From positions 40,859-104,858 of IMG/VR virus record IMGVR_UViG_3300037189_014399: 64,000 nucleotides of DNA. One strand, given 5' to 3'. Each line of letters starts with the position of its first letter. Position 1 is the stretch's first letter. Positions 1 to 64,000 of the stretch are shown here, one piece after another. The notes under the pieces are model-generated. The model searched no databases and was not told the DNA's origin. It was given only the letters and a program-made list of their open reading frames with translations. This stretch comes from a virus. The translations under genes were made by a program, and so were the position numbers.

Positions 1-2
1 GG

Positions 3-620
3 AACAAAGCCATCAAGGTGCAGGTTAATGGCTGTTTGTAATGCAAGCACAGACTTACCTGTCTTTGGTGGAGCAATGATAGTTACAAGCTGACCTGGTT
101 GCAGACCACCGGTTGCAAGATCAATAGTTTTAAATCCTGTAGGCATTCCAATAAGACCATCTGGACGCAGCTTAATATTTGTATATTGCTCCCAGCGTTC
201 TTCGGTAGTCTTTGTAAGATCTACGTCGTGGCTTTCACTTCCACCAGTCTGACTGATCTTGTGTAAGCCGGCGCTAAGTATTGTTATAGCCGAGGTGTGA
301 TCCCCGGCAGCAATTGAAGATCCTGCTTCTTGAACCGTATCGATAATGCTTTGACGATTACGATATTCAATAAGTTGATCTAATAAATACTTTACCGAGT
401 CGTCAACCTTCAACAACCTAAAGGTTGGGAAGTTATCTAAGACGGTGACTGCTGTAGGTACTTCGCTGTACTTTACATAGTGCTCACGGATAAATTTCCA
501 TACAGCTCTATTTTCTTCAACAAAGAACCAGTCATCTTGTACGCCACGTTCTAGTAGGTACCCGATGCTGCGGTCACGGACGGCCTTAGATATAAGCCGG
601 AGTTCGTTATCAGCTGCCAC
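3..620 (-). CDS. dnaB: DnaB-like replicative helicase (N-terminal part; runs off the window start)
   Basis: Not in the ORF track. Hand translation from GTG at 620: MAADNELRLISKAVRDR...GMPTGFKTIDLATGGLQPGQLVTIIAPPKTGKS, the DnaB H1/Walker A context. Confidence 0.9.
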   Translation of the reverse strand, partial: MAADNELRLISKAVRDRSIGYLLERGVQDDWFFVEENRAVWKFIREHYVKYSEVPTAVTVLDNFPTFRLLKVDDSVKYLLDQLIEYRNRQSIIDTVQEAGSSIAAGDHTSAITILSAGLHKISQTGGSESHDVDLTKTTEERWEQYTNIKLRPDGLIGMPTGFKTIDLATGGLQPGQLVTIIAPPKTGKSVLALQTAINLHLDGFV

Positions 621-1025
621 TTATACCCTCTCAAATTCTAGATACCAATGTCCATACGAAAGCGCTCTATCGGGAATGTCTACTACATTTTTAACTTCCG
701 GTCTATATGGAAGTTGCGATGCAAAGTCAGACGCTGTCCGGTATGCGGTAGAGTAGTTAAACGGATTAGTACCTGAGTTGTCAAGATCTTCCATGACATC
801 TCTCATATCCTTTTTTGTATATCCGAATCCAACTAACTCTAGTGTGAAGCCATGCTTGTGTGCAAAGTTCCACAACCTTCCTAGGGCCATTTGATTGTAT
901 TCAATTTCCTCTGTTGCTTGCAGTATGCCGAGGAAGCGCTTTCCTGATGGACGGCGTGTAAGAATGCAGTCCAAAGAAACCACTACTCTGAGTGGTAACT
1001 CGTTTGAAATATCGCCCCCCTTCAT
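621..1025 (-). CDS. hypothetical protein (possible HAD-like fold)
   Basis: 134-aa ORF packed in the replication operon; VVVSLDCIL weakly resembles a HAD motif I strand. Confidence 0.6.
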   Translation of the reverse strand: MKGGDISNELPLRVVVSLDCILTRRPSGKRFLGILQATEEIEYNQMALGRLWNFAHKHGFTLELVGFGYTKKDMRDVMEDLDNSGTNPFNYSTAYRTASDFASQLPYRPEVKNVVDIPDRALSYGHWYLEFERV

Positions 1026-1028
1026 TTC

Positions 1029-1316
1029 TTATGGCAGTGTTTCTACTTTGCCCCAACGAATGAGTAACTTACGGAATGCATCATGAGAATGCTTAGCTTC
1101 TTCAATAGCTTCCTTTGGTGCATACTTTGAGATCTCTACAGGAAAGATTCCATCCTTTAGAGATTGTGAACACCACTCAGTGTGCTTGCACTTGGAACGA
1201 GCCTTAAACCCCTTGCAAGAGCAGCGTAGTTCTTTAGCAGTAGACGCTTCTACTTCATCGACTCCGTCGTCTGACAAGAAGAACTTAATCGTTTTCCATT
1301 CCACAGTTAAACTCAT
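1029..1316 (-). CDS. SWIM zinc-finger protein
   Basis: CSCKGF...CKH = CxC-x(n)-CxH signature; ATGA overlap with the upstream gene. Confidence 0.75.
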   Translation of the reverse strand: MSLTVEWKTIKFFLSDDGVDEVEASTAKELRCSCKGFKARSKCKHTEWCSQSLKDGIFPVEISKYAPKEAIEEAKHSHDAFRKLLIRWGKVETLP

Positions 1317-1993
1317 TTCCTTCTATCCCCCTCCATAGAAATTACCTGATACGTTGTAAAAGCTTCGTGTAGGAAACTATACATAGATTCCCCATAAACT
1401 TCACCCCAGCTTTCGATGGGAACGTTAGTGGTAATAATTGTAGGCAAGCCGTAATTAAAGCGGGTGCGAAGCAAAGCATCAAATTGATTCTCAGCCCACC
1501 CTGAGGCTGTCCTGTATTCTTTGCCAAGATCATCTAGAATTAGAAGCTTTACATTTTCTGATTTAGATTCTCCGTAGATTGCTGTTAGCAACTCTCGTTC
1601 ATCCTCATTACCTTCATCCCATTGACGCTTCTCCATACGAAGAAGCTTTGGATAGTCTGTAAAGTAAACAGGACGATCAGCAATATGTTGCTTATCCCAA
1701 ATCTCTCTAGGAGCTTTTAGGATCAATGCTTGAGCAATAGCGCAAGCCAGTGTTGTTTTACCGTGACCAGGTCTGCCAACAAAGAGCAAACCCTTTCCAC
1801 AGTTTTCTTTGTCGTTACTTGAAATAACCTTACCTGCAAGTACGTCATCGATCCAAAGCTGTACAAGTTCGTTCATACGTTGCTTGTACGGCTTTAGATC
1901 AGACAACTCAACACCAACGTGCTTTGCAGGAAGCGATGAAGATTTAATCTGTGACTTAAGACTGTAAGGTCTTAGTTCGTTTATATCAAACAT
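1313..1993 (-). CDS. DnaC/IstB-like AAA+ ATPase (helicase loader)
   Basis: Walker A GRPGHGKT, Walker B LILDDLGKE, TIITTN sensor, C-terminal GDRR; lies between Rep and DnaB. Confidence 0.88.
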   Translation of the reverse strand: MFDINELRPYSLKSQIKSSSLPAKHVGVELSDLKPYKQRMNELVQLWIDDVLAGKVISSNDKENCGKGLLFVGRPGHGKTTLACAIAQALILKAPREIWDKQHIADRPVYFTDYPKLLRMEKRQWDEGNEDERELLTAIYGESKSENVKLLILDDLGKEYRTASGWAENQFDALLRTRFNYGLPTIITTNVPIESWGEVYGESMYSFLHEAFTTYQVISMEGDRRK

Positions 1994-2138
1994 CTTTCTT
2001 CCTAACTATGTCCACTGCCCATTGAAGTCCTTTGGTTACTGCACGATTTAAATCGTCTTCATGTGGTTCCATTACTGCCAAGATCTCTGCTGCGATTTTC
2101 TCACGCAGGGTATCTTCGCATTTGCAATTCTCGCCCAT
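1986..2138 (-). CDS. small hypothetical protein (50 aa)
   Basis: Hand translated MGENCKCEDTLREKIAAEILAV...RKKDV; GGAGG RBS; start overlaps the Rep stop; fills the gap exactly. Confidence 0.7.
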   Translation of the reverse strand: MGENCKCEDTLREKIAAEILAVMEPHEDDLNRAVTKGLQWAVDIVRKKDV

Positions 2139-3100
2139 CACTCACCTCCTAACGCTTTCAACATCTCATTCTGCTTACGAAGTAATGACTCTGTCAAATA
2201 CTGATCTTCTTCAACGGCAACTGCATTGACCTTTGCATGGACGGTTGGGTAGAACTTAAAGAACCGAACCATCAGTGATTGACCAAAGCCGGCCTCACGG
2301 ATCAAGCGTGGGTCGTTAAAGAACATCCGTATGGCTTTAAGGACTCCAAGGTGGCTTCCGCCGTCCCGAACCATCTTGTTGATATAAGTTGCCAGGCGAG
2401 CGCCGTTAACCTGTCCTGGGACCCCTGGAGCCTTTATACGGAGCAAGTCATAGAACTCTGCTACCAGGTCTGCGGTTTTCCAGTCTTCCTCAGGTCGATC
2501 TGAACGCTCGGCGGATTTAGGTACTGCCTCAAACTTTGTGTACTTAAGCTGACGCAGTTTCTTCTTGTCTTCAACGTTGCCTATAGAACCTGGCGCTGTG
2601 TCATCGATCTGACCACGCTTTGGTTCTGACTTCTGTTCCTCAAATGGCCAAGCCATCTCAACCTCCTCAGAAATATCTTCACCGACTTCTGGTAAAGACC
2701 TCATCGGGCGAAGCCCGTGAGGAACATTAGAAGTACGTAGTACTTCTAATGTATTAACGCTACTAGCTATAGCTAAGCTATTATCTATAGCGGTACTACT
2801 GATTGTAACAAGGGGTTCACCGACCGTCGGTTCTTCGATAGTCGGTGGAATGAAATTAAGCGAATCCTCGCCAAATAAAAGCTGCGTTCCAAAGCGACCA
2901 TGCTTGGTCTGGTAGCGCATAGCTTTGATGTAACCGGCTTGCTTCAACTCAGACATGCCGTTTGTAATAGCTGTACGGCCTTCAGGAAGGAAGCCGACGA
3001 GTTCATCGACTGTTAGTACCCGACCCATATGAACGCACAGCAAATAAATAAATCTAGCCTTTGATGTCAAGGCGTGATCTGTGTAGATTTCCTTTTTCAT
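2138..3100 (-). CDS. replication initiator (N-terminal winged HTH, Rep-like)
   Basis: LTSKARFIYLL...GRTAITNGMSELKQAGYI HTH pattern; directly upstream of a DnaC-like loader. Confidence 0.65.
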   Translation of the reverse strand: MKKEIYTDHALTSKARFIYLLCVHMGRVLTVDELVGFLPEGRTAITNGMSELKQAGYIKAMRYQTKHGRFGTQLLFGEDSLNFIPPTIEEPTVGEPLVTISSTAIDNSLAIASSVNTLEVLRTSNVPHGLRPMRSLPEVGEDISEEVEMAWPFEEQKSEPKRGQIDDTAPGSIGNVEDKKKLRQLKYTKFEAVPKSAERSDRPEEDWKTADLVAEFYDLLRIKAPGVPGQVNGARLATYINKMVRDGGSHLGVLKAIRMFFNDPRLIREAGFGQSLMVRFFKFYPTVHAKVNAVAVEEDQYLTESLLRKQNEMLKALGGE

Positions 3101-3117
3101 TTGCCCTCCGGTTTAAG

Positions 3118-3393
3118 TTATCTTGGTGCGACCCTCTCAGGGAGTTTGCGAAACTCTCTGGTTGAGACACCGGTAAAAGTTTGCTCTACAAACATGGACA
3201 ATGTCAAGCCGACAAAGGTTGAAGCGAGTATCGAAAAAACCGACTCTCGGTTAAACGGTTCCATAACCAGGCAAGCTACCATAGAAAAGATCAAAGATAC
3301 AAGTCCACGGAATTTGCCCAGTGAAACCAAAAGACCCTCTACAGCCGTTAAGACGCAGGCGGTAGAGAGTCCAGCAATTAATACTAGGTTCAT
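3118..3393 (-). CDS. small membrane protein (possible holin)
   Basis: Three hydrophobic segments and a basic C-terminus; at the end of the tail operon. Confidence 0.5.
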   Translation of the reverse strand: MNLVLIAGLSTACVLTAVEGLLVSLGKFRGLVSLIFSMVACLVMEPFNRESVFSILASTFVGLTLSMFVEQTFTGVSTREFRKLPERVAPR

Positions 3394-3399
3394 AGTTTC

Positions 3400-6300
3400 C
3401 TACTGTTCTAGAAGCGTCCTATCAATGTAGAACGTATTCGGGGTAGATGGGGTGTCAGGCGTAAAGGATACCGTCATATCAGCGTAGCTTGTCTGTAGAC
3501 CGTACACCTCAGGCTGACGGGTAATAACACGTAGATAGTACCAAATGTTTGGCTGGGTGATGTGGATCGTTTCAGTCTTAGTTAATACCAAAGTCTGAGT
3601 AATCGTATAGAACTTGACAGTCAGGGTGTAGGTGCCGTACCCTGTTGCATCTGGGGCCTTAAGCACCACAGATCCAACTACTCCTCGGTTTGTATAAAGC
3701 TCACCCAAACTTGACGTTAGACCAAACGTTCCTGTACCCTGTACAACGCAGTATGCCTGTCCGTGGCTACAAAGATCATTAAATAACGATCCCTTAGATA
3801 CAGTTCTGTAAAGCTTTGCAGCATTGTTCGGTGTCCAACCTACCAAGCTCTTTTCAAATGATGGTGACTTAATAAGATTGTTAATGCCGTACTCGGTATA
3901 TACATCTAGGCTTGCAGCGTTACCACGGTTAAATGCCCAGCTAGAACCAAGAGGCATGTGATCTTTTACGTTCTCTCCTAAACGGAATTGTTTTAAAGAG
4001 AGGTTGTTCCAGTTGTTACTGACACCACCGTGCACGCTAGGTTCTCTTGTTGCATAATAGAACTTACCTTGTGATCCTAAGCTAGGAACTGTAAAGGTAG
4101 TTGCATCCTGTGGGTTAATAAACTTAGAAGTAAACTTTCCAAACTCTACCTGTACACCGTCAACATAGAAGGTTGATACAGTACTCGAGATGGATAAAGT
4201 AAAGGTTGTCTCTCCAGCCCATGGAATTCTTTGTAGGGACATGCGTGTCCAAGTGTTTGCATTGTTAGCATCAATACTAATTGTTGCTGTATCTACGTGA
4301 TCTCCTGAGGTTGCTTTAAGGGTGTAGTCTCCAGCAGCTCCATATATATAAGCAGAGCAAACGTAATCTTCACTTTGTGATCCCTCATCAAGCGCAGCAT
4401 ATGGGGCGTACACAGTTGTATTTAAGAATGCTGTAGCACCTGTTTTAACTACCTTACCTGAATGGGTTCCAAATTTTGCCTGCTCATTAGAGCGGGTTAA
4501 GGTACATCCAGTGGTTGACCAGTCATTAGTGTTAGTAATAAATGATGGGTTATTAATATAATTAAATCTATTACGGGTTTCCCATACACACTCATCAGGA
4601 TTAAAGTAATGCTCGTGTACTGGATCCATCAACATAGGAGATCCAGAACCACTGAAGGTTTCAATTACTGCAGGATCTTCATAGGTTGCTTTAGGGGTAT
4701 TAGTTAAAATTGCATTGTTAATATAAAACGTATCTCCAGCAGTAGCCCCCACAATATAGATAGATGCCTTAGCTAATGGCTGTGGGGAGTCAACAGTTTT
4801 TTCTGGTGAGAGTAGGGTGACAGAGATAGGGGACGCTGTAGAAGTTAGGGCTACCGGATCGCTATCAATTAACTGGTTAGCATTAAGATAGTAAGGAACG
4901 CCATTTACATCTAACTGTAGTTGGTTCTGATCGGTGTCGTTTTGAGGAGAAGAGTATTCTAATCTTACCTTTGCAGAAATGTTTTGTGCAGAAGCAACGT
5001 CTACCTGGAAAGTATATGTCTTTGATGCATCGGCAGCAACCCACTCTGTGATCACTCCAAAGTCCCCATTTGCAGCAGCGGTTACTTTTAAAGCTGTTGT
5101 ATTAAAATAACTATAGAAGCTAACCACACCATCAACCTTGGTTGATAGGGGGGATGTCAATGTAAGGATTGCACTTTGATTGCTGTTTTGAAGATCAAAG
5201 CTATCAATAGTATGTGCAGTCCCATTAATGTATACGGTTGTAAACCCTGAGATATCAATGTAGTTAATAGGAGCGTAACCACTATACTGATTATTAAGAA
5301 GGAGTTGAGTAGAGCCAGATTCTCCATACCCATAGGTATCTACTTCAATGTCTTTTCTTAAGATGCCCTGTATAGGGTTGTGATCTTGTTCAAGAATTGC
5401 GTTGTAAGCAACCCACCCAGCAATTCCATCTTCAAATGTAGGGTTAGGTACGTTGTTGTTTTGTTCACCCTCAATAACGATAGTAGATCTTCTAGGGTCT
5501 TGATACTCAAGTGATATAGCTTCACCTTCAGTAACTTGACACATATCAAAAAGAATACGATCATTTGTACTTTGAGGTATTACTGTTAAAGTAAATAAAA
5601 CGTAGCTTGCTCCAATTGGAACTTCAGCACCTCGTCTACTTACCCCACCAGAAGTAAATTCAGTCCAAGAAGTTGTAGTTGTGTGCACATCGGAGGTGCT
5701 GTCATTTCCTAAGTGAGTACCTGTTTTATCATAAAAACTTGTAGTAACAGCAATAGTTGCTGGGCTATCTAAGTGTTTAATCCAGCCACTAAATAGCATG
5801 TATTCATACTTCTCTACCGGAATACCGTACTTAAGAGCATTAAGCTTTGTTGCAGGTGCTTGATCGTTAGGGTAGGTAGGCAAGGTTAGAACAGCTGATG
5901 CTTCGGTTACTGTAAGTAATCCGTAGCCTTTTGTTCTAGGTGGATAGTCAATATCAACAAAGTTTGGAACTGGTGCAGTCTGCTGGGTTCCAACATCCGT
6001 AGATGAAGTAGAGTACTGTTTACTTACAAAAGTACCACCCGTTACTGTCCAGTGTCCTACGTTCTCTTCAAATGAAGCGTCATTGTAATCAAGCATTCTA
6101 TTAATGCCTGGTTTAATAACGGTATCCCAGTGAGTTAAAGCAGTGGTTAGTGACTGGATCTGAACTCCGGTTCCCTTTTCTCCAAGGGAACGAAGAGCTC
6201 CCTTATATAAAGAGCGGTGATATAGATCACCTAGAGATGGCTCATAGGTAAAACCAAAGTCAATAATCTGTTGGGTCAAGATCTTTGTTGGGATGTAACG

Positions 6301-6855
6301 ACTTTGACTAACGTTTTCAATAAGTCCTGCCTCAGCTCTAAACTTATCGTATTGAAAAGCAAAAGCAGATAGAATGCTATTTAAGAATCCTGTTTCAGGT
6401 TCTCCGGTCGCATCTCCATATCCGTCATATTCATTTAACCAAGCAGAAGGTAACCACTTCTCAATTTTAGTCAGTGTGTCCGTATCGCCAACAAGCGTGT
6501 CATATCCGGCCCCACAAAGAATCCAATCGCGTCCATTGAACACCCATAAAGAATAGTGAACTTCAAACCCGTAGTTAATATCAACATCATAGTAAGAGCT
6601 TTTAAAATTATTAAAGGTTCCACCATCTAGAATAATTCCATCGTCTGGTCTATCTGGAATTCCTGAATAGCTTTTAATTAACTTCCAGTGTGTAATAGTT
6701 CTATCTTGTGGGTCTCCTGTAACCGCTTTCCACTTAATAACAACGCGACCATAGTCGTAGGACCACACCGTAAGGTCAGCGTTATAGAAGGCACCTACGT
6801 TGAGAATCTCACCGTATTTTTCTGTGCCGTACAGAAAGAGATTATACTTTGCCAT
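3400..6855 (-). CDS. baseplate/tail protein with repeated carbohydrate-binding-like domains
   Basis: 1151 aa after baseplate J; N-terminal gpI-like region (KGT...TALT); repeated N-P/S-x-F-E-x(3-4)-W jelly-roll starts. Confidence 0.7.
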   Translation of the reverse strand: MAKYNLFLYGTEKYGEILNVGAFYNADLTVWSYDYGRVVIKWKAVTGDPQDRTITHWKLIKSYSGIPDRPDDGIILDGGTFNNFKSSYYDVDINYGFEVHYSLWVFNGRDWILCGAGYDTLVGDTDTLTKIEKWLPSAWLNEYDGYGDATGEPETGFLNSILSAFAFQYDKFRAEAGLIENVSQSRYIPTKILTQQIIDFGFTYEPSLGDLYHRSLYKGALRSLGEKGTGVQIQSLTTALTHWDTVIKPGINRMLDYNDASFEENVGHWTVTGGTFVSKQYSTSSTDVGTQQTAPVPNFVDIDYPPRTKGYGLLTVTEASAVLTLPTYPNDQAPATKLNALKYGIPVEKYEYMLFSGWIKHLDSPATIAVTTSFYDKTGTHLGNDSTSDVHTTTTSWTEFTSGGVSRRGAEVPIGASYVLFTLTVIPQSTNDRILFDMCQVTEGEAISLEYQDPRRSTIVIEGEQNNNVPNPTFEDGIAGWVAYNAILEQDHNPIQGILRKDIEVDTYGYGESGSTQLLLNNQYSGYAPINYIDISGFTTVYINGTAHTIDSFDLQNSNQSAILTLTSPLSTKVDGVVSFYSYFNTTALKVTAAANGDFGVITEWVAADASKTYTFQVDVASAQNISAKVRLEYSSPQNDTDQNQLQLDVNGVPYYLNANQLIDSDPVALTSTASPISVTLLSPEKTVDSPQPLAKASIYIVGATAGDTFYINNAILTNTPKATYEDPAVIETFSGSGSPMLMDPVHEHYFNPDECVWETRNRFNYINNPSFITNTNDWSTTGCTLTRSNEQAKFGTHSGKVVKTGATAFLNTTVYAPYAALDEGSQSEDYVCSAYIYGAAGDYTLKATSGDHVDTATISIDANNANTWTRMSLQRIPWAGETTFTLSISSTVSTFYVDGVQVEFGKFTSKFINPQDATTFTVPSLGSQGKFYYATREPSVHGGVSNNWNNLSLKQFRLGENVKDHMPLGSSWAFNRGNAASLDVYTEYGINNLIKSPSFEKSLVGWTPNNAAKLYRTVSKGSLFNDLCSHGQAYCVVQGTGTFGLTSSLGELYTNRGVVGSVVLKAPDATGYGTYTLTVKFYTITQTLVLTKTETIHITQPNIWYYLRVITRQPEVYGLQTSYADMTVSFTPDTPSTPNTFYIDRTLLEQ

Positions 6856-6863
6856 TTAATTAA

Positions 6864-7418
6864 TTACATTCCCGCCAGCATGAATGGATCAAATGGATTG
6901 GCGTTTGCTGCTGCAGTCAAAGTTGCAATTGCAGCTGTAAGGGCGTTGTACTCAGTACTGTTCACATAGACAACGTTGTTAGGTCCTACTTTAGGATTGC
7001 CGGCACCATCTACTGCAAAGCCCAATGTATTTGTATAATCATAGGTTTCAAGTAAGTTGGTTCCATTAGTAGCAAGAATGTTCTTTGCCTTAATAGCAAC
7101 TGAGTTAGCTACCGTTACTGTATCGCCTGACTTCTTAAAGTATGGGCTGTTACCGGTAGTAACACCATTAACAAGGCCTGCCTCAATATTGTTAATGCGA
7201 TCAGATAGAGATGGCCAAGCCGTTCCACGCTGTACGAATGATCCAGACCAGTTAGAGGTAAGCATGCCAGCCTGAGGACTACTGGTTCCATTGAGGTAGT
7301 ACTCAATGTTATAGACCTCAGTCTGAAGAGAGTTAACGTCGTCAGCGTTTACTGTGTCCTGAAGGTTTACCTTAGGAACGAAGGTGCGTACGTTAATCGG
7401 AAAGTATTGTGATGGCAT
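6864..7418 (-). CDS. baseplate/tail-fibre-associated structural protein
   Basis: VNADDVNSLQTEV..IE fibre-anchor-like motif; lies between baseplate genes. Confidence 0.55.
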   Translation of the reverse strand: MPSQYFPINVRTFVPKVNLQDTVNADDVNSLQTEVYNIEYYLNGTSSPQAGMLTSNWSGSFVQRGTAWPSLSDRINNIEAGLVNGVTTGNSPYFKKSGDTVTVANSVAIKAKNILATNGTNLLETYDYTNTLGFAVDGAGNPKVGPNNVVYVNSTEYNALTAAIATLTAAANANPFDPFMLAGM

Positions 7419-7431
7419 TTATTCCTCTTTC

Positions 7432-8967
7432 TTAGCTGTGCCCACCGGTTGGATTGATAGTTAGTGCGCTCGCAGTCATGTAAGGTACTTGATCTGGATT
7501 TAAAGTAAGTGTAGCTAAACCACCGGCATTGTCGGCATTTAACGCAGTAAGATCTACAGAGAGCACACCTTCAATAGATGAGATAGCAGTAATAACTGAA
7601 GAGATAGTTACAATTCTTTGGAAAGTATTGTTGTCATAGGAGAATAGTCCTGTTGCACTTAACAACGCTTTCTTAATGTTAATTACAACAGTAGATTGTT
7701 TATAGGCGCCATCAATAAGAATATTTGCTGTGGCGTAAATAGGAACATAGGTAGGAGGAGATACGGTAACAGTTGTTCCAATTAAAGATGGAGCTGTAAG
7801 AGCGGTCGTAACAGCAAGGGAGATATCATTCCAAGCGCCAGTAGCAATACCTGAAACAATACCTGGAGTATATGTTCCATCATCTTGTGGTTGAACGTAT
7901 ACAGTAACTGAAGTCCAGCTGCCAGCTACGGCATTTGCCTTACCCACACCAGGAACTTGCTTAGCAAGGTTTACATAGTCATCAAGGGTTACAGCTCTGT
8001 TTCGTGTGTTTACAGATGCTTTAATCTTGCTACGAAGTTTAGTAAGATCGTCTGCATCTGCACCACCAAAAGCAGCGTATGAGTTTGTTACAGACAAGGA
8101 ACCTACAGCTGCTGGGTCTGGGTTTCCTGGAATAAAGGTAACTTCAGAGATAGAACCAGCAGTAATATTTCCAGATATACCTGAGCTTGTTTTATAGACA
8201 GCACCAACTAGCTGTCCGGTTGGTGGGATTAAACCATTTGTTCCATCACCAAATATAACGTTAGTGGATCCATCATCGTTTAACTTTGTAGTAAACACGT
8301 GATCTTGTGGGCCGTATTCAATTAAAGAAGATACATATTGCCATGGAGCAAAAGCAACGCCTTGACCAATATAGACCTTTAAAGATCCGGTTACAAGATT
8401 CGTATCAAAGATATAAAAAGATTGGTTAGATGAACCGTCAGTTGTTCCAAGGCTAATTGGAATTGGTAGGTGATAGGTAGGATCAATAAGGTCAGGTCGA
8501 TCCGTATTAACTGTCTTGCCTTCTACCGCGGTAACGGACTGAGTATCTCCAGCAGCAAGCTGGCTTAATAACTGTGTTGTCTCAAAGAATACTTCACGGT
8601 ATGGACCATATACAAGGGGAGCCATAACCTGTGTTCCAATAGGAAGGTCTATAGGAGAGGTACCGTTATTAGTAAAAGCCACTGTAACGGCTGCTGGCTT
8701 TGGGCCAGATGGGTTATATCCGTATAGCTCAGCAAAGTTAAGAAGGGTTGTGGTTTTTACAGCGGTACTGATTGCCGTCTCATTTGCTGCTCTATCAATG
8801 TAGTAGTTAACGACATCGCCCATATAGGCAAACGCCTCTACAAGAACATTACCCAGATCATTGTAATCTGTAGGGTCCCAGTTAAGGCCTGTTCGTGCAT
8901 TGATCAGCTTAATCAGATCCGTTTTAAGGGAGTTAAAGTCCCTAGAGGTGTAATCTATTTGCATCAT
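7432..8967 (-). CDS. baseplate wedge protein (gpJ / T4 gp6-like)
   Basis: IDYTSRDFNSLK..., FGDG..G..P, GGAD, RAVTLDDY motifs. Confidence 0.93.
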   Translation of the reverse strand: MMQIDYTSRDFNSLKTDLIKLINARTGLNWDPTDYNDLGNVLVEAFAYMGDVVNYYIDRAANETAISTAVKTTTLLNFAELYGYNPSGPKPAAVTVAFTNNGTSPIDLPIGTQVMAPLVYGPYREVFFETTQLLSQLAAGDTQSVTAVEGKTVNTDRPDLIDPTYHLPIPISLGTTDGSSNQSFYIFDTNLVTGSLKVYIGQGVAFAPWQYVSSLIEYGPQDHVFTTKLNDDGSTNVIFGDGTNGLIPPTGQLVGAVYKTSSGISGNITAGSISEVTFIPGNPDPAAVGSLSVTNSYAAFGGADADDLTKLRSKIKASVNTRNRAVTLDDYVNLAKQVPGVGKANAVAGSWTSVTVYVQPQDDGTYTPGIVSGIATGAWNDISLAVTTALTAPSLIGTTVTVSPPTYVPIYATANILIDGAYKQSTVVINIKKALLSATGLFSYDNNTFQRIVTISSVITAISSIEGVLSVDLTALNADNAGGLATLTLNPDQVPYMTASALTINPTGGHS

Positions 8968-9357
8968 TTACTCCGCTGTAATAGTTCCGTTAGCTCTAAA
9001 CACTGCTGTTCTAATTACGGTCTGCACCACAGTTCCATTAGGAATTTGTATAGAAACGTCTAGTGTGGCTTTTCCATCCCTATCAAAGATAGCTGAGGAT
9101 ACCCGGATTAATTTTACATCAGGCATCCACCGTTTAACGGCTGTATTTACAGCAGCTTCTACGGACTGTTGAATACGGCCTTCGTTTTCAAATAAGGCAG
9201 TACCAAAGTCAGTCCCATACTCTGGATACATTGGACGTTGACCAATATGTGTAGATAGTAAAGTTACCAAGCGATCAAGGTAAATTGAACCTAGATCTTC
9301 AGTAGCAGAGATAACCCCATACTTATCTAGTGTCAGTGGGTACTTTATAGATTTCAT
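8968..9357 (-). CDS. baseplate wedge subunit, gp25/gpW-like
   Basis: LLSTHIGQRPMYPEYGT and RWMP motifs; the ATG at 9357 overlaps the upstream stop (ATGA). Confidence 0.88.
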   Translation of the reverse strand: MKSIKYPLTLDKYGVISATEDLGSIYLDRLVTLLSTHIGQRPMYPEYGTDFGTALFENEGRIQQSVEAAVNTAVKRWMPDVKLIRVSSAIFDRDGKATLDVSIQIPNGTVVQTVIRTAVFRANGTITAE

Positions 9358-9965
9358 TGAACTCCAATCCATACTGGGTATTCAGGATCTCCAGCTATAA
9401 ACATGATCCAAACCATTTGTCCCTCCACAGGAACCAACCTATGAAAGGTATGCTCTGGAGTAGTTACGCCAGCTGTAGTTGTAGTTCCTGGTGCGGTAAC
9501 TCCATTTTTATAAATACTTTCCTCAGCAGAATCCGTTGTAGAAGTAGTACTGGAAGTTAAAGCTCTTATCTTTCCCTTTGTTTCAACCATAGACTTAGTT
9601 GTTGTGTGAGCATGGTTAAGCTGCTTTGTAGCGTCCTTAGCAACAACTGTTAAAGCTGGAATAGTAACTTGATGTGTGTGGGTTCCCACGGGGTAGGATG
9701 GTCCATTTCCAGATGTAACCGTTTTAGCTTCGGTAGTAAGAAGGGCCGCAACTTGAGCTGCGGTGTGGGGTAGGTGGTCGGGATGGTAAGACTCTGAAGT
9801 AATGGGCAGTACAGCTCTAGCCCAACCGGTTATAGCTTCACCTGTTGGTTGAAATACTTGAACTTGAATTCTATTTTTCTTTAATGGGTCTCTAATACTA
9901 ATGACCTTAGCTTCATATATTCCGTAAAATCTAAGGCGACCAATGTCATCCATTCCGTAATTCAT
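9354..9965 (-). CDS. baseplate central spike (gp5/gpV OB-fold)
   Basis: FYGIYEAKV...DPLKKNRIQV...GWA and VPVEGQMVWIMFIAGDPEYPVWIG OB-fold ends. Confidence 0.82.
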   Translation of the reverse strand: MNYGMDDIGRLRFYGIYEAKVISIRDPLKKNRIQVQVFQPTGEAITGWARAVLPITSESYHPDHLPHTAAQVAALLTTEAKTVTSGNGPSYPVGTHTHQVTIPALTVVAKDATKQLNHAHTTTKSMVETKGKIRALTSSTTSTTDSAEESIYKNGVTAPGTTTTAGVTTPEHTFHRLVPVEGQMVWIMFIAGDPEYPVWIGVQ

Positions 9966-10582
9966 TAGATTATTTTACTACCCTTCGTTGCAACCCAGCT
10001 CGTAGTTCTAGGGGCTACCTGGTAATTGGGGATAGTTGAATCATGGCTGTAGGGATTGGTTGATCCAGGAACAAAGCTAACTGGTTTAACTACCTTAGGA
10101 GATGCAGTTAACTTAGGAACAGGAATGCTATTTTGATTTGGGGCAACTGCATATGAGGTTAGAGCAGAGCTTGAAGAGCTAAGATCCTTGCCTGCTAACT
10201 CATTGTTAACGTTTCTAGTTTCGGATGCAGATGCTGCATTGGGATTTACATCACCAAGCAGATCACAACCCAGCTCTAGCTCCATCATGTATGGGGCTTC
10301 TGTTCCACCGAATATGTGACGGATAGATAAGACCGTCCAGTACCCAGATAAGTTATTAGGTACCCCATCAATGTAGACAGGATCATATGGACGAAGGTTT
10401 GAATTACCCACAACGTAAGCTCTAGCTCGGTATGCGTATCGATCTGTGTCCGCAATATCGCTAGCAATATACTTAGCTTCAGTTAAAGAGGTAGCTACTT
10501 CATAGACATTATGCTTTTTAAACTTAGCTTTAGGTTTATTAGACTTGCCTACATTTGAGAACCGAGGTGTATTAGATGCCAT
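9965..10582 (-). CDS. baseplate hub (gpD/VgrG-like), C-terminal part
   Basis: ARAYVVGNSNLRPYDPV...LSGYWTVLSIRH matches the hub C-terminal barrel; likely ATG at 10582. Confidence 0.7.
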   Translation of the reverse strand: MASNTPRFSNVGKSNKPKAKFKKHNVYEVATSLTEAKYIASDIADTDRYAYRARAYVVGNSNLRPYDPVYIDGVPNNLSGYWTVLSIRHIFGGTEAPYMMELELGCDLLGDVNPNAASASETRNVNNELAGKDLSSSSSALTSYAVAPNQNSIPVPKLTASPKVVKPVSFVPGSTNPYSHDSTIPNYQVAPRTTSWVATKGSKII

Positions 10583-11423
10583 ATAAGAAGTAATCCTCAC
10601 TAGGTATTACAGATCCGTTAACAGAGATAGTGTGGTCTTTGGTCTGATGTGTGGTAGCAATTACATCTCCTGTATTTACAGAGAAGCCGCTTACAACACG
10701 ATCAACAATAACTGCTCTATCTGGACTTTCATCTGAAAGCTCAGGCTTAAACATAAAGCAGGTTCCATACATACGTTGAGCTTTTGTTACCCCATCGTTA
10801 TATTTAAAATAGGGTGCAGATGCTTTCTTGTCACCGTAGATCTTATTCTTTGATAAGAAATAAATAGTTGTGTTTTCTGCCCTTAAAGCAAAACCACACT
10901 GCTTTGCAAGACGTTGAAGCATTTGCCAATCACTCTGTCCTGCTTGAACTACCTGCTCACGAATTCGTGGATGACGTTCAGTAATAGTATTTAGTCCATG
11001 CTTCTTGCAAATCTTAGCAACAACAGAATCAGCTGTAGCATTCTTATAGATTTGCTGATCTGTATTCTTAAGAACGTATGAGGCAGCTACGCAAGTAATG
11101 GTTGTATTGTTAGTTGATGTTCCCGTTTCAGGATCAAGGTCGTATACGTAGCCATTAAAGGATGATTCGTTTGGTCCGGTGCTCCAAGTAAACACAACAG
11201 GATCCCCAGATACAATTCGTGTTGAATCTAAAAAGGGTTTACCCTTAAACTGCAGGACCAATACGTCGTGAGAGTTTACAGTCTGAAATAGTTCAGCACC
11301 AATAAGTATTAGTTCAATAGCAGGTGTGTTTGGAAACTTTACTCCAAACTGAGAGGAGCGGGCAGCACCTTCCCATACAAAGTCATGTTGAGCACCCCTA
11401 GAATTAAAGACTTCATTAGACAT
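10572..11423 (-). CDS. baseplate hub (gpD/VgrG-like), N-terminal part
   Basis: FNGYV, TADSVVAKICKKHGL, QAGQSDWQMLQRLAKQCGF are gpD motifs. Confidence 0.85.
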   Translation of the reverse strand: MSNEVFNSRGAQHDFVWEGAARSSQFGVKFPNTPAIELILIGAELFQTVNSHDVLVLQFKGKPFLDSTRIVSGDPVVFTWSTGPNESSFNGYVYDLDPETGTSTNNTTITCVAASYVLKNTDQQIYKNATADSVVAKICKKHGLNTITERHPRIREQVVQAGQSDWQMLQRLAKQCGFALRAENTTIYFLSKNKIYGDKKASAPYFKYNDGVTKAQRMYGTCFMFKPELSDESPDRAVIVDRVVSGFSVNTGDVIATTHQTKDHTISVNGSVIPSEDYFLYGI

Positions 11424-11706
11424 GAGGGATCCTTATGATGGTTCCAGGTTCAATAGAAAATGGATCTGTGATCTCTGGATTTAAATCCATGATCTTCCAC
11501 CAGTACTCAGAGGTATATAAGATTCCAGAGTTGTAAGCAAGGTTAGCTAAGCTATCTCCTTCTTCCCAGGAATGGTCTACGTACCTTGCGGTTTGAGACT
11601 CAGGAAACTTTCTAAACACAGCAATGTTATAGATGCCTGCTTCTGTCTTTGCAGGAAGCTGAGCAATTGGTCCATCGTAATATCTAGACAATCTACTTAT
11701 ACTCAT
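11416..11706 (-). CDS. LysM-like tail protein X
   Basis: EGDSLANLAY...WWKIMDLNPEITDP..IEPGTIIRIP. Confidence 0.85.
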   Translation of the reverse strand: MSISRLSRYYDGPIAQLPAKTEAGIYNIAVFRKFPESQTARYVDHSWEEGDSLANLAYNSGILYTSEYWWKIMDLNPEITDPFSIEPGTIIRIPHV

Positions 11707-13541
11707 TTAGTACCCAATCCACCAGTAACGGTCTTTCTAACGGTTGCAGTAGAGTTTTGGAATACTGCCTCAATAGCAGGATCGATATCTCCAAACGCTG
11801 GGATTCTAGTCATAGAGACATCAACAGTAGATAGCATAGGAACCATGTCTTCTGTAAACAGAACATGGTTTACTTGAATAGAGTTTAAAGATACTTTGTA
11901 CCTTAGGTTATCGTGGAACTTTATCCAGAATGGAATACCAGTTACGTAACCAAAATCAGAGCTCTTTGCCCCAACAGATCCTTGAAGCAATCCTTGAGAG
12001 GCGTCTTCAGGGTTACCATTTACAATTCTGTAAAAGAATTCAAGGTCGTATTCAGTTCCTCGGCTTAATATGCCTGCAATCTCTTTAGGTCCTAATGCTC
12101 TTGGATAGTTAATGCTGTATGCGGACTGACCAACAGCCTTACGCAACTCAGTCATGTCTGCAATTCTATTTAGATACAAAGTGCAGGAGACAGCTGTGTT
12201 ACCACCAAGTACGTTAGCTGGATCTGCGTTTCCTAATGTCCAGTCAATTGAAGTATTACTTTGTGTAGTGTAGGCAAGAGTTGTAGGGTTATAGTTAAAG
12301 TGAAACCTTAATTTACCTGTAGAGTTTTGAGTCTCTGCAGATTGCTTATCTTGATAGCAATAACCTAGGTTGTTTGTAAACCCAGGGGTTTCAAAATCAA
12401 GACCACGACCACCATTCTCTACTCCTATACCGGACATCTGACGTTTCATGTATGGAATATCACGAGTGTAGAAATGGTTAGGGGGATTCTCTTGAGGTTC
12501 AGTGGTGTCATAGGGAGCAGCTTTGCCTGGGTCGTTACCGCCGCCACCATTACCACCGCCGTTACCATTATTTGTTGTAGCAAGGCAATTTGTTTTAGAT
12601 TGAATAACTTTCTTTGCTGCTACGTATCGACCATCTTTTTGATCAGGAAGAATATTAGGACGACCTTCAGAGTCAGTTCCGCCAACTGCTATAGCATTAA
12701 TATCATAGGTAGGTGTAAGTGAAGTCTTTTTATTTCCGTGCTCATCGTAAACATTGATTGTTCCTTTGTAACGATTTTTAAGAGCAGAAGAACCCACATT
12801 AGAAATGGTTTGTTGAATACCTACTTCAAGTACATACCAAAGGCCATCACAAGGACAAAGCCCACCATATCCACCAACTGTAACGGCATTGCTAACCTCG
12901 CTAGGTATTTGAGTTGCATTTCCCTTACCGGCTGTAAATGTAACAGCTAAAGGTTTCTTTCTATACTTAGATGCCGGCACTTCATAATCACTGGCAGAAG
13001 TATTAAGTGTTGAATTTTTTGTTAAAGTAACTCGTACAGGGGGTACACCAATTGATCCTGTTTTTCCTGCAATTGGATACGCATAAAGATAAAACGCATC
13101 TCCAGAGAAATATGCATGACGATAGCCTGCAGATACAAACTTTGGTGGCTCTTGGTTTAAAGAAAAATTACTTGATCCACCATGTACGTTTTGAATGCCT
13201 GTAATTCTTGCAACCTTATTGTTGCTGTCAGCCCAAGTACGAAGAGTGTAGCCGGTGTCAAAACCTATTTTTACACCATCGCTGTTTACTAAAGAAGCGG
13301 ATCCATTAGATCCTTCTTTCCAAACACGGATTACGTAACAAATTAATTGTTCATTTGAAACTGTTCCATTAGTTAATGGAATAAACCCGCCCCTAGTTCC
13401 AAAATAATTCCATACAAGATTCTTTGTAGTGCTGCAGATATCATCTGAGCTTGCAACAATTGATCGTTCTTCTGGTTGAGATGTAACAATGAGTGCCGAT
13501 ACAAAAGCCTCTACTGTATAGTAGACATCTGTTGTTGCCAT
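11703..13541 (-). CDS. tail tube initiator-like protein with long N-terminal extension
   Basis: C-terminal FHFNYNPTTL...LNSIQVNHVLFTEDMVPMLSTVDVSM; lies between tape measure and LysM genes. Confidence 0.65.
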   Translation of the reverse strand: MATTDVYYTVEAFVSALIVTSQPEERSIVASSDDICSTTKNLVWNYFGTRGGFIPLTNGTVSNEQLICYVIRVWKEGSNGSASLVNSDGVKIGFDTGYTLRTWADSNNKVARITGIQNVHGGSSNFSLNQEPPKFVSAGYRHAYFSGDAFYLYAYPIAGKTGSIGVPPVRVTLTKNSTLNTSASDYEVPASKYRKKPLAVTFTAGKGNATQIPSEVSNAVTVGGYGGLCPCDGLWYVLEVGIQQTISNVGSSALKNRYKGTINVYDEHGNKKTSLTPTYDINAIAVGGTDSEGRPNILPDQKDGRYVAAKKVIQSKTNCLATTNNGNGGGNGGGGNDPGKAAPYDTTEPQENPPNHFYTRDIPYMKRQMSGIGVENGGRGLDFETPGFTNNLGYCYQDKQSAETQNSTGKLRFHFNYNPTTLAYTTQSNTSIDWTLGNADPANVLGGNTAVSCTLYLNRIADMTELRKAVGQSAYSINYPRALGPKEIAGILSRGTEYDLEFFYRIVNGNPEDASQGLLQGSVGAKSSDFGYVTGIPFWIKFHDNLRYKVSLNSIQVNHVLFTEDMVPMLSTVDVSMTRIPAFGDIDPAIEAVFQNSTATVRKTVTGGLGTK

Positions 13542-16500
13542 TATAGACCCCCTCCAATTCCATGTACTTTGAGTTTTTTATTTAATTCTTTATTAAAGGT
13601 ATCAATCAATACTTGAGCATCTTTAGCCCCACCGTTTTGAAGTGTGACTCTCATATCTACTTTGATCTCTACTTTCTGAGAGGCTGAGAAGTTTGCGCTA
13701 ACGTTTCTATTAGCATGAGATCTTGCAGCAGCAACTTCAGCCATAGCCATACCTGCGGCGGAGTCATCTCCACCCTTGCCGTAATACCCATCATTCTTTG
13801 CAACTTGTTGAGCATCGTCAAGGTACTTAATAAACTGCCCACCAGTATATGTAGACCAGGCTTTCCAACTCTTACCGTGGCTACTCTTTTCCCATGCAGC
13901 ACGGATGTTGTACTTAGGATCACGAAGTCTTGATCCATCACGATACTGATCGTGACTTCCCTTGCCATCGTAGTTCTGCCAGTGCTTCAAAGAACGAATC
14001 TGGAATAGACCGTAGCTAGGTCCCCACTTAGCATCTTGTAACTTAACATCTCCTGTAGCCCCTGGATCAAGATGTGATTCGGCCATTGAAACAGCAAATG
14101 CTGTCTCTAAAGACTTTCCACGGAAGCCCTGTGTGTACAACATACGCATGTATGCTTCACGACTTCCACCAGGAATCTTATGAGAGATATCTCCAAGCAC
14201 TACGTTTAGTGAAGGATCAATAAGAGGATCACCTGATGCATCTTTTGCATACGCAGCTTTAGATCCAAGTTCTTTTGTAATGTCTTTAATGTTTAAAGAT
14301 AGACCACGTTCCATAGCGGTACCAAGACGAGCAGATAACTCCATAGAGTTTAAAAGTGACGCATCACTTATTGTATTGATTGCAAAAGATTTATTCTTTG
14401 TACCATTAGGATTAAACAATGGATAGCCACCCTCTGTAGGAAGTGGTGGACTGAACTTAGCATCCTTACCAATGTACTTTCTTGGATCAACACGACCTTG
14501 TGCACCAGGACCTCCGTTGTCACGAAGTTCAAAGTGAAGGTGAGGACCAGTAGAGTTACCTGCACCGGTGTCTCCTGGCTTACCACCAGAACGACCAATC
14601 TCTTCTCCTTGATGAACGGTCTGTCCTGTACGAACCTTGATATAAGAAAGGTGACCGTACAGTGTTGACTTCTGACCGTGAGTAATGATTACGTAGTTGC
14701 CGTAATCTTTATGCTTTCCTGTGTGGGTTACCTTACCGTCAGCTGCAGAGTAAACAGGAGTTCCCTTTTTTACACCGTAGTCAATACCACTGTGCTTTAC
14801 AATCTTTCTTTTTGTTGTGTGAGGATCCTGACGCATACCAAAGCCGGATGTAACAATGGCTTTCCTTGTAGGGGCCTGGAATTTAGAGGCTACCTTCTGG
14901 CTAGCCAGTGACTGGGTACCGCCGCTTTCCCCTCCATGACCAAATACGCCGTGACCATGGTCGCCCATTCCAAGGCCTGGAACGTCGTTACCGCCGCCTC
15001 CACCCATAAGACCTGAGATAAGACCCCAGATGGTGCCTCCGACGGCTCCTATGGCCGTTCCAGGGCCCGGTAAGAAGGATCCTATGGACGCTCCTATGGC
15101 AGCATCTTTACCCACATTTAGGGCTAGATCTCCAAACTTCTTAAGACCAGGGTTATTCTTAGCTAGCTTGGTATTGTCCAGGGGGTTCTTAACTGCCTGA
15201 GCAAGCATGGCTAGAAGGGCTAGAGGCCCGCCTCGTCTAATTCCCTTACCTAAAGCGCCCCGTATTCCTCCGCCACCCTTAGCTAAGCTGGCAGCAACAG
15301 ATCCCTCTGTAGCCAAAGCTGCAGGATTGTTCATCATTGTCATGGCTTGCATCATTGCCTTGTTTTGCATGTAACCATAACCCATACCAATTGCACCAGA
15401 GGTTACAGCTGAGATAGTTCCTCCAACACCACCTAATCCAGGCACGGTTTGAAGTACGCCCTTTAATCTTCCAAGAAGATTAGTTACCTCAGGAAGTGCC
15501 GCAGCAAAATCAGCAAGCGCATTGTTAGCAGCGGCTACGCTATTTAAAGATGTGTTGTACCCAGAAACTAATCCCTGGTTAGTATTCTGAAGAAGCTTAG
15601 CTTCACTTGTATTGTAATTAAACTGAGCTCGCAACGGAGAGTTCTTTGCCACACCCATTAGATCTAAAGCTTTAGTAGATCCCTTAAAGGCGTCCTTACC
15701 TAAAGCTCCGTTGTTTCTTACTCTAGCTACAAGACCCATTTGAATTTGTGCCATAAGATCCTGGTTACCACCAGTGATCTGAAGAAGTGAGTTGTAGCCC
15801 TTACCACCAGGATTCATGACAGATGTCATGACCTGATCTACTGTTACTTTCTTTCCACCAAATAAAAAGTTATAAACGTCATTGACGATTGTAGGGATTG
15901 GTTTAAGCTGACCATTCTTATCACGAATTTGTACTCCCATTTTTAGGAAGGACATTCCGTTCATCTGTGATAGGGCACCAGCTACCTGCTCGTTAGTTCC
16001 TCCAGTGAGTGCACTGAGTCCACCAACAGAGGACATAATATTCTTTGAGCTTAATGTGTTTGCAAGGAAGCCACCACTATATGCAACTGAAGCCATAGCT
16101 TGAGTTGGACCAACGGCACTAGTTGCACCATTTCCTACAGCACGGTTTGCACGAACAATAGAGCTCTGAGCTGACATTCCGCTAAGGCCTGCCATAGTAT
16201 CTGCGGCCATACGAAGGTTAACAGCTGATTGCGTGTTGGGCATTAAGCCCATACCAAGCGCAACAGTTCCAGCAGCTACAGTAATGCCACCGGCAATCTT
16301 TTCTGCCTTTGTGTAAGGCATTTCTGGCATGTCACCCATGCCAAGTTTCTTTGCAGGAGAGTTAGTCCCACCACCACCAGTGGGACTATCGCCTGTACTT
16401 AATTTTACATTTGCTGCACTCTTAATACTCTTTTCAGTATTTGCTGCAGACTTTTCAATCTTCTGAAATACGCCGTAGAGTTTTCCAGCAGCGGTAATTG

Positions 16501-16603
16501 CTAAGTTAAAGAACTTTTGGACACCGGCATTTGAGCCCATGCCAATGGAGCCCTTCTCATTATTTCCATCTGAGGGGCTAAATAAGTTCTGGTTACTTGC
16601 CAT
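13541..16603 (-). CDS. tape measure protein with M23 peptidase and lytic transglycosylase domains
   Basis: Ala/Gly-rich helical N-terminal half; HSGID...YGHL...STGPHLHFE (M23); AVSMAES...SYGLFQI (lysozyme-like). ATG at 16603. Confidence 0.9.
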   Translation of the reverse strand: MASNQNLFSPSDGNNEKGSIGMGSNAGVQKFFNLAITAAGKLYGVFQKIEKSAANTEKSIKSAANVKLSTGDSPTGGGGTNSPAKKLGMGDMPEMPYTKAEKIAGGITVAAGTVALGMGLMPNTQSAVNLRMAADTMAGLSGMSAQSSIVRANRAVGNGATSAVGPTQAMASVAYSGGFLANTLSSKNIMSSVGGLSALTGGTNEQVAGALSQMNGMSFLKMGVQIRDKNGQLKPIPTIVNDVYNFLFGGKKVTVDQVMTSVMNPGGKGYNSLLQITGGNQDLMAQIQMGLVARVRNNGALGKDAFKGSTKALDLMGVAKNSPLRAQFNYNTSEAKLLQNTNQGLVSGYNTSLNSVAAANNALADFAAALPEVTNLLGRLKGVLQTVPGLGGVGGTISAVTSGAIGMGYGYMQNKAMMQAMTMMNNPAALATEGSVAASLAKGGGGIRGALGKGIRRGGPLALLAMLAQAVKNPLDNTKLAKNNPGLKKFGDLALNVGKDAAIGASIGSFLPGPGTAIGAVGGTIWGLISGLMGGGGGNDVPGLGMGDHGHGVFGHGGESGGTQSLASQKVASKFQAPTRKAIVTSGFGMRQDPHTTKRKIVKHSGIDYGVKKGTPVYSAADGKVTHTGKHKDYGNYVIITHGQKSTLYGHLSYIKVRTGQTVHQGEEIGRSGGKPGDTGAGNSTGPHLHFELRDNGGPGAQGRVDPRKYIGKDAKFSPPLPTEGGYPLFNPNGTKNKSFAINTISDASLLNSMELSARLGTAMERGLSLNIKDITKELGSKAAYAKDASGDPLIDPSLNVVLGDISHKIPGGSREAYMRMLYTQGFRGKSLETAFAVSMAESHLDPGATGDVKLQDAKWGPSYGLFQIRSLKHWQNYDGKGSHDQYRDGSRLRDPKYNIRAAWEKSSHGKSWKAWSTYTGGQFIKYLDDAQQVAKNDGYYGKGGDDSAAGMAMAEVAAARSHANRNVSANFSASQKVEIKVDMRVTLQNGGAKDAQVLIDTFNKELNKKLKVHGIGGGL

Positions 16604-16758
16604 CAACCAACCCTAGGTTTCTCTAAGGCTTTGGATATCCAAAGCACTCTTTCTCTTACCGAAAGATTACGGATCTCAGTCAATGTCCACCCAGGATAGT
16701 TCTGTGAAAGAACATCATAGGTTTGAATGATTAGATCGTAATCTATTTCACTCCTGAA
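16603..16758 (-). CDS. frameshift-accessed C-terminal extension of the tail assembly chaperone
   Basis: Open +1 frame FRSEIDYDLIIQTYDVLSQNYPGWTLTEIRNLSVRERVLWISKALEKPRVG with no canonical start before the conserved W; its TGA overlaps the tape-measure ATG. Confidence 0.75.
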   Translation of the reverse strand, partial: FRSEIDYDLIIQTYDVLSQNYPGWTLTEIRNLSVRERVLWISKALEKPRVG

Positions 16759-17563
16759 ACAAAGAAGCCAGTGTTAGTGGCAACGGGACCTCCGACCCGC
16801 AGAACTGACAAGGCTTAGTAATTTCATCAAGTTGTGGACCTGGGTTGCGATCTGAAATGGCTTTAAGGATATCTCTACGATCTTTGATTCCAAGGTTGCG
16901 AACCTCGTCACCGTCAATCAAGGGAATACCGTTAATCGATTTAACGCAGCTCTTTAATACAATGGTGTCCAATTCGGCTGCGGTTTTATTATTAGAGTTT
17001 ACTAGACTCTTTTGTGTGTGTCCTGTAGGAAGTGATACTTCTACAGTCCCAACCTTACAAGTAATATTAAAGGTCTTATCAGATTCAAGCTTTTTAAGCT
17101 TTACATCTGTGTTAAGTCCAACAGTTAAGGTCTGGGTTTGATCTGGGCACTTTGAGCATAGAGGACCTTCAAAGATAACCTCATCACCAAAGGTGACACG
17201 GCGGATTGCAAGCAGGAGCATTTCACGATCTCCGGCTAGCAACATATCCAAAACGTCTTTTTCTGCTGGCTTGTCTCCAAGGCGTACAACCGCACGCTCT
17301 AGAATAAGCATCAAAGCCCTACCAATATCGGCCGCCTTTGCAATGGCTTCCTCATCAGCCCCAGTTAATTCTCGTACTTCTGCTGTAGAGATGAATCCTT
17401 CAAATGGATCCATCAATCCAGCTACTAGTTCAACGGTGGTGTCAGGAGGAGTAGGAGCCTTACGTCTTACTGGCTCCTGACTCCCTACCTGATCACTTAA
17501 TGCTTCTTCTGCGATTTGATTAACAAGTTGTGGATTATCTACTGCACTGATTTTTGTAGTCAT
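16748..17563 (-). CDS. tail assembly chaperone (T4 gp26-like)
   Basis: Between tube and tape measure; VRELTGADEE, DREMLLLAIRRVTFG, two CxxC pairs. Confidence 0.8.
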   Translation of the reverse strand: MTTKISAVDNPQLVNQIAEEALSDQVGSQEPVRRKAPTPPDTTVELVAGLMDPFEGFISTAEVRELTGADEEAIAKAADIGRALMLILERAVVRLGDKPAEKDVLDMLLAGDREMLLLAIRRVTFGDEVIFEGPLCSKCPDQTQTLTVGLNTDVKLKKLESDKTFNITCKVGTVEVSLPTGHTQKSLVNSNNKTAAELDTIVLKSCVKSINGIPLIDGDEVRNLGIKDRRDILKAISDRNPGPQLDEITKPCQFCGSEVPLPLTLASLFQE

Positions 17564-17584
17564 TTTATACCTTATCTTTCGTTA

Positions 17585-18247
17585 TTAAGCTAGTGGTGTG
17601 TAATTCATACCTGATGCTTGAGAAGGATCCGCAGCAGTTGTTGCGTAGTCTGTTGCATAGGCAACGTCAAAACCTTCGTGAACAATCTGCATTTCTTCAA
17701 CCATCAATGTGTTAGCTCCTGCATCAAGGTTGCTGTAGCTGAGGTTTGTGATCCATGCGTTATAAATATGGAAGTGAATTGACGCATGCTGCTCACCTGG
17801 AGTAGTGGCTGCCGCACCAGCTGAGGTCTTTGTAGCCTTTGGGTTTGGATGGCTAAGAACCTGGATATCAATGTCGCAACGGAAGTCTGCGCCAATACCT
17901 GACTGTGCATTACCAGTCAAGGTTGAGAATAGGCGCTTCATCCATAGGACGTTTGCATTCTGACCTAGTAGTACACCCTTTGAGAATGTAATAGGTGTGA
18001 ATGAAGACTGTCCAGGAATCTGGTGGAAGTTGGTGTTGTATCCGCCTTCACGGTAAGCGATTGCTTCTGTAGCAATACTTAAACCAGAAACGGAGACGAA
18101 ACCCATCTTTCCCCAAGTATCGGTGGTAGTTTTCCACCCCTGAGCAGAGTCAGTGTTCGTTGGGTTAAAAGAAACCACGAACTTGAAGTTACGTACTGGA
18201 TCGGTTAGCAGTGTGCTAAACGGTCTTAGAATTGGCGAATCGGCCAT
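17585..18247 (-). CDS. tail tube protein (T4 gp19-like)
   Basis: DPVRNFKF, GFVSVSGL, YREGG, PGQ, ITFSKG, NAW, EEMQIVHEG motifs. Confidence 0.93.
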   Translation of the reverse strand: MADSPILRPFSTLLTDPVRNFKFVVSFNPTNTDSAQGWKTTTDTWGKMGFVSVSGLSIATEAIAYREGGYNTNFHQIPGQSSFTPITFSKGVLLGQNANVLWMKRLFSTLTGNAQSGIGADFRCDIDIQVLSHPNPKATKTSAGAAATTPGEQHASIHFHIYNAWITNLSYSNLDAGANTLMVEEMQIVHEGFDVAYATDYATTAADPSQASGMNYTPLA

Positions 18248-18261
18248 GATAGTTTATCTCC

Positions 18262-19824
18262 TTACGCCGTAGCGTTTCCTGTGAGTTGTCCAAGCTTGAT
18301 AACAATGAATTCGGCTGGGTACTCGAGAGCAACGCCTACTTCAATGTTAACAATGCCATTTTGAATATCAGCTTCTGAGTTATTAGTTCCATCGCAAATA
18401 ACATAGAAAGCTTGCTGAGGTGAAGTTCCACGAAGACCGCCTTGCTGCCAGTATCCGCGTAGGAATGTATTGATGCCGGTACGAATACGTGACCACAAGA
18501 TTGAGTCGTTGTTCTCAAAGAGAGCAAACTGACTGCGGTTATCGAGTTCTGTCTTCAAGTACATCATTGAACGACGAACGTTGATGTAACGGTTTGAAGA
18601 TGTATTGTTAAGTGTACGAGCACCCATAAGTACAATGCCTGCGCCAGGAACCTGACGGATTGCATTGATAGGTTCTGTGCCGGTGTTTAGTGTGTCTAAG
18701 TCTGTATTTGAAAGCTGAGTCTGTGTTGACACTGCTAATGCGACACGGTTTCCAAAACCTGCTGGAGCCTTGAATACACCACGTGATGTATCTGTTGCCA
18801 AGAACTGACCAGCTGCAATAGCACCTGGGGCCTGTAGGCGTGTTGCTCCACGAGCAGCCTTTGTTGTATCTGGGATATTAACCCAAGGATAGTAGATTGC
18901 TGCTACTTCTCCATGGTTGTTTCCAGAGAAAGGTGAGGTTGATTTTAGATCTGAAGCGTACTGTTTAGCATCTGAGACGGTTAATCCAGCAGGAACATCG
19001 CAGATTGCAAATGCATTGTCACGGCTAGCGCAGTAATCAACCATGTCAGCTTGAAGCTGCATAGACAATGTGCGATCGGCTGAGCTTCCTGCAGTGTTGT
19101 AAACATAAGCAGCATTAGGAACGTTAAACACAAGTGGGTTCTTTACTGGATCAAACAATGTATATGCAGATGAGTAATTAGAACGTGTTGGTGTGCTTCC
19201 ATCTAGGCCGCCAGTAAGAGCGTGAGGAACACCATCTGCCGTTGGGCGGTTATCTGGGGCAACAGAGGCTGAATTTTGATCAGTCAATGTAATGTAAGAT
19301 GAAGATGCATTTACATATGAAATTGCATAACGTGGGTCTGTTTTTACCATGCTTAGATCAGCAAACTGTTCTACAAGAACGGTGTTTCCTGAAAGTGACT
19401 GGTATACATAAAGTGCAAAACGATTAGCAGCACCAGAGTCAATAACTTGAACTGCAAAGTTATTACCCCAAGCTCCTGCGTTATTTGCCTTTACTAAAAG
19501 TGTAGCCAGTGCTGATTGTGAACGGTCTGTCAATACAACAGATGCTTGTGCGGCGTTTGAACCGACTACACGCTTGATGTAGGCCTGGTTACCACCGTTA
19601 GCAAAAAAGTTATATACAGCCCAGGTCATTGGATAGGCGTCATTGACATCGCCAAAGGTATCGACGAAGTTTCTCCAAGAACGTACTAGAACAGGTAACG
19701 CTGTTGAACCCATCGCTGCTGGGCCGACAAATGCGCCTACTGCTGATCCGTTGTCAGACAACTGAATCGTCTGAGCAACTGGTACCTCTTGTACATAGAC
19801 ACCAGGTCTACTAAATGTAGCCAT
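18262..19824 (-). CDS. contractile tail sheath protein
   Basis: RPGVYVQE, FFANGG, YYPW, RGVFKAPAG, RYINVRR, PAEFIVI motifs. Confidence 0.96.
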   Translation of the reverse strand: MATFSRPGVYVQEVPVAQTIQLSDNGSAVGAFVGPAAMGSTALPVLVRSWRNFVDTFGDVNDAYPMTWAVYNFFANGGNQAYIKRVVGSNAAQASVVLTDRSQSALATLLVKANNAGAWGNNFAVQVIDSGAANRFALYVYQSLSGNTVLVEQFADLSMVKTDPRYAISYVNASSSYITLTDQNSASVAPDNRPTADGVPHALTGGLDGSTPTRSNYSSAYTLFDPVKNPLVFNVPNAAYVYNTAGSSADRTLSMQLQADMVDYCASRDNAFAICDVPAGLTVSDAKQYASDLKSTSPFSGNNHGEVAAIYYPWVNIPDTTKAARGATRLQAPGAIAAGQFLATDTSRGVFKAPAGFGNRVALAVSTQTQLSNTDLDTLNTGTEPINAIRQVPGAGIVLMGARTLNNTSSNRYINVRRSMMYLKTELDNRSQFALFENNDSILWSRIRTGINTFLRGYWQQGGLRGTSPQQAFYVICDGTNNSEADIQNGIVNIEVGVALEYPAEFIVIKLGQLTGNATA

Positions 19825-19882
19825 TGTGATTTACTCCTTAGTTAAGTTAGTTATTTTCTTAGGGGTCCGTATTGTTTTAAAT

Positions 19883-20482
19883 TTATACACTGAATCTAAT
19901 AGTCTCTTTGTCTGGAAGAGAAGCAGTAATCGATATATTTGGCGGTTGAGTGACTGGGTAGATTTTATCAAGTACATCAGGCAATAGCTCTGAATACACT
20001 CGAATAGTATAGACGTTACTAAACAATCTTTTATCCTGTTCAGTTCTGTCTCTTTTGACGTAGCCTAAGAAGTCCACACGTCGGGCTGTGCCGTCTTGTG
20101 GAATTAGTAGCTGGCCAAATCTAAATGGGATATATCCCGGGGATAGCAGAGTGGCAATGATCTGTCGATCATGCTGTGGATATCTGCAGTATGTTGTTAT
20201 CTGATAGTCAAGGTTTACTGGGATTGGATACCAGGTTTTAGCAACCTCGGTAGCTCCCTCAGGAATATATGAAGTCTCTACATATCCTCTGTGGGCACGA
20301 TCATTGGCTTCAGATACATCTATAAGTTCAATAGTGATGTATGGGTAAGACTGCTGACGAATAGCAAGGTCTGGCTGACCGTAGAAGACAGCCACTGGAC
20401 GATTAGGGTTTGCCTGATCTGAGACAGTGATGCCTTTTAGCAATTCTTTTACAGCAGCATCTTCATTGAGAAGGAATGTCAT
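19883..20482 (-). CDS. tail terminator/completion protein
   Basis: Directly upstream of sheath; YPYITI, PVNLDYQITTY pattern. Confidence 0.65.
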   Translation of the reverse strand: MTFLLNEDAAVKELLKGITVSDQANPNRPVAVFYGQPDLAIRQQSYPYITIELIDVSEANDRAHRGYVETSYIPEGATEVAKTWYPIPVNLDYQITTYCRYPQHDRQIIATLLSPGYIPFRFGQLLIPQDGTARRVDFLGYVKRDRTEQDKRLFSNVYTIRVYSELLPDVLDKIYPVTQPPNISITASLPDKETIRFSV

Positions 20483-20793
20483 AGTAGGCCCTCTTCTTCA
20501 AAGGCAAGATCAAACTCAGCAGTTATATCGTCTTCACTTATGTCATTTAAGAATCGACGGATGAATGGATCTGCTGGCTCGCCTTCAGGGCCGAACTCGT
20601 CATCATAGATCTCATCACTGTGATGATAGGGAAAGTTGGCTTCAAAGATATCTTCTTCATGAGAGATCTCAAGCATGCGGCCGTAAGACTTACCTACAGT
20701 CTCGGCTTCGTACTGAATCTTTGCAGTTAGGGTTTGATCTAACCGTTTATCTGCTACTCCAAATGCGTTTAGGACTCTGGCTCTGATGGTCAC
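20479..20793 (-). CDS. neck-region hypothetical protein
   Basis: Translationally coupled ORF; DEFG...P..PFIRRF. Confidence 0.55.
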   Translation of the reverse strand: MTIRARVLNAFGVADKRLDQTLTAKIQYEAETVGKSYGRMLEISHEEDIFEANFPYHHSDEIYDDEFGPEGEPADPFIRRFLNDISEDDITAEFDLAFEEEGLL

Positions 20794-20948
20794 TTAGTCC
20801 GCCTTGAAGCTAGGTACCCTGCAATTAAACCAACGGCAATTTTTGTATTTGCCTTCTTAGGGTCTGCAGATCCCGTAACTCCACGGATAAACTCTCGGCG
20901 GTCAGCCTCGGACTCCTCACGTAGGAGGCGTCGAACTAGCATAATCAT
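20790..20948 (-). CDS. small hypothetical protein (52 aa)
   Basis: Hand translated MIMLVRRLLREESEADRREFIRG...ASRRTK; GGAGG 6 nt upstream; GTGA overlap with the next gene. Confidence 0.7.
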   Translation of the reverse strand: MIMLVRRLLREESEADRREFIRGVTGSADPKKANTKIAVGLIAGYLASRRTK

Positions 20949-21018
20949 CAAAATCCTCCAGTAGAAGGCGCAGGGTCTTGCAGCAAAATCCCAAGGGTTT
21001 GGGCGTCAAGACAAGGAT

Positions 21019-21045
21019 AAAGCAAAGGCCCCCAGTTGGGGGCCT
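21019..21045 (-). terminator. intrinsic terminator
   Basis: AGGCCCCCA/TGGGGGCCT inverted repeat followed by a T-rich run on the minus strand. Confidence 0.75.
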
Positions 21046-21050
21046 AAGCA

Positions 21051-21194
21051 TTACTTCTTCTTGACAGCCTTTTTCTTAGTTGTCTTCTTGACCTTCTTAG
21101 CTAGCTTGGCATCATTCTTTTCATCCTGAGCCTCAAACTTTTTCTTCTGAGCTGGGGTCATGCCCTTTTCAAACTTGCTATCTTTGTGTGCCAT
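21051..21194 (-). CDS. Lys-rich microprotein (47 aa)
   Basis: MAHKDSKFEKGMTPAQKKKF...KKAVKKK; TAATG coupling; missed by the ORF track. Confidence 0.8.
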   Translation of the reverse strand: MAHKDSKFEKGMTPAQKKKFEAQDEKNDAKLAKKVKKTTKKKAVKKK

Positions 21195-21334
21195 TACATT
21201 CCCTTCTTACGGTTCATTGACTTCTTCTTGGCTGGGGCAGGGGCTGACTTCTTAGCAAACTTCTTATTTGCTGCAGACAGGGTCTTCTCCCCATGCTTAG
21301 CTTTTGGCTTCATGCAGCCACAGGTAGCGCACAT
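21194..21334 (-). CDS. CxxCGC Lys-rich microprotein (46 aa)
   Basis: MCATCGCMKPKAKHG...NRKKGM; TAATG coupling at both ends. Confidence 0.8.
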   Translation of the reverse strand: MCATCGCMKPKAKHGEKTLSAANKKFAKKSAPAPAKKKSMNRKKGM

Positions 21335-21510
21335 TACTTCTTCTTCTTTCTTAGAGCAGCAAAGTCAGATCCCTCTAACTCACCGTTGTTATTTGCATCA
21401 AGCTTCTTTTGCTTAGCTGTAAGGGGTTTCTTAGCAGCTTTCTTTTTACCCTTTTTGCAGGCACCTTTGCAGCCAGGCTTTGAGCAGCCACATCCACATG
21501 ATTTACACAT
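21334..21510 (-). CDS. Cys-rich, Lys-rich microprotein with EF-hand-like loop (58 aa)
   Basis: MCKSCGCGCSKPGCKGAC...LDANNNGELEGSDF...KKKK; TAATG coupling at both ends. Confidence 0.8.
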   Translation of the reverse strand: MCKSCGCGCSKPGCKGACKKGKKKAAKKPLTAKQKKLDANNNGELEGSDFAALRKKKK

Positions 21511-21716
21511 TATTTTTTACCTTTCTTATGGGGGTTCTTCTTATGCCATTCTTTAGTAGCTTTGACGCCTTGCTTTACTGTCTTAGCTCCGGCCTTCTCA
21601 GTAAGATTAATCTTATCCCACTTTGGGTCGTTCTTACCGGCGTGATCAACTATCACATCGCCTTTTTTATTCTTCTTGACCTCGTGGACCTTGCCACTAA
21701 CTTTTATTTTTGCCAT
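21510..21716 (-). CDS. Lys-rich small protein
   Basis: 68 aa, strongly basic, TAATG-coupled. Confidence 0.8.
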   Translation of the reverse strand: MAKIKVSGKVHEVKKNKKGDVIVDHAGKNDPKWDKINLTEKAGAKTVKQGVKATKEWHKKNPHKKGKK

Positions 21717-23044
21717 TATTGAGCCAAGTAACTTCCCGATAAGTTAAAGGTTGTAGAGGTAGCAAAGTTACCAAGAAGGTTTTTAGTCAATGGGTCAAGT
21801 ACTAGCTTGTTTCCAGGACCACCTGCGCTCTGCCCGTAGAGGGTAATAGTTGTAGAGCCAGCGGTTGTTGTGCCCACAATTGGGTAGATGGTTCCACCGA
21901 TATTGAGAGTGCCTGAGAGGCTTGATGGGCCATAAGCTGCAACTGGCAGTGTGAGGGTATAGGCACCTGTTCCAAAGTTAGAGACGTTGGTGCAAGCAAC
22001 TGCAATCTGGAATTGGATAATCTTGCCAGTTCTTGCGTAGTAGCTAGTAGTAGGTGTGCCACTAAAAATAAGACCAGTACCCGCCCATGTAGACGTGTAA
22101 GAGGTATTAGCTGGTGAGACGTAAGCTGTGGTCTGGCTAGTAGAGTCGTTATAGTTAACTGTAGTAACAGCTAGAGTAGGCAACTGAGCCTGAGCAATTC
22201 CGTCAATATTAAAAACACCGTTGTTAATGGTAATGCCGGCATTACTACCTAATGATTGATCTGTAATATATATGGTTCCGGGCCCGACGTGTATAGACTT
22301 CCAACGAAGAGCATCTGAACCTAAGTTGTAGGTATTATCTAGGGCAGGAATTACATCCGTAGAAATATTATTAAGGCTGGCTGCTTGAGCAAAGACAATG
22401 TTGTCCGTGCCAATCTTAATGCCGTAATCAACCATAGTTCCTGTCAAACTCTCAAAGAACGTTTTGTTTCCATTAAGAGTTCCATAAAGAACAAGTACTT
22501 GATCGCCTTGAGATACTTGACCTTGAACACTATTATCATAATCAGTAGCACGGGTAAGAATAGGTGTTAGACCAGCAACCATACGGGTTGCCACATAGAT
22601 ACCATTTTGTTTAGCATCTACTTGGTCTTTAATAAGAACACGGTCATTTGGAGCAATAGTGCGACTATCAAGTCCAATAACCCCCGGTGTAGTCGATGTA
22701 AAGTTTGCACCAACACCGGTTCCACCATCAGCGCCTGCGCTACCTGCGTGGTAAGTCCAAACACCGCTAAGAGGTGCAGTAGTGGCAGCAACAACCGCAG
22801 CGTGAATATTGGTTGTGCCTGCAGGACCTGTAGGTCCTGTTGCTCCTACTGCTCCCGTGGATCCAGTGGCACCAGCTGGTCCAGTTGGGCCCACAGCTCC
22901 TGTGGATCCAGTTGGGCCAGTTGCTCCCGTTGCTCCTGCACTTCCTGCAGCACCTGTAGGTCCAGTCGTTCCCGTGTCACCCTTTGCTCCAACCGGTCCT
23001 TGTGGACCAACTCCTCCGCTATTTGAATAATGAATGTTTGCCAT
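21716..23044 (-). CDS. collagen-like fibre protein
   Basis: N-terminal Gly-X-Y run; [21 protein letters not shown] module; beta-rich C-terminal tip. Confidence 0.82.
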
Positions 23045-23322
23045 TATCGATTAACCTTTAGAACTGCTACGTAACCTGCTCCACTTGAAGATAACGCATA
23101 AACTTCATCTGTTGTGTAAAGGTTATCAATTGTAAGCGCTCCACCGGCAACGATTGAGCAACCGTAGGATGTAGAAGTTAATCCAGCCCCACCAACATAT
23201 ACTGTTGTTGACCCAAGATTTTGTATTTGAATGGTGCAGCTTAATCCAGATTCAGCTCCAGCTTCTGTAACCATTACAGGGGTAGTGTCATTTACTGCTA
23301 TACGTGCATGTGATAGTGGCAT
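23044..23322 (-). CDS. small beta-rich virion protein
   Basis: [13 protein letters not shown] pattern typical of small phage structural proteins. Confidence 0.55.
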
Positions 23323-23331
23323 TTCATTCCT

Positions 23332-23895
23332 TTAGTTAGCTGCGTTATAACTTGCATACTGTAAAAATTGTGGATCATTATCCATTTCTTCAGGGTTAAC
23401 CTGTAGACAATCAATGGTACATATTGTGTACTTACCCTTAATTATACCCTTTTGAGTTATCTGATCGGGTGTAAATACTTCATTTCTAAATACAACACGA
23501 TCACGTAGGAAGTGGTCTGGGTTAGCCATGAGCTGATCAAGACGATCAATGGACGGGAATACTGATCCGGATACCTGGCTGTTCTCTTCTAAGATATCCA
23601 TGTTAAGAGTGATGCGAAGAACGTCAGTGTTATAGAAACCACGGTCAGTCTGCATTGTCACACCCTGGAACAAGGCGGCACGAATTACCGGAATCTTATG
23701 TGGCCCATTAAAGTAGCGACCCCCATGAGCAGATCCAACGTCATAGACTGGATCAACTACGGTTCTCTCCGGGTCGTAGAACCACCAGTCAATGTACTGA
23801 CCTACGGTGTAGACCAGCTCGCTATTGGTGCCCGCAATAATAGACTCACGCTCTGAATCTATATTGAAACGACCTTCTACTCTTTGTCCACGCAT
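23332..23895 (-). CDS. putative head-closure/neck protein
   Basis: 187 aa; position and beta-barrel-like pattern (DRVVFRNEVF); apparent leaderless start. Confidence 0.5.
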   Translation of the reverse strand: MRGQRVEGRFNIDSERESIIAGTNSELVYTVGQYIDWWFYDPERTVVDPVYDVGSAHGGRYFNGPHKIPVIRAALFQGVTMQTDRGFYNTDVLRITLNMDILEENSQVSGSVFPSIDRLDQLMANPDHFLRDRVVFRNEVFTPDQITQKGIIKGKYTICTIDCLQVNPEEMDNDPQFLQYASYNAAN

Positions 23896-23901
23896 ATGAG
23901 C

Positions 23902-23930
23902 ATTGTTCCTTATCTACCCTGACCTGTCAG
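23902..23930 (-). promoter_or_regulatory. candidate promoter CTGACA-17-AACAAT, leaderless start at 23895
   Basis: Exact 17-nt spacer; ATG 6 nt downstream with no SD. Confidence 0.45.
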
Positions 23931-24752
23931 GCCATGCAAGATCTCTGATCTAACTATGTCTTTGATTCCCAAAGCATTTTGATATGGGAACCTATTTCTA
24001 GCTATCTTCTTTGGTGTCTCTATTAGGGCGTCTGAGTACTCGGCTAGTACCTCTACTCCGTACTCCTTGTACAGGGTTAAGATCGTATCTAGATCAGTAT
24101 CAATACCAGAGCATACGTCGTAAGTAAGATTTGCTAGTCCATCTAGGACTATGGATAAAGCAAGCACATTTATGTTAGCCACATCCATAACGTGAGAGTA
24201 ATCTCTAGGGAATGTCTTTCTGTTCACTATAAAGGGTTTGCTGTCCCTTACACAGGATCTAATAACGTCAAATACATTCCCAACCTGGTATTGACTTGGA
24301 GGCTCTATTAAACCACCTACGTTAAAGTATCTAAGGATTATGTGATTAACTTTAGATTCTTTTAAGAGCTGTTCAAAAATAGACTTTGATCTTGAATAGG
24401 GATTTTCCCCATAGTAAACCGCAGCACTTGAAGCAAACACCATGGGGATATTCAACTGCTCACAGACCCTTAATAGGTTTAGACTAGACACTAGATTATT
24501 AAAATAATACTCAGTAGGATTATTCTTTGAGTCAGGTATGCTTTTAAGTGCAGCCAAATGCAACACCGCCTTGATGTTATTAGTCACTATAAGATTATAG
24601 AGATCTTTATAATCTATTAAGTCTGTAGGGTTATTAGAATGGATGTCTATAGGTAATGAGTTAGAAAGAAGACTTAAGGTAGCTCTTCCTATATACCCGT
24701 CTCCCCCAGTTATAAGAACCCTACTGTTGTTGCTTAAGGACTTCTGCTCCAT
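23910..24752 (-). CDS. galE: NAD-dependent NDP-sugar 4-epimerase (GalE-like)
   Basis: VLITGGDGYIG, HLAA, SSAAVY, YSRSK (YxxxK), LRYFNVGG. Confidence 0.88.
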   Translation of the reverse strand: MEQKSLSNNSRVLITGGDGYIGRATLSLLSNSLPIDIHSNNPTDLIDYKDLYNLIVTNNIKAVLHLAALKSIPDSKNNPTEYYFNNLVSSLNLLRVCEQLNIPMVFASSAAVYYGENPYSRSKSIFEQLLKESKVNHIILRYFNVGGLIEPPSQYQVGNVFDVIRSCVRDSKPFIVNRKTFPRDYSHVMDVANINVLALSIVLDGLANLTYDVCSGIDTDLDTILTLYKEYGVEVLAEYSDALIETPKKIARNRFPYQNALGIKDIVRSEILHGLTGQGR

Positions 24753-25638
24753 TAGACAGAATCCTTCCGTTTACAAAATCCAACCCACAGTAATCACCAT
24801 AGTCTTTTAGACTTCGTTGTGTGCCAAGGCGATATTCCCCAGTCAGGGCTTCTGTTAAAACAAGTTTTATCTCATCTATAGACACTTGGTTTAGAGACGC
24901 ACACAACTCTGGAAAATCTGGACACACCTGCCTACGTTTATTGTCCTTATCAGCTTCCCAATAAAGGTGGTACATAAACTGTCTGGTTGGAACCATTAAG
25001 GTATACCCCATAGTAAACGCACGAGCAGCCATAAAGATTTCTTCACCGTCAGCAAAGATAAGTTCATTAGGTTTCATAAACTCACCCTCTACAAATATGG
25101 ATCCACCAGAGACGCTAAGTGAGGTGTGTAAAAATTCCTTTGGGGCATAAGATCCTTGCATAGGTGTTCTGAACAACTTAAATCGTTCTGGATCTTTCCA
25201 GTAGAACTGAGTAACTACATCCTCAACTTGCCTTACTACCTCATTACCACCCTCATACCAGTATAGCTTTGGGTAGTTTGTTATAAGCGGTTTTTCTACA
25301 CCCTCTGACTTATAAAAGTCCATAAGGTTTATTAAATAACTGTCCCAGTTCCTATCAAACCTACTATGAGAATCTACCTGTAAATAGTAATCCTCACCAG
25401 AATAAAATTGATGGGCTATAGCTCTTCCTTTACCCATACCTAAATTATCTGGAGCCTTACTGTAAAATACTTTTACATTTGGTAGGTTAGGAACCTCTAT
25501 TGTGTTTTCTTCAAAGAAGATTGAGTGAACACCAAAGTTAATCGTGTTAATTCCAGAAGCTTTTTCTATAGCATCAAAAATTGTCTTACTTAATTCTTGA
25601 TCATGATAAGAAGTAATCTGTATGAAAATACTTTTCAT
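24721..25638 (-). CDS. GT60-like glycosyltransferase (Skp1-hydroxyproline GlcNAc-transferase family)
   Basis: IFIQITSYHD.EL..TI, GEDYYLQVDSHSRF...WD, GEE, RAFT.GY, YHLY motifs of the Gnt1/GlcNAc-T family. Confidence 0.82.
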   Translation of the reverse strand: MKSIFIQITSYHDQELSKTIFDAIEKASGINTINFGVHSIFFEENTIEVPNLPNVKVFYSKAPDNLGMGKGRAIAHQFYSGEDYYLQVDSHSRFDRNWDSYLINLMDFYKSEGVEKPLITNYPKLYWYEGGNEVVRQVEDVVTQFYWKDPERFKLFRTPMQGSYAPKEFLHTSLSVSGGSIFVEGEFMKPNELIFADGEEIFMAARAFTMGYTLMVPTRQFMYHLYWEADKDNKRRQVCPDFPELCASLNQVSIDEIKLVLTEALTGEYRLGTQRSLKDYGDYCGLDFVNGRILSNGAEVLKQQQ

Positions 25639-26609
25639 TAGTCACTCCATACTGCGTGTGAGCAAGTAGTGCATAGTGTTTTAAATGAATGTTCTATCAT
25701 CTCTATGCGCCGATTGCTTTCCCAAATCTCCTTTATAGAAGAGTCGTTTACGTTTCCAAAAACAGTTTCAAAGTCATAGTCATTACAGCAGATAAACACA
25801 TCACCATTAGCGTTTACATGTAACCAGGTTTTGGTTCTATCTCCCATGTTAGTACAGCCAACAACCTTTGTTCCTTTTTTATTGTACCTTTCAATTGCTG
25901 GCATATTTGTCATTACTTTTGCTTTGTCTAGGTACCCGGCACGATCAACTAACCCAATATTTGAAAACACATTAATGGTAGGAAAGATTCTTTTAAAATC
26001 TCTAAGGGCATTTGAAAGATCTCCAGTCTCAGGAGATAGATCTAAGACAGGCATATTTTCTAGGGGTTGCATCCATCCCCCATTTACAGGTAAAGACCTT
26101 TCATCAATTCCGTTTACTTGAATTGATAGCATATGGGCAGGAAGTTGAGACACCGCATAATTTAAATTATCCGTTACCCGGTTATGAATCTTTGGGTTCT
26201 TTCCAGTCATCCTTGACCATACCTCTGGATCTGCAGAGGGAATATTAAAGTTAATTAGATCGACAACATCCTGATACTCTTTTATAAGATCAGTCTTCTC
26301 CGGTGTTAGGGGAATGCCATTTGTTAAAACCATAGTTCTAAGAGATAGTTCACGAAGTAGGTCCAGCATCCCATGAAAGTCTTTGTATAAAAGAACTTCG
26401 TTATAGTGCGCTGTATATACAAACGTAAACTGAGGGGAAACAAAATCTCCCATTCCCTCTTTAAGCTGGGTAAGGATACTTCTTACTGTCTCTAGTGGCA
26501 TGTTCTTTCTTCCAACCTCAGGGTTGGGAGAGTATGCCACAGGACAAAACCAACAACCTGAATTACACAGGCCATTTGGATCTAGTTGAAGTAACTGAAT
26601 CTGTGACAT
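25638..26609 (-). CDS. radical SAM protein with SPASM/twitch domain
   Basis: CNSGCWFC (CxxxCxxC), LTNG, C-terminal GC...NGDVFICC..GN..IW..CTTC; likely start ATG 26609. Confidence 0.9.
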   Translation of the reverse strand: MSQIQLLQLDPNGLCNSGCWFCPVAYSPNPEVGRKNMPLETVRSILTQLKEGMGDFVSPQFTFVYTAHYNEVLLYKDFHGMLDLLRELSLRTMVLTNGIPLTPEKTDLIKEYQDVVDLINFNIPSADPEVWSRMTGKNPKIHNRVTDNLNYAVSQLPAHMLSIQVNGIDERSLPVNGGWMQPLENMPVLDLSPETGDLSNALRDFKRIFPTINVFSNIGLVDRAGYLDKAKVMTNMPAIERYNKKGTKVVGCTNMGDRTKTWLHVNANGDVFICCNDYDFETVFGNVNDSSIKEIWESNRRIEMIEHSFKTLCTTCSHAVWSD

Positions 26610-26613
26610 TAAG

Positions 26614-27222
26614 TTAATTCCACCACGCAACTACGGCATATCGAAGTCCTGAGATTACAGGGTGTACGCTATGGTTATAGATGTAGTTAGATGGAAACAT
26701 AATCATTTGATTAGCTTTTGGTTTAATCTTTAAACCAAATCTAGGGAATTCAATTTCCCCACCTTCATAGTCTTCATTAAGATAGAAGCTCATAGATACT
26801 GTTCTTGGAAAGGCCCTAGAATCATCAAAGTGATTTATAAAGTGATTGTCTTTTCCATACTTAAGTATCTGCCAACCTTCTGATACGTACCATTGTCCTG
26901 CAGCATGACTGTTCTTATAGTGAAGGATGGCTTCATTAAGTTCCTCATTTAAAAGATCATGAAGAGCAAGCATGGCTCCACCACTTGTGTTTCTAAGCTC
27001 TGGATTGGCATCGTATGCCGGCAATGACATTACTTTACAATCACGAATGCTCTTTACAGCTTTTGGTGAGTCTTCCTCCTGCCCGCTGCTTTGGTTAGCT
27101 TCAGCCCAAGCTAGGTTATTGATCTCTACTAGCCCTTCAAGGTCTGAAATAAAACCAGCGGGATCAGACATAACATTGGTGTAACTAACAATACCTGGTG
27201 CTAGTACTTCTACCTCAAACAT
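26614..27222 (-). CDS. 2OG-Fe(II) oxygenase, prolyl 4-hydroxylase-like
   Basis: QILKY...HFD (HxD), YLNEDYEGGEIEF, HSVHPV, RY; P4Hc-type fold. Confidence 0.88.
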   Translation of the reverse strand: MFEVEVLAPGIVSYTNVMSDPAGFISDLEGLVEINNLAWAEANQSSGQEEDSPKAVKSIRDCKVMSLPAYDANPELRNTSGGAMLALHDLLNEELNEAILHYKNSHAAGQWYVSEGWQILKYGKDNHFINHFDDSRAFPRTVSMSFYLNEDYEGGEIEFPRFGLKIKPKANQMIMFPSNYIYNHSVHPVISGLRYAVVAWWN

Positions 27223-27454
27223 CTACTTTGCCCCACTTTCCAATTGGACATTCTGCTCCTGGAAGAGTTGTTTTAATCTTCATAAAGCATCCGCACTTCT
27301 TGCATTGTTTTGTAAGTTTAATAAGTTCTGGACATGCTTGACACATACCCCATCGCTCCTCATACACAGCATCGCTTACTCGTTCCGCTGTTGTAATAAG
27401 GTCCCAAGGTCTAGTTTCACCAAGGTTCTTCTTATAATCTTCCCATCTAGACAC
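27215..27454 (-). CDS. small Cys-rich metal-binding protein
   Basis: R...CQACP...CKKCGCFM..K......CPIGKW; six Cys. Confidence 0.75.
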   Translation of the reverse strand: MSRWEDYKKNLGETRPWDLITTAERVSDAVYEERWGMCQACPELIKLTKQCKKCGCFMKIKTTLPGAECPIGKWGKVDV

Positions 27455-27827
27455 TAGCTATTACCTCCTTGAATTCGCCGTTTACATAGCTCCAACCAGG
27501 GACTATAGCTGAAGAGTAACCAGTATCGATAGAAACGTCAATTACTGTAGGCTCTGAAGAAAGAATTGCCCACATTTTTTCATCACATTGGATGGTTTCA
27601 ATCTCTTGTTTATCCTTTATAACATCCACATAAAAAAGAGGAGGTGTTACAGGAAGTTCCTTGAATCGATCTGCGGTAAGCAAAAGGTTGGCTGCATCTA
27701 CCTCAAGTGCTAGGACCTCGGCAACCTCATTGCCTACAATAAAGGCTACAGCTCTTGATGGTATTCCTTGAAGTTTCTTTTCTACTGCGGAATCGCCGGA
27801 TCGTATATGGTCTTTTAATATAAACAT
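27447..27827 (-). CDS. hypothetical protein (possible fibre chaperone)
   Basis: Follows the fibre-like gene; ends PGWSYVNGEF like tail-fibre assembly proteins. Confidence 0.55.
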   Translation of the reverse strand: MFILKDHIRSGDSAVEKKLQGIPSRAVAFIVGNEVAEVLALEVDAANLLLTADRFKELPVTPPLFYVDVIKDKQEIETIQCDEKMWAILSSEPTVIDVSIDTGYSSAIVPGWSYVNGEFKEVIASV

Positions 27828-27852
27828 TTAATGCCTTTCGTCTAGTAGAAGT

Positions 27853-30279
27853 TTAGCACGCTCCACCAGAACCATATGAGCCCTGACAACAGCTTGTACA
27901 GGTACATGGGTTAGATGGGTTTGCATAGTCTGCAGAGGTACATCTATAGTTGCCTGAGGATGCAGGAGTAGAGGTTGGTGCCGGAGTGCTTGTTGCTGGA
28001 GCATAATCTCCCTGGCAGATATTAGGGCAAGAGCCAGGAGTAATACACCAAGTACCGTTTCCATAAGTTCCGCAAGCCCCACCGTAGCTAACGCATGTTG
28101 AGCATGAGGTGGCTGTAGGGGCAGGAGTAGATGTTGCAGTAGGAGTAGGAGTTGGATTACATGCTGGGCAGTTAGTGTAATTATAATCCGCACAACCTGA
28201 AGCTGTTCTACAAATAATATAAGTATTACCGCAAGCATCTCCGCAAGACATTGTTTCGTAAGCTGGGTGTGATCCCCATCCTACGCAAGCACTGCAATTT
28301 GTGGTAGAAGTAGGTGTAGGAGTAGAAGTAGAAGTCGCTGTGGGTGTGGGGGTAGGTGTAGGCGTTGATGATAAACAATACTGGAACTGTCCAGAAGTAC
28401 ATACATATGTTAACCCTAAGTCACTACATGTATTAGTTGTTGATCGTGTAGAGGTGTAAGATCTTCCATCATTTGGAGGACATGCAGAAGTAGGAGTAGG
28501 TGTAGAAGTAGTTGTAGTAGTTGGTGTAGGTGTAGGTGTAGATTGTGGTCCGCAGTTTGCAACAGGACCTGAAGTATTAAACCCGAATACATAACCAGAG
28601 CCGCCACAGTCAGCGTTAGCTACTTGTCGTCCAGTTGTATTGTAGCTGTTATAAGCCCCGTCACTATATTGACCTGGGTTACCACAGCAGTAATAGTAAG
28701 TAGTTGTAGGAGCAGGAGTAGATGTAGCTGTAGGAGTAGGAGTAGGTGTAGAAGTAGTTGTAGAAGTAGCCGTTGGTGTAGGTGTTGGAGTAGAGCCTGA
28801 ACAGTTCTTACTCTGACATGATGGGTATCCAGATGTACTGTATGAAAGCGATGAGTAGCTACCGCAGTTTCCTACAAACGTTGCTACCATCTCGTTATAG
28901 GTGTTTCCTGAGAACTGGGCGCAGTATCCATCGCAACAAGCAGTTCCGTAATAGGTTGTTCCACCAGAAGTTGGAGTAGGTGTAGCAGTAGCAGTAGCCG
29001 TTGGAGTAGGAGTAGGGGTAGAAGTAGTACATGTGTACGGGTTACTGTATCCCTGAGTACACGTAGTTGAGTAACCAGTTCCTGATCCAGATTGGTTTGC
29101 AGAATATGGACCAGATAATGAACAACCAACAGGTGTTGACTGAACATAAGTAATGCAGTAGTACCCATAGGTTGAAGTAGCTGTAGGAGTAGGAGTAGGT
29201 GTAGGAGTTACCGCTCCTGGACAGTTACCTGGGTAACCTGAAGTTAATACGTTATAGCCTAATGAAGGACAGTAGGTGTAAGCCGAAGTAGCTGTAGGAG
29301 TAGGAGTAGGGGTAGGCGTTGAAGTACAAGTACCGTTAACTTGATACTGTGCGTAATAACTTGGACTATATGTACCGCCACTAAATGTAGTTTGACCACA
29401 TACCCAAGAGCTAATAGATGTTGATCCTGAAATACTGCTGTAAGCTTCTGCGCAGTATGCACTTGCGCTGCTGTAACCAAACAAAGTAACATCAATGCCG
29501 TCGTATCCATTTGACCCTGAAGACGTACAATACCCATAGGATACGTATATAGATCCTGTTGTAGGTGTGGGTGTGGGGGTAGGTGTTGGCGTAGATGTGC
29601 CTGATGATGCGGTGGTAAAAGATGTAGGTGCGCTACCGCATGCTGTTCCATTTAAGTAGCCAATAAGCGTTGCAGTGTAATTAGTTGCTGCACTTAATCC
29701 TGAAACAAGGATAGGCAAAGAAGAGCCAGTAGCAACGATACTTCCACCAATACTTACAGCAACTGAAGTATAAGCCTGAGTATTTCCAGTTATATAGGCA
29801 GCGTTTGTCGTCCAAGCCTGGCCTGCTCCGGCACCGTAAGCAGTTGCAGAGCTAATACATGAACCACCAGTTGTAGGTGTGGGGGTAGGAGTAGATGTAG
29901 CAGTTGGAGTAGGTGTAGGAGTAGGGGTAACTGTCGGAGCAATATAATTATAATAAGTAAGATCAACTACCTGTGCAGATAGGTAGTATCCAGAGGCTAC
30001 GCTCTGAGTAATGATCTGTTGATTATTTCCTGAAGTTGCTCCGGATGTAACTGCTGTAGAAGTCCCTACAGTATTTCCTGAAGAGGTAATTGCTGTAGTT
30101 GCAGCAGATAAAGTAGATCCGACTACGTTAGGTACTGTAACCGGAGGAACAAGAACTTGTCTCCATACAGTGTTATTTTTTGCATAGCCGTAGGTAACGC
30201 TACGCCAAGTACCATTTACTTTGACGTATGCCCTGTAGAGTGTTCTCCAGGTACCATTGATGCGTACATTACCGGCCAT
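27853..30279 (-). CDS. Thr-Pro repeat / Cys-rich mucin-like virion appendage protein with PASTA-like domain
   Basis: N-terminal (V.GTWR) repeats, VPNVVG PASTA-like domain, about ten (TP)n linkers separating small Cys-rich modules. Confidence 0.8.
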   Translation of the reverse strand: MAGNVRINGTWRTLYRAYVKVNGTWRSVTYGYAKNNTVWRQVLVPPVTVPNVVGSTLSAATTAITSSGNTVGTSTAVTSGATSGNNQQIITQSVASGYYLSAQVVDLTYYNYIAPTVTPTPTPTPTATSTPTPTPTTGGSCISSATAYGAGAGQAWTTNAAYITGNTQAYTSVAVSIGGSIVATGSSLPILVSGLSAATNYTATLIGYLNGTACGSAPTSFTTASSGTSTPTPTPTPTPTTGSIYVSYGYCTSSGSNGYDGIDVTLFGYSSASAYCAEAYSSISGSTSISSWVCGQTTFSGGTYSPSYYAQYQVNGTCTSTPTPTPTPTATSAYTYCPSLGYNVLTSGYPGNCPGAVTPTPTPTPTATSTYGYYCITYVQSTPVGCSLSGPYSANQSGSGTGYSTTCTQGYSNPYTCTTSTPTPTPTATATATPTPTSGGTTYYGTACCDGYCAQFSGNTYNEMVATFVGNCGSYSSLSYSTSGYPSCQSKNCSGSTPTPTPTATSTTTSTPTPTPTATSTPAPTTTYYYCCGNPGQYSDGAYNSYNTTGRQVANADCGGSGYVFGFNTSGPVANCGPQSTPTPTPTTTTTSTPTPTSACPPNDGRSYTSTRSTTNTCSDLGLTYVCTSGQFQYCLSSTPTPTPTPTATSTSTPTPTSTTNCSACVGWGSHPAYETMSCGDACGNTYIICRTASGCADYNYTNCPACNPTPTPTATSTPAPTATSCSTCVSYGGACGTYGNGTWCITPGSCPNICQGDYAPATSTPAPTSTPASSGNYRCTSADYANPSNPCTCTSCCQGSYGSGGAC
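27960..29940. repeat. degenerate 6-nt microsatellite blocks encoding (Thr-Pro)n
   Basis: Recurrent GTAGGA/GTAGGT/GTTGGA units on the + strand. Confidence 0.85.
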
Positions 30280-30295
30280 GCTGTAGGCTCAGTCC

Positions 30296-30526
30296 TTAGA
30301 TGTACTGAAACCAAACGTCTCCGTCGTTTCCACCAGTTGGTCCGCTTGCGGACAAGGTAACGTTACGGACTACGTTAAGCGAGGTTGAGGCTGTTGTTAC
30401 CTGTCCATTAGTTACGTTAACTGCACCAATAGATGATGGGGTAATACCCAAAGCGGTTACATCAAGCTGTGGGGTTCCAAATGCATCCCAAGTTCCAGTA
30501 GAGGAATTCCATTTTCTAATTGCCAT
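30296..30526 (-). CDS. small fibre-associated protein
   Basis: Ends PTGGNDGDVWFQY, a common tail-fibre motif. Confidence 0.65.
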   Translation of the reverse strand: MAIRKWNSSTGTWDAFGTPQLDVTALGITPSSIGAVNVTNGQVTTASTSLNVVRNVTLSASGPTGGNDGDVWFQYI

Positions 30527-31098
30527 TAATTGACTCCATACACTAGTGCAGTACCGGACATAGTTCCGGATGACAAAGATAGGTTTACAGTGCTAATAGC
30601 TGCTGGTGTTTTATAAAGTGCAGCGGTATTAATTATTGATCCGTTGTTTCCTTGAAGAGAAGCAAACTGCCAAGAAGCTGAATCTTGAGTATCTTCCATC
30701 CATAGGATTAATCCATTACTTGTAACGTTTGCTGATAATGGAATCTGGAATAGTGCAGTAGTAACTGAGCTACCACCGATAACTTGTCCGGCATAGTTAG
30801 CTGCTGTATCAGCATTTAGGGTTACAGAAAGAGTTGCGCTAGCAGAGGCAGTGATTCCTCGAATAACAATAGCCACATCTTTATAGATTGAGGGTACCGC
30901 TAGGTTAGCTGCAGATCCTGAAAGAGTTACTGTGCTAAATAGATTCTTACCCGCATTGTTTAATGGGTTTGAATCAATCCAGATATCACCATTGGTTGGG
31001 TTAGTTGGTGCCGCTGTGCCAATAAAAACTCTACTGCTAGGGTTACTATCAGTGAAGTTAATAGGGCTACTTGGCACACCGTTGTTGTTGATTGCCAT
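30526..31098 (-). CDS. fibre-associated structural protein
   Basis: APTNPTNGDIWID motif; beta-sandwich ending GTALVYGV. Confidence 0.65.
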   Translation of the reverse strand: MAINNNGVPSSPINFTDSNPSSRVFIGTAAPTNPTNGDIWIDSNPLNNAGKNLFSTVTLSGSAANLAVPSIYKDVAIVIRGITASASATLSVTLNADTAANYAGQVIGGSSVTTALFQIPLSANVTSNGLILWMEDTQDSASWQFASLQGNNGSIINTAALYKTPAAISTVNLSLSSGTMSGTALVYGVN

Positions 31099-31107
31099 GT
31101 GTTACTC

Positions 31108-31449
31108 CTATGAAAGTTCTGAACCGAATGCTTGGAAAGCTAAACCTGTACTTGATGAATAAACTCCAACAACGTCATTTGTTGCAAGGGTAAGACCTAC
31201 GGTATAGGTAGTAGTTGTATTTGCTGGAATGGTTGTTCCTGATGCAAAGTACTGTTTTGTTGACAGAGTAGCTCCACCCTGACGAATAGCAATGCTGTAA
31301 GTAGCAGCTGAAGAGGTTGTGTTGCAAACTGAGATTGTGGAAAGTACAGCGCCTGTCTTTGGAGAAGCTACAGTGTAGAGGGCCACCTCTGTAGAGGCTG
31401 ATCCACTAGTAGGGTTAGCCTGCCCCAAGATCTTATAAGCTGTTGCCAT
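31108..31449 (-). CDS. small virion structural protein
   Basis: MATAYKILGQ...VCN...IPANTT...FGSE; resembles 38029..38331. Confidence 0.65.
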   Translation of the reverse strand: MATAYKILGQANPTSGSASTEVALYTVASPKTGAVLSTISVCNTTSSAATYSIAIRQGGATLSTKQYFASGTTIPANTTTTYTVGLTLATNDVVGVYSSSTGLAFQAFGSELS

Positions 31450-32527
31450 GTTTCTCCCCTAAATAAAAAGCTAGATTTGATTTTAGACGTTGATCGTTTG
31501 GACTTAATTGTAACGCTTCAGACCCATATTTAATGGCTTTCTCCAAATGATCTGCTTTTTCTTCTCTAGTTTCTACAGACTTATACAAGTTAAAATGAGA
31601 AATTGCAGCATAGTCGTGGGGGAGACTGCCCCAGGCAAACTCCTCACATAGATACTCCAAAGGCTTTTCTGTAATCTTTAGGGCCATTTCCGCTACCTGG
31701 TAGCAGGCAGTGCTCCATCCGGTCTCATAGTAATAACCAGCAAGCTCTACTAAAGCCTCTCTTCTATCGGGGGCTTCGTCGTACGCCTTGCGTAACCACT
31801 CATGACGCTCTTCACCTTCAGATAGCTTTGCTATATATCTCATTGAGGCTGCACGTTCTGGTTTCCATAGTGCTCCTGGCAGAGATAGATGACGTAGGAA
31901 CTCAGCCTTAGCTTCCTCAGCTTTGCCATAGAAGTAAAGTTCTCTGGCATAGTAGAAGGCGTTGCGATCATCGTTTGGATCTTCAACTACAGATTGAGCT
32001 AACAGGGGAAGGTATTGCCCACGGGACTTAGAGTTATCTGGGTAGTGGTGGATCTCAAGATCACACCATTCCTGGGTCTCAGGTATGCGGTCAGATACAA
32101 GGACTTCGTGTACCGGATGCTTCCACCTATAGCCCTTACGAGCATGGATCTTATCTCCGCCGTATTGAAGGCCTGGAGTGCCGTCTTCATTCCAAGACCA
32201 AGTGTACTTGTATCGAACTCTAGTTGCCTCGGTGGATTCCAATTGGGTACGCCAACCAGGTAAGAAAACCTCATCCATATCTAAGGCTACACACATGTCA
32301 ATGTCTGCTGGCAAAGCAGCCAGAGATGCATTACGTGCGTCATCAAAACGCCAAGGATTGATTGTAATAGAGATTGTATTTATGCCAAGCTTATTGGCAA
32401 GCTCTACGGTTCCATCTGTGGAGCCAGTATCGGCTATAAGGAGGTAGTCTGCCTCTTTAGCAGATTCAAACCATCGCTCTACAAACTGTGATTCGTTTTT
32501 AGCAATGGTATATACGGCTATTTTCAT
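31433..32527 (-). CDS. GT2 glycosyltransferase with C-terminal TPR repeats
   Basis: IAVYTIAKNE, DTGSTDGT, RFDDARN, LDMDE (DxD), VHE, followed by TPR helices. Confidence 0.9.
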   Translation of the reverse strand: MKIAVYTIAKNESQFVERWFESAKEADYLLIADTGSTDGTVELANKLGINTISITINPWRFDDARNASLAALPADIDMCVALDMDEVFLPGWRTQLESTEATRVRYKYTWSWNEDGTPGLQYGGDKIHARKGYRWKHPVHEVLVSDRIPETQEWCDLEIHHYPDNSKSRGQYLPLLAQSVVEDPNDDRNAFYYARELYFYGKAEEAKAEFLRHLSLPGALWKPERAASMRYIAKLSEGEERHEWLRKAYDEAPDRREALVELAGYYYETGWSTACYQVAEMALKITEKPLEYLCEEFAWGSLPHDYAAISHFNLYKSVETREEKADHLEKAIKYGSEALQLSPNDQRLKSNLAFYLGEKHGNSL

Positions 32528-32533
32528 AGCCTA

Positions 32534-32539
32534 ATTGTA
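32534..32539 (-). promoter_or_regulatory. -10 box TACAAT, leaderless start of the glycosyltransferase
   Basis: TACAAT is 6 nt before ATG 32527; no SD. Confidence 0.55.
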
Positions 32540-32541
32540 GC

Positions 32542-32964
32542 TTAAGCGATACCCGCTACGTTAACAATAGTCTGCTTGCCGTAGATGGTTGTTCCACCAT
32601 CTGGGCTAAAGAACTGATATACAGAACGAGCATTGGTTGTAACTGTTGGGGCAGATCCACCAGACCAGGTAACACCTGTCCATGAGACTGTATAAGCACC
32701 AGCGTTAGCAATTTCAAGATACCACTCTGATGCGTAGGTTGAAATCATGCCTGTAACGTTCCATGAAAGGGTTGCGTTACCTGAAAGAACAATCTTTTGA
32801 TAGCCGCTTCCAACGCCAGATGAAGAGGTTGTGTTTTGATTGGCTGGAACTAAAGCTACAGTTCCATTAACGCCGGTTGTGTATGCGCCAGCGTATGTTG
32901 TTCCTGCGTTGATGTATGAGGCAGAACTCTTCTGTAGTTGCTCTGGGTATGATGTTAATGCCAT
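32542..32964 (-). CDS. fibre tip/beta-sandwich protein, paralog 3
   Basis: WSGGSAPT...YQFFSPDGGTTIYG. Confidence 0.65.
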   Translation of the reverse strand: MALTSYPEQLQKSSASYINAGTTYAGAYTTGVNGTVALVPANQNTTSSSGVGSGYQKIVLSGNATLSWNVTGMISTYASEWYLEIANAGAYTVSWTGVTWSGGSAPTVTTNARSVYQFFSPDGGTTIYGKQTIVNVAGIA

Positions 32965-33374
32965 TATGCGTACGCTACCGTTCTTCCCTTAATGTTTACG
33001 CCATCTACAGTGTAGAACTCATAGATAGCAAATCCTGTGCTTAAAGTTGGGGCGTTGTAGCTTCCGCCATCAAATACGACAGAGGTTCCTGTAGCGGGAA
33101 GGGCTACTGCAAAGTTAATATTATTGATTGTTCCTGAAGGCTTAAACTCTACAATCCACTTGTAAGCATGTCCAGCAGTTGCGTTTGTTACAAGGTCAAA
33201 CTTTAATGAGATTACAGATCCTGGAGTTAGCACACGAATGTAAGGTGTTGCAATTGGATCTACTGTTTGATCAGAGCTTGGTGATGTAATCGTGCTCTTA
33301 AGCGCATAAGAAGTAGAGTTGTTATAAGCCAATGTAGCCGGCTTGAAGATATCCGGGTAAGTTGTAAAAGGCAC
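32964..33374 (-). CDS. fibre tip/beta-sandwich protein, paralog 2
   Basis: FDGGSYNAPT...YEFYTVDGVNIKG. Confidence 0.65.
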   Translation of the reverse strand: MPFTTYPDIFKPATLAYNNSTSYALKSTITSPSSDQTVDPIATPYIRVLTPGSVISLKFDLVTNATAGHAYKWIVEFKPSGTINNINFAVALPATGTSVVFDGGSYNAPTLSTGFAIYEFYTVDGVNIKGRTVAYA

Positions 33375-33382
33375 GATACTCC

Positions 33383-33826
33383 TTAGGAAGCTAGTGTGAA
33401 GAGAAGCTTGCCATTAATGGTTACACCATCATGGCTAGTGAACATAATTGTGTTCTTGCCGTTTGCTGTAGCAAGAAGTGTAGGTGCAACACCACCGTCC
33501 CATGTGATACCTGAGAAGTTAAATGTGTATGTTGTGCCCTGAGAAACCTCTACGTACCACACTGTTGGGCGGTACATTGTTGCTCCGTATACATCTGTGT
33601 AGGATCCAGGCACCCCAGTAAAGCTAACAGTTGTGTTAGCTACTGGGTTGTATAGCCTGACAAATCCACCGTCTGTTGGGTTAAGAGTTAGGATGTTATT
33701 ACGTAATGCTCCCATAGGAAAGTTTCCTCCGGAGATATTACATACCTGTACCCGAGATGCATGGGCACTGTTGATAAAGATATCTTGGCTTTGACCAAGC
33801 ACCTGGGGTACAGATGTAATAGACAT
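33383..33826 (-). CDS. fibre tip/beta-sandwich protein, paralog 1
   Basis: WDGGVAPT...IMFTSHDGVTING. Confidence 0.65.
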   Translation of the reverse strand: MSITSVPQVLGQSQDIFINSAHASRVQVCNISGGNFPMGALRNNILTLNPTDGGFVRLYNPVANTTVSFTGVPGSYTDVYGATMYRPTVWYVEVSQGTTYTFNFSGITWDGGVAPTLLATANGKNTIMFTSHDGVTINGKLLFTLAS

Positions 33827-34111
33827 TTACTTACTCTTTTCCTTCTTCTTGTCCTCGATAGCTGGGGCTTCTTCCTCAGCTTCGATTACCGCATCGAATC
33901 CAGCACCATTCCAGAGTGAACGAGCAACTCCGGCAATTGTTTCTGGATACCAGATTTCATTTTCAAGAGTCCAGCCTGCTGCTGGACGGACAGCTTGGTG
34001 GGTCACATCTACAGCTGTGTAGAGCTGACCCGCTTCACCAAGGTCTGCCACTGAGTCGGCAACAAGGACATTTACGACCTTGTTACCGTCTAGTAGTGCG
34101 TAATACGCCAT
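33827..34111 (-). CDS. putative fibre assembly chaperone
   Basis: MAYYALLDGNKVVNVLVAD...GW pattern common downstream of Gly-rich fibre genes. Confidence 0.6.
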   Translation of the reverse strand: MAYYALLDGNKVVNVLVADSVADLGEAGQLYTAVDVTHQAVRPAAGWTLENEIWYPETIAGVARSLWNGAGFDAVIEAEEEAPAIEDKKKEKSK

Positions 34112-34126
34112 CAGTTATACTCCTTA

Positions 34127-37100
34127 TTAGAATGTGGTCTTATCGAACCAACGGATGATTGCTACACCGTCAGATCCGTTTCCACCGTTTGAGTTGTAAC
34201 CAAGGTATGTTAGACCTGAGATATCAACGTCAACAATGTCACCAGAATCTAGGTAGTCAAACTCCCATGTTACATCGAAGAGGTAAGCATTTGCTGGAGC
34301 TGGCTGTGTTGTCCAACCACCTGACTGTGTGTAAACGATTGCGTTTGAAGCGTTTACAGAACCAAGGTAGTTAACTGTGTTGAGTGCTGTGAACACGATG
34401 TCGTAGATAGGACGGTCTTCACGAATGATTACGTTGTTCTGATCCTTCCAACGGATTGTTGGACGAGCACGCTTTGTAGTTCCAGCAAATGCTGGGCTAG
34501 AGATTGAGCTTGTTGGAGATGATGTCAAACGAGCTGCAAGTGCAGGAAGCGTAATGATTGTACGTGGCAAGATCTGGAATGTCTGAGACAGTGTTACGAT
34601 CTTGACGTTACCGTCATCTTGTGCTGTTACACGTAGGCCGTTTGTACCAAAGATACCAGCAGATGCAGAAGCCTGAATATCTGTTGCGTTGTATAGAGGC
34701 ATCCACTTGTAGAATTCAGCAGATGTTGCTTCGTATGCAACTGCAGCGTTAGCAGGGAAGTGCATGATTGGTAGATCAGGGTTGTTACCAAAGTTGGTAG
34801 AACCACCGCCACCACCGGAACCTGTGTTAGGGATTGCATCGATACCACGTGCGAAGTAGTTACCTGAAGATGAACCCCATGCAGTCTGGAGTGTGCCCTG
34901 TGAAAGATCAACGATGACGTTACCGCCACCCTTACCTCCACCAGCAGTTCCACGACCTGGAGCCATGTATGGGTTGAACTGGTAACCAGCTGCTGAAGTA
35001 CCAACACCACCAGATGTCCATGTTACCCAACCTGCACCACCGCCACCTGCACCAAGTGCAAGTCCAAGTGATGATCCGCTGTTTAGACCTGAGACAACTG
35101 TTCCCTGACCACCATCACCGGCGATGCCTGGGATAGCTGAACGGCCGTTAGAAGATGTGTTCATGATTGCGTAACCACCAGCGTTACCACGACCTGGGAA
35201 TGCAGGCTGTGAGAATGCTGCGGTTGTCTGCCAACCAGCAACAGGAATTGGGTTAGTTGTAGATGTAACTGCCTGTAGGTAGCTCTGTGCGTTCTGACCA
35301 GGAGTCAAAGAACCAGCACCACCACCAGCGACTGCAAGAGCACCAGCTGTAGAGTTGTATGCAGCGTGACCACCGTTGTGTGCACCCTGGATACCAAACA
35401 TCCAGTAAAGGTTGTTGGTGTTGTAGGTACCACCACCGCCACCGCCTTCTGCGGCAACTGTCCAGCTTGAGATCAACTGTGATGCACCTGTCTGGCCTGA
35501 CCAGAAGTAGGTTACGTTATCTGCCTTCTTAGGGAAGGTAGCAGCTGATGCAAGTTCAAGCTGTGGAGCGATCAAGTTGTACTGTACCTGAGTACCTGTA
35601 CCGACTGCGCCACGGTATACAGAGAAACCAACACGAGCGTATACAGCGTTTGCTGTAGCCACTGCACCGGCACCTGTACCAACTGGTGTTGAGGCAAGAG
35701 GAGCCACTGCACCGTTAACACCAATACGTGCACCGTAGTTTGTAGCTGGCATAACAGCAGCAACTGCTGAGTAACCATTGAAACCAAGGAACATGTTTGG
35801 ACCAACAGAGCGTGAGATTGGCTGGTAGTCAGCATCAAGCCACTCAATGAAGCCTGTGATTGGCCAGTACTGGTTAGCAGTACCTGAACCAAAGGCGTAC
35901 ATAGAAGCTGAGTATGTCTGACCGGCAGTTACACGAACTGGGCGGTGTGCAACTTCGAGGTTACCGTTTGAGTTGGTTGATGATGAAAGAACCAAAGAGG
36001 TACCGAAGTTATAGACAGGAGGCTGCCATGTTGTAGGTGTTGAGCCTAGTTCAAGCTGAAGGTTATCAACAAGCAAGCTTGAGATGCTTGGCTGCTGAAC
36101 GATCAATGTTGGGTACATGAATAGCGGAGATGTACCGTATGCATATGTACCTGTTGCCTGAGCTGCGGCAAGACCTGGCATTGTGAATGTTGCTGATACA
36201 CGAACCCAACGGTTTGTAAGAACCTGCTGACCAGATGGTGTACCGAATGTGATCGATACAGGACCAGTGATAGCCTGAGTTGAGTTGGCGCTCAATGTAA
36301 CTGTTGTACCGTTAATCGCTGTAATGTAGTTTGTAGTAGCCAAACCAGTTGGAGCAGATGTGATGTACATACCTGTAGTCAAACCAGTTGCGCTCGCTAC
36401 TGTGAACTGGTTTACACCAGATCCGTAGCTACCAGTAATGGTTGTCGCAGTTGATGCACCGTAACCTGAGATAGGTGTAGGTGTTGCCTGACGTACGAAG
36501 AAGCCGTTAGCTGTACCACCAGCAGCATCGATTGATGATGTTGAAAGTGTTACAGGTGTACCACCAAGGTAGTTCTGGTTAACAGCAGCACCGTAAGTTG
36601 AGCCAGCAGAACGAAGCTGGAACAAGAATGGTGTAGAACCTGAGTTGATTACTGTGTTAGTCCATACATAAGCTGACAATGTGTATGTCTGGCCTGGGAT
36701 GAATGGAACACCAGCATAACCGGTCTGTGACTGTGTTGCAGAACCTACAGCTGTGGCGGTCTGAGTTGAGAAGATAACCCATGACGGAGTACCAGATGTA
36801 GTTGATGTACCAGTTGAAAGTGAAAGTGAGTTAAGACCCACAGTACCTGTGTATGAAGCAGTTACTGACTGAGCAGCAATTGTTGCGTTCAACGCCTGGT
36901 TCAAGTAAACAGTTGTTCCTGAGATGCTTGTGATAAATGTACCGGTTGGGAAACCTGTACCAATCAAGAACATGTTAGGGATCAAACCTGTTGTGCTTGC
37001 AAGGGTTGCAAAGAAGTTACCTGAAGTACCGGTAGCAGTAGTTGTAAGAACACCACCAACCATTTCAGGAAGCTTAGTTGCAGAACCAACGTTTGCAATT

Positions 37101-38005
37101 GAGAAGGTTGAGAACGCAGTACCCTGCTGGCTTAGGTAAGCAAGTGATGAAATAAGTGTTAATGACTCCAACTGTGAAGTAAGAGGCTGTAACAAGTTAT
37201 TAGAGTAGTTACCAGCTGGCTGAGGTGAGTGGTAGCTGTTATTGGTGAAGGCGTTAGTTCCTGTGAAAGGATCCTGACCTGTCAAGTTGTAGTTGTGATA
37301 CATAACCTGACCCTGTGTGATAACAGAGTTAGCTGAATCAAAACGAACAACACCGTTAACTGCACCAGATGTAGCTGCAGATAGGGTAATCGTGTTACCT
37401 GAAATGTTTGTAATGTAGGTGTTAGATGCAATGTTAGATGTAGATGAAGAAACACCTGGGTAAGCTGTAGAAATGTATGAACCTGCAACTAGTGTCATAC
37501 CTACAACAAGACCGTTAGCGTTTGGATAAACAGTCATGTAGGTAGATGTTGTAGCTGCGGTTACAACCTTGTATACAACTTCAGGATCCCAACCTAGAAC
37601 GTTGAGATCAAAATCTGGGTTTGTTAAGTAGTTCCAGACTGTTGTAGAACCAAATGTGGTAGTACCACCATTTGTTCCTGGAAGAGTAGATGTGTAATCG
37701 TTAGACGCGATAAGTGCACCAAGACCACCCTGACCACCCACACCAATGTTTACCTGGTATGAAGTTCCTGGGGTTACGTCAATGTTCTTAACGATGACAG
37801 CGCCACCAGCGCCACCGCCGCCTGCTACGTTATCTGCGCCGCCGCCACCGCCACCGCCGCCGCCAACGAGGACGACTTGAGCAGAGTTAACGCCAGCAGG
37901 AGCAGTCCAAGTACTACTAGAAGTAAAGACCTGCTCCTTGATTGTTACACGACCCGAATTGTCGTTCGGGAAGACGATTAAGTCTTTATATGCGGAAATT
38001 GCCAT
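34127..38005 (-). CDS. glycine-rich tail fibre / receptor-binding protein
   Basis: FTSSSTWTAPAGV...VGGGGGGG start, GGNGSDGVAIIRW end; internal repeated beta modules. Confidence 0.8.
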   Translation of the reverse strand: MAISAYKDLIVFPNDNSGRVTIKEQVFTSSSTWTAPAGVNSAQVVLVGGGGGGGGGADNVAGGGGAGGAVIVKNIDVTPGTSYQVNIGVGGQGGLGALIASNDYTSTLPGTNGGTTTFGSTTVWNYLTNPDFDLNVLGWDPEVVYKVVTAATTSTYMTVYPNANGLVVGMTLVAGSYISTAYPGVSSSTSNIASNTYITNISGNTITLSAATSGAVNGVVRFDSANSVITQGQVMYHNYNLTGQDPFTGTNAFTNNSYHSPQPAGNYSNNLLQPLTSQLESLTLISSLAYLSQQGTAFSTFSIANVGSATKLPEMVGGVLTTTATGTSGNFFATLASTTGLIPNMFLIGTGFPTGTFITSISGTTVYLNQALNATIAAQSVTASYTGTVGLNSLSLSTGTSTTSGTPSWVIFSTQTATAVGSATQSQTGYAGVPFIPGQTYTLSAYVWTNTVINSGSTPFLFQLRSAGSTYGAAVNQNYLGGTPVTLSTSSIDAAGGTANGFFVRQATPTPISGYGASTATTITGSYGSGVNQFTVASATGLTTGMYITSAPTGLATTNYITAINGTTVTLSANSTQAITGPVSITFGTPSGQQVLTNRWVRVSATFTMPGLAAAQATGTYAYGTSPLFMYPTLIVQQPSISSLLVDNLQLELGSTPTTWQPPVYNFGTSLVLSSSTNSNGNLEVAHRPVRVTAGQTYSASMYAFGSGTANQYWPITGFIEWLDADYQPISRSVGPNMFLGFNGYSAVAAVMPATNYGARIGVNGAVAPLASTPVGTGAGAVATANAVYARVGFSVYRGAVGTGTQVQYNLIAPQLELASAATFPKKADNVTYFWSGQTGASQLISSWTVAAEGGGGGGTYNTNNLYWMFGIQGAHNGGHAAYNSTAGALAVAGGGAGSLTPGQNAQSYLQAVTSTTNPIPVAGWQTTAAFSQPAFPGRGNAGGYAIMNTSSNGRSAIPGIAGDGGQGTVVSGLNSGSSLGLALGAGGGGAGWVTWTSGGVGTSAAGYQFNPYMAPGRGTAGGGKGGGNVIVDLSQGTLQTAWGSSSGNYFARGIDAIPNTGSGGGGGSTNFGNNPDLPIMHFPANAAVAYEATSAEFYKWMPLYNATDIQASASAGIFGTNGLRVTAQDDGNVKIVTLSQTFQILPRTIITLPALAARLTSSPTSSISSPAFAGTTKRARPTIRWKDQNNVIIREDRPIYDIVFTALNTVNYLGSVNASNAIVYTQSGGWTTQPAPANAYLFDVTWEFDYLDSGDIVDVDISGLTYLGYNSNGGNGSDGVAIIRWFDKTTF

Positions 38006-38028
38006 TAGTAGTTACCTGTCTCCCTGAA

Positions 38029-38331
38029 TTAACTGACGTATACGCCAGAGATGAAGTAGTCAACTGCTGACGCCTGATCCGCAGTTACGACGATTGAATC
38101 TCCAGTGTTTGCCACTGTACGAGAATCAAAATTTACTGTTCCATTTGCTGGAATCTGCAACGCTGTGCAGAAAGCAAAGCCACCAAGCGTTACTGTTGCG
38201 TAACGGGTGTTTGAAGTTTTATTTGTTAAAACGATATTCGTGATGATCGCTGTTGTCGAAGCTGGGATTGCAATACCAGCATCTGTTGTACCAGCGGTTC
38301 CTCTACGAATTAAGGTTACTGTAGTTGCCAT
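38029..38331 (-). CDS. small virion structural protein
   Basis: ITNIVLTN...IPANGT...FISG; resembles 31108..31449. Confidence 0.65.
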   Translation of the reverse strand: MATTVTLIRRGTAGTTDAGIAIPASTTAIITNIVLTNKTSNTRYATVTLGGFAFCTALQIPANGTVNFDSRTVANTGDSIVVTADQASAVDYFISGVYVS

Positions 38332-38669
38332 TATGCTAGAACTCCCATGTAAGCTAGGACGGTTAGATTGGTTGCTGTGTTATTAACAGCTGCTACCTGT
38401 GTGGTACCGGCTGTATTCACTGCTGCCAACTGAGTTGTGCCAGCAGTGTTTACTGCAGATACCTGTGTGGTACCAGCAGTTGTAATTGATGTAACCTGGT
38501 TAGAGGTTGCAGCCACAATATCGTTGACTCCAAGCACTGTTCCCAGAGTAGTTAGTGCGTTTGCGTAGTATGCAGCGTCTTGAGAAGTTACTGTGCCACC
38601 AGCTAGGCTAGTGGAAATGTTACTCTTCAGTGCATTGATCTGCGTACTGAGCGAGCTATAATCGGGCAT
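38331..38669 (-). CDS. coiled-coil fibre connector with 11-aa repeats
   Basis: Three tandem TAGTTQ(V/L)xAVN repeats (33 nt, about 38383-38480). Confidence 0.65.
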   Translation of the reverse strand: MPDYSSLSTQINALKSNISTSLAGGTVTSQDAAYYANALTTLGTVLGVNDIVAATSNQVTSITTAGTTQVSAVNTAGTTQLAAVNTAGTTQVAAVNNTATNLTVLAYMGVLA

Positions 38670-38702
38670 TGTGGATTTTCCTACCTTCCGAGGTTTGTTA
38701 GA

Positions 38703-38711
38703 AGTATATCA
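38703..38711 (-). promoter_or_regulatory. extended -10 promoter TGaTATACT
   Basis: Intergenic, about 35 nt before ATG 38669 and its AGGA RBS. Confidence 0.5.
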
Positions 38712-38739
38712 AATTTAACCAAGTTGAATTCCCTAATCG

Positions 38740-41700
38740 TTATGCCTGAGCTTCTGTCCAGGAAATACGAGCTGCGATTTGTGAGTTACCGGTACCGATA
38801 TTTGTTGCGGTTACGACTAGTACGTCTGGACCGTTAGGGAATCCAGGGCTAGATACGTTTCCATTACCGGATAGAGCTGAGTTACCGATGTCCTTACCAC
38901 CAACGAGTGAGTATACGGATGAGTTGAATGATGAACCAGATCCGTTTTCGGTATAGAACGAGAAGACCGAGTCACCACCGACGAGTGTGCCAGATGGGGT
39001 TGGTGATGCAGTTGTGTAAGGAACCTGTCCCTGACCGTTACCTGTGTTATCAAAGTAGATGGTCTGGGCAAGAGATGAGTTACCTACCTGGTCACGAGTC
39101 CAGTCATTTGGAAGACCGGTGTAACCTGTGGTTGGGGTAAATGTCACTGTACCGTTAGTAATAGCACCGGTAGTAGAGACGTTCAATGTAACAATGTTAC
39201 CTTGAATATTAGTGATGTAAGCGTTAGCTGGAATGTTACCGTTACCAGAAACAAGCATACCGATCTGCATACCTGTAACAGTTGTAGTGTTAAGGGTACC
39301 GGTATCTGTAATTGTAAGCTGGTTAGATCCAGAAGTAGCGTTTACTGTTGTACGGTTAAAGGCAAGCTGAGACGTTGTCCAGTTTGTATAACCAAGATAT
39401 GATGGGTTGAGGATACAGTCGATACGATATGAACCGTTAGTCTGTACAGCCACTGACTGAAGTTGAAGTGCCATGCGGTTAATCAACTCACGAACACCAT
39501 AGTTACGAGCAATTGCGTTATCTGCAGATGGTGCTACACGGATTGCAAGCAATGGACGTGTTGTACCGGCTAGAAGAGTTGCGTACTTGGTCATACCAGC
39601 TGTGTAGATAGGTAGTAAGTCTGTCTGGAATCCACCATCCATAACAACCGATGATCCCCAGTGCTGAATGATTGGGGCGCAGTTTTGGTTGATAGGCTGA
39701 ACAGATACCTGAGCAGAACCACCAACACCTGTCATAGATGAATCAGCAGTAAAGACTACCTGGTTCTGTGTTGCTGTATATGTAAATGGAACGTCTGGGT
39801 AGTTAAGAGTTACTGATGCACGACGACCGCTGATTGTTACTGGGTAACCCTGGGCTGTAGAGTTAAACGCTCCAACTGCAGAGTAGTTCATAAGCTCTAC
39901 GTTTGTATCGTCACGAACAATAATTGTTCCTGATGATGGCCAGTTAGTAACGTTGTCTACGTACATAGTGGTGTCTGTTGCTGTCAATGCAGATCCAATT
40001 GTTCCTGCTGAGCCAGCTACCATCTTGCTGAATACGATAGGTGAGTTATCAACTTCATAGCGTGCAGGCAAGTTACCTGACTTCTGATATGCAAGCTGGT
40101 TGACGTTGTTGTTTGAGATGCGGTGTACGTAAATGATCTGTCCACGAGGACCACGAACACCAAAACGAATAGTTCCAGCACCGTACCAGGAGTAATCGAT
40201 GTAAACCATCTGCATCTTCTTAATGTCAATGACGTAACCTGAAGGGCCTGTACCATCGCACTTATCCATGTTCCACTGTGCCTGGGTGAACTGAAGGTTC
40301 TGTGTAACAGTGACACGGTTACCAACTGTGCTAACACCCTTATATGCTGGAGCAACATAAAGCAATGTGTCGCTTGCAATTGCAGTAACTAAGTAGCTTG
40401 AGCCCTTAATTACAATCTTTTGACCAACTGAAAGCTGACGACGGAAGTAAGTTCCGATACCAGTAACTGCAGGAGAGCCGTAAGTTACGTTTACACGTCC
40501 AGAGATTAGCTTCTCTGAGTGACGACGTACAACTGATAGAGTCTGGCCGTTGTAGGCAAAATAGAAACCATTCTGTTCATCATACATACCTGTACGGCAC
40601 TCTGCGCCCTGCCACTGAACTGCGTGAGCGTATGCATACTGTCCGCTTGGTGTCTGATCTGCAAGAGATAAACCAGATGTAATTGTGATCTGATACTGGA
40701 ATACGTTTGCATTAATGACGTTAGAAACGGTAAACGAACCGTTGAATGGGTTGTACTGTGTTGCATTTCCTACAACAACATTTTCCATAAAGATAACTGC
40801 GCCAGCCTGTAATCCGTGATCTTCAACAGTTGTTACTGTTACTGTTTGAAGGCCAGCGTTAAGTGAGCTGAGAGAGATTGAATCAAGGTTAAATGTAGGT
40901 GTTAACTTAGCACCAGTTGAGAACTGGATTGACTTACCAGCCTGGTAGCGGAAGTAACGGCGTGACTGACGAATTGCTTGAAGACCAGGTACGTTGTTAT
41001 ATGTTGTGATAGCAACACCCGCGTCATATGGACGGTGAATAACATAGCCGTCTGACTTTGCAATGATACGAGAAGTCGTTGGTGTAAACAAGCTACCGTA
41101 TTGCTGTGTAGCTGTGAAGATAATCTGATTTGTTGTTGGTACCTGCTTGACTAGGTAGTCACCATCCCAAGCGTTTGTTCCTGATACAGAAACAGTGATG
41201 CCTGGATAAAGTCCGTGAGGGTACTGGAATGTAACTGTAATATTAGAAGGAATAGCACCGTCTGTCTGAGCAGTCCAGGTATTCATGTTGTTGGTACCAC
41301 CTGGGATAGCACCTAGACCTGGATAGTTACCACCAGGGATGTGTGCGCCATCAAATACGTCACCAGCATATACGCTTGTTAGGTTTAGGTAGTTAACGTC
41401 ACCAGTTACAACACCACGTGCACGGTATGTGAATGTGTAAACAGTTGGTGCTGTAAGAACAGTGAATGTACCTTCTGCACGATAGTTTAGTGTTTCTTGA
41501 ACGTTTACAACACCACCAGGTACAAGACCATGTGGGTTTGTTGTTGTTACTGTAACAATAGAGCGAGGTGAAATACCATCACCAATAATTGAAGACACTG
41601 CAATTGCGTTACCGCCGTTTGGCTTAGCAAAGAAGCTTGGGTAGTTAGACGCTAGGAATAGGGCTTCCCATTTAGATGGCTGTACAGAGTATTCAAAGTC

Positions 41701-42072
41701 TGTATCCATAAGTGACTGTGGCTGAGAAACACGCTGCTTCTGAGCACCATCAAGAAGTGTTTCTTCAGGAATATTAATTGTTGCGTAGTCATCAATGTAG
41801 ACCTGAACGTAGTCTGTTGATGCCATTGTTGTGCTTAAGAATGCAGCAGAGTTAAGAACAATAACAGTGTTATAGGTTGCGTTACCGTTATCTGTCTTAG
41901 TCCAAGATGTTGTGGACTTTGTTGAGTCAGAGAAGTTATAGAGAACAACATTCTTTGTGACGTTGGTAATCAACATCACACGCTCAGGACGGATCCAACG
42001 ATTCTTGATTGTAAGTGTGTAGGAAGACGGATCAAACGTATAATCAGTCTCTAGCAAAACGTTTCTTGCCAC
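38740..42072 (-). CDS. large virion structural / fibre-platform protein
   Basis: 1110 aa, beta-rich; three T(T)xxHGLxxG repeats; RYFRYQAGK and IDYSWYGAG motifs. Confidence 0.7.
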   Translation of the reverse strand: MARNVLLETDYTFDPSSYTLTIKNRWIRPERVMLITNVTKNVVLYNFSDSTKSTTSWTKTDNGNATYNTVIVLNSAAFLSTTMASTDYVQVYIDDYATINIPEETLLDGAQKQRVSQPQSLMDTDFEYSVQPSKWEALFLASNYPSFFAKPNGGNAIAVSSIIGDGISPRSIVTVTTTNPHGLVPGGVVNVQETLNYRAEGTFTVLTAPTVYTFTYRARGVVTGDVNYLNLTSVYAGDVFDGAHIPGGNYPGLGAIPGGTNNMNTWTAQTDGAIPSNITVTFQYPHGLYPGITVSVSGTNAWDGDYLVKQVPTTNQIIFTATQQYGSLFTPTTSRIIAKSDGYVIHRPYDAGVAITTYNNVPGLQAIRQSRRYFRYQAGKSIQFSTGAKLTPTFNLDSISLSSLNAGLQTVTVTTVEDHGLQAGAVIFMENVVVGNATQYNPFNGSFTVSNVINANVFQYQITITSGLSLADQTPSGQYAYAHAVQWQGAECRTGMYDEQNGFYFAYNGQTLSVVRRHSEKLISGRVNVTYGSPAVTGIGTYFRRQLSVGQKIVIKGSSYLVTAIASDTLLYVAPAYKGVSTVGNRVTVTQNLQFTQAQWNMDKCDGTGPSGYVIDIKKMQMVYIDYSWYGAGTIRFGVRGPRGQIIYVHRISNNNVNQLAYQKSGNLPARYEVDNSPIVFSKMVAGSAGTIGSALTATDTTMYVDNVTNWPSSGTIIVRDDTNVELMNYSAVGAFNSTAQGYPVTISGRRASVTLNYPDVPFTYTATQNQVVFTADSSMTGVGGSAQVSVQPINQNCAPIIQHWGSSVVMDGGFQTDLLPIYTAGMTKYATLLAGTTRPLLAIRVAPSADNAIARNYGVRELINRMALQLQSVAVQTNGSYRIDCILNPSYLGYTNWTTSQLAFNRTTVNATSGSNQLTITDTGTLNTTTVTGMQIGMLVSGNGNIPANAYITNIQGNIVTLNVSTTGAITNGTVTFTPTTGYTGLPNDWTRDQVGNSSLAQTIYFDNTGNGQGQVPYTTASPTPSGTLVGGDSVFSFYTENGSGSSFNSSVYSLVGGKDIGNSALSGNGNVSSPGFPNGPDVLVVTATNIGTGNSQIAARISWTEAQA

Positions 42073-42084
42073 TTAGGATCCTTC

Positions 42085-42627
42085 CTAGATTAAAGTGATC
42101 GGTGCGATCACCGAGGTAGTAGTTGTTACATTTACATTGTTAATGTTCTTAGGGAAGTAAAATCCTGTACCTAAGAATGCATCAGCAATGACTTTTTGAT
42201 TAAGATTAGTATCTCCAGACGTACCTGCAGGGCCTGTAGCTCCCCTTGATCCACCGCGTATTAGTATAGCCCAATATGTAGGGGTTAGGTCTGGATCTTT
42301 GTTCGTGTTATCTTGAAGAGCAATATACGTGTTATTGTCATCGTAGGGGATTACTGTTCCCTTTGGATAAAAAGTAGTTGAATTCCAAGTTTGCACTACT
42401 TGAGTAATACCAGTACCGGCAGGACCTGCCGCACCAGCTACACCAGCAGGACCTGTAGGACCTTGTACACCAGATGAATAAGAAAGTTGAGTCCAGGTAG
42501 ATGTTCCATTACCTAACTTAAACTTTCCTGTATCTAGCTCAAGACCCAATTCACCTTCTGCAAGGATTGGGTTTGCAGAGGTCCATTGAGCTGCTGATCC
42601 ACGTCTAAATTGAACTTGAACGGCCAT
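42085..42627 (-). CDS. fibre protein: Mtd/hyaluronidase-type N-terminus, collagen, CBM5/12-like module
   Basis: QFRRGSAAQWTSANPILAEGELGLELDTGKFKLGNG, short Gly-X-Y run, WNSTTFYPKG..V; ATG at 42627 (TAATG). Confidence 0.78.
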   Translation of the reverse strand: MAVQVQFRRGSAAQWTSANPILAEGELGLELDTGKFKLGNGTSTWTQLSYSSGVQGPTGPAGVAGAAGPAGTGITQVVQTWNSTTFYPKGTVIPYDDNNTYIALQDNTNKDPDLTPTYWAILIRGGSRGATGPAGTSGDTNLNQKVIADAFLGTGFYFPKNINNVNVTTTTSVIAPITLI

Positions 42628-45401
42628 TAGATTCCTCCACAATCAAGATTTGTTAATCCACCATATGTACTTGTTGGTGAGCCTGCATCAATGTTGACAA
42701 TGCTACTACCTGCAGGGCCTGTAGGTCCTTGTGAACCTGTTGCACCTGTTGGTCCTTGTGCACCAGTCGGTCCAGCTACTGTAGATGCAGCACCAGTTGG
42801 TCCTGTTGGTCCTTGAATATTTCCTGTGTTAAGCCACTGAGCAGTAGTAATAGACCAGATGTAAAGATTAGTTCCAACAATGTATGCATCTCCTGCAGCA
42901 CCGGTTGGGTGTGCAGCCTGTAATGCAGATAAGGTTGTGTAGTTTCCAAGGATGTTGATGCCTGTTCCTTGAGGTCCAGTAGCACCTGTTGGACCAGTTG
43001 CACCAGCAAATCCTTGAGCACCTTGTAGGCCTTGTGGACCCGTAGGACCAACATTACCTTGTGAGCCTTGAGGACCAGTTGCACCAGTTAAACCGGTAGC
43101 ACCTGTAGGACCAGTAATACTTAATCCTTGTGGTCCTGTTGCACCAGTAGGTCCAACATTACCAATAGGTCCTGTAGCACCAACAGGTCCTTGAACACCT
43201 GTAGGGCCAAGAGGGCCTTGCGGACCGGTTGATCCTGTAGGACCAGTTACACCTTGAATACCCTGAGGTCCGGTAGGGCCAGTTACAGTAGATGCTGCAC
43301 CTGTAGGACCAAGAGGGCCTTGCGGACCGGTAGGACCAGTGGGTCCGATACCACCAGTAGCAGTAAAGTTAAGGACGTCAACGCCAATAACAATGCTTTG
43401 CTCAAAACCTGAACCCTTTTGATATTGAATAAATGAACGACTATTGCCGTTTAGATTTCCAAGTTGAATAGAAAGATAGTCACCAGCAGTTGCCTCAGCA
43501 ACAACGCTTCCATCGTAATCTGTTGCACGAGTAAGGATGTTTGGTGTACCAGAATTTGAATCATAAACAGTTGTTAACTTATAGATACCATTCTGACGTG
43601 CATCAGTTTGATCTTTAACAAGAATACGATCACCAAGACTTGGTGTAAATCCGTCAACAATAAGAGTAGACATTGCAGTAAGTGTGAGCGTTGCTCCAAC
43701 ACCATATCCACCGTCCCCACCTAATGTACCTGGGGTATACGTGCCGGCAAGATTTGTAGTGGTTGCTACACGTGCAGAGTTGTGTGCGTTTGAGGTTCCT
43801 GCAGGACCGATAGGACCAGTATCACCCTTAGCGCCAGTCGCACCAGTTGCTCCTGCCGCACCTTGAGGACCAATAGGTCCCTGAGCACCAGTAGGTCCTG
43901 TTGCACCAGTAGCACCGGCGCCTGTAGGTCCAACTGCACCAGTAGGACCAGTAGGTCCTTGTGGACCTGGAACTGCTGAGTCAGCACCCTTAGGGCCTGT
44001 TGCACCCGTTGCACCGGTAGGTCCAATAGCACCAATTGGTCCTGCTTGACCTGTTGGGCCTTGCGGACCTGTCGGTCCTTGTGCACCAGCTGGGCCTTGT
44101 GTACCTTGAGAACCAGTAGCACCAACAGCGCCTGTAGCACCAGTGGGACCAACCTGTCCCTGAATACCCTGTGGGCCTGTTGAACCTGTTGCGCCTGTTG
44201 GGCCAGCAGGTCCGGTAGCACCAGTTGCTCCTGTGTCTCCCTTAGCGCCAGTAATACCTTGTGGGCCTTGAGGACCGGTGGCACCTGTTGCACCAACGTT
44301 TCCTTGTAAACCACCAGGACCTGTAGGACCGATGTTTCCTTGAGGACCAGTTGCGCCAGTTGCGCCAACAGCACCTGTTGCACCTACTGGGCCCTGTAAT
44401 CCAGTATCACCCTTAAGTCCTTGTGCTCCTTGTGGACCTGTTGGTCCAGTTGCACCGGTTTGACCAATGTCACCCTTAGGACCAGTTGCACCTGTTGCAC
44501 CAGCTTGTCCTGTAGAACCAGTAGGTCCTTGAATGTTTCCAACACTTACCCACGCACTGCTGTTAACAGACCATACGTAAAGTGTTCCTGCAACTAAATA
44601 CGATTGACCAGCAGATCCTGTTGGACGTGCTGTTTGTAAATCTTGAAGTGTGCTGTATGAACCAAGAATGGTTACAGAGGTACCGGCAGGGCCCTGTGCA
44701 CCAGTAGCACCTGTAGGACCGGCAGGTCCTTGAGATCCGGTTGAACCAGCTGGGCCTGTAGGACCAGCATCACCACGAGCACCAGTTGGACCCGTTGCAC
44801 CAGAAAGACCAATAGCACCAGTTGCACCCTGTGCACCGGTTGCACCCGCAGGACCTTGAGGTCCTTGTGCACCAGTTGGTCCAACTGGACCCTGTGCACC
44901 AGTAGGTCCTTGTGCACCGGTATTGCCTTGATAGCCCTGTGCACCAGCAGGACCTGTGGCACCTGTAGCACCTACAGTTCCACGATCACCAGCTAGTGAG
45001 ATTGACCATCCATAAAATGTGTCACCGATTTCACCAGCAGCAAAATCAGGACGAATAACAATTCTGTATCCACCTGTGTAAGGTGAGATAGATGTAATTA
45101 AACCTTCAATGTATGTTGCAACTGCGCCTGTTGCATTTGCACGAACACGATTGCCTGCAACATATGCGCCTGTAGATGGCACAATAAATTCTGCTGTAGC
45201 GTATTGAGATCCAAATCCAACAACAACTCCAGTATTAGAAGTTAGGGCTGCATAACCAGCGCCTGTTGCTCCGGTAGGACCGGTTGGGCCAGTAGGACCT
45301 GTTGCTCCTGGAATACCACGAGGACCAGTAGCGCCACCGCCACCACTGCCTGATGAGCCACGGCTATATCCGCTTAGATCGGGGAAATCAAAATTAGTCA
45401 C
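42627..45401 (-). CDS. long collagen-like fibre protein
   Basis: Long Gly-X-Y runs ([12 protein letters not shown]) interrupted by globular modules. Confidence 0.9.
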
Positions 45402-46489
45402 TGTGGATCTCCATAAGGAATAGATACTTGAGGTTTAGTAAACACTTTTCCTTCTAAATACGTCTTGGTACGCCCTGCGCTGTCTTTAAGTTGTAGATCC
45501 CAATATGCTGTTCTTGGAAGTTCTGCAGTTATTGCACCAGGTAATGTAAGAGTTAGAGTATCGAGTATACCACCCTGTATTGAAGCAGACTTGGTGATTG
45601 TAAAGGTACCAAGAATGTATGGACCAATCTGACTTCCAGGCCACTCTGTAAAGGTTCTGATCTGGGAGAACGGTGTAAAGTTTGCAAGATCTCCACCAAA
45701 TGGCACCACGTATTCAAAGTCATCACCTGAGTATAGGGATAGATCTTTATGTACTACTGCCGCAGATGGGGTCGCATCGCCGTAGTCAGGAAGTGGAAGA
45801 GCAATACGTTGAGCCAATGATCCGTCATCAATCTCTTGAGGCTTGTAAAGAGGAACGTATTTATTGGTACGTTGAGATATACGACGTAGATCAAACACAG
45901 ACATCTTGTACATTCCTATATCAAGCATCTGGCAAAGATCACGATACTGTTCTTTACGCTGATATACCATCTCCATAAGTTGACGGTATCGTTGAGAACG
46001 TGGAATGGTTACACCATCTGGTGAGGAGATATCAATATCAAAGGCAGCATCTGTAGCCAGCGTATAAAGGGCAAGGCTTGCTGCAAGTAGCATCAATGGG
46101 TATTCATTCTCTGGGCTTAAAGCCTCTAGTGAGGGAGTTGTACCATCAACGGTATTCATAAAACGAGTATGCTGCTCATAAGCATCTCTTAAATAATAGT
46201 AGATCTCAATATCAGTAAAGTATTTAAATGTTTGACCTGAAACAATAATCTTTGCACCTGGGCTAGGAACTACAGATAGCTCAACTAAACCTGTTACCTC
46301 TTCAATGGTGCAGTCATTAGAGATCTCTAGACCATCTACGGTGATTGAAACACTTTGACCATTTACAGGAGAAACGGTAAGTTGATATCTAAAATCTTGT
46401 CCGTTACCTACAAAGGTTTCTACAAAGCTGTGGCCAATATCGCCAATCTCAGCACGAAGCCGATTGATCAATGATGATAATGACGCCAC
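45398..46489 (-). CDS. head-tail adaptor with C-terminal Ig/BppU-like domain
   Basis: [29 protein letters not shown]; C-terminal AYWDLQL...TYLEG. Confidence 0.7.
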
Positions 46490-46546
46490 ATTTCCTCCGA
46501 CTGTCTAACTCTAATATTCTCAGTATTACATAACCCATGTCTGCAT

Positions 46547-46587
46547 AAAAAGACCCACTCCGACAGGAGGGCGGTTGTCGGAGTGGG
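46547..46587 (-). terminator. intrinsic terminator of the capsid operon
   Basis: 12-bp stem CCCACTCCGACA/TGTCGGAGTGGG followed by TCTTTTT. Confidence 0.8.
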
Positions 46588-46604
46588 CATTCTAAATTGC
46601 GGCA

Positions 46605-46973
46605 TTAGAGCCGGTCGTATAGGTAACCCTTTTCTTGAAGGTGTGCCGCTACGTTTTTAGCTACCTTGTATTTCTGACCAGCTTTGAATGAGAAGTGGTT
46701 GCCCACTCCAATTGTTACAAAATCTAGGTCTTCAGCCACACGAATAACTACTGTGTCATCCGCTGACTCTACTCCGAGTGATTCAACCTCATCGATCACT
46801 GTAGGTACTGCACCTGCAGTTGTGAGATCAAAAATCTCTGTCTCTAGTCTTTCTGCTTCAACTTGTGAAGCAATAGACATTTCTTGTGCTCTTTTGGCTA
46901 CTTCTTCTGCGTTAGCCTTGAGCATATCTTCACGTTGACGTCCAGTGAAGTCTGTTACTTTAGCTTTTGCCAC
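46605..46973 (-). CDS. capsid-operon protein of unknown function
   Basis: Directly after the major capsid gene; AGGAG RBS. Confidence 0.65.
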   Translation of the reverse strand: MAKAKVTDFTGRQREDMLKANAEEVAKRAQEMSIASQVEAERLETEIFDLTTAGAVPTVIDEVESLGVESADDTVVIRVAEDLDFVTIGVGNHFSFKAGQKYKVAKNVAAHLQEKGYLYDRL

Positions 46974-47000
46974 GATTGTTATTCTCCTAAGTGTTATGTG

Positions 47001-47026
47001 GGGGGCGGGCTTTTATACCCGCCCCC
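47001..47026 (-). terminator. GC-rich hairpin after the capsid gene (partial terminator or mRNA stabiliser)
   Basis: GGGGGCGGG-N8-CCCGCCCCC; no U-tract on the minus strand. Confidence 0.5.
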
Positions 47027-47037
47027 GTCTTATTAAA

Positions 47038-48114
47038 TTAGTTGGTTTCTGCAATAATTACAGACTGGTCAGTAATTAGACCAAGACCGTAGATTGCGTA
47101 CCAAGCAAGTGCGTGCTCACGACCGAAGTCCAAGATACCGCCGTCACGAAGTTCCACAGGAAGTGAAATAGCGTGACCGAATGCGTTATCACCGATAAAG
47201 ATTGCTGAGTAGCGATCTGAACCGCCGTTACCTGTCTTGGTTGTTGGAGATGTGTATCCACCACCAGTTGGGTAAACGATTGATCCTGGAGCAACAGCTG
47301 AGTCAGTTGTGTAGTTTGTACCAGCTCCACCTGGGACCTTCTGGATCTGTGTTGTCTCAATGAATACTACGTCGTACAAACGACCGATTTCACCAAGCAT
47401 GAAGTTTCCTGGAGCAGCGTACTTAGTGACTTCAATAAATTCTGGATTGTCACGGAGCTTACGGCTCTGGTGTGGGTGTACGAATGCAACGTATGTCTCG
47501 CCAAGACGTGGGATGTTCTTGGTTGCGAGGGTCTCGACTGCGTCCTTAACAGTTGCAGTTGTGAGAGCGAAGTTGCCGGTCATTGAAGCTCGTGATGAGC
47601 CCTTTGTGCCGTAGTCGTACCAGTTATTGACTGCGTTAGCAGATGTGCGGTCATAACCGTAGATAACTGAAGATGCGGCCATGAGTGTGTCACGAGCCTG
47701 TCCATCTAGGTATAGGGCCATGTTGCGGCCAAGTAGACGAGAAGCAGAAGCCATCACGTCATCGAATGATGCGTTGAGGAGCAATTCAGAAACGGCAATG
47801 CCATATCCGTGCTCTGCAACGGTGATTGAGAACTGCTGTGCTGTCAAAGCGTTAGTTGTCATACGGACACCTTCAACAAGTGCTGAAGCGAATCCGAGGT
47901 TGTTATAACGCATGAAGTTGATCTGGAGACCAGGTGCGACATTCAATTCAGTCTTCTTAACAGCGAACTGTTCGAAGCGTAGGATTGGCATGGACTGGAA
48001 CAAGATTTCCTTGGACCAGATGACCTGGATCGCCTGTGTAAGCTGGCTATTAGCGCCAGAATACGCTGTTGGGGCAGCGGCTAAATTGCCGGTACCAGTT
48101 ACGGCTGATGCCAT
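47038..48114 (-). CDS. major capsid protein (N4-gp56 / Bxz1-like family)
   Basis: WSKEILFQSMPILRFEQFAVKK, VAEHG, VHPHQ, GEIGRLYDVVFIET, DFGREHALAWY; strong codon bias; follows scaffold. Confidence 0.93.
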   Translation of the reverse strand: MASAVTGTGNLAAAPTAYSGANSQLTQAIQVIWSKEILFQSMPILRFEQFAVKKTELNVAPGLQINFMRYNNLGFASALVEGVRMTTNALTAQQFSITVAEHGYGIAVSELLLNASFDDVMASASRLLGRNMALYLDGQARDTLMAASSVIYGYDRTSANAVNNWYDYGTKGSSRASMTGNFALTTATVKDAVETLATKNIPRLGETYVAFVHPHQSRKLRDNPEFIEVTKYAAPGNFMLGEIGRLYDVVFIETTQIQKVPGGAGTNYTTDSAVAPGSIVYPTGGGYTSPTTKTGNGGSDRYSAIFIGDNAFGHAISLPVELRDGGILDFGREHALAWYAIYGLGLITDQSVIIAETN

Positions 48115-48158
48115 GTCGGTTTTACTCCTTAGTTAGTTAATTAACGAACTTGAACTTC

Positions 48159-48938
48159 TTATCCGAATATTCCCTTATTGCCATTTGATGATGCTTTTCC
48201 AAGCAGTCTCGAACGGTATTTTGCGTACTCGGTAACCGACATTGCAGAAATATCTTCTGCAGTGAACTGTTGTTGATCCGAATTGGTGTCCAAGGGTCCG
48301 GAGGCGGGCGCAGTGATGCGACTGCCAGTCATTTCTTTACGAGCAGACTGCATAGCCTGCTGCGTATTGTCAAGGATACGCGAGGTGCGATCCTTAAGTC
48401 CTGCAATGCTCTGCTCAATTTCTTCTGGAGTATTTCCAGTAATGAGGTCAAGCAATTCAGGAAGAACATTGTCTCGCTCCTGGGCGAGGCGAGCTGAACG
48501 GTATTCATTGAGTTCTGCTAGCTGACGTTCCTTCTCTAGTAGGCTAAGTGCCTGCTGGCGATCTCTACGTTCTTGCTCTAGCTTCTCTGCCCATTCTTTT
48601 TCTTTAGCTTCTAAAAGCTGACGCACATCCATTTCAGCTTCTGCCTTCTTCTTAGCTTCTTCCTCTGCTGCGAATCGGGCTGCTTCAATTTCTTGCTGAC
48701 GTGCGCTATGTTCTGACTCAATTGAAGTTACTTTGCTCTTTAATGACTCAATAGTGTCATAGAGCTTGTTCTTCTCACGAGCTGTAACATCTTCACGAAT
48801 CTTACGTACATCTTCTTCGGTGTACGTACGAGATGTGGTCTTAACTGGAGTTACCAGTTCTTCGGTAGCTTGTGGGACATCCTGTAAGAATGCCTGCTGA
48901 GCTACTTCTGTCTCAACTACATTTGTTGTTTCTGACAT
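48159..48938 (-). CDS. capsid scaffolding protein
   Basis: Glu/Lys coiled coil between portal and capsid; C-terminal MSVTEYAKYR. Confidence 0.85.
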   Translation of the reverse strand: MSETTNVVETEVAQQAFLQDVPQATEELVTPVKTTSRTYTEEDVRKIREDVTAREKNKLYDTIESLKSKVTSIESEHSARQQEIEAARFAAEEEAKKKAEAEMDVRQLLEAKEKEWAEKLEQERRDRQQALSLLEKERQLAELNEYRSARLAQERDNVLPELLDLITGNTPEEIEQSIAGLKDRTSRILDNTQQAMQSARKEMTGSRITAPASGPLDTNSDQQQFTAEDISAMSVTEYAKYRSRLLGKASSNGNKGIFG

Positions 48939-49013
48939 GATTATTCCTTAGGTGTAAGAGGTCGTTCTCCGAATAAGTAACACGATGACCTGCGGATTAT
49001 TTCGAGTACGTAT

Positions 49014-49042
49014 AGGTTTTCAAAATATAGCTATTTTGTCAG
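49014..49042 (-). promoter_or_regulatory. candidate promoter CTGACA-17-AAACCT for scaffold-capsid genes
   Basis: Intergenic; same -35 and spacing as 23902-23930. Confidence 0.45.
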
Positions 49043-49048
49043 CCTAAA

Positions 49049-50761
49049 CTAGTTATCCCCATACTTCTGCTGCTCGTCTGGAGAGCGTCGTTGAGGAATC
49101 TTTGTTCCATAGGCTTTTGTAACCAGATCGGTTGCAAGAGCTTCAATGGTTTCAGCTTCAAACGGAGTAATAACCCCAGCTTGACCGTCTGGTCCAGGAC
49201 CAACTCCGGCACCGGCATCTCCCATACCTGGACCAGGTTCTACTCCAGCATCTGCTGGGGCGTATCCGGTTAGGGAGGTTATAGCTGAAATTATCTGTGA
49301 TTTCATTAGCTGGAGTGCGCCATCTGCCTTGGCATCCTCGATAAGCTCGGTACGAATCTCTTCGAGCTTCTCGTCTGGGAACTCCTCGCCTAGGGTACGT
49401 AGGGCACCCTTTCTTGACTCAAGGTTTAGCTGCATCATCTGTTGAACTTCACTAAGAACGATTAGCTTATCTAGAGGAAGTGGCTGTGGGAAGTGAATAG
49501 TAGATTCATAAGTTAAAGGATCTGAAGGATCTAGAACTGGTCGTTGATCTTCACGAAGTGGTCCGTTAAAGTCTGGGTTCCAGGTAAACATCTCTGGCTC
49601 TTTAAACCCAATTGTTAGAAGAATCAGTTCATTGATCTTCTTAATACCCTCGCTGTATTGAACAATCTTTTGATTAAAGCGATTCATCAACGGCTGATAC
49701 TGAATTGAAAGTGCAACACCTGAAGTATTAGAGATAGGTTGTACCTGTCCAAGCGCTGTCTCTGGAACACCCATCATCTCGTGCATTGATCGCTTAACGA
49801 TCTCTAGATACTGAAGTGCACCCTGTAAACCTTGTCCGCCACCTTCTAGGTTAAATACTTGTGCATCCTTAGGCAAACCACCCCAAACTTTCTTAGGGCC
49901 TTTTTCTAGTGATGATGCTTTAGCTCCAGTAATAACTGTAACCGGTGCTGCGTGATAATTAATAATGTCTGCAATATCAGTTGCAACTTCGTTATAGTTG
50001 CGGTTAAGAACAATGATGTCGTGGCAATCAGCTAGTCCCCATGGAGAACCTGATACACGAACGTTTGCAATATGAACGATAGGAACTACGCCAATTGGGT
50101 TTGGACGTGAGTCAATTAGTTCATCATTGATGTATTCTTCGATGCGATCATCGGTAAGGATTTCGGTATATGTGTATACCTGACGAGTACCCTCCAGTGA
50201 AGTTCCCCAGAAACGATACTTCAGCTTAAACCGGATAAGGCGGGAGCGATCGTGTGGGTGAAACTCTGGGAAACAGAAAGATGCATTAAGTGGAAGGATT
50301 CTTACCTTACCTGGATGTACACGACCGGTAGGATCTGGATAGGATTCTTCATACGCTACCTTTACAAAGCAATCTCCAGATACTCCGCCTTGCTGTCCCA
50401 TTTCCCATAGAACAGTGTGCTTATTGTTATCTGTTTCCCATACACGCTTTAAGATGTCTGGAACGATTGCTTCGGTTTCGTAAGGACTGCGGAATGTAAC
50501 TCCACGATTAAAACAAAAGTTAATAATGTAATCAGTAAATGCTCTGTAATAGTTATAAACCATCTGTGCATCACCGATCTCACGACGGTATGCCCAGTGG
50601 TGACCAAGATACATGGCCCAGTTAAGTGAATAGCGGTTTAGTCGAGGACCGTGAACTTCAAACTCTTCATCAGCGAGTTCAACAAGGCCCAGTGGAGAAA
50701 TAGAGATTGTTAAGTCAGACGACGCCGCTCTATACGACGGAGGACTAAAATCAATGCTCAT
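49049..50761 (-). CDS. portal protein (SPP1 gp6-like)
   Basis: VYNYYRAFTD, NPIGVVPIVH, SGVAL..QYQPL; lies between terminase and scaffold. Confidence 0.9.
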   Translation of the reverse strand: MSIDFSPPSYRAASSDLTISISPLGLVELADEEFEVHGPRLNRYSLNWAMYLGHHWAYRREIGDAQMVYNYYRAFTDYIINFCFNRGVTFRSPYETEAIVPDILKRVWETDNNKHTVLWEMGQQGGVSGDCFVKVAYEESYPDPTGRVHPGKVRILPLNASFCFPEFHPHDRSRLIRFKLKYRFWGTSLEGTRQVYTYTEILTDDRIEEYINDELIDSRPNPIGVVPIVHIANVRVSGSPWGLADCHDIIVLNRNYNEVATDIADIINYHAAPVTVITGAKASSLEKGPKKVWGGLPKDAQVFNLEGGGQGLQGALQYLEIVKRSMHEMMGVPETALGQVQPISNTSGVALSIQYQPLMNRFNQKIVQYSEGIKKINELILLTIGFKEPEMFTWNPDFNGPLREDQRPVLDPSDPLTYESTIHFPQPLPLDKLIVLSEVQQMMQLNLESRKGALRTLGEEFPDEKLEEIRTELIEDAKADGALQLMKSQIISAITSLTGYAPADAGVEPGPGMGDAGAGVGPGPDGQAGVITPFEAETIEALATDLVTKAYGTKIPQRRSPDEQQKYGDN

Positions 50762-50763
50762 TG

Positions 50764-51018
50764 TTATCCGATTCTGTTTTCACGTTTTGCTTTAGCAACA
50801 CGAGCTTTTTTCTTCTTTACTGCTTCAGTCTTTAGATCACGCATCTTAGGTGGTACATCTTTTTTAGATGGAACGTATTGTCCACCCTCTCGCATATATT
50901 CTTTTCTTGCTTCACGATTAGCTGCAAAGCTTGACTTTCCATTTCTTGACGGATAACGTGCCTGCATTCTTTTTAGAATGTTATTCCAGAGTACTTGATT
51001 CTCTGGTACGTCAGCCAT
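50764..51018 (-). CDS. basic hypothetical protein
   Basis: 84 aa; EY..EGG.Y motif; basic tail. Confidence 0.65.
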   Translation of the reverse strand: MADVPENQVLWNNILKRMQARYPSRNGKSSFAANREARKEYMREGGQYVPSKKDVPPKMRDLKTEAVKKKKARVAKAKRENRIG

Positions 51019-51031
51019 TTTATCCCCTAAG

Positions 51032-51082
51032 AAAGAAAAGGTTCCCTGGTTCTTGAAAGCAGTAAAAAGAACCAGGGACCTT
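51032..51082 (-). terminator. intrinsic terminator
   Basis: TCCCTGGTTCTT/AAGAACCAGGGA stem with a T-rich tail on the minus strand. Confidence 0.7.
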
Positions 51083-51095
51083 AAGTATATCCTAT

Positions 51096-51494
51096 TTAGT
51101 CGTTAACCTCTGCAGGGTTGATGCGCTGATAGCGTGATCCACTGCGGGCTACTTCTTCAAAGCTAGCTTCTGCATAATCCTGAAAGTTACCCTGTGAAAA
51201 CTCATTTAGATAAGTTGGGGCTTCTACCCAGGCTGCTGAACCAACGTGAGCACGTTCGCTCATGGTTTCTGCTGCTGGCTTTTCAAACACGTTCATGTTG
51301 TGGTTAGGACGACCGGCTGGTGTGTCGTAACCCTGTGTTAGACCTAGTTCAAAATCATTTGGAACATCGGTATCTGTTGCAATGCCCTCTTCAAAACGAA
51401 GTGGACCACGAAGGCCAGTCTGAGCTGCGCTCATCTTGCGCTCGTATACAGTTCCTTCACGTTCTGGGAACTGTGGGTTTGGGGCGATAGTCAT
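51096..51494 (-). CDS. head-module protein of unknown function
   Basis: AGGAG RBS, biased codons, located between terminase and portal. Confidence 0.7.
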   Translation of the reverse strand: MTIAPNPQFPEREGTVYERKMSAAQTGLRGPLRFEEGIATDTDVPNDFELGLTQGYDTPAGRPNHNMNVFEKPAAETMSERAHVGSAAWVEAPTYLNEFSQGNFQDYAEASFEEVARSGSRYQRINPAEVND

Positions 51495-51572
51495 TGTTAC
51501 TCCTTATAAGGTTTGAGGATCCTCAGGTAATATTCTGATACCTGTAAGGACATTTTTCTCAATAAACGTAAA

Positions 51573-53225
51573 TTATTTAAAGAACGGGCTAGCTGAAACC
51601 TCAATAGTCGGCATAACTAACTCTTGGGTTAGAGAGCAGGCTAGAGACAAGGAATCAACGTAATCATCATGGGCATGGGCTTCATCTGGGGCTTCAACTA
51701 GGAAGTTTGGACCTTTGTACTTAACTTCTGCATCTGTCATTTGCTGGTAAAACCGCTTCCAGTTACGGAGGCGTCTTGTCTTAGCATGGGCTGGCCAAGA
51801 GATCATTTGACGTTGAATTAGAGCCTGGAGGTGCTTCCAACGCTTGGACTGTTCTCCTGGACTAGATGAGATTGGAATGATCTCAGCTCTAGGCATTAAA
51901 ATCTTTAATCGGTCAGCAACAGCATCACCAACACCATTTGTATCTACAGCTATGGCCATAACGTCATAGCTTTCTAAGAAGTTAACAATTTGGAAGTATT
52001 GCTCTTCCCAGTCATCTCCCTGAATTTCTAACCAGTTAAGAATTCTATGATCGTAGTATCCATACTCATCTGGCCTATCCCAGTCAACCCAGACCACGGT
52101 TACTACGGTTGAGTCCATCTTACGAGCCGGATCTATGCCCACGACTACGGGTGATCGGTGCCAAGACTTTACAATTTCTGAAGAAGTATCCCCAAGATCA
52201 TCCATAGCACTGGATGTAATAAACATTCCTCGCTCTAGCAACCACTTGCAGTTGTATGAGATCTGGAACTCATCTGAGTCTTCTCCAATACGAAGCATCT
52301 CTTTCTTAATGAACTTCTCATAGTTCTCGTTAAACTTTGCTACATCTTTCCAATCCCATTGAAAATGATTCTGTTTGGCATTACGTCCTGAGTTCTGACG
52401 TCGCTTATTTAGTTGAATCGCTCTGTAGAAGTTATTTTTAGAAGTTGTCGGCGTACCCGTCTTAACCATCGTAGCGTTATAGTAAGCTCCCATAGGAGCA
52501 ATAGATTTAGAAACAATAAAATCGTCGGCCTCCTGACACTCATCAATTACCATTAGGTGAAAAGATTTAGATTCAATCTTTGCACGTGGGTTAGCAGTCA
52601 TCATCATAAGTTGAGAGCCTGAGTTCTTTAACTTAATATTTCTTGTCACCCCCGCCATCTTGGTGACAGAATCATCAATCTCCGCATCTCCCAGAATTGC
52701 TAGGGCATGCTCACTAGTCAATCGAGATACGGTACGTGAATATAGGGTTTCAGCCTGTGCTTGGATGGGAGCAAACATACCTACCCAAAGGCCATCTCTG
52801 AACTTGCCTAATAGATCTGGGTACATTCGTGCAAGGCGTGGCAGTAGGACCATTAGAGTTGCCACAACATCTGCCACAGTCTCAGACTTTCCTGACTGAC
52901 GAGCAGCTAATGCTGTGATCTCTTCTCCATCATTGATAATGACGGATTCAATAATTCTTCTAGCTAACGGTTTTTGATACGGGTGAAGGTCATGGCCCAC
53001 AAGTAGTACCAAAAACTCCATAACTTTATCAACAAGCTGTAATACAAATTCTTTAGAGAGTTCATCAAGCTCTTCTTCTTCGTGGAGTTCTTCAAACTCG
53101 TCTTCTTCTCCAAAAGATTCATTTGGGCCATTAGAGACGAGGCTATCCAACTCAGGCGTATCAAAGTCGCCCTCTTCATCAAAGTCTTGAAAATCAAAGT
53201 CATCTCTCATTCTTTGTTCTTTCAT
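51573..53225 (-). CDS. terminase large subunit
   Basis: ARQSGKS, VIDECQE, TGT, VGIDPA (RNase H-like nuclease), HDDYVDS; acidic N-terminal extension (start may be 53210). Confidence 0.93.
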   Translation of the reverse strand: MKEQRMRDDFDFQDFDEEGDFDTPELDSLVSNGPNESFGEEDEFEELHEEEELDELSKEFVLQLVDKVMEFLVLLVGHDLHPYQKPLARRIIESVIINDGEEITALAARQSGKSETVADVVATLMVLLPRLARMYPDLLGKFRDGLWVGMFAPIQAQAETLYSRTVSRLTSEHALAILGDAEIDDSVTKMAGVTRNIKLKNSGSQLMMMTANPRAKIESKSFHLMVIDECQEADDFIVSKSIAPMGAYYNATMVKTGTPTTSKNNFYRAIQLNKRRQNSGRNAKQNHFQWDWKDVAKFNENYEKFIKKEMLRIGEDSDEFQISYNCKWLLERGMFITSSAMDDLGDTSSEIVKSWHRSPVVVGIDPARKMDSTVVTVVWVDWDRPDEYGYYDHRILNWLEIQGDDWEEQYFQIVNFLESYDVMAIAVDTNGVGDAVADRLKILMPRAEIIPISSSPGEQSKRWKHLQALIQRQMISWPAHAKTRRLRNWKRFYQQMTDAEVKYKGPNFLVEAPDEAHAHDDYVDSLSLACSLTQELVMPTIEVSASPFFK

Positions 53226-53439
53226 GCAATGTTGTAGTGATGGCCATCAGAGCCTCTGCTCCAATTTTAGCCTCTTCTAGATAAAAAGGGTCTTGATTAC
53301 GTTGCCAAAGAGAGAGGTTACGACTAACAGCATAGACGCTAGATTCAGACCAACCTATAAGTTCTGAGGTTGGAAGAGAAGAAGCTCGTCTTTCTATTTT
53401 AGACTTTGGTCTTTCTTCTCTAGTTCTTCTTCTAAACAT
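53200..53439 (-). CDS. hypothetical protein
   Basis: Helical 79-aa ORF immediately upstream of terminase. Confidence 0.6.
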   Translation of the reverse strand: MFRRRTREERPKSKIERRASSLPTSELIGWSESSVYAVSRNLSLWQRNQDPFYLEEAKIGAEALMAITTTLHERTKNER

Positions 53440-53723
53440 TCGTCTGCTCCGTATCGTATGAAATCCCAGTTTACTTCTTCATTCATTAGGCCTCTGCCAT
53501 TTATGGCGTATGTAAGACCTTGGCTCTCAGTATATCCTGTTTTTTTCCATACCCCTAAAACCAAAGCCTTTTTAGTAAAGGGGGCCCGAATAGATACTCC
53601 GTATCCCTTACGATACTGTCCCTCGATCTCTTGACTAAAAGCACGCTCAATTAGTCCACGAGGTTTTACAGGATAGGTTAGGGGATGGCAATAAAAGGGC
53701 CCTAGATCTTTAGTGGCTGCCAC
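53394..53723 (-). CDS. hypothetical protein
   Basis: Coupled ORF within the operon. Confidence 0.6.
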   Translation of the reverse strand: MAATKDLGPFYCHPLTYPVKPRGLIERAFSQEIEGQYRKGYGVSIRAPFTKKALVLGVWKKTGYTESQGLTYAINGRGLMNEEVNWDFIRYGADECLEEELEKKDQSLK

Positions 53724-54499
53724 TATTCACTCCACTTTCCATTTAAGCCCTCATCAAGGATCGGTGCCCTGTATCCGGTTCTTTTATACTCTTTAAATGC
53801 CTTGTCATAATCTGAAAAGAATTGCTTTTGCTTACGTGCCGCTTCTTGTGTTTGTTTGAGGGAATAGGCCTCAGCTTGAAGGCTTCTACTAAGAAGCCAA
53901 GTCTTCTGACGTATTTCTTCAGGAAAGTCACTAGTATCTGCAGGTCCACGTGGGTGTGTATCTAAAAATTCTTTTATTACTGGTCCCTTACTTGTTTCTC
54001 CATGAAACAGATCCCACTCATCCATGCTGCACTCGTAATAGTTATAAACAGTTCCGTCTCTGAACATAATGGTTATAACTTGTCGCTCAGGATCATATGC
54101 TGCTGCGACAGTTCTTGGACGTGCTGCATTGGACGTGGATGTAGGAACCTCTGTGTAGTCACTACCAAACCCAGCGTTTCCATAGATTAGTTGACCACCA
54201 GGACCGGCTTCACCTGCCTCTGGAAACACGTAGAGAGGATTACCTAGATCAGCACCATACTCTGATGCCCTAGTTGAATCAACAGCTAGTTCATCAATAA
54301 TGTCCATAGCGTATGTATCCATAGGCTTTGTTACATCGTGACGACCTCGAGCCATTCTATTTAATAAGTCTTGAGGTATATTTTGTTGAACGGCTTGTTG
54401 ATACAACTCATTGTCGTTCTTAGGAGCTAAACTGCTTCGCAGTTCTCTCTCAAGACGTTTCTCTCTAGATGATGCTCTAGAAGATTTAAAGTTACGCAT
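53723..54499 (-). CDS. KTSC-domain protein
   Basis: AAAYDPERQVITIMFRDGTVYNYY......W..F....SKG. Confidence 0.8.
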   Translation of the reverse strand: MRNFKSSRASSREKRLERELRSSLAPKNDNELYQQAVQQNIPQDLLNRMARGRHDVTKPMDTYAMDIIDELAVDSTRASEYGADLGNPLYVFPEAGEAGPGGQLIYGNAGFGSDYTEVPTSTSNAARPRTVAAAYDPERQVITIMFRDGTVYNYYECSMDEWDLFHGETSKGPVIKEFLDTHPRGPADTSDFPEEIRQKTWLLSRSLQAEAYSLKQTQEAARKQKQFFSDYDKAFKEYKRTGYRAPILDEGLNGKWSE

Positions 54500-54755
54500 T
54501 ACAGATATGTGTCTCTAACTGTGTGTCGGGAACAACCTCACCACAGTCATCACATGAGAACCACTTAACAGGAGAGAAGTTATTCTGTGCAGTACCTTCT
54601 AAAGCGTCCTGCAAGTTTCCATCTTCTCCTTGACGAGGATAATCATAGATAACTTTAGGTTGTTGAAGTAGCTCTGGTGGAAATGGTCCATTTGGACGAT
54701 GAGCTTTAGCAGGTATTGGATGTCCCTGCTTTGTGATGATTCTCTCAATTTTCAC
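54492..54755 (-). CDS. protein with C-terminal zinc finger
   Basis: CDDC...H.C. Confidence 0.65.
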   Translation of the reverse strand: MKIERIITKQGHPIPAKAHRPNGPFPPELLQQPKVIYDYPRQGEDGNLQDALEGTAQNNFSPVKWFSCDDCGEVVPDTQLETHICNA

Positions 54756-54978
54756 TAGCTTCAGCCTTCAAGGCTTCTGCATTTTTAATATCCGCTTCTT
54801 TTTTAGTTTCCGCTTCTCGTTTAAAGTCAGCCTTCTTATCTAAGCGTGGAAGTGTGCCTTCTACTGCTGCTTTACGCAAGAACCATGGGAGATCTAGATC
54901 ACAGAATACTTGAGTTTGTGCGCCCTTTGTCTCTACAAGCCAAATTGCCTCATTTACGCAATTTAAACATTTTGCCAT
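54745..54978 (-). CDS. small zinc-binding protein
   Basis: CLNC...FC..DLP; GAGG RBS. Confidence 0.65.
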   Translation of the reverse strand: MAKCLNCVNEAIWLVETKGAQTQVFCDLDLPWFLRKAAVEGTLPRLDKKADFKREAETKKEADIKNAEALKAEASEN

Positions 54979-54995
54979 TTTAATACCTCTCTAAG

Positions 54996-55025
54996 TTGAG
55001 TTGCCCCTGTATTTACTGCTATGGT
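54996..55025 (+). promoter_or_regulatory. sigma70-type promoter TTGAGT-18-TATGGT (extended TG)
   Basis: Predicts a start at about 55032, exactly where a perfect hairpin begins. Confidence 0.55.
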
Positions 55026-55031
55026 TTATCC

Positions 55032-55168
55032 ATGACCAGGAAACTGGTCATACGCATCCAGTAAGTATAACGGGGTTGCAGGTAGGTTCGGTAGACATAG
55101 ACCGCACCGCCGATAGGCAAGTGACAGTTGTCAGTCGGTTCAAACCTGGCCCTCTAGACCCAGGGGAT
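55032..55168 (+). ncRNA. candidate structured 5' leader RNA
   Basis: ATGACCAG-GAAA-CTGGTCAT, plus nested stems AGGTT/AACCT, CGGT/ACCG, GCCGAT/GTCGGT, TGAC/GTCA and CCCT/AGGG over the RBS. Confidence 0.45.
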
Positions 55169-55171
55169 ACC

Positions 55172-55708
55172 GTGAATTATAGTGCAAAACTTAAGATCAT
55201 CACTGCGTTACTCGTATTTACACTGCCAGTAACCATAGACACAGCTTGGCCGGCTGATCCTTCAGGCCAAACAGATGGGGCTACAGTTACATCTGTAGTT
55301 AACCCTCTTGATAAATATCGTGGAGCAAAAGAGCTCTCAGAAACAGACCTTGTAGACCTATTAAAGCTAGTTGGCTTTACAGGTAAGTCCTTAAAGGTGG
55401 CATGGGCTACCGTTATGAAGGAATCTCGAGGTCATCCTCTATCCCACAATAACAATGTTAAAACAGGAGATAACTCTTATGGGTTATTCCAAATTAACAT
55501 GTTTGGGGATCTAGGCTCTATAAGACGGGATAAATTCAATCTCAAATCTAACGACGAACTGTTAGACCCAGTCACCAATGCTCAAGCTGCGTTCTATATG
55601 ACCGCACACGGAACAGACTTTGGATCATGGGGCTATGGCCCTAACGCATACGATGGAACCTCAGCAGAACCAGAGATAACAAACTGGATCGCTAAGTTTC
55701 CAAACTAG
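55172..55708 (+). CDS. secreted or membrane-anchored lytic transglycosylase (lysozyme-like)
   Basis: GTG at 55172 after GGGGA; signal-like N-terminus; ATVMKES, DNSYGLFQIN, LLDPVTNA, FGSW. Confidence 0.85.
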   Translation: MNYSAKLKIITALLVFTLPVTIDTAWPADPSGQTDGATVTSVVNPLDKYRGAKELSETDLVDLLKLVGFTGKSLKVAWATVMKESRGHPLSHNNNVKTGDNSYGLFQINMFGDLGSIRRDKFNLKSNDELLDPVTNAQAAFYMTAHGTDFGSWGYGPNAYDGTSAEPEITNWIAKFPN

Positions 55709-55717
55709 TATCAAATA

Positions 55718-55750
55718 AGAAAGGCCCCCAGTGATGGGGGCCTTTTTTAT
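55718..55750. terminator. bidirectional intrinsic terminator
   Basis: AAAGGCCCCCA-GTGA-TGGGGGCCTTTTTT between convergent genes. Confidence 0.88.
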
Positions 55751-55758
55751 TTAATCTA

Positions 55759-56340
55759 TTATCCGTTGAGGTTACCGGATGGATTTGTTGTAGCGTCGTG
55801 GAACTTATAAACAGTAATTGTGATTGAATCACCCTGGTGAATGCTAGAAGCACCGGCTGCAATGCTCTGGCTGTAAACAGTGTCGTGGTTAGCAGCTGTA
55901 GCACCAGTTGTACGTGTAGCTAGAACAACATCAAGACCTGCAAGGTGCAAGGTGTCTTCAGCTTCCTGAACTCCCTTACCGATAACGCTAGGTACAGTAA
56001 TTGTTGCTGTGCCGTCTGTACGAACTCCAGATCCGCCTGGCTGAGTTGAAATATCTGTTTGTACATCGTAACCTGGGTAGCTATTCCAGTTCTCTGCAGC
56101 GATAACGTGATTATCTGGAGATACTGTATAGGTGAGGTTATTAAGTGTTACTGAAATTGGATTTGTTGCAAGTTTTGCAGAAGCGATTGTGCCATAGTTA
56201 GTCCAACCTACGTTCTGATCTCCACCAGCTGTTACAGTCTGTGTAGGAGATGATTGACGAACGTCATCTGGTTGGATAGGCATGTTGCCCCATGCAAAGT
56301 CAATTGCGACTTCACCCTTGCTATCTACTGGATTTGTCAT
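55759..56340 (-). CDS. PASTA-domain protein (probably virion-associated)
   Basis: VPSVIGKGVQEAEDTLHLAGL...VYSQS..AG.....GDSITITVY. Confidence 0.78.
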   Translation of the reverse strand: MTNPVDSKGEVAIDFAWGNMPIQPDDVRQSSPTQTVTAGGDQNVGWTNYGTIASAKLATNPISVTLNNLTYTVSPDNHVIAAENWNSYPGYDVQTDISTQPGGSGVRTDGTATITVPSVIGKGVQEAEDTLHLAGLDVVLATRTTGATAANHDTVYSQSIAAGASSIHQGDSITITVYKFHDATTNPSGNLNG

Positions 56341-56406
56341 TTCTTACCTTTTCTCTAGAGAGGTTAAATCCCTTACGTCTAAGGGAACAGCATTAGTTTA
56401 TGTGAA

Positions 56407-56559
56407 TTATTCGTCTTCGTCTGTCTCATTGCCGGCATTTTTTGTACCGCCTGAGCTTTCAATTCTTTTCTTATTGGCAGCCAACGCTCTAGTGGCTTTG
56501 GCAATCTCTGCGTCCCAGTAGCCTTTATTAGAAGGATGTGGGGGATTTGGATGAGTCAT
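56407..56559 (-). CDS. small hypothetical protein (50 aa)
   Basis: Hand translated MTHPNPPHPSNKGYWDAEIA...DEDE; TAATG coupling. Confidence 0.65.
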   Translation of the reverse strand: MTHPNPPHPSNKGYWDAEIAKATRALAANKKRIESSGGTKNAGNETDEDE

Positions 56560-56789
56560 TAGTTACCCTTCTTTGGAGGAGTAGGTGGGGGTGGGGGTGG
56601 GGGTGCTGCTGCAGCCGCTGCGCCTCCTGATGTTCCTTTAGTCTGTGGCTTCTTAGCTTGTGTCTTTTTCTTTATAATAACATTTTCACTAGAAGATCGA
56701 TTACCTGGAGCACTACTTAAAGACCTAATAATACGATTGCCTTGACCGTCAGTCTCTCTTCCACGTCTATCGTAAAACTCAATTCCCAT
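56559..56789 (-). CDS. basic low-complexity protein with poly-Ala/poly-Pro tail
   Basis: AAAAAAPPPPPPPTPPKK; TAATG coupling. Confidence 0.65.
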   Translation of the reverse strand: MGIEFYDRRGRETDGQGNRIIRSLSSAPGNRSSSENVIIKKKTQAKKPQTKGTSGGAAAAAAPPPPPPPTPPKKGN

Positions 56790-57085
56790 TACTTCTTCTT
56801 TCCAGCACGACGCTTATTCTCTTTAGCTGCGTTCTTTCCATGAGATAAAGGACGAAGGTTGCTAGATCTGTCATCATCATGGTTATTGTTCTTATGGTCT
56901 ACGTCTGTGTCTTTGGATAGCTTGCCGTGCTTCTTCTCATACTTAGCACGAGCAGCATTCTTAGAGGTAGTGTGCCACTTACCGGACTTATCCTTGTAGT
57001 GCTCAACAATAATCTTGCGACCACCATTGGCAGCAGAGCCTTTGTACTCTTTACCACCAGCTACTTCTTTTTTCTTGGTAGGCAC
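56789..57085 (-). CDS. HNH-motif basic protein
   Basis: DVDHKNNNHDDDRSSNLRPLSHGKN. Confidence 0.7.
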   Translation of the reverse strand: MPTKKKEVAGGKEYKGSAANGGRKIIVEHYKDKSGKWHTTSKNAARAKYEKKHGKLSKDTDVDHKNNNHDDDRSSNLRPLSHGKNAAKENKRRAGKKK

Positions 57086-57219
57086 TACTTACTCTTTTTC
57101 TTTACAGGCTTTGCAACCTTTTTCTTACCAGAGCCTTCCGGTACGCAGTTAGGGACTTTCTTACCGCCCTTAGTCTTCATACCAACCTGAACGTAGCCAT
57201 CCCAGCATGGGTTTTTCAT
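57085..57219 (-). CDS. Lys-rich microprotein (44 aa)
   Basis: MKNPCWDGYVQVGMKTKGGKKVPNCVPEG...KKSK; coupled on both sides; missed by the ORF track. Confidence 0.8.
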   Translation of the reverse strand: MKNPCWDGYVQVGMKTKGGKKVPNCVPEGSGKKKVAKPVKKKSK

Positions 57220-57515
57220 TAGCAGTCCCACTTACGTAGAGACTTGTTAATACGGCTATTAGGATCGTGAGCTGCCTTAGAACCTGTGTTGTGCTTCTTC
57301 ATGCCTTCCATGCGTGCACAGAAAGACTTACGACGTGCAGCAGACTTCTTAGACTTTGATGCCTGTTCTTTAGATACAGGTGGCTTTAAGTTATGTCCTT
57401 CTTTTTTAGCAGAAGCACGCCCTTTAGCGTTAAGTCCACCCTCAGAGTTCTGGCCTTCTTTACGAGTCCACGCTGCAGACTTATGATGTTCTTTTTTCTT
57501 AGTCTTAGTTGTCAT
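57219..57515 (-). CDS. basic phage protein (RRKSFCARM...W.C family)
   Basis: AWTRKEGQNSEGGLNAKGRAS...RRKSFCARMEG...LRKWDC; ATG at 57515 (TAATG). Confidence 0.75.
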   Translation of the reverse strand: MTTKTKKKEHHKSAAWTRKEGQNSEGGLNAKGRASAKKEGHNLKPPVSKEQASKSKKSAARRKSFCARMEGMKKHNTGSKAAHDPNSRINKSLRKWDC

Positions 57516-57745
57516 TAGAATAGTTTCCCTTGTAAGTCGCAGGCTTTCCAATCGTGATCTGTTTTAAATCTTGCACAGTCTGGACAGGTAAGACGATCGT
57601 TGTTATCCAATGATCCCATCTTCTGTAGGGAATTTTCATAGGAAAACACACTACGATGACCATTAAAGTGAGGAATCTGGTACGACTCTCTAGCTACTTC
57701 CACCTGTGGGTGAACTTTGCCTTTGTACCTACGTACATTAGACAT
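57515..57745 (-). CDS. small zinc-binding protein
   Basis: CPDC...H...C. Confidence 0.65.
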   Translation of the reverse strand: MSNVRRYKGKVHPQVEVARESYQIPHFNGHRSVFSYENSLQKMGSLDNNDRLTCPDCARFKTDHDWKACDLQGKLF

Positions 57746-59730
57746 TAGTAGGCCCTGCCTCGTCCTAACTGCTTGCCTTCTTGTGTAATTTCTGTATTGC
57801 CTGGTCCTTCATTTCTACGAATAACTTCGTCAGATGAACCAAAAGGAGTTTGAATAGCTTGGCGTTGAGGAAGAGCACCACCAGTACCTGCAGTCATTGC
57901 TGTTGCAATGGTCTGCTTTGAACCTCTGTCATTTGATTTATTTCTAAATGGCTTAGTTTCCATGTGCTCAGCGATCTTATGGCTGATGTACTGAGTATGT
58001 GTGAGTGTTCCGGCATCAGATCCTGGACTCTTTTGAATCTCTGTCCAGTGACGAGGAAGATTTGCACCTTCTTTAGTACGACCACGACGGCTCTTTACAC
58101 GACCAGATGGGTGGTATTCCACCATTCTGTGTGTTTGAACTGGATCACTTGTAGGAACCCAAGCTTTCTTAGCAACACCTGAGTCATAAACCTGTGATGA
58201 TAGGTCTTTATGAAGCTGATGTACATCTACTCCGGTTTCTTTTACCCAAGAAGAAACATGTGAAACCTTTTGCTTTGTGTGATAGGCAATCTCTTGTAGC
58301 TTTGTCTTTTCAATTCCCTTATTAAACTTGGTATCTCCAGCAGAGTTTTCTCCCAAGTAGTAGTTAAGTGGCTTACTCTTCTTTTCAGCCGCACCATTAG
58401 CGGTGATCTCCATAGCCTGTTCACGATCAATACCTGGAAGGTTGTTAATTCCCTCATCAGATAGCTTATGTCCATACTTGCGGACATAACGATCACGAAC
58501 TGCAATTGCCTTCTTAACGTCTTTTCCTGCACCATATAAGCCTTCATGGCTGCCGGATGTTGCTCCAAGGCGAATTGCTTCCTCATCAGAGGCATTAGGA
58601 TTAGCTTTAAGTCCAAGATTCTTTGCAGATGAACGGTTACTCTTTGTCATAGCAGTAACCTTTTTATTAACATCATGCTGACGTGCTTGCTGACCAAAGA
58701 AAGCAGTGCGTGCCATTTTAGCCTCGTCTGTATTCTTGATAGGTAGAGCAGGCTGTTCACCAATACTTCCAGGTTGCAGATATCCAGCTTTGCTAGACTT
58801 AGCAATGTGTCGTGCTTGACCCTCAACACTTGCACCTGTTTGACCAGCAATTAACTTTGTAACGTTACTAATTCTTGATGGATCAGTAGTTTCATGGTAT
58901 GAAACACCGCTGCTGTTACTTTCTGTAAGCATACGTGTAAATTTCTTTCCACCAACACCACGCTTTTGTTCACGAACTAACTGCTCGTGTGGACGATCTC
59001 CTGCATAAAGTGAGTTGTTAGGATCATAATTTCCTGCACCCATCTTAGGAATCTTATTTGCAGCACGAGATCTACTGATTCTAATGTTTTCTTTGCTTCG
59101 TAGTTGGCGTTGATTTCCAGCAACTCTTTTTCCATCAGCAAGAGGTGCGCCTGATCCACGACCAATTCGCATGGTTCCACCGTTACCGCCATCACCTAGG
59201 TAAGCTGCAGCAGGGCGTTGACCTGAAGGTGTTCCTGCCTCAGGAACTGTTGCTGTATTAATTCCACGCATTGCAGCCTTGTTAACACGCATTGACTTGC
59301 GTTTTACAGGTGCTGCGCCGCCAGGAAGGGCTGCAATTTGTTCAGCGTACTTAACATCTTGGCCAGCAGTGCGATCAGCAGTAAAGTCTTTTAGTTGGCT
59401 TGATCTAAAGCTTGCTTGACCTATTCTGCGTGCGTCTTCTTTGTCAAATTCTCCACGTGCTTCTTCTGCTGAAGGTAGGGCACGTTCTCCACTCTCTCCA
59501 CCCAATTCAAATAAAGGACGACGACTACGGGCTGGTTTTCCTGCAGGTGTTCCAGGAAGTGGGGTTGAATCAGTAACCTTTGCAGGATCTTGTCCTGCGC
59601 CACGTACACGTGTGCGCTTTGGTACTACTTCAGTACCATCTGCACGTATTCTCTTTTTTTCACCATCTTCAACAACAGATAGCATTGGAGCCTTCTTAGG
59701 TGCCTTTTTACGATTGCGTGAACGTGCCAT
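57745..59730 (-). CDS. large basic, largely disordered protein (possible internal virion protein)
   Basis: 661 aa, Lys/Arg/Gly/Ala-rich, no Cys, no recognisable domain. Confidence 0.65.
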   Translation of the reverse strand: MARSRNRKKAPKKAPMLSVVEDGEKKRIRADGTEVVPKRTRVRGAGQDPAKVTDSTPLPGTPAGKPARSRRPLFELGGESGERALPSAEEARGEFDKEDARRIGQASFRSSQLKDFTADRTAGQDVKYAEQIAALPGGAAPVKRKSMRVNKAAMRGINTATVPEAGTPSGQRPAAAYLGDGGNGGTMRIGRGSGAPLADGKRVAGNQRQLRSKENIRISRSRAANKIPKMGAGNYDPNNSLYAGDRPHEQLVREQKRGVGGKKFTRMLTESNSSGVSYHETTDPSRISNVTKLIAGQTGASVEGQARHIAKSSKAGYLQPGSIGEQPALPIKNTDEAKMARTAFFGQQARQHDVNKKVTAMTKSNRSSAKNLGLKANPNASDEEAIRLGATSGSHEGLYGAGKDVKKAIAVRDRYVRKYGHKLSDEGINNLPGIDREQAMEITANGAAEKKSKPLNYYLGENSAGDTKFNKGIEKTKLQEIAYHTKQKVSHVSSWVKETGVDVHQLHKDLSSQVYDSGVAKKAWVPTSDPVQTHRMVEYHPSGRVKSRRGRTKEGANLPRHWTEIQKSPGSDAGTLTHTQYISHKIAEHMETKPFRNKSNDRGSKQTIATAMTAGTGGALPQRQAIQTPFGSSDEVIRRNEGPGNTEITQEGKQLGRGRAY

Positions 59731-60347
59731 TATTTATTACCGCCATCAAAGTTGTCGTTGCGATTATCACCAGGATTTTGTCTACGAGACTTGTAACCCA
59801 TTGGTGTGTAGTTATCTAAAAAGTTCTTTTCTGTTCCACCAGCAGCAACGTGTGTATTAAATGCTGTAGCGTAACCACGATGCGTCATTGCTTGCTTATG
59901 TGACATCATCTGTCCATCTCCTGCTTCGTGTGCTTTACGAAGTGCAATGATCTGTTGTGTTGGACCTTGAGGTGCTTTTCTTGCACGAGGAGCACCATTA
60001 GTTTTTGGATTTGCTGGTCTGGCTGGTGCGGCTCTGTTCATACCACCTTCTGGAGTAACAGATGTTACAGAAGGATCATCTTTCATAATTGATTGCGCTG
60101 TGCCAAGCTTTTCTTTATACGTCTTGTGCTCTTCGCCACGACGACGATCCCACTCTGCATTGTCTGCATGGAAAAGATCTTTACGTTGATTGAAACGCTG
60201 TTGTTGCATTAGCAAGCCCATTTTCATTCGGCCTGTGCCAAGAGCTGCTTGACCAAGTTTTCCTAACCAAGTTGCAGCTGCAGCGGTTCCTGCTTTACCT
60301 GATGCAGGCACAGAACCACCTCTGTTTAACGGACTAAACTTTGCCAC
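59730..60347 (-). CDS. basic low-complexity protein
   Basis: 205 aa; coupled to neighbours. Confidence 0.65.
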   Translation of the reverse strand: MAKFSPLNRGGSVPASGKAGTAAAATWLGKLGQAALGTGRMKMGLLMQQQRFNQRKDLFHADNAEWDRRRGEEHKTYKEKLGTAQSIMKDDPSVTSVTPEGGMNRAAPARPANPKTNGAPRARKAPQGPTQQIIALRKAHEAGDGQMMSHKQAMTHRGYATAFNTHVAAGGTEKNFLDNYTPMGYKSRRQNPGDNRNDNFDGGNK

Positions 60348-60565
60348 TAGATATCCTCTACTTCTGAATAGATTCTTGCGGCCCTAATATTGCGTTCATG
60401 AAGGGCCGACGCATGTTTATTGTAATGATGATGACAGAAATATAAATGCCCAACCTCTAAATAAACGTGAACCCAGGCCCTTGCAGAGCAAGAATCACAT
60501 TGCTGACGTTCCAGCGCCGCCGCTTCCAGCGCCTCCGGTATCAGTTCCTTCGCCAACTGTGCCAT
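60347..60565 (-). CDS. small zinc-finger protein
   Basis: CDSC.ARA......LYFCHHH. Confidence 0.7.
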   Translation of the reverse strand: MAQLAKELIPEALEAAALERQQCDSCSARAWVHVYLEVGHLYFCHHHYNKHASALHERNIRAARIYSEVEDI

Positions 60566-60764
60566 TCTGTTCTCCTGTCTCTAGAGTCGAACCCTCTTGG
60601 GCTTCCGGCTCATCGTAATTATGATTAGAAGGTGAGCCGATATCTCCGCCAAGGCCTGAATAGATTAGGTTGTTGTAGGGTTGAACATAGGGGCCAAATG
60701 AAACGCCGCCCGCAGCATACGGCCATCCCTTAGGAAGCGAGAATTGATGCCGTTTCTTGTGCAT
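60495..60764 (-). CDS. hypothetical protein
   Basis: Likely leaderless ATG at 60764; Gly-rich acidic tail overlaps the next gene. Confidence 0.5.
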   Translation of the reverse strand: MHKKRHQFSLPKGWPYAAGGVSFGPYVQPYNNLIYSGLGGDIGSPSNHNYDEPEAQEGSTLETGEQNGTVGEGTDTGGAGSGGAGTSAM

Positions 60765-60800
60765 GGCTGATTTTCTCAGATAAATCAGCAAACTGAATGG

Positions 60801-61376
60801 TTAAACCTCTTGTATATAAAGACGAGTTTCTCCACCAGAATTGGTGTCAAACTCTTTTGCAGCATCTACTGCGCCAGTCATTGCTTTCTTTGCATACTCA
60901 ATATTAGTAAAGATGCGGGGACCTGATTGATATAGAGCACCCTGTGCAAAGTCTCCACCACTACCTGTTGCAAAGTAATTACGTGCATCTCGATCTACAG
61001 AGTAGTCTTCATCAATAATGTAAAGAGTTCCTAGGACTGCAACGAGAAATACGTTCTCAAACTGTGCGTAGTCTCCATCGTCCTTCATGTCGTATCCACC
61101 ATCAACGAACACTTGACGCATCTTAGGAACAAATGTGTTGATCATCCAGTTGTCTAACTGATCTGGAGTCATGTTATTGCGTGGCTTAGGTGCTTTCCAT
61201 CCACGTTGTAAAAGATTCATACCACGACCGATACCACAACCTGCAATTAAGATGCCGTTGTTATCGATGACCTTGTGGTCTTTCATAAATACGTTGCGGT
61301 ATTCGTTATATGTGCCTTGGGAATCAGCACCCATAACTACCCAGCCATCACCTTGAATGGCAGCAATCGTTGTCAT
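60801..61376 (-). CDS. HslV/proteasome-beta-like Ntn protease
   Basis: Start MTTIAA after GGAG; Thr1, ADS (Asp17), Lys34, ATGSGG, D..SGG. Confidence 0.85.
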   Translation of the reverse strand: MTTIAAIQGDGWVVMGADSQGTYNEYRNVFMKDHKVIDNNGILIAGCGIGRGMNLLQRGWKAPKPRNNMTPDQLDNWMINTFVPKMRQVFVDGGYDMKDDGDYAQFENVFLVAVLGTLYIIDEDYSVDRDARNYFATGSGGDFAQGALYQSGPRIFTNIEYAKKAMTGAVDAAKEFDTNSGGETRLYIQEV

Positions 61377-61414
61377 TTCGTCTCCCCAGTGTTGTAGGTG
61401 CCCGTCGCGCATAG

Positions 61415-61443
61415 ATACTACCAAGAGACGAAGTATTGGACAA
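61415..61443 (-). promoter_or_regulatory. sigma70-type promoter TTGTCC-17-TAGTAT
   Basis: Near-consensus; upstream of the protease gene. Confidence 0.65.
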
Positions 61444-61497
61444 GTACTCCAGCCACGGGCTGTCCACTCCCGGTGGACCAGGCTATAAGTCTATCAG

Positions 61498-61568
61498 CTC
61501 CCAGACATGGATTCGAACCACAACTAAAGGCTCCAGAGGCCCTTGTACTACCGTTATACGATCTGGGA
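61498..61568 (-). tRNA. tRNA-Gln(CTG), no encoded CCA
   Basis: Acceptor stem TCCCAGA/TCTGGGA, anticodon arm AGGGC-CTCTGGA-GCCTT, GGTTCGAATCC. Confidence 0.92.
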
Positions 61569-61569
61569 A

Positions 61570-61645
61570 TGGAGCGGTTGACGAGGCTCGAACTCGCGAC
61601 CTGCACCTTGGCAAGGTGCCGCTCTACCAACTGAGCTACAACCGC
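61570..61645 (-). tRNA. tRNA-Gly(GCC) with CCA
   Basis: GCGGTTG...TAGCTCAGTTGGTAGAGC...TTGCCAA...GTTCGAG...CAACCGCTCCA. Confidence 0.96.
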
Positions 61646-61649
61646 ATCG

Positions 61650-61722
61650 CTGGACCACCTGGGCTCGAACCAGGGACCTAGGCATTAACAGTGCCCCGCT
61701 CTGCCGACTGAGCTATGGTCCA
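61650..61722 (-). tRNA. tRNA-Asn(GTT), no encoded CCA
   Basis: Acceptor stem TGGACCA/TGGTCCA, anticodon arm GGGCA-CTGTTAA-TGCCT, GGTTCGAGCC. Confidence 0.94.
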
Positions 61723-61857
61723 AAAAAGCCCCGAAGCCCAATGCGCACCTACTTCAACGTTTTTGACAGTGTTCGGATAGCGGTACTTCGGGGCGAGCTA
61801 AAAATGACTGGGATGGCAACTCAGGGCTGCCGAATCCCAGTTTTCTAATCATAGCAT

Positions 61858-62394
61858 CTATTTGATGTCGATCGTGCGAGCCTTCTTATGTTCCGGGATT
61901 TCCCGCTCTAGATCGATTACTAGGAATCCATCATTCAGCGAGGCTTCCAAGATTCTGACATCTTCGGCTACACCGAATTTCTGCTCAAAGTCTCTTGCGG
62001 CGATTCCTTTATGTAAGTACGAACCTTCATCACGGTTATTTCGGGATCCAGTTACTGTAATTACGTTTTCTTTAAATTGGATGTCGATCTCACTCTTGGT
62101 GAAACCGGCACATGCGATCTGGATCTGATACTTGTCGTTCTTCAGATCGATGATGTTATATGGGGGATATGTCGCTGTGATCCGTTCTTCCTGTAATTCC
62201 TTGAGGAAGTTGATGTGGCGATCAAAACCAACTGTCCAGGGTAGGAAAGCGTTGGTGATCGTTACAAAGGGGTCTACAGGCCGTGGGGCTACCTCTTTGA
62301 CCTTTGAATAAGGGTCTCTATGAATATCTGAGGGCCAGGTGTCGTGTCCAATAGGACCTAGGTGCTTAGAGCTACCAATCTGTGGTGCTGCCAT
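61858..62394 (-). CDS. small heat-shock protein Hsp20 (IbpA-like)
   Basis: YPPYNI, IACAGF, YLHKGIAARDFEQKF, LNDGFL.I.L.R.IPE..K.R.I.I. Confidence 0.95.
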   Translation of the reverse strand: MAAPQIGSSKHLGPIGHDTWPSDIHRDPYSKVKEVAPRPVDPFVTITNAFLPWTVGFDRHINFLKELQEERITATYPPYNIIDLKNDKYQIQIACAGFTKSEIDIQFKENVITVTGSRNNRDEGSYLHKGIAARDFEQKFGVAEDVRILEASLNDGFLVIDLEREIPEHKKARTIDIK

Positions 62395-62462
62395 GATTTA
62401 TCTCCTTAGACGATAAATGTTAGTTCTGCTCCTCGGTTGAGCGAGCATCCCAAGTGTAACAT

Positions 62463-62648
62463 CTACCCCAGCGAATTTATTCCACAGTCGTTACACACTG
62501 GAAATAGGAAAGCTCCTTCGCAATCAACTGTTGTAGCCTCCCCGCCACATTTAGCACACTTCTTCCATTGCTCCAGCTTGGCCTTGGACATCGCCTCCAT
62601 GGCTTTAGCCATCCAAGGATCCTTGATGTAACCTCTGTAACTACTCAT
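62463..62648 (-). CDS. small zinc-finger protein
   Basis: CAKC...CNDC; ATG at 62648 is 6 nt after TACAAT (leaderless). Confidence 0.6.
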   Translation of the reverse strand: MSSYRGYIKDPWMAKAMEAMSKAKLEQWKKCAKCGGEATTVDCEGAFLFPVCNDCGINSLG

Positions 62649-63035
62649 CCCCCAATTGTAACTTAGATCACAAATTGTGATATTCATAAATTGGCCCCAC
62701 CGAATCTATTCATTATAACTTTACATAATTGTAATGACCCAACTTTGCCCTCCCAACTCTTACAAGTTCTCAGGAATGTACCTTTCCAGGTCGTCACCTC
62801 GTCACCTACGAACAAATGTTCGAAGCCCCACCGCATTTACACCTTAATTTCCCCCCATTATAAGAAAAGGCCACTGCCCAGAGCTGTAGGGTCATGGTCC
62901 TGTGTCTCGCCTGGTCGGCGTGTCTGAGTGTCTCATTTAAGGGTGGGGGTGTCGCGTTCGGCGGCACAGCGGTTGATTGACTTGGCTACGGCTCTGTCAT
63001 CAACCGCTTTCTTTTGCTCTCTTAGTGGCAGATGG

Positions 63036-63068
63036 TGGGGGGCGGGGGCTTCGGTCTCCGCCCCTTTT
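63036..63068 (+). terminator. GC-rich hairpin with UUCG loop and short T-tract
   Basis: GGGGGCGGGGGC-TTCG-GTCTCCGCCCCTTTT. Confidence 0.55.
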
Positions 63069-63133
63069 CCATATGCCCCTAAGGGGCAGAGCGGGTAGCA
63101 AATTGCTATCCGTACCAACTGAAAGGATAGACT

Positions 63134-63574
63134 ATGTCTATTTTGGTAACCCGTGCCAATCAACAGGGCACAGAGTGGAAGTACGAGTCACTAGCACAGG
63201 TGGCAGGTGAACTCAAGGAGGTAGCACTACCTTCTTCTATCGACGGATTGCGTCGCAATCCAAAGACAGGAGAGGTCTATGCACCTGCTCTGCAGTTCGC
63301 ACACGCTGCTTACCTGCACATCAATCTTGGCTACCCAGTCAAGAAGGCTTGTGCGCTCGCAACCAAGTTCGTCAACAGCAAGTTGAACCGCTTGGAACCA
63401 CTCTACACTGGCAGTGTGGCTGATCAGTGCCACGCTATCAACACTATGGAGAGTGTTGACCGCCAGAACTTCAAGGACGCAGAGGTAGACCGCGCCCTTG
63501 AGGCACTCCGTAAGGCACAGGAGAAGGTTGACTCGCTTGTAAAAGCGGGCAAACTCACTCCTGAGTTGGTCTAA
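63134..63574 (+). CDS. hypothetical protein (first gene of a divergent unit)
   Basis: GAAAGGA RBS, coherent 146-aa ORF with more C/G-ending codons. Confidence 0.75.
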   Translation: MSILVTRANQQGTEWKYESLAQVAGELKEVALPSSIDGLRRNPKTGEVYAPALQFAHAAYLHINLGYPVKKACALATKFVNSKLNRLEPLYTGSVADQCHAINTMESVDRQNFKDAEVDRALEALRKAQEKVDSLVKAGKLTPELV

Positions 63575-63877
63575 GAGAGCATAGAGAAGGTTTCTTAGCC
63601 CTTCTGCACCCCATCACCATAGCGTGGTGGGGTGTGGTGGGTCTATGACCCTCACTTTGAGAGCAAAAGAATAGTGTGTTCTGCCTTCCCTAAGTGCTAG
63701 CCGGCAGCCGGGTAATCCGGCTGTCGGTTGGCCACTGCAAAGCCCTCACCCCAACAGTCCAGGTGTATAGCCAGGTCTAGGGGTGGGGGCTGAAGCAGTT
63801 ATCAGGTAGTTTGTGATATGTACATACTGTGTGCGTATCGCTCTCTATCTGAGGGTATATACAAAGGGAGGCCTATT

Positions 63878-64000
63878 ATGGCACTGTTCGTAATTAACAC
63901 ACAATCTGGCTCTATGTATGTTCTTGATACTAACAAGGATATCCCCGCCCCATTTTTACGTATGACTGCTGATGGGTGCGAGCGTATGTTCGTTCGTAAC
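63878..64000 (+). CDS. hypothetical protein (partial; runs off the window end)
   Basis: GGGAGG RBS; MALFVINTQSGSMYVLDT... open to the window end. Confidence 0.6.
   Translation, partial: MALFVINTQSGSMYVLDTNKDIPAPFLRMTADGCERMFVRN

What the first reader, a model, noticed from the sequence alone, without database searches (positions are those of the whole stretch)
23910..30279. Candidate phage hydroxyproline O-glycosylation system encoded next to its likely (Thr-Pro)n substrate
Seen: one co-oriented, mostly overlapping run. It reads 808-aa (Thr-Pro)n/Cys-rich protein, chaperone-like ORF, Cys-rich ORF, prolyl-4-hydroxylase-type 2OG-Fe(II) oxygenase, radical SAM/SPASM, GT60-like transferase (YYLQVDSHSRF), GalE-like epimerase. 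It sits between collagen fibre genes and looks more AT-rich than its flanks by eye. Established: the pair prolyl hydroxylase + GT60 is the Dictyostelium/Toxoplasma Skp1 pathway (PhyA then Gnt1), which adds GlcNAc to hydroxyproline. Alternating TP/SP/AP repeats are the hydroxylation and glycosylation modules of plant/algal arabinogalactan-type proteins. Glycosylated virions are known in some mycobacteriophages, but I know of no hydroxyproline-linked case. Inference: the phage hydroxylates Pro in its TP linkers and adds HexNAc (epimerase supplying the donor, radical SAM tailoring it), building a stiff mucin-like appendage whose maturation would depend on O2.
Basis: partly seen in the sequence, partly recalled or inferred. 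Interest (0 to 1): 0.9.

Follow-up and report, generated by a model that had tools for sequence, protein, structure and literature searches.

The report
Phage fibre-protein hydroxylation and O-glycosylation cassette
An uncultured myovirus carries, directly after a bead-on-a-string fibre gene with Thr-Pro linkers, a conserved enzyme set (mucin-type GT60 sugar transferase, prolyl-hydroxylase-like oxygenase, radical SAM enzyme, sugar epimerase) that most likely decorates those linkers with sugars; relatives of this cassette are common in uncultured phages, but which residue carries the sugar (Thr or hydroxyproline) is not settled.

Summary
Seven co-oriented, tightly packed minus-strand genes encode an 808-aa protein (nine TP-rich linker runs, Cys-even modules), a small ORF, DUF6171, a P4H-type 2OG oxygenase, a radical SAM enzyme, a GT60 transferase and a GalE-like SDR. 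GC falls to 0.36-0.39 over the enzyme genes.

New here: the GT60 family occurs in >558 viral contigs. In 40 of 47 distinct evaluable loci it lies 1-6 genes downstream of a protein with Thr-rich linkers (background 9/711 ORFs). The GT60 model matches mucin-type polypeptide GalNAc-transferases (Z 18.5-21.9). The oxygenase model matches protein prolyl hydroxylases.

The orthologous P4H occurs only in the one phage clade whose linkers are TP-rich. Other clades have poly-Thr linkers and no cassette P4H, so Thr is the family-wide candidate acceptor.

P4H-GT60 adjacency nevertheless recurs independently in SAR86 and two other bacterial MAG loci, and one Rickettsiales MAG ORF fuses the two domains. 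Hydroxyproline-linked sugar therefore stays open.

The scan's first readers noted a poly-Thr variant on other DNA (e1-5894824).

Verdict: a real, widespread, uncharacterised virion-protein modification cassette.

The parts
27853..30279 (-). 808-aa predicted substrate. It has an N-terminal NGTWR-repeat region, a borderline PASTA-like stretch and an FN3-like module. About eight small Cys-even modules then follow. Nine (TP)n-type linker runs separate the modules (95 Thr and 49 Pro in linker runs).
   Evidence: The module at residues 142-221 is homologous to the poly-Thr-clade protein of L024 (39% id, E=1e-6). A Cys module is shared with the L008 protein (62% id).
27447..27827 (-). 126-aa small ORF of no known family. 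It may be a fibre assembly/chaperone protein.
   Evidence: No Pfam, PHROG or NCBIfam hit. An ORF of 70-150 aa sits in the same position in most related loci. The nearest named atlas clusters are tail-fibre assembly proteins at 0.75-0.80, which is a lead only.
27215..27454 (-). DUF6171 protein, 79 aa, with six invariant Cys (probably zinc-binding). It travels with the GT60 and is a candidate accessory subunit.
   Evidence: PF19668 3e-07 and phrog_13558 1e-14. It is found in 43 of 69 distinct GT60 loci, with or without rSAM or 2OG. C38, C41, C51, C54, C56 and C69 are invariant. Complex prediction with GT60 gave weak support only.
26614..27222 (-). P4H-type 2OG-Fe(II) oxygenase, 202 aa. It is the only PF13640 gene in the 104.9-kb genome.
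   Evidence: PF13640 1.8e-15. H131, D133, H184 and R194 are invariant. AF2 model pLDDT 84.6. Foldseek and VIA top matches are prolyl hydroxylases, Z 15.8-18.0. Single copy in the genome.
25638..26630 (-). Radical SAM enzyme with a partial SPASM/twitch C-terminus, 330 aa (the likely start is about 7 codons in). It is BtrN-like.
   Evidence: Pfam Radical_SAM + SPASM. It has CX3CX2C at C22/C26/C29, but only five conserved C-terminal Cys. The only significant PDB sequence match is BtrN, E=3.4e-8. The family is mostly viral.
24721..25638 (-). GT60-family (PF11397) GT-A glycosyltransferase, 305 aa, single domain. D89-x-H91 and H224 are invariant.
   Evidence: PF11397 3.4e-30. Invariant residues from the 23-sequence alignment. 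AF2 model pLDDT 92. The top 29 PDB matches are all GT27 polypeptide GalNAc-transferases, Z 18.5-21.9 and rmsd ~3.1 A over ~260 residues. Generic GT-A folds reach only Z<=17.5.
23910..24752 (-). Short GalE-like extended-SDR nucleotide-sugar epimerase, 280 aa.
   Evidence: PF01370 7e-25. TIGR01179 galE scores 94.5 bits, below its equivalog cut-off of 262. The best PDB matches are UDP-glucose 4-epimerases, E=1e-16. The GGDGYIG and YSRSK motifs are present. It is present in 20 of 69 distinct related loci.
31433..32527 (-). GT2 + TPR glycosyltransferase four genes upstream. It is a possible further member (glycan extension, or glycosylation of the collagen-like fibres) and the only other GT in the genome.
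   Evidence: phrog_13126 3e-112. PF00535 9.5e-07 plus a weak TPR hit. Only one PF00535 hit in the genome. Homologues lie in the same module in 11 related loci. Its role was not tested.

Best explanation
This is a dedicated post-translational modification cassette for a virion fibre protein. The 808-aa gene product has small disulfide-type modules strung on Thr/Pro linkers. It is made together with the enzymes encoded immediately downstream. The GT60 transferase, probably working with the small DUF6171 protein, adds a HexNAc-type sugar to the linker regions in a mucin-like fashion. The GalE-like epimerase supplies the 4-epimer of the UDP-sugar donor. The BtrN-like radical SAM enzyme probably oxidises or tailors the sugar. 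In this clade a P4H-type oxygenase additionally hydroxylates the linker prolines. The family-wide common acceptor is Thr. In this clade hydroxyproline may be a second acceptor or even the main one. Shown here: gene content, families, folds and synteny. Inferred: substrate identity, donor, acceptor residue and every catalytic step.
For: (1) Synteny. GT60 relatives occur in >558 viral contigs. In 40 of 47 distinct loci with >=3 kb upstream, a same-strand protein with T/P/A/S linker runs lies 1-6 genes upstream. The background is 9 of 711 ORFs >=100 aa. After single-linkage clustering of GT60 at 70% identity the count is 14 of 17 evaluable clusters, and at 60% it is 9 of 12.
(2) The association recurs outside this phage family. 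In Pseudoduganella/Duganella a (TPAPTE)n protein is directly followed by GT60. In L140, TP-linker/Cys-module proteins flank GT60. In L090 a TadE-like protein with a TP/AP/SP tail is followed by GT60.
(3) The GT60 model (pLDDT 92) matches GT27 mucin-type polypeptide GalNAc-transferase catalytic domains. They score Z 18.5-21.9 over ~260 residues, above generic GT-A folds. Characterised GT60 enzymes make GlcNAc-alpha-O-Thr on mucin-like domains (PMC9472816, PMC8724618).
(4) The P4H-type fold and an intact HxD...H...R set are present. The orthologous 2OG occurs only in the one GT60 clade (SH-aLRT 99) whose linkers have P/(T+P) 0.30-0.56. Elsewhere the range is 0-0.38 with median 0.15.
(5) The window and L024 substrate proteins share a homologous module just before the first linker. 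The substrate gene is therefore partly orthologous across the TP and poly-Thr clades.
(6) DUF6171 accompanies GT60 in 43 of 69 distinct loci, regardless of the other enzymes. Complex prediction gave weak support: ipSAE 0.57, best control 0.00. That mark was reached by 58 of 80 solved complexes and 2 of 110 mismatched pairs. At 0.60 or under, it was reached by only 7 of those 80 solved complexes and by both mismatches that passed. The runs agree in >=81% of contacts and the partner pLDDT is >=74.
(7) In relatives the rSAM slot is occupied by other sugar enzymes (GT2 + SDR in L051; HAD-nucleotidyltransferase in L021). The rSAM's only significant PDB sequence match is the sugar-type dehydrogenase BtrN.
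Against: There is no biochemical, proteomic or expression evidence. Most phage loci belong to related myovirus-like structural modules, so much of the synteny could be inherited together rather than selected. One subclade (L019/L022/L023) has the cassette with extra hydroxylases but no linker protein within 8 kb upstream. The 2OG/Pro-rich correlation within phages is a single phylogenetic event. A complete poly-Thr-clade genome carries eight PF13640 genes elsewhere, so the lack of a cassette P4H does not exclude hydroxylation there. The acceptor residue, donor sugar and rSAM substrate are all inferred. The DUF6171-GT60 complex prediction is only a weak pass.
Confidence: 0.5

Rival explanations
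1. P4H first converts linker Pro to 4-hydroxyproline, and GT60 then transfers HexNAc to the Hyp hydroxyl, as in the Skp1 PhyA-Gnt1 pathway. Thr is not the main acceptor in this clade.
For: P4H and GT60 lie in one tightly packed operon. P4H-GT60 adjacency recurs in three separate GT60 lineages: a conserved divergent pair in 15 SAR86 loci; convergent pairs in L090 and L119; and one uninterrupted ORF in L137 carrying GT60, GT60, a redoxin domain and a 2OG domain. hhalign matches that C-terminus to the phage 2OG profile at 97% probability, E=6e-11. Dictyostelium PhyA is among the best structural matches of the oxygenase, Z 16.7. The only phage clade with the orthologous P4H is the one with Pro-rich linkers.
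Against: Orthologous GT60s (about 40-50% identical) in most phage clades sit next to Pro-poor poly-Thr linkers with no cassette P4H. Three partial genomes of such phages show no PF13640 gene at all. TP-type linkers next to GT60 occur without a P4H on the same contig or nearby in Oxalobacteraceae, L140 and L097. The TP clade is nested inside Thr-rich clades, so Thr is the parsimonious ancestral acceptor. TP motifs are themselves good mucin-type Thr acceptors (own knowledge of GT27 specificity).
Confidence: 0.3
2. The enzymes do not act on the adjacent 808-aa protein. They modify other targets, for example Thr at the Y position of the collagen-like GPT fibres, capsid or tail proteins, or host envelope glycans. 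The cassette sits after the linker-protein gene only because that is a common insertion site for accessory genes.
For: Collagen-like genes are frequent in the same modules (23 phmmer hits over 80 loci). The window's collagens have Thr as the commonest Y residue (79 of 175 triplets, and 13 of 23). A second GT (GT2+TPR) lies nearby. GC is lower over the enzyme genes, which suggests a mobile cassette. The L019-type loci lack a linker protein.
Against: Adjacency to Thr-rich-linker proteins holds across very different protein sizes (69-1587 aa) and in unrelated bacterial contexts. Collagen genes occur in both P4H-plus and P4H-minus clades. Their Pro is at X, almost never at Y (1 of 175; 0 of 23), so they are not canonical X-Pro-Gly P4H substrates. 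The best fold matches are polypeptide transferases, not LPS or DNA glycosyltransferases.
Confidence: 0.12
3. The radical SAM enzyme and DUF6171 form a RiPP-like or redox pair. They would crosslink the Cys-rich modules through thioethers, or assist their folding, rather than take part in glycosylation.
For: The substrate is Cys-rich with even Cys counts per module. SPASM/twitch enzymes include thioether-forming peptide maturases, and weak NCBIfam hits point to such maturases. DUF6171 has six invariant Cys.
Against: DUF6171 occurs with GT60 in many loci that lack the rSAM. The rSAM is absent from clades that still have Cys-rich modules. Only five C-terminal Cys are conserved, so the SPASM motif is incomplete. 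The only significant solved relative is the dehydrogenase BtrN, and anSME scores only E~0.09. In relatives the rSAM slot is filled by sugar enzymes. Even Cys counts are explained by ordinary disulfides.
Confidence: 0.1

Closest known systems
Skp1 hydroxylation/glycosylation pathway of Dictyostelium and Toxoplasma (PhyA prolyl 4-hydroxylase, then the GT60 enzyme Gnt1)
   Same: The same two enzyme families are encoded together. Both are cytoplasmic and soluble, and one step depends on O2. PhyA is among the best fold matches of the phage oxygenase.
   Different: There is no Skp1 and no single target proline. The predicted target is a repetitive linker with ~49 Pro and ~95 Thr. The Skp1 pathway's downstream glycosyltransferases (PgtA, AgtA/Gat1) were not searched for; the only other GT2-family (PF00535) gene in the genome is the GT2+TPR gene. 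A radical SAM enzyme, DUF6171 and an epimerase are added. In most relatives the GT60 works without a cassette P4H.
Mucin-type polypeptide HexNAc transferases: protist GT60 pp-alpha-GlcNAcTs (T. cruzi TcOGNT1, Dictyostelium) and metazoan GT27 pp-GalNAc-Ts
   Same: The Pfam/CAZy family is the same (GT60). The fold is closest to GT27 catalytic domains, Z up to 21.9. A DxH motif plus a distal His is invariant. The predicted acceptor is a dense Thr/Pro array. As in GT60, there is no ricin lectin domain (PMC8724618).
   Different: The enzyme is phage-encoded and cytoplasmic rather than Golgi-bound. It is paired with a small Cys-rich DUF6171 protein. Its substrate gene is encoded alongside it. The donor and the anomeric outcome are unknown.
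Mycobacteriophage virion glycosylation (Freeman et al. 2023, cited in PMC12619734)
   Same: Phage-encoded glycosyltransferases next to structural genes O-glycosylate virion proteins.
   Different: The GT family differs, and no hydroxylase or radical SAM enzyme is reported there (own knowledge). The targets there are the C-termini of capsid and tail-tube subunits, not linkers of a modular fibre protein.
Giant-virus hydroxylase systems: PBCV-1 prolyl 4-hydroxylase (vCPH) and mimivirus L230 lysyl hydroxylase/glycosyltransferase
   Same: A virus-encoded 2OG hydroxylase acts on the virus's own Pro-rich or collagen-like proteins. Both appear among the fold matches: 5c5t at Z 15.8 and 6ax6 at Z 15.5. 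In mimivirus, hydroxylation is coupled to glycosylation (own knowledge).
   Different: Those are viruses of eukaryotes, with different glycosyltransferase families and different repeat types (PAPK-type or collagen Gly-X-Y).
O-glycosylated Pro-Thr box linkers of bacterial cellulases (for example Cellulomonas fimi) and plant/algal Hyp-rich glycoproteins
   Same: Alternating Pro/Thr (or Ser-Pro) linkers form extended, protease-resistant, glycosylated spacers between folded modules (own knowledge).
   Different: The enzymology is different (mannosyltransferases; GT31/GT95 families in plants). No homology was tested here. The resemblance is compositional.

Membership tests
CAZy GT60 / Pfam PF11397 (GlcNAc transferase) | Sequence matches the family HMM above its curated cut-off | tested here: met
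   PF11397 scores 106.2 bits (cut-off 21), E=3.4e-30. The best-scoring stretch covers profile positions 104-350 of 352. The six-frame genome search also matched positions 1-42 of the profile.
CAZy GT60 / Pfam PF11397 (GlcNAc transferase) | GT-A fold related to GT27 polypeptide GalNAc-transferases, with a DxH metal motif and no lectin domain | tested here: met
   The model has pLDDT 92 and is a single 305-aa domain. GT27 catalytic domains give Z 18.5-21.9. D89, H91 and H224 are invariant in 23 sequences. Assigning them as Mn ligands is my inference from GT27.
CAZy GT60 / Pfam PF11397 (GlcNAc transferase) | Transfers alpha-GlcNAc from UDP-GlcNAc to a protein hydroxyl (Thr/Ser, or Hyp in the Gnt1 subtype) | not testable with these tools
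   Only context is available: adjacency to Thr-rich linkers family-wide, and to a P4H in this clade.
Skp1 PhyA-Gnt1 pathway | P4H and GT60 act in sequence on one Pro of Skp1 | tested here: inconclusive
   There is no PF01466 match in the genome, but the control rang nowhere either, so the search is uninformative. The predicted substrate is a repetitive linker, not Skp1. A pathway analogy is possible. Membership is not claimed.
Protein prolyl 4-hydroxylases (2OG-FeII_Oxy_3, P4Hc-like) | DSBH fold with the HxD...H iron triad and a basic residue that binds 2OG | tested here: met
   PF13640 1.8e-15. H131, D133, H184 and R194 are invariant in 14 orthologues.
Protein prolyl 4-hydroxylases (2OG-FeII_Oxy_3, P4Hc-like) | Closest structural relatives are prolyl hydroxylases rather than other 2OG oxygenases | tested here: met
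   Foldseek top hits are 3gze (Cr-P4H with (SP)5), PHD2, 6t8m, 5c5t and 3itq. VIA gives P. putida P4H Z 18.0, Trichoplax PHD 17.5, DdPhyA 16.7 and Cr-P4H 16.3, against AlkB 14.2. The gradient is smooth, so Pro rather than Lys or another residue is not proven.
Protein prolyl 4-hydroxylases (2OG-FeII_Oxy_3, P4Hc-like) | Hydroxylates peptidyl proline | not testable with these tools
   The only evidence is correlative: the orthologue is present solely in the clade with Pro-rich linkers.
Radical SAM / SPASM | CX3CX2C cluster motif | tested here: met
   C22, C26 and C29 are conserved in 33 sequences. PF04055 2.8e-12.
Radical SAM / SPASM | Full seven-Cys SPASM motif for two auxiliary clusters | tested here: inconclusive
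   PF13186 matches at 2.4e-12. However, only C259, C281, C282, C320 and C323 are conserved, and the protein ends 7 residues after CxxC. This looks twitch-like or like a partial SPASM.
UDP-hexose 4-epimerase (GalE) | Rossmann GxxGxxG and catalytic YxxxK; equivalog-level similarity | tested here: inconclusive
   The GGDGYIG and YSRSK motifs are present, and the best PDB matches are GalE at 1e-16. But TIGR01179 scores 94.5 against a cut-off of 262.3, and the protein is ~55 residues shorter than GalE.
Plant/algal Hyp-rich glycoprotein (AGP/extensin) glycomodules | Non-contiguous X-Hyp repeats glycosylated by GT31/GT95-type enzymes | not tested
   Only the repeat composition resembles these. No such GT families were searched for. 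The GT present here is GT60.

The most novel reading that the evidence does not exclude
Phages and several bacterial lineages (SAR86; the L090/L119/L137 group) possess a prokaryotic hydroxyproline O-glycosylation pathway. A P4H makes Hyp in (Thr/Ala/Ser-Pro)n linkers and a GT60 attaches HexNAc to it. A radical SAM dehydrogenase then further oxidises the sugar. To my knowledge this would be the first Hyp-linked glycan outside eukaryotes. It would make virion-fibre maturation depend on O2.
Probability: 0.3. Interest if true: 0.88.

Novelty: new variant of a known kind. Interest (0 to 1): 0.74.

Why it matters
Virion glycosylation in phages is so far documented mainly in mycobacteriophages. This is a different cassette, built on a mucin-type transferase. 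It occurs in hundreds of uncultured viral contigs, and its predicted substrate is encoded right next to it. That makes it directly testable with a few recombinant proteins.

It would show that aquatic phages build mucin-like, protease-resistant glycosylated stalks on their fibres. That has consequences for adsorption, stability and particle stickiness.

It also gives a concrete role to some of the abundant but cryptic phage P4H and galE 'auxiliary metabolic genes', whose use by viruses is described as unknown (PMC9301287).

The repeated P4H-GT60 pairing and the fusion in bacteria also raise the possibility of Hyp-linked glycans in prokaryotes.

Tried and rejected
Neighbourhoods therefore came from the search for related loci plus my own ORF calling.
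- Megablast of the region against known phages found no match. tblastn of GT60 found only four Xanthomonas/Stenotrophomonas jumbo phages at ~25% identity.
- PDB sequence and profile searches with GT60 found nothing. No solved GT60 was available, so a Gnt1-type versus pp-GlcNAcT-type assignment could not be made.
- My first, greedy ORF caller missed the P4H gene in L090. I corrected this with all-ORF profile searches.
- The second iteration of that profile was contaminated by GT60-containing fusion ORFs. I discarded it and used only round-1 hits and Pfam-verified hits.
- The search for homologous proteins with lengths 'longer' returned one GT60-DUF7164 fusion and no P4H fusion. The tool itself calls this weak evidence.
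- Sequencing runs: only the probable source sample holds the DNA, and no RNA holder is listed.
- Promoter and terminator scans were no different from shuffles. The only strong terminator-like site is at 21045-21026.
- The Skp1 search was uninformative.
- Literature searches for GT60 with phage, DUF6171, virion glycosylation, phage P4H/hydroxyproline, and Thr-rich O-glycosylated fibres found no description of this cassette.
- I considered and rejected the collagen-like fibres as canonical P4H substrates, because Pro is at X rather than Y.

Full report
WHAT IS THERE.
The window is the last 64 kb of a complete 104,858-bp viral record with direct terminal repeats. It encodes, on the minus strand, the structural module of a myovirus. 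In order this comprises terminase, portal, major head protein, a 924-aa collagen-like fibre, an Mtd_N-domain protein and large virion proteins. Then come a GT2+TPR glycosyltransferase, the region in question, a 442-aa collagen-like protein, the tail sheath and the baseplate.

They are packed with a 25-nt gap or 1-32 nt overlaps. The family calls are confirmed:
- an SDR epimerase;
- PF11397 (CAZy GT60), E=3.4e-30;
- radical SAM with a SPASM-type C-terminus;
- a 2OG-FeII_Oxy_3 oxygenase;
- a DUF6171 protein.

The 126-aa ORF has no family. The 808-aa protein has nine TP-rich linker runs and 46 Cys. Every module carries an even number of Cys: 0,2,4,2,4,6,4,4,8,12. GC drops to 0.36-0.39 over the enzyme genes, against about 0.45 in the flanks and in the 808-aa gene.

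WHAT THE ENZYMES LOOK LIKE.
GT60. The alignment-based AlphaFold model has pLDDT 92. Its 29 best PDB matches are all catalytic domains of mucin-type polypeptide GalNAc-transferases (GT27), with Z 18.5-21.9 and rmsd about 3.1 A over about 260 of 305 residues. Generic GT-A enzymes follow at Z 17.5 or lower. D89-x-H91 and H224 are invariant in 23 homologues. No GT60 structure was found by sequence in the PDB. Published work states that GT60 holds both the Skp1 Hyp-GlcNAc transferase type and polypeptide alpha-GlcNAc transferases. The latter make GlcNAc-alpha-O-Thr on mucin-like domains and are related to GT27 (PMC9472816, PMC8724618).

Oxygenase. Its model (pLDDT 84.6) is closest to protein prolyl hydroxylases. 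These include Chlamydomonas P4H with (Ser-Pro)5, PHD2, Dictyostelium PhyA, PBCV-1 vCPH and B. anthracis and P. putida P4H. They score Z 15.8-18.0, against 14.2 for AlkB. H131, D133, H184 and R194 are invariant. It is the only PF13640 gene in this genome.

Radical SAM enzyme. It has CX3CX2C but only five conserved C-terminal Cys. Its only significant solved relative by sequence is the dehydrogenase BtrN, E=3.4e-8. The anaerobic sulfatase maturase reaches only E=0.09. The family is mainly viral.

Epimerase. It is GalE-like (PDB 1e-16; GGDGYIG and YSRSK motifs), but it is short and scores below the galE equivalog cut-off.

COMPARATIVE GENOMICS: THE MAIN NEW EVIDENCE.
The GT60 has more than 240 close metagenomic homologues. 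More than 558 viral contigs encode a relative, and I fetched 80 of them. I called ORFs in these loci and labelled them with the window's proteins.

The recurrent order is: [protein with Thr-rich linkers and Cys-rich modules], [small ORF of 70-150 aa], DUF6171, (2OG), (rSAM), GT60, (SDR).

Of 47 distinct loci with at least 3 kb upstream, 40 have such a linker protein 1-6 genes upstream on the same strand. Only 9 of 711 other ORFs of at least 100 aa have such linkers. One further locus has it nine genes upstream. After clustering GT60 at 70% identity the count is 14 of 17 evaluable clusters, and at 60% it is 9 of 12. The linker proteins range from 69 to 1587 aa.

The window protein shares a module just before its first linker with the poly-Thr-clade protein of L024 (39% identity, E=1e-6). 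It also shares a Cys module with L008.

Relatives swap accessory genes in and out. These include a JmjC-like hydroxylase, extra 2OG genes, a HAD-nucleotidyltransferase fusion, a GT2, other SDRs and DUF7164. This is the behaviour of a glycan-building island.

THR OR HYP?
On a GT60 tree the orthologous 2OG (phmmer E<1e-30) is confined to one clade of 15 rows (SH-aLRT 99). That is the only clade with Pro-rich linkers: P/(T+P) is 0.30-0.56 with median 0.52. Elsewhere it is 0-0.38 with median 0.15. This fits prolyl hydroxylation of the linkers, but it is a single evolutionary event.

The other clades have TTTTAAP-type linkers and no cassette P4H. Three partial genomes of that kind have no PF13640 gene at all. 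One complete genome has eight, elsewhere in the genome.

TP-type repeats next to GT60 also occur with no P4H on the same contig or nearby. Examples are Pseudoduganella/Duganella, where a 1398-aa (TPAPTE)n protein is followed by a GT60-methyltransferase fusion, and the marine contig L140. These facts make Thr the common denominator.

On the other side, P4H-GT60 adjacency recurs in separate GT60 lineages:
- a conserved divergent pair in 15 SAR86 loci;
- convergent pairs with GT60-redoxin fusions in L090 and L119, where L090 lies directly after a TadE-like protein with a TP/AP/SP tail;
- one uninterrupted 1058-codon frame in a Rickettsiales MAG (L137), carrying two GT60 domains, a redoxin domain and a C-terminal 2OG domain (hhalign 97% probability, E=6e-11).

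Such pairing and fusion argue that the two enzymes work on the same substrate. They keep the Hyp-linked reading alive.

OTHER PARTS.
DUF6171 has six invariant Cys and ends in ...CPIGKW. It accompanies GT60 in 43 of 69 distinct loci, whether or not rSAM or 2OG is present.

A complex prediction of GT60 with DUF6171 gave weak support: ipSAE 0.57 against a best control of 0.00. That mark was reached by 58 of 80 solved complexes and 2 of 110 mismatched pairs. At 0.60 or under, it was reached by only 7 of those 80 solved complexes and by both mismatches that passed. The runs agree in at least 81% of contacts, and the partner's pLDDT is at least 74.

The 126-aa ORF is only weakly like tail-fibre assembly proteins.

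The collagen-like fibres have Pro at X and Thr at Y, with Pro at Y in 1 of 175 and 0 of 23 triplets. They are therefore not canonical P4H substrates, though their Thr could be glycosylated.

VERDICT.
The best reading is a virion fibre-protein modification cassette. In it a mucin-type GT60, probably with DUF6171, glycosylates the Thr/Pro linkers of the adjacent protein. In this clade a P4H also hydroxylates the linker prolines. An epimerase and a BtrN-like radical SAM enzyme shape the sugar. Confidence is about 0.5. The strict Hyp-linked version is at about 0.3.

No paper describing this cassette was found. Phage P4H genes are described as cryptic in function (PMC9301287). No expression data exist. 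The scan's first readers had noted the poly-Thr variant on another genome (e1-5894824), and my analysis of L006/L024 agrees with that note.

Noticed in passing
L095:7326-9035 (and 14 other SAR86 loci, e.g. L091, L098, L099, L108-L110, L115, L116, L118): SAR86 genomes conserve a divergently transcribed pair: a 206-aa P4H-type 2OG oxygenase and a 346-aa GT60-like transferase. No Thr/Pro-rich protein is nearby. This may be a bacterial counterpart of the Skp1 PhyA-Gnt1 pair with an unknown substrate.
   Followed up: partly
L137:4396-7572 (+), Rickettsiales MAG contig: One uninterrupted 1058-codon frame carries two GT60 domains (PF11397, 472 bits), an AhpC/TSA-redoxin domain and a C-terminal 2OG-oxygenase domain. 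hhalign to the phage P4H profile gives 97% probability. This is a Rosetta-stone fusion of GT60 and a P4H-like enzyme.
   Followed up: partly
L090:3425-6607 and L119:5079-7357: A GT60-AhpC/TSA (redoxin) fusion gene has a convergent P4H-type gene directly after it. In L090 it is preceded by a TadE-like pilus-assembly protein with a (TP/AP/SP)n tail. This suggests glycosylation or hydroxylation of a Tad pilus component.
   Followed up: partly
L121:3727-9545 (Pseudoduganella sp.), also L100, L104, L138, L146: A 1398-aa protein made largely of (TPAPTE)n repeats is immediately followed by a GT60-methyltransferase fusion (535 aa). No P4H is nearby.
   Followed up: partly
window:31433-32527 (-): A GT2+TPR glycosyltransferase (phrog_13126, 3e-112) lies four genes upstream of the 808-aa gene. 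It is the only other GT in the genome. Homologues lie in the same module in 11 related loci.
   Followed up: partly
window:42627-45401 and 21716-23044 (-): The collagen-like fibres have Gly-Pro-Thr-type triplets, with Pro at X in 71 of 175 and Thr at Y in 79 of 175. This is the pattern known from glycosylated BclA-type collagens (own knowledge), so they could be further glycosylation targets.
   Followed up: partly
window:42085-42642 (-): A 185-aa protein has an Mtd_N domain (major tropism determinant N-terminal domain, 1.9e-14) followed by a short collagen-like stretch, directly after the 924-aa collagen fibre gene. I did not check for a diversity-generating retroelement.
   Followed up: no
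L019:3714-8909, L022, L023: A subclade of the cassette carries three 2OG oxygenase genes, a JmjC-like hydroxylase, rSAM and GT60. It has no Thr/Pro-linker protein within 8 kb upstream, so its substrate is unknown.
   Followed up: partly
L040:6991-8004 and protein P0127: DUF7164 (PF23741) is encoded directly upstream of GT60 in L040. In a 590-aa metagenomic protein it is fused to GT60. It is another unstudied partner of this transferase.
   Followed up: no
L042 record (G002), about 81.8-88.4 kb: A complete 118-kb phage of the poly-Thr clade carries an island of six PF13640 2OG oxygenase genes about 10 kb from its GT60 cassette, plus two more elsewhere.
   Followed up: no
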